A stretch of DNA of 25,057 nucleotides from a virus (Duplodnaviria > Caudoviricetes): positions 1 through 25,057 of IMG/VR virus record IMGVR_UViG_3300044709_000135, one strand, 5' to 3'. Position numbers and translations under genes: made by a program. Position 1 is the first letter of the stretch; each line of letters begins with the position of its first letter. Of this stretch, positions 1 through 25,057 are shown one piece after another. A model generated the notes under the pieces. That model did not search any database. It saw only the letters and a list, made by a program, of their open reading frames with translations, and was not told the origin of the DNA.

Positions 1-1
1 C

Positions 2-322
2 GTCCCCCTCACGGACATCGTCGAAGCCTGGACCGGCGCGTTGCCGTTCACCTTGAAGGCGGACGGCACGCCCGTCGATCTGACCGGCCTCGTCGTCTCG
101 ATCGTGCTGAAGGACGCCGCGGGCACCGTCATTCGAGACACCACCAGCGGGGTCACCGTGACGAACGCGACCGGCGGGCAACTGGACTACGGTCCGTCCA
201 GCAGCGACTTCACCGTGAGCGGGACGCCGTACCGCGTACGGTTTCAGGTGAAGGACGCGCAGCAGAAGATCGTCTATTTTCCGAACGGTGATGAGGGGCT
301 CATCAACGTGAGGCCGCGATGA
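2..322 (+). CDS. Virion-associated beta-rich protein (BppU N-terminal-like), probably truncated at the window edge
   Basis: The frame is open from position 2 (VPLTDIVEAWTGALPFTLKADGTPVDLTG...). Its stop overlaps the next start (ATGA at 319-322). Confidence 0.55.
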   Translation, partial: VPLTDIVEAWTGALPFTLKADGTPVDLTGLVVSIVLKDAAGTVIRDTTSGVTVTNATGGQLDYGPSSSDFTVSGTPYRVRFQVKDAQQKIVYFPNGDEGLINVRPR

Positions 323-924
323 GCGAGTACGAGCTCGGCGCCCTCGTCGTCGTCACGCCCTCCACCGCGGAGCCGATTACGCGGTCCGAGGTGAAGCTGT
401 GGCTGAAAGTCGAGGAAGACGAGACGGCCGATGACGGACTGATCGATGGTCTCATCACGATGGCGCGCCAGCGCTTCGAAGAACGCCGGCGTCGGTCACT
501 GTTGAAACAGACGTTCGATTACGCGCTCGACGAGACGCCGTGCGCCGAGATTGTGCTGCCGCGATCGCCGCTCATCAGCGTGACGTCGATCAAAGGCTTC
601 TCGTCGACGGATCTGACCGACACGGGCGGCACGGCGATGAGTACCTCCGGCTTTTACGTGGATACCGCGCATGTCCCCGGACGCGTCGTGCCGACCGGGT
701 CGTTCTCGTATCCGTCGGCGACGCGCACGATCAACGCCGTGATCGTCCGCTTCACGGCGGGCTACAGCACGTCGAGCACTGGCGTCCCGGAGGCAGCCAA
801 GGTGGAGTTGAAGCAACTCGTCGCCGGGCTCTACGAGCATCGCGGCGACAGCGCGGCGATGGCCGACGTGCTCGATCGGTTCGACCAGGAGCCGAGCGAC
901 TTTGATTTGCCGGACTGGGGCTAG
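319..924 (+). CDS. Head-tail connector (HK97 gp6 / phiE125 gp8-like)
   Basis: EPITRSEVKLWLKVE...DDGLIDGLITMAR, LPRSPL, RFTAGY...VPEAAK...LYEHR motifs. First gene of the neck cluster. Confidence 0.9.
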   Translation: MSEYELGALVVVTPSTAEPITRSEVKLWLKVEEDETADDGLIDGLITMARQRFEERRRRSLLKQTFDYALDETPCAEIVLPRSPLISVTSIKGFSSTDLTDTGGTAMSTSGFYVDTAHVPGRVVPTGSFSYPSATRTINAVIVRFTAGYSTSSTGVPEAAKVELKQLVAGLYEHRGDSAAMADVLDRFDQEPSDFDLPDWG

Positions 925-1272
925 ATGCCGTACCAGCGAACACCGACGCCGATTGGGTCGCGCCGCGAGCTCGTGCGGCTGCAGCGGCCGTCGACGTCGG
1001 ATGACGGCATGGGCGGCCAAGGGCCTGGCGCCTGGACTGACGTCGCGCAGCCGTGGGCCAACGTGACACCGCTCGATGATCGCAGCCGCGAAATGCTCGC
1101 GGCGAATCAGATCACGGCGCTGCACGCGTACCACGTCGATATCCGCTATCGGACCGGCGTGCGGCCGACGATGCGGCTGCTGTGGCGCGACAAGACGTTG
1201 CAGATTCAGTCGCTCGCGGACGACGACCAGCGCCGGCGCCGATTGATTCTGCTCTGCACGGAGGTCCAGTAA
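925..1272 (+). CDS. Head closure / head-tail adaptor (SPP1 gp16-like)
   Basis: IGSRRELVRLQRP...DGMGG...W...WANV...IRYR..V.PTMR...L.C.E pattern; position after the connector. Confidence 0.9.
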   Translation: MPYQRTPTPIGSRRELVRLQRPSTSDDGMGGQGPGAWTDVAQPWANVTPLDDRSREMLAANQITALHAYHVDIRYRTGVRPTMRLLWRDKTLQIQSLADDDQRRRRLILLCTEVQ

Positions 1273-1275
1273 ACG

Positions 1276-1701
1276 ATGCCGACGAGACGGTCTTCAGTCG
1301 AAGCGGTGTTGACGGCGATCGTCAGCGCGCTGAAGTCGAGCACCGGCGTGACCGGCGTGGCGACGGGCGGCATCTACAACAACGTGCCGCAGAACACGCC
1401 GTATCCGTACGTCGTCGTGACCTCGCCGACGGGTCGGCCGTCCGACACGTTGGGCAGCCTGGGGAGTTCGGTGCTCGTGGATCTACGCGCCGTCAGTCAA
1501 TACGCCGGCGACAAGGAAGCGGCGCAGATCATCGACCAGTGTCAGCGGGCGATCAACTTTCAGAAGCCGGCGGTAAGTGGCCATCGGATCTGTGCGCTGA
1601 ATCTCGAGAGCGAGGAGCGCTACCAGGAGTTGGTCAACGCGATTCCGACGCGGCACCACGTCGCGACGTTTCGCGTCTGGACGGAGCAGAGCTCGTCATG
1701 A
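1276..1701 (+). CDS. Tail terminator / completion protein (DUF3168-like)
   Basis: IYNNVPQNTPYPYVVV motif, HHVATFRVW C-terminus, synteny. Confidence 0.85.
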   Translation: MPTRRSSVEAVLTAIVSALKSSTGVTGVATGGIYNNVPQNTPYPYVVVTSPTGRPSDTLGSLGSSVLVDLRAVSQYAGDKEAAQIIDQCQRAINFQKPAVSGHRICALNLESEERYQELVNAIPTRHHVATFRVWTEQSSS

Positions 1702-1904
1702 CGGACGAACAGTTCGTGGCGATCGCCGGCTTGCTGACCGCGATCCGCGATGCGCTCGTGCCGGCGCCCGAGCCGCCGGCGACGGATCCGCCGACGTGTG
1801 CGCATCCGGAAGAGGCGCGCGTGTCGTTCGCGACGCTGCGCGATCCGCAGCACTGGCTGTGCCGGTTGTGCCGGCACGAGAACCGCGGCGTGCCCGTGGT
1901 GTAA
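1698..1904 (+). CDS. Small putative zinc-finger protein (68 aa)
   Basis: The ATG at 1698 overlaps the upstream stop (ATGA). The protein has C-x-H...CRLC, ending CRLCRHEN. It is the real 3' part of the listed 1182..1904 ORF. Confidence 0.7.
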   Translation: MTDEQFVAIAGLLTAIRDALVPAPEPPATDPPTCAHPEEARVSFATLRDPQHWLCRLCRHENRGVPVV

Positions 1905-1921
1905 GGATTCACGCGATCGCA

Positions 1922-2009
1922 GAGGCCCTGAGAGGCCGTTCACTTTTGTTTCGAGGCCCCGTCACGCGCGAAGAGGCCCTAACGCGCAGTGCCGGGGCCT
2001 TTTGTTTGT
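1922..2009 (+). promoter_or_regulatory. GAGGCC-repeat structured leader, copy 1 (upstream of the tail tube gene)
   Basis: GAGGCC at 1922, 1932, 1953 and 1973. Hairpin AGGCCCCG(1954-61)/CGGGGCCT(1993-2000) with inner GCGCG/CGCGC and loop AAGAGGCCCTAA, followed by TTTGTTTGT. Confidence 0.7.
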
Positions 2010-2031
2010 GCCCCGAGGGGAGATCTGACCG

Positions 2032-2478
2032 ATGCCGACTGGAAAACATACCTTCGAACAGGCGCTGATCACGCTGAACGGCGTCGACGTCACGCAGGAC
2101 GTCAATCAGGCCGAATTGCTGATCGGTCGCCGCAGTCCCGTGGATGTCACGGGCCTCGCCGACTCGTACGAGCAATTCATCGCGCCCAACATCCGGCGTT
2201 GGGGCGTGAAGCTCAATTACTTTCAGAACTTCTCCTCGAGCGGCATCTACCAGACGCTCAAGACGATGCTGCAGAGCTCGTCGGGGTCGACCGGGTTCGC
2301 GTTCCTGCTGCGCACGTACTCGACGGAGGCGCGGAGTTCCTCGAATCCCGAATGGACCGGCAGCGTCGGAATCGACGGCGACTTCCAGCTCGTCGCCGGC
2401 AGCGAAGGCGAGGCCAACAAAGGATCCGTGTCGCTCAAGGGGATGAGCACGCTGACGTTTCTGACCAGCTCGTCGTAA
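2032..2478 (+). CDS. Major tail (tube) protein
   Basis: 148 aa beta-rich protein with VDVTGL.D.Y..FIA and SNPEWTG motifs. It precedes the chaperone and tape measure genes and has a GAGGGGAG RBS. Confidence 0.85.
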   Translation: MPTGKHTFEQALITLNGVDVTQDVNQAELLIGRRSPVDVTGLADSYEQFIAPNIRRWGVKLNYFQNFSSSGIYQTLKTMLQSSSGSTGFAFLLRTYSTEARSSSNPEWTGSVGIDGDFQLVAGSEGEANKGSVSLKGMSTLTFLTSSS

Positions 2479-2483
2479 CCCGA

Positions 2484-2510
2484 AGGGCCGGCGGATCGCC
2501 GGCCCTCTTG
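2484..2510 (+). terminator. GC-rich hairpin after the tail tube gene (weak terminator or mRNA stabiliser)
   Basis: AGGGCCGGCG-GAT-CGCCGGCCCT, a perfect 10-bp stem. The tail is only CTTG, so termination would be leaky. Confidence 0.55.
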
Positions 2511-2522
2511 TGAAAGGACCGT

Positions 2523-2918
2523 ATGGCTCTCTCTCGTGAAGCGTTACTCGGCGCCGTCGACGTGCCGACGAAGACCGTCGATATTCCGGAGCTCGGCGAC
2601 AGCGTCATCGTGCGCGGCATGACCGGGCGCGAACGCACGATCTTCGAAAAGAAGTTCGTCACCGAGCGCCACGGCAAAACGAAGCGCAACTTCGATGCGT
2701 ACCGGGAGCAGATCTGCATCTTCTGCTGCGTCGAGCCGCGGTTGACCGAGGCGGATCTCGAACGCCTGTCACTCGTCCGCGCCGATGTGATCGACCGCAT
2801 CGCGACCGAAGCGATGAAGCTGTCCGGCATCACGGAAAAGGACGTTGACGAATTGGGGCAGAGTTCCGCGCCGACGACAGCTTCCTCTTCCACGTCTTCA
2901 GTCTCGCCCACGAACTGA
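2523..2918 (+). CDS. Tail assembly chaperone (gpG-like)
   Basis: LSREALL...VDIPELG..V.VRGMTGRER motif; lies between the tube and tape measure genes. Confidence 0.85.
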   Translation: MALSREALLGAVDVPTKTVDIPELGDSVIVRGMTGRERTIFEKKFVTERHGKTKRNFDAYREQICIFCCVEPRLTEADLERLSLVRADVIDRIATEAMKLSGITEKDVDELGQSSAPTTASSSTSSVSPTN

Positions 2919-3058
2919 AGATGACGGCGGGGCAGCTGCTGCGCGACACCACGTCGATGGAGCTCACGATGTGGTTCGCGTATTTCGAGGCGCGGGAATG
3001 GCGGCGGGAACGCGAGGACAAAGAACGCGAGATAGAACGTCGGATTCTCGGGGAGTAA
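2849..3058 (+). CDS. gpT-like C-terminal extension of the tail chaperone (-1 frame)
   Basis: The -1 frame is open from after TGA 2846-48 to TAA 3056-58: ...FLFHVFSLAHELKMTAGQLLRDTTSMELTMWFAYFEAREW..., a typical gpT pattern. It is not in the ORF track. Confidence 0.75.
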   Translation, partial: RIGAEFRADDSFLFHVFSLAHELKMTAGQLLRDTTSMELTMWFAYFEAREWRREREDKEREIERRILGE

Positions 3059-3062
3059 TCAC

Positions 3063-3461
3063 GTGGCTGACGCCGGCGTCACGATGACGGGCTTGAAGGA
3101 CATGCGGGCGGCCGTTCAGCAACTGCCGAAGGCCGTGACGGAACGCCTACGCGCGGTCGCGTGGCGCAAGGCCCGTGACGTGCGTGCCGGCGCCATGGAC
3201 CGATTGCGTGCGAAGACGCATGGCACAGGCAAAACTGCGAGTTCGATCGTGGTCATCGAGGAAACGGAGCACAAGCGGTTCGTCGTCGCCGTCCGCGGCG
3301 ATCCATCGCACCCGGCGAACCTGCCGCTCTGGCTCGAGAAGGGCACTGTGACGATGACGGCGCGTCCGTACATGCTGCCGGCACTGGAAGCCGTTTCGGA
3401 TAGCTATGTCAAAGAGTCCGAGGCGGCCGCCGTTGACGCCGCGCGCGAGGCGTTGACGTAG
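3063..3461 (+). CDS. HK97 gp10-like neck/tail component
   Basis: MTGLKDM..., TGKTASSI, LEKGTVTMTARPYMLPALE match the E.GT..M.ARP..RPA pattern of the gp10 family. Confidence 0.85.
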   Translation: MADAGVTMTGLKDMRAAVQQLPKAVTERLRAVAWRKARDVRAGAMDRLRAKTHGTGKTASSIVVIEETEHKRFVVAVRGDPSHPANLPLWLEKGTVTMTARPYMLPALEAVSDSYVKESEAAAVDAAREALT

Positions 3462-6400
3462 ATGGCAACCATCAACGCGATGATTCGGTGGGCCGACAAC
3501 ACCGACGAGTTGAAGCGCAATCTCGCCGAGGGCCTCGACCAGGTGGAAGCGCTGCGCGCCGGCGCCGACCGCATGGTGAAGTCGCTGGGCGGCGAGAAGC
3601 TCCTCCAGTCAGCGAATAACCTCACGGCGGCCGTCGACAAAATCGGCGGCGCCGCGAAGCTCACCGAGGCCGAACAGGCGCGCGTCAACGCCACCCTCAC
3701 GAAAGCCATCGACAAATACGAGGCGCTCGGGAAAACCGCGCCGCCGGCGATGCTAGCGCTCCAGAAAGCGACCGAGCAGCATCCATCGCTGCTCAATCGC
3801 ATCACGACTGCCCTCGGCCCGCTCGGCACGGCGATGGCGGCGGCCTTTTCGGTCACCGCTGTCATTGCCGCCGGGAAGAAAGTGATCGACTTCGCCAGTC
3901 ACCTCACTGACCTCTCACAGAAGACTGGCATCAGCACGACCGGTCTGCAGAAGCTGGACCTCGCGTTCGAGCAAAACGGCATCAGCCTCGATACCGTGAC
4001 GACGGCGACAACGAAGCTCGCGAAGAATCTCGTCGATGGTGACAAGTCCGCAGTGGGTGCGCTCACAAAGCTCGGCCTGTCAGTTGGCGAGCTGAAACAG
4101 ATGGCACCGGAAGATCAGTTCGTGAAGGTCGCCGACGCGGTCGGCAGAATTCAGAACCCCACCGAGAAGGCCTACGCGGCGATGGCGATTTTCGGCAAGG
4201 GCGGCGCCGAGTTGCTCGCTGGTCTCGATGGTCACCTGAAAGAGACGACCGACAAATTCGAAGCGATGGGTCTGATCATCGACGAGAAGACAATCAAAGC
4301 GGCAGACGACTTCGGCGATCAGTTGGGACTGATGGGAAAGCAACTGCTCGGCATCGTCGCAACCGTCGTCGGTCCGCTCCTTCCGGCGCTCAGCGGATTG
4401 GGCAGCGTGCTGATGTGGCTCGGGCAGAACGTTATTGGTCCGGTTTTCACGTACTCAATCAAGGCAGCGCTGACCGTCATCGAAATGTTTTGGGCCGGGC
4501 TCGCGACGCTGCTCGCACACCTCGCGGACCTGGCGCAGAAGATTCCGATCGTCGGCAGTCATCTCGGCGCACTCACGAAAGCCAGCGATTGGCTAAAGGA
4601 TAGCGCCGCGCTCACGACGAAGCACGTCGATTCGCTATGGCGCGCTACTGATACTGTCGGCCAGAGCGCGAAGAAGGCGACACCGCACTTGATCGGCCTG
4701 GGCGAGCTGCCGGATGGTCCGCTGAAGTCGCTGCTGCATAACCTCGAAGAAATGGTCACGAAGCTCACGCCGCTGCCGGGCCATTTTGTGCTGGTGAGCA
4801 CGCAGGTCCACACCTTCGGCGACGAAGCGGCGAAGCTCGTTCAACAGGCAGACGCGATGGGCGTCAAGGTGCCTGAAGCCGTCCGCAAGATCGCCGCGGC
4901 GTGGAACGCTGCGGAGATCAACAAACTGATGAATACAGCGACGGCCAAGTGGCTAAAGGACCTTGACGAGTTCGCGCAGAAGGGCGGCGAGAAGCTCGAG
5001 GCGGCGGCCAAAAACATGGCCGACGCGATTATCAAGAATGACGACCTCATGCGGACGTCGCGCCGCGACACGTCCCAACTCGTGCAGCAGTACGCGTTGA
5101 GCGATTTTGAATTCCAGATCGCGCAACTGCTTCGCTGGCGCGAAGAACAGAAGAAGGCCGTCGATCGGCATGCGGCCAATTCGCGCGAGACGTTTGCCGC
5201 GATCGACGACGATTTCGCCGCCAAGATGGCACTCATGGTGCGCACGCACAACGACGCGCTCGCCGAGATGGAAGCCAAAGAACACAGCTGGCGGAACATC
5301 CTGATCGGGACCTTCGCGGATATTCCGAACTTGTTGAAATCGGCGTTCACAGGCGGCGGTGGGCTGAGCGGTGCGCTCAGTGCGCTCGTTAGCGGCCTCG
5401 GCGGAAATATCGGCGGCAAACTCTTCGAGGCCGGTGGTGCGCTGAATGGGATCGGCAACACGCTCACGGGTGGGATGTCGAAGATCTTTGGCAGTTCGAT
5501 CGGCACCGCATTCGGGCTCGCGCTACCCGGCATTGGTTCGGCCGTCGGCGCGCTTGCTCCAGTGATCCTGTCTGGTTTCAAAAAACTGTTTGGATTCGGC
5601 CCGTCCGAGCTCGACAAGACGCACAAGGCGCTCAACGACTTTATCAACGGCGCCGGCGGACTTGCGACGCTGCAGCAGAAAGCTGCGGAGGCCGGGCTCA
5701 GTCTCAACGCCCTCTACGCCGCGCGCGATCAGAAAGCCTTGAAGAGCGCCATCGATGCATTCAACCAGGGGCTCGAACGTCACAAGCAGCTGCTCGCCGA
5801 CATCGCGACCGGTATCGATGGCGTCCTTTCGGCCGCGCAGGGGCTGGGCGGCAGCGTCCCGTCCGCGCTGAAGCCGATGATCGAGTCGCTCCTGCAGTCG
5901 AAGAATCTCACCGAGGAGCAACGGAAGGCGCTCAGCGATCTCGCGAACCGCGGTCCTGACTACGACAAGTTGACCGAGGCCGCGAAGAAGTACGGCCTCT
6001 CGCTCGCCGACCTGGGACCGAAATTTCAGCAGGCGGCGCTCGACAAGTTGTCGTTCGAATACGCCGACGATTTCCGGCAACTCGTCGACGCCGGCGCGAA
6101 CGCCGACAACGTGATCAAGGGCATGGCGCCGAAGATCCAGAAGTTGATCGATACGTCGGTGGAGTTCGGCGGCACCGTGCCGGAGAGCATGCGACCGCTG
6201 CTGCAGAAAATGGTCGATCTCGGCTTGTTGGTCGACACGAACGGTAAGAAGTTCGACGACCTCAGTTCGTTCAACTTCAACGACAGCAAGTCACCGCTCG
6301 ACATCGCGACCGACAAGCTGGTCAAAGCGATCGAGCACCTCGGCGAGATCCTCGCGGGTCTGCCAGGCGTCGCGCAGAATGCGGCCGGCGGGATCGCTGG

Positions 6401-6815
6401 CGCGCTCAATTCGATTCCCAGCGAGAAACACGTCACCGTCTATATCGACGAAGTCGGGAGAGGCACCGACTACGCCGCCCGCGGCGGGCTCGTGACGGGC
6501 TCCGGGATTCAGTACCTGGGCGGCGGCGGCACGGTGCTGCCATTCGTACCGCGTGGCAGCGACGTCGTGCCGGCGATGCTCACGCCGGGTGAAGGCGTCG
6601 TGAACACCACGGGCATGGGAATCCTTGGCCGCGGCGGCCTGCGCGCGCTGAATAGCGGTGGCCAGGTCGTCGACATGTCGGAAATCAAGGCGATGCGCAA
6701 AGCCGTCGAACGCCTCGAGGCGCGGATGACCGACGACAGCCGTCGGCAAGCCGAACGCCTCGGGCTCGCATTAAGCAACGCCTTGATTCGTGCGAAGGCG
6801 AGCGGTGGACGATGA
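3462..6815 (+). CDS. Tail tape measure protein (1117 aa)
   Basis: Long Ala/Leu-rich helical protein with LSQKTG.ST..LQ, A.AIFGK.GAELL and a C-terminal ARGG...GSDVVPAMLTPGE.V motif. Confidence 0.95.
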   Translation: MATINAMIRWADNTDELKRNLAEGLDQVEALRAGADRMVKSLGGEKLLQSANNLTAAVDKIGGAAKLTEAEQARVNATLTKAIDKYEALGKTAPPAMLALQKATEQHPSLLNRITTALGPLGTAMAAAFSVTAVIAAGKKVIDFASHLTDLSQKTGISTTGLQKLDLAFEQNGISLDTVTTATTKLAKNLVDGDKSAVGALTKLGLSVGELKQMAPEDQFVKVADAVGRIQNPTEKAYAAMAIFGKGGAELLAGLDGHLKETTDKFEAMGLIIDEKTIKAADDFGDQLGLMGKQLLGIVATVVGPLLPALSGLGSVLMWLGQNVIGPVFTYSIKAALTVIEMFWAGLATLLAHLADLAQKIPIVGSHLGALTKASDWLKDSAALTTKHVDSLWRATDTVGQSAKKATPHLIGLGELPDGPLKSLLHNLEEMVTKLTPLPGHFVLVSTQVHTFGDEAAKLVQQADAMGVKVPEAVRKIAAAWNAAEINKLMNTATAKWLKDLDEFAQKGGEKLEAAAKNMADAIIKNDDLMRTSRRDTSQLVQQYALSDFEFQIAQLLRWREEQKKAVDRHAANSRETFAAIDDDFAAKMALMVRTHNDALAEMEAKEHSWRNILIGTFADIPNLLKSAFTGGGGLSGALSALVSGLGGNIGGKLFEAGGALNGIGNTLTGGMSKIFGSSIGTAFGLALPGIGSAVGALAPVILSGFKKLFGFGPSELDKTHKALNDFINGAGGLATLQQKAAEAGLSLNALYAARDQKALKSAIDAFNQGLERHKQLLADIATGIDGVLSAAQGLGGSVPSALKPMIESLLQSKNLTEEQRKALSDLANRGPDYDKLTEAAKKYGLSLADLGPKFQQAALDKLSFEYADDFRQLVDAGANADNVIKGMAPKIQKLIDTSVEFGGTVPESMRPLLQKMVDLGLLVDTNGKKFDDLSSFNFNDSKSPLDIATDKLVKAIEHLGEILAGLPGVAQNAAGGIAGALNSIPSEKHVTVYIDEVGRGTDYAARGGLVTGSGIQYLGGGGTVLPFVPRGSDVVPAMLTPGEGVVNTTGMGILGRGGLRALNSGGQVVDMSEIKAMRKAVERLEARMTDDSRRQAERLGLALSNALIRAKASGGR

Positions 6816-8341
6816 GCGTGGCGGCCTCAGTCCGAATTGACGCGCAGTTCAGTCCCGGGGTGTGGACCGACTTCGGCACCGATGTGATCGCGGACGCGGG
6901 GGTGCGATGGCGCCGTGGCCTGGCTAGCAATACGCCGCACGACCGCGTGGCACAACCCGGCACGCTCGAATTTTCCCTGCGGAACGACAAAGGCAATCTT
7001 GGAGGAACGGCCGGATGGTACTCGCCGAACCACGCGAGCTGCCGCACCGGGTTTACGTTCGGCATTCCGGTGCGCGTGGTCGCGAACGACGGCAGCGGCG
7101 ACAAGGTGCTGTGGCGCGGCCGACTCCGCACCATTGACCCGACGCCGGGGAAAGAGCTGACGCCTCGGACGATCTGCACGGCCCACGACGTCATCGGCGA
7201 CCTCGTCGAAGCCGACGTGCGATCGATTGCGCCGCAGGTCAGCCAGACCGAGGTGCAGCTGCTGCAGGCGGTGATTGCCGCCTTGCCGACTGACGCGCAA
7301 CCGCCGGCGACGAGCTACGACACGGCGGTCGACACCTACCCGTACGCGTTCGACGACATCGGCGGCGGCGTGAAGGCGATCGAGGCGCTCACGCGCGTGA
7401 CGGTCAGCGCACAAGGCCTCTTGTACGCGAAGGGCGATGGCACGCTGCGCTACGACAATCGACACTCGCTGACCCTCCGGACGAGCAGCGCCACGATTAC
7501 GGAAGCCTCGATCCTGGCGGATCGCGGCCTGGTCGTCCCGAGCACGCTCACCAACATCTTCAACCGCGTGCGGGTGACGATTCATCCGAAGACGCCGGCG
7601 GCGGCGACGGTGTTGTTCGCCTTGACGGGCGCCCAGTCGGTCGCGCCGGGACAGTCGGTCACGATCTGGGGTGACTATGCCGACCCGACCAATTCGCTGA
7701 AGTTGATCGGCGGCACGAGCTTCACGACGCCGATCGTCGCGACGACCGACTATCTCGGGAACGGCCAGGCGGATGGGAGCGGCGCGAATCTGACGTCGTC
7801 GCTCAGCATCGTCACCTCGGCGTTCGCCGCCTCGGTGAAGTTTGTCGTGACGAACACGTCGACAACCCAGACGGTGTGGATCACGAAACTCCAGCTGCGC
7901 GGGACCGCCATTTACGACAACGCGCCGCAGACGTTTGAATCGTTCACGGCGCAGACCTACGGCGATCGGCCGCTCGACGTCGATCTCACGTACCAGAACG
8001 ACGGACTCGTCGCGCAGGATCTCGCCGATTATTTGAAGGCGCAGTACTTGAACCTCGGCGATCAGATCGACGAGTACGCCTTCGATCCGCAGGTGTCGAG
8101 CACGCTGATGACGCAGGCGTTGACGCGCGAGATCGGCGACGTCATCACGCTCTCCGAAACGATCACGGGGCTGTCGAGCGTGCCGGCGATGATCATCGGC
8201 ATCGAAGGCTCCGCCGCGGCCGGCTCGTGGCTGCGCCACCGGTTCTACTTGGCGCCGAAAACGGTCGGGTCGGTGTTCGTGTTCGACGATGCCGTCCTCG
8301 GCGTCTTCGATGCCGCTGATGCGCGGTTCGGGTACGCCTGA
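6812..8341 (+). CDS. Minor tail / tail-tip hub protein
   Basis: Coupled to the TMP (ATGA overlap). Beta-rich, with GLLY..GDG.LRY..R, IFNRVRV and EIGDVITL motifs as in tail-tip proteins. Confidence 0.8.
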   Translation: MSVAASVRIDAQFSPGVWTDFGTDVIADAGVRWRRGLASNTPHDRVAQPGTLEFSLRNDKGNLGGTAGWYSPNHASCRTGFTFGIPVRVVANDGSGDKVLWRGRLRTIDPTPGKELTPRTICTAHDVIGDLVEADVRSIAPQVSQTEVQLLQAVIAALPTDAQPPATSYDTAVDTYPYAFDDIGGGVKAIEALTRVTVSAQGLLYAKGDGTLRYDNRHSLTLRTSSATITEASILADRGLVVPSTLTNIFNRVRVTIHPKTPAAATVLFALTGAQSVAPGQSVTIWGDYADPTNSLKLIGGTSFTTPIVATTDYLGNGQADGSGANLTSSLSIVTSAFAASVKFVVTNTSTTQTVWITKLQLRGTAIYDNAPQTFESFTAQTYGDRPLDVDLTYQNDGLVAQDLADYLKAQYLNLGDQIDEYAFDPQVSSTLMTQALTREIGDVITLSETITGLSSVPAMIIGIEGSAAAGSWLRHRFYLAPKTVGSVFVFDDAVLGVFDAADARFGYA

Positions 8342-8346
8342 GCCCT

Positions 8347-8423
8347 GAGGCCCCGCGAGGCCGACACATTCCTGAGAGGCCCTTCGCTGCGCATGAGGCC
8401 CTGAAGCGCAGAGCACGAGGGCC
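8347..8423 (+). promoter_or_regulatory. GAGGCC-repeat structured leader, copy 2
   Basis: GAGGCC at 8347, 8357, 8376 and 8395. Hairpin GGCCCT(8378-83)/AGGGCC(8418-23) with inner CTGCGC/GCGCAG and loop ATGAGGCCCTGAA. It ends at the GTG start at 8424. Confidence 0.7.
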
Positions 8424-8864
8424 GTGGTTCCGTTTCTCCTGACGCCGCGCGAACACCACAACGTCAGCTCGCTCGAGGAGTACCGCGAGCGGCAGGCCGC
8501 CACCATCGCGGAGCGGCGCCGCCGCGGTGCGCGGTACGAGCTCCACGACGTCGAGACGCCGATCGAGGCGCGCGTCGACGCCGGCACGTGGCTGGTCGAC
8601 TGCGAATGCGGCGCCGGCAATGCCACGGATCCCGCCTGGGGTGTCGCGTGCTGTTTCGGCTGCGGCGCGATTCACACGACCGTCGTGTTCCCGGCACCGC
8701 GTACGTGTGAGGCCATCGAGCGGCTGCTCGTGGCGCGGCCCAAGCCGATCGATCGGGCCTGGCGGCCGGGCGAATCGCTCGTCGATTTGATGCGCGAGAA
8801 CCGCGACCACGGCTTCGACATCCCGGTGAGTGTCGAGCCGTGCGTGCATGGCGGTGACGCGTGA
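8424..8864 (+). CDS. Cys-rich (putative zinc-binding) tail-region protein
   Basis: W.VDCECG...CCFGCG; GTGA overlap with the next gene. Confidence 0.7.
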   Translation: MVPFLLTPREHHNVSSLEEYRERQAATIAERRRRGARYELHDVETPIEARVDAGTWLVDCECGAGNATDPAWGVACCFGCGAIHTTVVFPAPRTCEAIERLLVARPKPIDRAWRPGESLVDLMRENRDHGFDIPVSVEPCVHGGDA

Positions 8865-9358
8865 GCTTCACCGCCTATGCGACGGCTGTCGCCGGCTCGA
8901 TTTTGACCGCCGCGTTTTGGAATCAGCAGGTTCGCGACAACGGCAACGTGCTGAAGACATCGATCGCTGACGATGGCACGCTCGCGTCGACGGGCGGCAT
9001 CCTCACGACACCCGAGCTCAAGGCGTACAAGGAAACGAAAACGGGGCCGTCGATCTCCAGCGGCACGCTGACGCTCGATTACTCGACCGGCAACAACTTC
9101 GGCGGCGTCACCCTGAATCAGAACATCACGACCTACAGCGTGACGAATCCTCCGGCGAGCGGCAAGGCCGGGTTCTACACGGTCGTGTTCATCGGCGATG
9201 GCACGCAACGGACGATCACGTGGCCGGGATCGCACAGGTTTCCCGGTGGTGTGGCGCCGACGCCGACGGCCACGAACAGCAAGCTCGACGTGTATTCGTT
9301 CCAGACGTACGACGGCGGCGGAAATTGGCTGTGCGTTGGAATCGCGCAGAACCTCTGA
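8861..9358 (+). CDS. Short tail fibre / minor tail protein
   Basis: N-terminal TAVAGSILTAAFWNQQVRDN anchor motif and C-terminal TWP...FPGGVAPT.T....DVYSF.TYDGG.NW beta domain. Confidence 0.75.
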   Translation: MSFTAYATAVAGSILTAAFWNQQVRDNGNVLKTSIADDGTLASTGGILTTPELKAYKETKTGPSISSGTLTLDYSTGNNFGGVTLNQNITTYSVTNPPASGKAGFYTVVFIGDGTQRTITWPGSHRFPGGVAPTPTATNSKLDVYSFQTYDGGGNWLCVGIAQNL

Positions 9359-10224
9359 TGGGGATCCACGGGCGGATGAGCGGGCCGTTGCTGAGTTACT
9401 CGGGGCCGTCGAGTGGGCTGATCAACCTCGCTTCGACCGCGAAGGGCTCGGCATTCCTTGGCATGGCTGCCGGTACATGGACCATCACGGTCACCGGGAG
9501 GGTCACGCTCTCCGTTGATGCCGCGGCGGGCGGCGGCGGTGGTGGCGGCGATACGACTGGCAGTTTAGCCGGGTGCGGTGGCGGCGCCGGTGGTGGCGTG
9601 TCGAAGCTGACGCCGATCGCGATGGTGCCCGGCAAGACGTACACGTTCACGGTTGGCGCAGCTGGGACCGGGACGACCGCGACCGGCAATGCCGGCGGCA
9701 ACACGACGGTGTCCGACGGCACGACGACGTTCATCTCGCTCGGCGGCGGCGGCGGCGGCACGGGGCCGGGCGGCGCGCAGTCAACGGGCGGCGCCGCGAC
9801 GACCGGGAGCAATCTCGTCGCAGGCGGCAATGGCAACAGCGGCGGGGGCGGGGGCGCGAGTGGCAACGCCGGCCTCTGTAACAACAACGGCGCAGGCGGC
9901 GGCGGTGGCGGCTCCGGCACTGGTGCGCCGGGCACGCAGGTCGGCGGCCAAGGCGGACCGACCGTGACGGCCGGCACGACTCCAGCGGGCGCAGCTGGAG
10001 GCGCCGTCGGCGCGAACGGCGGCACCGGCACCGGCGGGGCGACCGGCGGTGGCCAGAACGGCCAGGGCGGCGGCGGTGGTGGTGCGTCAGGCTCGCTGCT
10101 CTCGGACGGTGGCTACTACGGCGGCGGCGGCGGCGGCGCAGGCGGACAGGACGGCTTCGGCAACGTGACCGGCGGCAATGGCGCGCCGGGCGCGTGCGTG
10201 CTGACCTTGACGAGCATTCCGTAA
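9358..10224 (+). CDS. Glycine-rich tail fibre-like protein (288 aa)
   Basis: The likely start is ATG 9358 (TGATG overlap). Many poly-Gly runs (GGGGGGA), ending GGNGAPG.C..T. Confidence 0.8.
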   Translation: MGIHGRMSGPLLSYSGPSSGLINLASTAKGSAFLGMAAGTWTITVTGRVTLSVDAAAGGGGGGGDTTGSLAGCGGGAGGGVSKLTPIAMVPGKTYTFTVGAAGTGTTATGNAGGNTTVSDGTTTFISLGGGGGGTGPGGAQSTGGAATTGSNLVAGGNGNSGGGGGASGNAGLCNNNGAGGGGGGSGTGAPGTQVGGQGGPTVTAGTTPAGAAGGAVGANGGTGTGGATGGGQNGQGGGGGGASGSLLSDGGYYGGGGGGAGGQDGFGNVTGGNGAPGACVLTLTSIP

Positions 10225-10252
10225 CGACGACAACGACAACAAGGGGGCGGCG

Positions 10253-10543
10253 ATGGCGGTGGGACTGAATGTAACCAAGCAAGACGTCGACATCGTGGCG
10301 GGATCGATCGCGAAGGACTTGAACATGACCTTCGGGCGCATCACGTCATTCAAGGCGTGGCTCGACTCGAAGACCGACGCCGAGCTGATCACGCTCGGGT
10401 ACGTGCAGGCCGACGTCGACGCCCTGCGATCCGCGTACGGCGACGCGAATCAGCTCGCGACGATTTTCAACGGCACCGCGACGCTGGGGGTCGCGAAGGA
10501 TTTCCGCACGTTCCTGAAGCGTGTGTGGGGGCTCGGGTCCTGA
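10253..10543 (+). CDS. Hypothetical phage protein (possible fibre chaperone)
   Basis: Natural amino acid composition, AAGGGGG RBS, located after the fibre genes. Confidence 0.7.
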   Translation: MAVGLNVTKQDVDIVAGSIAKDLNMTFGRITSFKAWLDSKTDAELITLGYVQADVDALRSAYGDANQLATIFNGTATLGVAKDFRTFLKRVWGLGS

Positions 10544-10561
10544 TCCCGGGAGGACACGACG

Positions 10562-10918
10562 ATGGGCGAACTCACACACGACGATCTGCGCGCGGCCACC
10601 GCCGACATCAAGGCGTACGTGCGGGATCGATTCGACGGAATCGACGGGCGACTCGATCGACTGAACGGCTCGGTGTCGCGGCACGAGCGCGAGCTCGGCG
10701 AGAACTCCCAATCCATTCGCAATCTCGAGAAGGAAGTCTTCGATCGCCAGCCACGCAGCGCGGTCCCTGAGGATCAACAGCCTGTCGTGAGTCGCGGCGA
10801 TATCAAGAAAGTGGTGGGCGCGATAACGTTGATGGGCGCGGCGGCCGAAGTCTTCCACCAGCTCGGATCGTGGCTCTGGTCGGTCCTGCCCGTGCTGATG
10901 CGTGCCGGAGCGAAGTGA
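10562..10918 (+). CDS. Coiled-coil plus C-terminal hydrophobic protein (holin/hemolysin XhlA-like, tentative)
   Basis: GGGAGG RBS, heptad region (LDRLNGSVSRHERELGE) and a hydrophobic C-terminus. Confidence 0.55.
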   Translation: MGELTHDDLRAATADIKAYVRDRFDGIDGRLDRLNGSVSRHERELGENSQSIRNLEKEVFDRQPRSAVPEDQQPVVSRGDIKKVVGAITLMGAAAEVFHQLGSWLWSVLPVLMRAGAK

Positions 10919-11301
10919 AGGTCGTCGGCCCGTGCCTCGTCTTCGTGGTGTACGTGCTGCTGACGCTCCTGCATCTCGCGGCCGCGGCGCCGCGTGTGCG
11001 ACTCGACGTGATGCCGCTCCGCACGATCGGACCGATTGATGCCTGGCATGTGCGCGCCTGGGTCGAGCGCGACGATCTGAATCGAACGCTCCGCGTGGAA
11101 GCGCATGCCGACAGCTACGACCGCGCGACCGAGCTCCCGCTGAACGGCAGCTTCGCGCCGCGTGTCCTGGACGTCTGGTGGACCGGCCGCGTGCCGTGCG
11201 GCGAATACGTTGTGGCTGCCAGCATCCTCGGACCGAGCCGGCAGCTGCTCCGGCAGACGCGCACGCGTGCGGAGATTTGCGTTGTCGCGGAGGGGCCTTG
11301 A
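10915..11301 (+). CDS. Putative exported beta-rich protein
   Basis: GTG 10915 overlaps the upstream stop (GTGA). Signal-like N-terminus CLVFVVYVLLTLLHLAAAA. Confidence 0.65.
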   Translation: MKVVGPCLVFVVYVLLTLLHLAAAAPRVRLDVMPLRTIGPIDAWHVRAWVERDDLNRTLRVEAHADSYDRATELPLNGSFAPRVLDVWWTGRVPCGEYVVAASILGPSRQLLRQTRTRAEICVVAEGP

Positions 11302-11331
11302 CGGATCGGCGGAAACGCCCTCCCGCCCGAC

Positions 11332-11706
11332 CTACGCGCGATCGGTTTGAACCTGCCTGATGTTCGAGGTATCGACGATCCTCAGCGCGTGCCACAGATC
11401 GTAGTCGACCTGCAGCGACAGCCACAGCCGCGGATCCGTTCCGCTCAACGCGCCGAAGAGTACGGCGGTTTCGGCGGTCACGCTTCGCTTGCCGGCGACG
11501 ATCTCGTTGAGGCGATTCGTCGACATGCCCATCCGGCGCGCGGCCTCTGCCTGGCTGATGCCGGAGGGCTTGCGGTATTCCTCCTCGAACATCTCGCCGG
11601 GATGCGTCGGTGGTCGACGCATCCGCGCGAGATCCGCGCCGTCGTCCTGCGGCCGCGGCCGCTCAGCTCGTTTTGCGGCCGTGGTAGTTGTCGATCTCGA
11701 CGGCAT
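11332..11706 (-). CDS. higA: HigA-family antitoxin (Xre HTH)
   Basis: PTHPGEM...SQAEAARRMGMSTNRLNEIVAGKRSVTAETA...WLSLQVDYDLW. The true start may be the later MRRPPTHPGE. Confidence 0.95.
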   Translation of the reverse strand: MPSRSTTTTAAKRAERPRPQDDGADLARMRRPPTHPGEMFEEEYRKPSGISQAEAARRMGMSTNRLNEIVAGKRSVTAETAVLFGALSGTDPRLWLSLQVDYDLWHALRIVDTSNIRQVQTDRA

Positions 11707-11971
11707 ATGCGTCTCCGTCCGTGAACTGGAAGATCAACCGATAGCGGTCGTTGATCCGCATGCTGCTGAAGCCGGGCCGGTCGTATTTCAGCGGCTCGAA
11801 TCGCGAGCCGGGTAGCGCGCTCAGATCCTGCGTGGTCTTCGCGTTGTGCAGCAGCGTCATCTTGCGCTGCGCGGGTTTCCAGACGTCCTTCGGAATGCGG
11901 CGAGCGGCTTTCGTATTTAGGCCGTGGTAGATGTCCGAGGTCGTGTCGTTCGCGAAACTCTTGATGGCCAT
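11663..11971 (-). CDS. higB: HigB / RelE-family toxin (plasmid maintenance killer type)
   Basis: IKSF....T..IY...DL...PGSRFEPLK.DRPG..SMRINDRYRLIF.F..GDAY.VEIDNYH, in toxin-first gene order. Confidence 0.95.
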   Translation of the reverse strand: MAIKSFANDTTSDIYHGLNTKAARRIPKDVWKPAQRKMTLLHNAKTTQDLSALPGSRFEPLKYDRPGFSSMRINDRYRLIFQFTDGDAYAVEIDNYHGRKTS

Positions 11972-12022
11972 CTTCTCTCTCCCTTGCGGGCGGCGTGATT
12001 GCCAACCGATTTAATTGAGACA

Positions 12023-12051
12023 AGTATACACGGATACCGTGTATGTGTCAA
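12023..12051 (-). promoter_or_regulatory. Sigma70 promoter with palindromic operator upstream of higBA
   Basis: Minus strand TTGACA-17 nt-TATACT, containing the ATACACGG-TAT-CCGTGTAT inverted repeat. Confidence 0.85.
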
Positions 12052-12422
12052 CCCTCCCGTTCTGGATCTTCGAAATACCAAGTATCAACGGATGGCCTCG
12101 AGATCCGGCCGAGCGGCCGTTGGCTCGCATCGAAGAACACCAACTCCGAGGCGTCCTCCGTCGCATAAGCCGCCTCAGGGATCCGCACGGTCTTCCCGCC
12201 GTGAAAATGCACGACGGCGGCGCGCCTGGCCGGCGGCTGTTCGGTCACCGTCCGGCCCTCCGCGGCGATCGGCGGCGTGCCACCTGGCGTCACGCGGCCG
12301 ACGGCGAAGTCCTCGAGCAGCTGCAGCATCAACGCGCGGAGCGGCCAACCGTCCCGCTCCGCGCGGGTTTTGACGCGTTTCCAGAGGCCTTCTGGTATGT
12401 CGCGCAGGATGTATTGCGGCAT
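12048..12422 (-). CDS. Ribbon-helix-helix (Arc/FitA-like) regulator with a C-terminal domain
   Basis: MPQYILRDIPEGLWKRVKTRAERDGWPLRALMLQLLEDF fits a beta-strand plus two helices. Confidence 0.8.
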   Translation of the reverse strand: MPQYILRDIPEGLWKRVKTRAERDGWPLRALMLQLLEDFAVGRVTPGGTPPIAAEGRTVTEQPPARRAAVVHFHGGKTVRIPEAAYATEDASELVFFDASQRPLGRISRPSVDTWYFEDPEREG

Positions 12423-12428
12423 GAGCAG

Positions 12429-12887
12429 CTATTCAACCTTTCCGGTTTGCAGTCGATCGATCGCGATCGCCAGCAGGGCGCGACGCCGGGTAACCGGCAG
12501 GCGGTGCAGCTTCGCGCGCAACTCGCGAATCGTCATGTTGTCGATCGCCTCGGTGGTTTCCTTCTTCGCCACGCGCCAGGCCTCCGCAGCCGTCTCGTTC
12601 GCGCGATGTTCGGCGACGATGCCGCGGCGCTTCGCCTCGTCCGGCTCGAGCTCGACGAACTTCGGGTCCGGGACGACGGACACGGAATCGTCCGCCTTGT
12701 GCTGCACGAGCAGCCGATACTTCGCCGCGACGATCGGCGCTTTGAATTTCGTGAACACCTTCGTCTTGCCGCCGGCGTCGAGCCAATGGTGCTCAACGTC
12801 CCCGTCTTGCGCGCGCACGCCGATGTACGTCCAGATTTCCTCGACATGCTCCGCGTTGTTGTTGGCGGCCGTCGGTGTATCGGTCAT
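12429..12887 (-). CDS. Hypothetical protein
   Basis: AGGGAGG RBS; tightly packed between the ardC-like gene and the RHH gene. Confidence 0.75.
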   Translation of the reverse strand: MTDTPTAANNNAEHVEEIWTYIGVRAQDGDVEHHWLDAGGKTKVFTKFKAPIVAAKYRLLVQHKADDSVSVVPDPKFVELEPDEAKRRGIVAEHRANETAAEAWRVAKKETTEAIDNMTIRELRAKLHRLPVTRRRALLAIAIDRLQTGKVE

Positions 12888-12908
12888 GAGTGCCTCCCTG
12901 CTCGCCGG

Positions 12909-13739
12909 TTACGCGGCGAGTAGGTCGGCGTCGACGGCGTCGTCGACGACGCGGCCGGCACGAAGGATCGTGTCGGCCGCCTTGAAAATCTTCTGCGCGC
13001 TCCGCTCGGCGATCGGCGCGTGGCCGTTCCGCGCGTTCCAGTGCTGGATGTAGCCGCGGCAGTGCTCCGCGCCGGCGAGACCGAGCGCCTCGAGGCAGAC
13101 CAGCGCGACCGCCTCAGCCTCGACTTCGCGGATACTGCGCGGCGTGTGCTCGCCGTCGGTCATCTCGTGCTCAGTGGTGTGGCCAAGCACGACGTGCGCG
13201 AGCTCGTGAAACCGCGTCTTGTGCGGGAGCTCGGCGATCGGTGAGACCGCGATCGAACGCTGACGCGCGTAGCCCTGGCAGTTGCCATCCGTCATCGTGA
13301 ACGGTTCCTCCGTGACGCCGAGCGCCGTGAGCGCGATCGACGTGTCCCAGCCCGCGATCGCCGGCGTCGTGAACGTGGCGCCGTCGGTCTGACTCAACAC
13401 GAACCAATGCGGCCGGTAGATGAACCGCGTGAACGCCTGCGGCTGTTCGTCAGGCTCCGGCGCGTCGTCGGTCGACCGGCGCTTGCAGGTGACCGGCATG
13501 CACAGCACGATCGCCTTCTCGCCCTTGCGCACGGAGCGGCCGAGGGCCTTCCAGTGCAGGAAGGTCGCGATGGGTCCCGGCTCGATGCCCCGGGCGAAGC
13601 ACTGCACGAGCGCGAGCAGCTGGTTACCGATGCTGTAGCCGTGGAACAACGAGTACGCGCGGGAGATCAAGCCAGGTTCCGAAACCGCTTTCTCGAGGAG
13701 GGTGGCGAAATCGAAGGTCGTCGGATTCGTCTGGGCCAT
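12909..13739 (-). CDS. ardC: ArdC-like protein (ssDNA-binding N-domain plus zincin metallopeptidase-like domain)
   Basis: YSIGNQLL, ATFLHWKALGRSVRKGEKAI, FVLSQTDG, HELAH (HExxH) and REVEAEAVA...YIQHW motifs. Confidence 0.85.
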   Translation of the reverse strand: MAQTNPTTFDFATLLEKAVSEPGLISRAYSLFHGYSIGNQLLALVQCFARGIEPGPIATFLHWKALGRSVRKGEKAIVLCMPVTCKRRSTDDAPEPDEQPQAFTRFIYRPHWFVLSQTDGATFTTPAIAGWDTSIALTALGVTEEPFTMTDGNCQGYARQRSIAVSPIAELPHKTRFHELAHVVLGHTTEHEMTDGEHTPRSIREVEAEAVALVCLEALGLAGAEHCRGYIQHWNARNGHAPIAERSAQKIFKAADTILRAGRVVDDAVDADLLAA

Positions 13740-13786
13740 CTGCTCTCAGCTCCTGAATGAGCCGGCGTGATTGCCGAACCAAGAGC

Positions 13787-13815
13787 AGTATACACGGATG
13801 CCGTGTATGTGTCAA
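13787..13815 (-). promoter_or_regulatory. Sigma70 promoter with palindromic operator upstream of the ardC-like gene
   Basis: TTGACA-17-TATACT, 28/29 identical to 12023-12051. Confidence 0.85.
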
Positions 13816-13901
13816 GGGACCGATAGTATTTGGGGCGCTGATCCTTCGGTTATCCTCGAACAGACCGCGGCGCGTCCTGTTCGAAACTAAGCGAAAGCGA
13901 A

Positions 13902-14645
13902 TCAATTAGTTACCGATTTTAGGCGCGACAAGCGCATTCTGGCGGCATCGCGCGTCACACGCCATCGTGATGCACACGCGCGCTCCGACCAGTTCAGCTC
14001 CTCAGCATCTTGGCGCCATTGAGAGCGCTCGTCGACGAGTTTAGGTGCCGTCTGCGCGAGCTTTCTTAGCGCCTCAATCGCGGCGAGTAGTTCTTCGCGC
14101 GTGAATCCCTCCGCGGCGGCTACGACTTGAGCAACGCGATCGCGCCATCCGTCGCCAAGTTTACGAAGGCGTTTGATCCGTGCCTGTCGTTCATGCTCTT
14201 CGCGACTCACACCCGTACGGGCGCGCACGATTGCACGCGCACCGACAGGATATTTCGTCTCGGTCCAAGCGTACCGTTCCCAGTACATCGTCAGACTCTG
14301 CGCGGCATGGGGATGCGCTGACGCGACTTCTAGAATCGATCGCCGATACCGCGATTCGCCGGTCCGACTCCTATCCATAGCGCTCGCGATTTCTGTTCGC
14401 TCCTCGGGTGTCAGATAAAATCGCGCGACGTCACGCGCATTGACGGTCTGCAGCGCGAGGAAGTAATCGAACTCGCCAGGATAAAAGTGATACGGCCCGG
14501 TAGCATCGCTGTAGTCACGCCAATCTTTCGAGCGCAACATGTCGACCGTAGCGCGCGTCAGGTCGCCAAGCCGTCCCATGTTCGGCACGTCGCGCGAGAA
14601 CTTGAGCACGTTCTCGCCATGTGTCCTCAGCGCCTTAGAGTTCAT
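13902..14645 (-). CDS. Hypothetical protein (247 aa) with a possible C-terminal HTH; partner of the HNH-helicase
   Basis: The likely start MNSKALR (ATG 14645) overlaps the helicase stop (ATGA). C-terminus WSERACASRWRVTRDAARMRLSRL. Confidence 0.7.
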   Translation of the reverse strand: MNSKALRTHGENVLKFSRDVPNMGRLGDLTRATVDMLRSKDWRDYSDATGPYHFYPGEFDYFLALQTVNARDVARFYLTPEERTEIASAMDRSRTGESRYRRSILEVASAHPHAAQSLTMYWERYAWTETKYPVGARAIVRARTGVSREEHERQARIKRLRKLGDGWRDRVAQVVAAAEGFTREELLAAIEALRKLAQTAPKLVDERSQWRQDAEELNWSERACASRWRVTRDAARMRLSRLKSVTN

Positions 14646-16747
14646 CGATCGCCGTCCTCCGTATGAACCCACTTTGGCAGCGCCGTGCCTGTTTGTTCGC
14701 AGTGCCGACGGATGCGCCACATCGCGGCGGCACACGCCTGTTTGAGTTGCTCGGGAGTCGCAGTGTCTAGTTTCCGAATGCCCGCCTGCCGATAGACCTC
14801 GACTCTAAAATGCTTCACCTGATCGCGCCCCTGCACTCCCGCAACCCATCTGGCCGCGTGGTCCAGCCGTTTGCGATAGACGTCGTGATGTTCCCGCGTA
14901 GTCAATCCGCGGCTCACCGGTTCAGGGCGTCTTGACACCGCGGCCGCTCCCAGTTGAACCGGCGGCTCGAAGGGCCGCGCCTGGTTGAAGTTCTCGATCA
15001 CTGCTTGGACACGTGGCCAGATTGATTCCGGCAGGTTCTGGGCTCGCAGCGCCGGCGCAAGCGTTTCTCCGATCGCGGGATCAGCATCGAATGTCCCGGT
15101 TGTACTAACGGCCGACACCACGTCGAGCTGGGCGTCAGCAACTCCGACAAGTTCTTTATCATGCCAGCCTGGCACCGATGTGCCGCGCGCCTGATCTTCC
15201 GGAGATATGGTCGACGATGCCGGCACTTCGATTTCGTGGACCATCGGCGCGAGGATTCCGACGAACTGTTCGACGAGCTCCTTCACGTCCGGCAGAATGA
15301 TTGCCGTCGTCAATGGGTGGCCGATCGCCTCACGCTCCCAAGGTGTGACACGTTGTGCACGCGCCACTACCTGCCGTATGTATTGCGCGGTCAGGACGTT
15401 CGTCGCGTACGTGACAACCGCGATCTCCGGACAGTCGTAGCCTTCGCCGGCCATTCCCACGGCGCATAGCACTCCGACGCGCTTTCTGAGTCGGAAGTTT
15501 TCCAACTTCCGATACGCGTCAGGGCCGTCAGCGGAAACGACGCATTCAGCCATCGGCAGGAGACCACGCGCGGACATTTGTCGATCGACCTCCTTCGCAA
15601 ACGTGCGGGCCATCTCTACTCGCTGCGTCACGATCAGCGCTTTAACAGGTCCGTTTCTGGTGTCTCGATGGCGGCGCTGGAGTTCATCAAGCGTCACCTT
15701 CACAAGTTCCTGAACCCATTCCTCTTTAAGATTCAGACCACGCAATACGACACGCGCATCATCGAGATCAGCGATCGCGCTCACAGTGATTTCAGCTTTT
15801 TTCAAATCGACGATGTCGACCGTGGCCCCTACACGGAAGAGATCGGGTGCGCGCAGTAAGCCTTCGCGGACCAACTGCTCGGGATGAATTTCGTAGTTCG
15901 TTCTCGCTTGAATGCGCGCCTCGCCGTGGTCGCCGACCACGTTGTCGTACTGAACCGTCGAAATCCGTTCGGTCGGCGAGGTCCGGAACAACGTTCCTGA
16001 AAGATTTAGGACGTGTGCGCTGAGTCCTGTCCGCTCGTCACCGACGAGCTCACGTATCGCCTTGGCCCACGCGGCTCCTCCATTGCTCTCGTCGTGCACA
16101 GGCTGTCCCAAATGGTGCACTTCGTCGAGGACGACGAGCGTCGCGGTGTTCAGTAACGCCGTACGATGTCCCTCGCGAACACGTGGCGAAAGAAGGGCTT
16201 GATAGGTATTACAAACGCCATCCATCTCCCTCAGTTCGAGTCCGCTCTGCCGCGCGGCAGCGTGTGTGTCAAGAGCGATATGGCACTCCGGCAGAAGCGC
16301 GCGCTGCCATTGTTTAACGAGGGGCACTCGAGGAACTAAAACGAGCAGCCGATTCCAAAGGCCCGCATCCTGTCCTCTGGCGAAGACTGCGCCGGCAAGC
16401 ACCGTTTTACCGGACCCAGGTGCCGCCATCACGGTCGCTAGCCGCTGCATAGTTAACGGCTCCAACACGCGGTCCAGCGCATCCCGTTGCCAGGCGCGAA
16501 GTGCCACGCGCGTGTCGAAAACGTCGCGGTTGCCGTTCTTCAGATTGCACGGCACGCACCACGCCTCGAGGTTTTCGATTACGGCAGGCCCGCCGTGGCT
16601 CGCCGCGCGCAAATGGGCAACATGGAAGTGATCCCATGTGATCGGCGCGCCGCAACTTTGGCGTTCGCAGATGCCGCGGCTTCGAGAAAAGAGTTGTCGT
16701 CGAAGGCCAGGCGAGATACGGCGCAGGTGACGTGATAACGCTGCCAT
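14642..16747 (-). CDS. HNH endonuclease - superfamily 2 (DExH) helicase fusion
   Basis: N-terminal C...C..HVAH....HGG....NL...CVPCN; then LRAWQ, APGSGKT, DEVH, SGT, GEGYDCP and QVVARAQR. AGGAGG precedes ATG 16747. Confidence 0.9.
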   Translation of the reverse strand: MAALSRHLRRISPGLRRQLFSRSRGICERQSCGAPITWDHFHVAHLRAASHGGPAVIENLEAWCVPCNLKNGNRDVFDTRVALRAWQRDALDRVLEPLTMQRLATVMAAPGSGKTVLAGAVFARGQDAGLWNRLLVLVPRVPLVKQWQRALLPECHIALDTHAAARQSGLELREMDGVCNTYQALLSPRVREGHRTALLNTATLVVLDEVHHLGQPVHDESNGGAAWAKAIRELVGDERTGLSAHVLNLSGTLFRTSPTERISTVQYDNVVGDHGEARIQARTNYEIHPEQLVREGLLRAPDLFRVGATVDIVDLKKAEITVSAIADLDDARVVLRGLNLKEEWVQELVKVTLDELQRRHRDTRNGPVKALIVTQRVEMARTFAKEVDRQMSARGLLPMAECVVSADGPDAYRKLENFRLRKRVGVLCAVGMAGEGYDCPEIAVVTYATNVLTAQYIRQVVARAQRVTPWEREAIGHPLTTAIILPDVKELVEQFVGILAPMVHEIEVPASSTISPEDQARGTSVPGWHDKELVGVADAQLDVVSAVSTTGTFDADPAIGETLAPALRAQNLPESIWPRVQAVIENFNQARPFEPPVQLGAAAVSRRPEPVSRGLTTREHHDVYRKRLDHAARWVAGVQGRDQVKHFRVEVYRQAGIRKLDTATPEQLKQACAAAMWRIRRHCEQTGTALPKWVHTEDGDR

Positions 16748-17020
16748 CGGGCGCGGCCTCCTGGACAAAAGATATGTGCGCCCGCGCGCGGCGTCGCCTG
16801 CGGTAATGTTGGATTCAGCTTTCGAATCGGCCTGCTACCACAGCGCCGAGCGAGGGCGAGAAACGGGGCGTCTTCTCACTAGGCGCTCCGTTTCGTTTCT
16901 ACAAAGCTCGTGTGGGTACTTACTGCGAGCCGCGCGCTTTTTCAAGCGAACAGTGAAAATATAAATGAACCGGTGCTTCGGACCCACACGGTCTCGAGCG
17001 GAGCAGCTGCCGGCGCCCGT

Positions 17021-17204
17021 TCAACCGTCCGACTTCAACGGGTCACGCGGTTCGTTCCACGCGTGGCCGCACTGCTGACACTCGTAGCGATCTTCGAGGC
17101 GGGAGAGGGCACCGAGCCGCAGGCCGGCGCGTTGGTGGCAGCTTGGGACAGCGACGCCACGCCGGCGCCGGCGATGGGGGTCGTCGTCGATCTGTGTCTG
17201 CCAT
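17021..17204 (-). pseudogene. Small zinc-ribbon gene interrupted by a 1-nt frameshift
   Basis: The ATG 17204 frame reads ...WRRCP, and the adjacent frame continues SCHQ...YECQQCGHAW. Removing one base at GGG 17145-47 gives CPSC...CQQC. Confidence 0.5.
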
Positions 17205-17207
17205 GAA

Positions 17208-17252
17208 GGTCCCGCGAGTGGTCCCGCCGCGCCAGCTTTTTCTGGTCCCGCC
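17208..17252 (+). repeat. Three GGTCCCGC direct repeats (putative integrase arm-type sites)
   Basis: GGTCCCGC at 17208, 17220 and 17244. A further TGGTCCCG lies at 17469-17476 on the other side of the core. Confidence 0.6.
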
Positions 17253-17292
17253 TGCGACGGGGCTGACAGACTGAAATCGTTGATTCTAGAGG

Positions 17293-17348
17293 TGGTGCGG
17301 AAGGGGGGATTCGAACCCCCACGCTCTTGCGAGCGCCAGCCCCTCAAG
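17293..17348 (-). tRNA. 3' half of tRNA-Leu(GAG) = att core (not a full tRNA)
   Basis: Minus strand C-TTGAGGG-GCTGG-CGCTCGCAAGAGCG-TGGGGGTTCGAATCCCCC-CTTCCGC-ACCA gives the anticodon loop, long variable arm, T arm and CCA. The 5' anticodon stem, D arm and 5' acceptor strand are absent. Confidence 0.9.
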
Positions 17349-17464
17349 ACGCTCGGCGATTGTGACCGAACTCGACGCGAATCAGCGCGTTACAGCGAAA
17401 CCCATCCCATATGAGCCGTCGCGATGATGGCTGAATTCCTTCGCGTTTTGTCGCCGTTGGAACG

Positions 17465-17734
17465 TCACTGGTCCCGTTTTTCGCTGGACCATCGCGCCTG
17501 CGCCGCATGGCGTGCCGACGCGCGTCGTTGCTCGTCAGTCAGATTCGCCGCGCGCATTTGGCCACCGACCGCGCCTCGCGCGGCCGCGACAGGATCGCCG
17601 TCAACGAGCGGATCGATCCGACCGTCCGCGTAGGCGCGCAGCAGGCCGAGGAGCACGTCGCGGAGGCGATCGCCGGCTTTGTCGCGGACGCGTCGCCAGA
17701 GCGCCGGGGGAATGCCGCGGAGGCGCCAGTCCAT
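17465..17734 (-). CDS. RHH-like regulator fused to a GG..RAA.LT.E.R...A..AA.ARW basic tail
   Basis: WRLRGIPPALWRRVRDKA...LRDVLLGLLRAYADG resembles the N-terminus of 12048..12422. Confidence 0.7.
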   Translation of the reverse strand: MDWRLRGIPPALWRRVRDKAGDRLRDVLLGLLRAYADGRIDPLVDGDPVAAARGAVGGQMRAANLTDEQRRASARHAAQARWSSEKRDQ

Positions 17735-18031
17735 TTAGTCCTCCGGCCGCGCGCGGCGCCACGCGACGAGCGCGCCCAAGCTCGCTGGATTCGGGTGGTA
17801 CCGCTTCGACAGGGAGAGCCAGCGACGAATCGATCGATCTGAGACGCCGATCTCGATCGCGGCCGATCGGATTGACACGGGATTCGCGCGGCCGGGTGCG
17901 CGGCTGGCGGTTGACGCATGGCGCGCGAAGAAGCGTCGCAGCGCGACGAGCTGCTTGCGCGCGGTCAACGTGGCGGTCTCCGGATGTCGCGGTTTCCCGC
18001 GCGGCCAATGACCTTTCGGTTTATTGGCCAT
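17735..18031 (-). CDS. HTH DNA-binding protein
   Basis: SIRSAAIEIGVSDRSIRRWL; basic N-terminus. Confidence 0.7.
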   Translation of the reverse strand: MANKPKGHWPRGKPRHPETATLTARKQLVALRRFFARHASTASRAPGRANPVSIRSAAIEIGVSDRSIRRWLSLSKRYHPNPASLGALVAWRRARPED

Positions 18032-18188
18032 GTCGTCCGTTCCCTGTCACGCGCTGGAACAAATCGATCGCCGCCCGCGTCGCGGCGAGGGCTGCCGCCA
18101 TCGCCTCGTCGTGAGCAATGAGCACATCCTCGTGCGCCTTGATCGCGTCACGCATGCGGCGCAGGTGTTGGCGATCTTCCGGGGTCAT
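18021..18188 (-). CDS. Small helical protein (55 aa), not in the ORF track
   Basis: AAGGAG RBS; MTPEDRQHLRRMRDAIKAHEDVLIAHDEAMAAALAATRAAIDLFQRVTGNGRHGQ. Confidence 0.7.
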   Translation of the reverse strand: MTPEDRQHLRRMRDAIKAHEDVLIAHDEAMAAALAATRAAIDLFQRVTGNGRHGQ

Positions 18189-18211
18189 TCTCAGCTCTCC
18201 TTGTGAGCTGG

Positions 18212-18436
18212 TTAGTGTCGATCGGTCGCCGAAAAGAGGCGCAACGCTTTCTCGGTTGCGGCGATCACGGCGTCGATCGCTTCCCCCTGCGCATGGTTGG
18301 CCGCGGCAATGGCCGTCAGTGCGTCGCGGAGGCCCGCCACGGTGTCGTCGAACGCGGTCGACGAGCGGCGCAACGCGATCTGCGCCGCGGAGAGATCTGC
18401 GAGGACGTCCTGCAGGCCGGGGGTGTTGTTAGTCAT
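18212..18436 (-). CDS. Small Ala-rich helical protein
   Basis: AAGGAG RBS; first gene after the promoter at 18499-18528. Confidence 0.75.
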   Translation of the reverse strand: MTNNTPGLQDVLADLSAAQIALRRSSTAFDDTVAGLRDALTAIAAANHAQGEAIDAVIAATEKALRLFSATDRH

Positions 18437-18498
18437 AACTCTCAGCTTCTCCTTGTTGGAAGCTGGCGGCGGGCGGGAGGCCCGCGACCGATGTGCAG

Positions 18499-18528
18499 AT
18501 CATAATGCGTAGCGGCTACGCATGTCAA
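18499..18528 (-). promoter_or_regulatory. Sigma70 promoter with palindromic operator
   Basis: TTGACA-18-TATGAT, with the ATGCGTAGC-N-GCTACGCAT palindrome at 18505-18523. The -35 overlaps the integrase stop codon. Confidence 0.75.
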
Positions 18529-19700
18529 GCGGTCAGTTTCGGTCGATGTTTGCTGAAGCGCCGCCAAGGCTGCGTGACGGCGGCCGCGATCGGCAGCAGC
18601 GCCGACAGCCGCTCGAGCGGCCCGAGCTCGTGGACCGGCCGCAGGTGCGTGTAGCCCTGCGTCGTCGCGATGTCGCGCTGGGCGAGCAGCGACGCACGCA
18701 GCGGCTCGGACAATCCCTCCATCTCGGCGAAGAACGTCGCGACCGCGTGCCGGATCGCGTGGAAGGTCACGCCGCCGCGGCGCATGCCGTACGTGAGGCC
18801 TGCGCGCTTCGCTGCGGCCGCGACGCCGGCGCGCACCGATCGCACGCGGCGGCCGCGGTAGCTGACGACGTAGCGGCCGCGGTTCCGCCGGCGGGCATCC
18901 TGGAGGATCTCCCGGAGCTGCTCGGTGACCATCGCGACGATCGGTTCCTGCGTCTCGGCGTCGGTCTTGTGATCGGAGACGGTGATGCGCGTCAGCCCCG
19001 CATCGAGATGGAGCGCCCACTCGAGCGCGAGCACGTTCTCGAGCCGGAGCTTCGGCGCGAGCGCCGCGATCGCGAGCGCCAGGCGGACGTGATAGCTCGC
19101 GACGGTCATCCACTCGAGCATCTGCGCCGGCGTCAGGTCGACGTTCCGCCGCACGCGGCGATCGCGCGGGACGCCGACCATCGGGTTCTGCGGATTGCCG
19201 GTGATCTTTCGGTAGCGCGGCACCTGGGCGACGCGGTACATGCCCGAGATCGTCGAGCGGTAATGATTGCGTGTCGAGCCGGCGACGCCGCGCGCAACCA
19301 TCCAGTCCTCGAACTCGTCGAGCAGCTCCGGCCGCTCGATCGGATCCCACAGCTTCAGATCGTGATAGGGCTCGCCGGCGACGACCTTCGCGGGATCGCT
19401 CGGCCGACGTCCCCAGAACCGCAACACGACTCTGATTAGGTCGTCGACGCGATCAGGACGCTTCACTTTCTTCCGCGTCGTTTCGTACTCGTAGTAGACG
19501 CCGGCCCATTCTTGGAAATAGGGCGCGTCACGCGCGTCGAAGATGCCGGCGCCCTGCCGGCGCAGTTTCGCCTTGAGGTCCGCCTCGAAGGCCTCTGCGT
19601 CTTCCTGCGTGAGCTGGCCGGTGCTGCCTTTGTACTGTTTCCCGCGGAACTGAAACTTGTACGTCCAGGCCTGCCGGTCCTTCTGTTTGTAGACGCTCAC
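18525..19700 (-). CDS. int: Tyrosine recombinase / phage integrase
   Basis: N-terminal arm-binding-like W.YKFQFRGKQY..STG; catalytic R (KLRLEN), K (HKT), HAIRH and Y (TTQGYTH). The likely start is GTG 19700. Confidence 0.92.
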   Translation of the reverse strand: MSVYKQKDRQAWTYKFQFRGKQYKGSTGQLTQEDAEAFEADLKAKLRRQGAGIFDARDAPYFQEWAGVYYEYETTRKKVKRPDRVDDLIRVVLRFWGRRPSDPAKVVAGEPYHDLKLWDPIERPELLDEFEDWMVARGVAGSTRNHYRSTISGMYRVAQVPRYRKITGNPQNPMVGVPRDRRVRRNVDLTPAQMLEWMTVASYHVRLALAIAALAPKLRLENVLALEWALHLDAGLTRITVSDHKTDAETQEPIVAMVTEQLREILQDARRRNRGRYVVSYRGRRVRSVRAGVAAAAKRAGLTYGMRRGGVTFHAIRHAVATFFAEMEGLSEPLRASLLAQRDIATTQGYTHLRPVHELGPLERLSALLPIAAAVTQPWRRFSKHRPKLTA

Positions 19701-20119
19701 CGAACGAGACTCACAAAATCGCGCGGCGGCCGCGGCGGATCGTCGCGGTTGCAGTCGGGGCAGGGCTCGCCGGCGCCGGCGCACTGGTCATCGTGATGGG
19801 CTGGCCGATGGCGATGCGTTTCGCAGACCCAGTACTCGCCGCCGCAACGGGCACAGATCCAGCCGTCGAGCTCGAGGACTGCGCGAAGGCCGTCCGCGTC
19901 GGCAAGCGCGAGCCCGCGCGCGGCGTACCGCCGGCCGGACGCGAATTCGCCGTTGACGAAGACCTGGAGCTCCGCGCCGGCGGCGCCGCCGGCGTCGCGG
20001 AGTTCGGCGCGCCGTGACTGGTCGCCACGCGTCAGCGTCCATAGATATTCGCCGGGCTTCGGCTGACGCGGCGGCGGCGGCGGTTTGTTCGGCGCGTAGA
20101 AGGGCAGCTCGTCGCTCAT
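19697..20119 (-). CDS. Hypothetical protein with a Cys/His-rich C-terminus
   Basis: Likely start MSDELPFY (ATG 20119); CARC...CETH...C.GAGEPCPDC. Its stop overlaps the int start (GTGA). Confidence 0.7.
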   Translation of the reverse strand: MSDELPFYAPNKPPPPPRQPKPGEYLWTLTRGDQSRRAELRDAGGAAGAELQVFVNGEFASGRRYAARGLALADADGLRAVLELDGWICARCGGEYWVCETHRHRPAHHDDQCAGAGEPCPDCNRDDPPRPPRDFVSLVR

Positions 20120-20132
20120 CGGACAAAAACGT

Positions 20133-20879
20133 CTATTTTGCGCCTGACTCTCCGCCGAGCTTCGAACCGTCGGCAAACAGGATCTCGTCGGGCAGCCAGA
20201 CAATTTTCATGTTGTCGAGCGACGCGTTTCGGAGCGCCTGATGCGTTCCGATGAACTGGTTGTATTTGATCGCGCCTTCCCACGTGGACTTCTGACCGGC
20301 GCCGATCGGATCGGAGATCGTGAGATGCGTCGTGAAGATCTCCTTGCCAAACAGGTCCGTGAATTGAACGCTGCCCGTGAACGCGCGAACGTCTCGGCCG
20401 GATTTGTTCTCGTACGCGCACTTGAGCGTGATGTAGTCCTCGAATCGACCGCCAATGGGATTCGACGGCGTGAATCCTTTATCGAAGACAGTTAAGGCAA
20501 TCGCTTCGCGCATCTGCGCGGCCATCGCGTCGGCCTTCGCCTTCGCCTCGGCGGCCAGCCGTTTCTGTTCTTCTTCCTTCGCCTTCGCGTCGGTTTGGAG
20601 CTTTCGTTCCTCGGCGATGACCTCACCGACAGTCTTTCCAACAATCGGTGGTTCGGTGGTCTTGAGCGCGGCCGCGGCCGCGCGGCGCATCTGAAACGAG
20701 GTGAGCAGGCCGAATTCTTCCAGCGTCAGACCCTTGGTGTCTTTCAACTGCTCCATAAACGAGTCTTTGTTTTGATCCGTGATCTTCAGCTTGTGCGGAT
20801 CCTTCGAGCAGCCGACGCCAGGCAGCATGAGCACGACGACGAAGGTGGTGCAGCGAAGCGAGGCGCTGACGTTCTTCAT
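20133..20879 (-). CDS. Lipoprotein (possible superinfection-exclusion factor)
   Basis: Hydrophobic signal ending GVG-C, a coiled-coil stalk and a beta-rich C-domain (F.DLFG..., Y.QF). It lies in the cI-direction operon. The function is inferred. Confidence 0.7.
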   Translation of the reverse strand: MKNVSASLRCTTFVVVLMLPGVGCSKDPHKLKITDQNKDSFMEQLKDTKGLTLEEFGLLTSFQMRRAAAAALKTTEPPIVGKTVGEVIAEERKLQTDAKAKEEEQKRLAAEAKAKADAMAAQMREAIALTVFDKGFTPSNPIGGRFEDYITLKCAYENKSGRDVRAFTGSVQFTDLFGKEIFTTHLTISDPIGAGQKSTWEGAIKYNQFIGTHQALRNASLDNMKIVWLPDEILFADGSKLGGESGAK

Positions 20880-21034
20880 ACGTGCAACCCTTCATTTCTG
20901 AGAACTTCGTCGACGATGTCTTCGATGACTTTCAGGACTCGCGGACGGACGCCAGCGAGGATCTGCAGCTTGTCACCGAGCGATCGCGATCGCCGTCGCC
21001 GCCGCCGGAACCACCACAGATAGAACTTCGCCAC
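20876..21034 (-). CDS. Small basic protein (52 aa), not in the ORF track
   Basis: AGGAG lies 8 nt before the GTG. MAKFYLWWFRRRRRRSRSLGDKLQILAGVRPRVLKVIEDIVDEVLRNEGLHV; the stop overlaps the lipoprotein ATG. Confidence 0.6.
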   Translation of the reverse strand: MAKFYLWWFRRRRRRSRSLGDKLQILAGVRPRVLKVIEDIVDEVLRNEGLHV

Positions 21035-21196
21035 CGCGAGGGCTCCTGCTGGGGGAAGCGTGGAGAGATCGCGCGACCGACACCGTCCGATTGTGACGTG
21101 AGCGTCATGACTCTACCGTCCAGCAGCGCGTCCGTTCAACCGCTGTCTTTGTAAGTGCACGAACTTTCATCGAGTGTCGCAGGTGGTTGTCCTACG

Positions 21197-21580
21197 TCAC
21201 GCGCTGCGTTTGCTTACCTTCGATTTCCGCGGCTGAAGTTCGGCGATCAGCGTTCGCAAGCTGTCGCGCCCGCGCGGCGTGAGCTTGCTCCACTCGTCGA
21301 GCAGCTCGCGTTCGGCTGCTGTCAACAATTGCGTCCGATCTTTGCCGTAGAGCGATTCGATCATCTCAGCGACGTCCGCCTTTCCCGCTGCGCGCAGAAC
21401 CGCCGACGGCGATTCGCCAGACACCCGCGCCAACCGTAGGCAGTTCGTGACGTTGAAGGGAAAGTCATTGGCCTTCAACGCGCGGCTCAACCGCGACGCA
21501 TCAATGTCCATCGCTTCCGCGAACGCTTTCTTCGACGGGAAGCGACTAACGGCTTTATTTAGCAGCTCAGTGAAGTCCAC
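21197..21580 (-). CDS. CI-like immunity repressor (Xre HTH, no peptidase domain)
   Basis: SKKAFAEAMDIDASRLSRAL HTH and LTAAERELLDEW..L C-terminus; divergent from the cro-like gene. Confidence 0.8.
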   Translation of the reverse strand: MDFTELLNKAVSRFPSKKAFAEAMDIDASRLSRALKANDFPFNVTNCLRLARVSGESPSAVLRAAGKADVAEMIESLYGKDRTQLLTAAERELLDEWSKLTPRGRDSLRTLIAELQPRKSKVSKRSA

Positions 21581-21694
21581 GCTGGCTCGAACATATGGAG
21601 CCGCTGGACTTGCTGCAAATCAGTACTGGACGGGATTGAATCCGTTCCAGTCATTCTTGACTGTACATCCAGATCAGGCGTATCGTCACCCCTC
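21581..21694. promoter_or_regulatory. Divergent immunity switch region
   Basis: Leftward TTGCAG-17-TATGTT (21618-21590) and rightward TTGACT-18-TATCGT (21657-21686). Imperfect inverted repeat at 21625-21651, with recurrent CTGGA/TCCAG. Confidence 0.6.
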
Positions 21695-21985
21695 ATGGGA
21701 GCAAAACCTGCGCGGATTGACAGTGCGTCCAGTGGCAGCGCGGAACTCGATCGCCTCGAGGCCATCCGCCTCGACCAGGATTGGTCGTACCGCGAGCTCG
21801 CCGCCGATATGCGCCGCGCGCGGATTGTCGTCTCCGACAAAACACTGCAATCGCTCCTAAGGTACCGGCCGAAACGGCCGTACGACCGAACGCTGCACAA
21901 GATTCGCAAGTACCTCGCGGCGTTCGCAGAGCTGCACCCCCCGCAAACGACGACCTCGTCGTCGAAGCGGCGCGTCCACGCGTGA
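21695..21985 (+). CDS. Cro-like HTH protein
   Basis: LEAIRLDQDWSYRELAADM.....SDKTLQSLL; first rightward early gene. Confidence 0.75.
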   Translation: MGAKPARIDSASSGSAELDRLEAIRLDQDWSYRELAADMRRARIVVSDKTLQSLLRYRPKRPYDRTLHKIRKYLAAFAELHPPQTTTSSSKRRVHA

Positions 21986-22005
21986 CTTCCCAAAGGTCCG
22001 AACCC

Positions 22006-22458
22006 ATGGCGAACCACGGCACCAATGTCCGTCGAGCGAGTGTGGAAACCGAAGGCGCGCGACACGACGAGCGTTTTGTTGACGATGATGAGGGGGAACT
22101 CGATGGCGCAACGGTTGCCGGCAGTTTCCAAGACGTCGACAAACGGGTCGCGGTCCGCATTTGGTACGACGTGACTGCGGCGATCGACGACAAGGAACTC
22201 GCGTACGACTGCGGGCTGAGCCGCAGCTACTACTCGAAGATCGCCAGTGGGGAACAAGGTGATCTGCTCGGCCTCGTCTACCGCGTTGGGAAGAAGCGTC
22301 CCGAGCTGCGACGTGAGTTCTTTGTGCGACTCGCCGAGCACGAAGGCGTCGATCCGGTGAGCGCGGCCGCCGAACAAATGGTCGTGGCGGCGCTGCGGTT
22401 TCTGCGATTGCGCGGCCTCCGGGTCGTGAAATCGCGCATGGCGAAGGCGGCGCTGTGA
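22006..22458 (+). CDS. CII-like HTH protein
   Basis: Likely start ATG 22006; DKELAYDCGLSRSYYSKIASG. It follows cro and ends RMAKAAL. Confidence 0.6.
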   Translation: MANHGTNVRRASVETEGARHDERFVDDDEGELDGATVAGSFQDVDKRVAVRIWYDVTAAIDDKELAYDCGLSRSYYSKIASGEQGDLLGLVYRVGKKRPELRREFFVRLAEHEGVDPVSAAAEQMVVAALRFLRLRGLRVVKSRMAKAAL

Positions 22459-22754
22459 TGGCAGACACGAATCGGCTACTCACGCTGAAGGAGATCGAGG
22501 CCGAGAGCGGCATTGATCGCGTCACGCTCTATCGACTCATCGCCGCCGGCGATCTCGCCTGCGTGCGAATCCAGCTCGGACCAGGCGCGAAGCGGAAGAC
22601 GCGCGGGCACATTCGCGTCAAGCGATCGGACTGGGACGACTGGGTCGAACGGCATCGGACGCCGGCGACCCGTGCGCAGACGGCGCCGGCGAAGCGGCCG
22701 ACACGCGCGGACACCGTCCTCGAGCTGCCGGGCGCCGGGCGGTACGTGTCATGA
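22458..22754 (+). CDS. Excisionase / AlpA-like winged-helix protein
   Basis: LLTLKEIEAESGIDRVTLYRLIAAGDL...IRVKRSDWDDWVE; TGATG coupling. Confidence 0.8.
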   Translation: MADTNRLLTLKEIEAESGIDRVTLYRLIAAGDLACVRIQLGPGAKRKTRGHIRVKRSDWDDWVERHRTPATRAQTAPAKRPTRADTVLELPGAGRYVS

Positions 22755-23101
22755 GCGCGACGACGTCGGATCCCACGCGTGGCTGGCCTGACACGTGTTC
22801 GTTCTGCTCGGCGCCGGCGCTGTCGTCGTTCTATTGCGGCGCGCTGTGCGCTGACCACTACCGAACGTTCTTCGCCATGCACGACGCGCTGAACAGGGTC
22901 AACGAGATCTCGGCGCCGGCCTTGGTGGTCGCACTCCAACAGATCAGGCTCGCGCCGCTGTCCCACGGAGACGAGGCGATCGCAGAGATTCTACGGATCG
23001 CCGACGAGGCCATCGCCGCCGCAGAGATCGCTGCGGCTTCGCGTGAAGGCGGACGAAGCACAGAGAACGGTGCGCCGGTCCAACCGGAGGGGTTGGTGTG
23101 A
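22751..23101 (+). CDS. Hypothetical early protein (CxxC...C..C..H)
   Basis: ATGA coupling; CSFC...YCGALCADH. Confidence 0.6.
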   Translation: MSATTSDPTRGWPDTCSFCSAPALSSFYCGALCADHYRTFFAMHDALNRVNEISAPALVVALQQIRLAPLSHGDEAIAEILRIADEAIAAAEIAAASREGGRSTENGAPVQPEGLV

Positions 23102-23379
23102 TGCCAGCCGTCCGCTCCAATCTGGTGTTGGTGTCGCCGGATCCCGCGCACGAACTCCGCGAGATCGACGCCGCGATCGATCGCGTCGTCGACGAACATT
23201 TCGCCGCGACGGGCAAACCGCGGTTCCACGGCGGCCGCTGTGGACGGATTGATCTTCATCACCAGCTCGTCGCGCTGCACGCGCGCAAACAGGAGTTGAC
23301 GGCGCAGATCGCCGAACGGGCGAAGCGCTCTCAGAAGGCTTCTGAGAGTTCTGAGAAGGTAGCGACGCGCGCCGGCTAG
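23101..23379 (+). CDS. Hypothetical early protein
   Basis: TGATG coupling, GGAGG upstream. Confidence 0.6.
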   Translation: MPAVRSNLVLVSPDPAHELREIDAAIDRVVDEHFAATGKPRFHGGRCGRIDLHHQLVALHARKQELTAQIAERAKRSQKASESSEKVATRAG

Positions 23380-23485
23380 CGCGCAGGAAACGACAACGCC
23401 GCGGCCGCGAGCAGGAAGATTCAAAACACCCGCGGCCACGGCAGCGACCCCCCAGGGACTCGGGAACTTGTGAGGAAGCCGAGCC

Positions 23486-23860
23486 ATGAGGCGCAAGCCG
23501 ATTTTAGTCGAAGCGCAGTGGTTTACGACGGCGGATCTCGCGCGCGCGATCGAACGATCGCCGCGCGGCGCGACGTGGATCGCCGATCAGGAGAAGCTGA
23601 CATGCGCGCGCACGCCAGCGAGGCAACGCCTCTATTGGAAGGACGACGTGCTGCGCCTGGTCAAGCGCCGGACCGAGGCGCGGCTCAGGAACGTGCGCGC
23701 GCTGCGGCCGCGACGGTACGGCGTGCCCGGCGAACCGCGCCAGCTCTCGTTCTGGGGACCGCGCCGAGTCGAGCCCGTGCGTGGACCAGACGCAGATTTC
23801 ACTACCGGACTCGGAAGTACATCACGCGGATTCGTTCCGGAAAAGGAGCGGGTCCGATAA
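23486..23860 (+). CDS. MerR/Xis-like HTH protein
   Basis: FTTADLARAIERSPR...RTPARQRLYWKDDVLRL. Confidence 0.7.
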   Translation: MRRKPILVEAQWFTTADLARAIERSPRGATWIADQEKLTCARTPARQRLYWKDDVLRLVKRRTEARLRNVRALRPRRYGVPGEPRQLSFWGPRRVEPVRGPDADFTTGLGSTSRGFVPEKERVR

Positions 23861-24061
23861 CGGGTCTTTGGTTAACCCGGCTCACCGAAAGGAGGCGCCC
23901 CGACGCAGAACTTTGGCTGGGAGAACGAGTGTCGAGCGGGAGGCCGCGCAAGCGGCAACGCAACGCGGCCTCCCGGCGTGGGGGTGATCACGGACCTCAA
24001 CCGCGAGGAGGCAGTCGAGCCCGCGCCACGGTTCCGAGTGTAGCAGAGGAGCCATCTCAAC

Positions 24062-24412
24062 ATGCCGACAGAGAAACCGTGTTGTCAGACCGGCCCGAAG
24101 TGGATCGTCGAACGGCTGAAGGATAAGCACGCACTCGCGCCACTGACCGGGCAGGACTGGCGCGCGCTGACGGCGTTCTTTCACGCCGTCGCGCTCTACG
24201 GCAATTCCGACGGCGACGGCCGCCGGTCGGCGTTGCTGGCGATGGCGTACCTCGTGCGCGCGATGCAGCCGTCGACGCGCCATCTGGCGAAAGCGGGCAT
24301 TCCCCACGTGCTCGACTGGAGTCACGAAGACGAGATCTGGCGCCAGCTCGAGACGCTCGATTCCGATGCGCTCGAGGACGCGCTCAACGTTCTCGGAGGC
24401 CCGGCGTTGTGA
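24062..24412 (+). CDS. Hypothetical protein
   Basis: GAGGAG RBS, natural amino acid composition. Confidence 0.7.
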   Translation: MPTEKPCCQTGPKWIVERLKDKHALAPLTGQDWRALTAFFHAVALYGNSDGDGRRSALLAMAYLVRAMQPSTRHLAKAGIPHVLDWSHEDEIWRQLETLDSDALEDALNVLGGPAL

Positions 24413-24603
24413 GTGACGTCGAACAGAAAACGCGACGCGGCCTCCCGGTGACGATTTTCGTGCGTCGCGTGCGCGACCGCAACAGCGGCGACGAGTACTT
24501 CACCGCCGCGGAGACGCTCGACGAGTTCGACGATCGCGATGTCGTCGGCATCTACCGACGCACCGAGGTGAAGACAATGCGCGTGACGAGGAAGCTGCAG
24601 TGA
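24409..24603 (+). CDS. Hypothetical protein
   Basis: GGAGG RBS, GTGA coupling on both sides. Confidence 0.65.
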   Translation: MSDVEQKTRRGLPVTIFVRRVRDRNSGDEYFTAAETLDEFDDRDVVGIYRRTEVKTMRVTRKLQ

Positions 24604-24827
24604 CGATGCACGCGATCGAAGTGCGGCGTCTTTACGAGCGCAGCGAGATCGCGCAGCAGGGCGGCGCGCGCAATCCTCGTCGGTGTGACGGCGACATCGA
24701 TCCGGGACGCGTCGTGCCGGACGACGACGATTTGGACCGCGGCGGCAACGGCGACGACGACGACGATGCGGATCGCGACGTAGACGACGATCCCGACGGC
24801 GACGCCTCGTGGCGGAGTGAACGTTGA
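24600..24827 (+). CDS. Small Asp-rich protein
   Basis: GTGA coupling; DDDDLDRGGNGDDDDDADRDVDDDPDGD. Confidence 0.5.
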   Translation: MTMHAIEVRRLYERSEIAQQGGARNPRRCDGDIDPGRVVPDDDDLDRGGNGDDDDDADRDVDDDPDGDASWRSER

Positions 24828-25057
24828 ATGTGCTGCGGTCAACACCCGTGACGCGAGAGCTGCGGGGCACACAGCTCGGCGTCACGACTGGCGTAAACGC
24901 GGGGTGACGGAAAGGAGTTCAGCGAGCACGAGGGCCGATCGATCGGCGCGTCGCGGATTCCCAGCGCGCTGAGGACCGATCGGAACCAACGAAGCGGCAC
25001 CGGCGACCGGGCTCATCAACCCGGTCGCTGCGCATCTCCTGGATGAACAGATTCGAC

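Follow-up and report, generated by a model that had tools for sequence, protein, structure and literature searches.

Two intergenic regions of this phage genome carry the same run of GAGGCC boxes, one of them in front of a probable tail tube gene. The question that they raise is whether the boxes belong to a regulatory RNA and, if so, which protein reads it and what that protein would control. The window, meaning the whole stretch of DNA analyzed here, is a linear virus record of 25,057 nt that is 39% complete. Its source is a temperate siphophage, integrase-type and non-Mu, and its genes include a head-tail adaptor, head closure protein, tail chaperone (2523), fibre, and integrase in addition to those in Table 1. 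The DNA data sets with window sequence are soil and rhizosphere metagenomes, and no RNA data sets with it are listed. Reads from four runs showed no variant within the element and gained no sequence upstream of the window. No relatives were found among GenBank phages, and GTDB genomes yielded none for the 8424..8864 protein, the tube protein, or the Com family discussed below; an Atlas match for the small ORF at 1698..1904 (0.84, Acidobacteriota) is a weak host lead.

Several other features of the genome deserve mention. On the minus strand lie a HigB-like toxin and HTH antitoxin pair (11332-11971), an ArdC-like anti-restriction gene (12909-13739), a helicase fused to an HNH domain that is possibly a defence gene (14642-16768), and, near the integrase, a stretch at 17290-17350 that by eye resembles the 3' part of a tRNA gene and is a possible attachment site; ARAGORN called no whole tRNA there.

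Two copies of a two-hairpin element

The initial annotation had assigned both regions one architecture of four boxes and a final GGGCC, and its starts and spacings are confirmed. Boxes start at 1922, 1932, 1953, and 1973 in copy 1 (spacings 10/21/20, GGGCC at 1995-1999) and at 8347, 8357, 8376, and 8395 in copy 2 (spacings 10/19/19, GGGCC at 8419-8423). Third-order Markov simulations of the window never placed even three boxes inside 60 nt (0/300). Folding also agrees, in both copies, with the annotated pairing of box 3 with the final GGGCC and the placement of box 4 in the apical loop, and it adds a feature absent from that annotation: box 1 pairs with box 2 in a small 4-bp hairpin (hairpin 1), again in both copies. 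The copy 1 core folds at -31.4 kcal/mol (z -3.9), and none of 200 shuffles was as stable; the copy 2 core is weaker (-24.1 kcal/mol, z -1.35, with 17 of 200 shuffles as stable). A GC-rich stem runs directly into a U tract, itself interrupted, in copy 1 but not in copy 2, where the 3' arm reaches up to the GTG of 8424..8864 and sequesters that gene's ribosome-binding region.

Table 1. Positions of the element and of neighbouring features in the window
Feature	Position	Strand	Remarks
Tail terminator	1276-1701		
Small conserved 68-aa ORF	1698..1904	+	C-x-H...W-x-C-x2-C; not Com
Hairpin 1 (boxes 1 and 2)	1922..1938	+	GGCC stem, loop CUGAGA; Com-operator-type (CC-N3-GAG)
Long stem-loop	1953..1999	+	Box 3 (1953-1959) pairs with GGGCC (1995-1999); from folding
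Inner stem of long stem-loop	1966-1970/1983-1987	+	From folding and covariation
Box 4	1973-1979	+	Inside 12-nt apical loop 1971-1982
U-rich tail	2000..2009	+	TTTTGTTTGT; 7 T in 8; predicted intrinsic-terminator tail
Swing segment GCCCCG	2010..2015	+	Complement of 3' arm (1993-1998), weakly of ribosome site
Shine-Dalgarno-like GAGGGGAG of tube gene	2015..2022	+	9 nt before ATG 2032
Probable tail tube gene (regulated gene)	2032..2478	+	Between tail terminator and tail chaperone
Tape measure	3462-6815		
Copy 2 of the element	8347..8423	+	Same two hairpins, no U tail
Cys-rich 146-aa tail-region ORF	8424..8864	+	Downstream of copy 2; no family

The gene behind copy 1 is probably the tail tube gene, judging from its position and from weak fold matches, the best of which are tail-tube proteins (E 0.13-0.8); it had no family match and no PHROG hit. 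The gap before the chaperone gene contains a box-free, GC-rich hairpin followed by a short U-rich tail (2484-2512), and an ORF in another frame overlaps the chaperone end (2845-3087), as expected for the usual chaperone frameshift.

Relatives and covariation

A covariance model and a search of relatives, which the annotation had put forward as a check, recovered seven further copies in related phage contigs and a covarying inner stem, so that nine elements could be aligned. Pattern scans of viral contigs (37 loci, 120 of about 170 loci, and 10 loci) followed by a fold filter gave five distinct cores besides the two of the window; the L415 core equals that of L413 with different flanks, and L548 was found through a protein search, not through its fold. 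Broad box patterns matched mostly Glu-Ala codon repeats, which were filtered out, and a first pairing filter that passed 81 of 252 loci was too loose and was discarded. The resulting model, R1, scores 48-71 bits on the nine elements and no higher than 28 bits on 200 pattern-selected control loci, with the qualification that seven of the nine trained it, most had been chosen by the pairing filter, and five come from one metagenome sample. In the window R1 finds exactly two copies, also with filters off. Rfam gave no match in the window at E<=1 and none over the element in five relatives.

The relatives fall at two kinds of junction. Four elements (L141/L549, L547, L548, and L424) are placed between a Com-like gene, whose stop lies 16-24 nt before the element, and the major capsid gene; three others (L412, L413, and L415) occupy the position of copy 1, ahead of the tube gene. 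Hairpin 1 is present in seven of the nine and missing in L413 and L415.

With the relatives added, the inner stem is 92% paired over 51 alignment cells, and five of its six pairs show two-sided compensatory changes; no shuffle of 500 paired as well, and six slid registers came nowhere near. Since the rows were aligned to R1 and most had been selected for pairing, the cleanest covariation evidence is the comparison of L547 with L548, which have near-identical flanks and 98%-identical Com proteins yet different inner stems that both pair. An arm swap points the same way: native arms average -12.1 kcal/mol and swapped arms -7.7, with the native partner best for five of eight. The annotation had read structural selection from the two window copies alone, whose inner stems differ yet pair; that evidence was thin before the relatives were included, since both share a GCGC inner core.

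All nine elements keep box 4 in full and the GA of box 3 unchanged, including where these bases are unpaired, and each places box 4 in the OFF-fold loop. The spacing from box 3 to box 4 is 19-20 nt in eight of nine, and that from box 2 to box 3 ranges from 15 to 28 nt. This combination of invariant bases with one fixed and one variable spacing argues for RNA recognition and not for DNA helical phasing. A DNA operator, in which the boxes would be repeats phased by helical turns for a DNA-binding regulator, is accordingly very improbable: the window copies do have spacings near 1, 2, and 2 turns, and a G-U strand asymmetry test (8 vs 8) does not favour the sense strand, but the intervening stem covaries, the spacing drifts among relatives, and no sigma-70-like promoter was found in 1-12000.

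The element comes and goes among close relatives. Among seven nonself loci orthologous to the tube junction, the model matched three (two of them nearly identical), L416 has a reduced form with two boxes, and L414, L417, and L418 have none; from this absence we conclude that the tube junction does not require the element. A tube tree of eight rows did not tell gain of the element from its loss. The 8424..8864 protein recurs at 12 loci, of which one is this phage and one is without upstream DNA. In the remaining 10, boxes are absent and the upstream stop codon is separated from the start by no more than 6 nt, so copy 2 lies at a junction where the relatives rely on stop-start overlap. In the reduced form of L416 (2618-2667), boxes 3 and 4 pair together, and a hairpin over the ribosome site of the tube gene follows. 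In L412, the tail chaperone gene has its ribosome site occluded by an isolated operator-type hairpin (1416-1431). The junction before the tube gene also looks like a spot for mobile insertions: in L415, an HNH-AP2 endonuclease gene (PF13392; 3747-4250) that is absent from the near-identical L413 separates the U tail from the tube gene, and in L417, a NUMOD3/DUF559 endonuclease-like gene (3678-4487) takes the place of the element.

A probable Com-type partner and a proposed refolding switch

The likeness that bears most directly on the protein partner is to phage Mu Com. According to PMC6483171, the recognition motif of Com is CC(N)2-3GAG within a hairpin loop, its Mu target is a hairpin with a 4-bp stem and the loop CUGCGA, and Com activates by melting an inhibitory structure. 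Hairpin 1 shares this stem-loop geometry, with loops CUGAGA in copy 1 and CCGCGA in copy 2, and CC(N)2-3GAG lies in the loop at 1924-1937, at 8349-8362, and in seven of nine elements overall. The bipartite SELEX motif GAG-N2-CC-N2,3-GAG-N2-CC is complete in L141 and has G for C as its last base in both window copies. The GAG-N2-CC motif that the annotation had given for Com agrees with PMC6483171; box 2 (GAGGCCG) does not fit it.

In the four head-module loci with a Com-like gene, that gene follows the head protease, and the order is com-like gene, element, capsid gene. PF10122 scores above its cut-off in two of the four (L141 and L424) and below it in L547 and L548. All four loci returned for the Com alignment have the element just downstream, a count that is largely circular because three of the four were the query itself. 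The Com family has 39 aligned members, 11 of which match PF10122 at E 0.01, and several were named Com by their source; one of these, P0063, misses PF10122 at E 0.01. The contigs that encode P0063 and the closest homologues of the 1698..1904 and 8424..8864 proteins are all 62,149 nt long, and the equal lengths suggest that they are one and the same. The L418 capsid protein is 81% identical to that of L178, and L418 continues into homologues of the first genes of the window (neck and tube), so it joins the capsid-type and tube-type loci; its head module precedes the neck genes by about 6 kb. An operator-shaped hairpin, a covarying stem, and a Com-like gene directly upstream in four head-module loci support the proposed Com-type structured RNA acting in cis. 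As no com gene occurs in the window, from a 39%-complete contig, we infer the Com partner.

The annotation had pointed instead to the two neighbouring Cys-rich ORFs, and these are poor candidates for the RNA binder. Both are adjacent to an element and have conserved Cys/His residues. The 1698..1904 type of ORF precedes the tube gene in eight of eight loci, with an N-terminal helix and a C-x-H/C-x2-C site; it also stands before tube genes without the element. Its likeness to the Com-family profile has a probability of 0.6%, Pfam gives no family, and its predicted model matches no solved fold. A viral-contig search for further relatives of the 8424..8864 protein returned none, and its homologues lack an upstream element in 10 of the 10 nonself loci having upstream DNA. 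With four elements adjoining Com-like genes instead, either neighbour is hardly credible as the binder.

We favour, with modest confidence, the reading that the element is a conserved, folded late-operon RNA leader, likely a switch opened by a Com-type zinc-ribbon protein predicted in the missing head module. Without Com, box 3 would pair with GGGCC in a terminator-like hairpin, and the swing segment would lean on the ribosome site (OFF). Com would bind hairpin 1 and boxes 3 and 4 as these emerge and so keep box 3 from GGGCC; the freed 3' arm (1993-1998) would then take the swing segment (2010-2015), letting polymerase read on and opening the ribosome site (ON). In relatives, com stands ahead of its own element, so that Com would accumulate before releasing the high-copy capsid and tube genes; made from the head module, it would act in trans on the tail copies. 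Copy 2, being without a U tail, would act on translation only. The direction of control, its level, and its gating of termination and translation are parts of this model and are put forward as such.

What, then, favours gating of transcription? The copy 1 stem had been likened to an intrinsic terminator, and its z-score of -3.9 and 7 T in 8 fit, but a simple terminator scanner did not call the site; the rules of that scanner take loops of 3-8 only, and the loop and bulges here are atypical. At least 5 T in 8 follow the stem in seven of nine elements, the exceptions being copy 2 (3/8) and L549 (1/8). In copy 1, the terminator fold is 6.5-12 kcal/mol more stable than the forced alternatives, so the protein would have to act during transcription. 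Predicted pairing of box 3 with box 4 in the nascent RNA is 0.55 in copy 1, at most 0.16 in five of nine elements, and likely in only four of nine.

Evidence at the ribosome site concerns the other half of the model. Six of the seven elements tested have, ahead of the ribosome site, 5-7 nt complementary to the 3' arm (in copy 1, 2010-2015 with 1993-1998), with single p values of 0.0015-0.36 and a combined value of 2.5e-4, computed post hoc on related sequences. Pairing between the swing segment and the ribosome site is predicted as well: it is strong in L547, L548, and L424, where the anti-ribosome-site hairpins reach -11 to -19 kcal/mol, and weak in copy 1 (-4.8 kcal/mol); predicted structure over the ribosome site is strong in copy 2 as well. 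With box 3 masked, the computed cost to open the ribosome site is lower in seven of eight elements and higher in L412. In copy 1, the cost falls from 7.3 to 5.9 kcal/mol, and to 3.2 when hairpin 1 and box 4 are masked too. Box 3 is the best mask in no element, ranking 3 to 71 of about 90 (23rd of 90 in copy 1, 71st of 89 in L412). These swing-segment and masking computations give the predicted refolding switch moderate backing at most.

The strongest alternative, though an unlikely one, is that Com acts on translation only, as in Mu, with the long stem as a translation-inhibition structure and the U tails as spacers. The scanner result, the two elements without a U tail, and the strong hairpins over the ribosome sites of L547, L548, and L424 would fit this reading, but a T-rich stretch is kept right after the stem in seven of nine elements, and the copy 1 stem ends 15 nt before the ribosome site. 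Less likely again is a Com of opposite sign, which would stabilise the long hairpin through loop box 4 and damp capsid and tail output as a negative stoichiometry feedback. Box 4, displayed in the OFF-fold loop at a nearly fixed distance from box 3, would suit such a role, as would the isolated L412 hairpin over the ribosome site of a chaperone gene; against it, Mu Com opens inhibitory structure (PMC6483171, in its accessible parts), and the element is OFF by default with no other opener in view. We consider improbable a protein-independent terminator, processing site, or mRNA-stabilising stem whose boxes are by-products of a GC-rich palindrome. The stable stem with its U tail, the self-complementarity of GGCC, and the close relatives that manage without the element are all compatible with it, but unpaired box 4 and the GA of box 3 stay invariant while paired inner-stem bases change, and the element stands directly behind Com-like genes.

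Returning to the Com-opened leader, a wider proposal can be built on it, which we offer tentatively and would not yet bet on. A distant Com subfamily would be the master late-gene activator of an uncultured siphophage family, and a portable four-box RNA module, gained and lost at capsid, tube, and tail junctions, would couple read-through and ribosome access in one refolding. At 8341-8424, it would provide regulated initiation instead of a stop-start overlap. Com would then be a general RNA-level antiterminator, with mom control in Mu as a special case.

Relation to known systems

In the open literature covered, no description of the element was found; the passages and most supplementary files of PMC10690425 and the accessible main text of PMC5737381 contain none, and an unnamed candidate listing in other supplements is possible. 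What appears new here is the swing segment, predicted to be able to pair either with the 3' arm of the stem or with the ribosome site of the tube gene. In print, Com has a single known role, the translational activation of a DNA-modification gene. An element that covaries and occurs at several sites before capsid and tail genes offers a direct test of whether this 58-residue family also overrides terminators and times virion synthesis; if true, this would be a mode of late control distinct from N, Q, or late sigma factors. An element of <110 nt with a tiny protein is easy to test and could serve as a compact RNA switch.

In RNA antiterminators of the BglG/LicT RAT type, a protein-bound RNA fold overlaps and excludes an intrinsic terminator. 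The fold proposed here would likewise exclude one; it differs in having no Rfam match, another box sequence, another candidate protein, and a putative coupling to a ribosome-site switch. The lambdoid N/nut and Q systems work by late antitermination, and here too, the virion genes downstream would be unlocked by a phage protein that is made before them. Unlike those systems, there is one element per regulated junction, and the action would be local refolding and not polymerase modification.

The closest parallel is Mu Com/mom (PF10122; PMC6483171 and PMC3299994, in their accessible parts). Shared with it are the hairpin of 4 bp, its C-N3-GA loop, the tandem GAG..CC motifs, a predicted inhibitory structure neighbouring a ribosome site, and, in the relatives, a small four-Cys zinc-ribbon gene directly upstream. 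In those parts of PMC3299994, Com homologues are described only before mom or methyltransferases. The targets here are capsid, tube, and tail-region genes and not mom or a DNA methyltransferase, so that one defining feature of the Mu system is lacking, and there are several sites per genome. The long covarying stem, loop box, and U tail set the element apart and make control of transcription likely as well, and its Com would belong to a distant subfamily acting in trans on the tail copies. The element is real, and it is probably a variant of Com-type control on virion genes.
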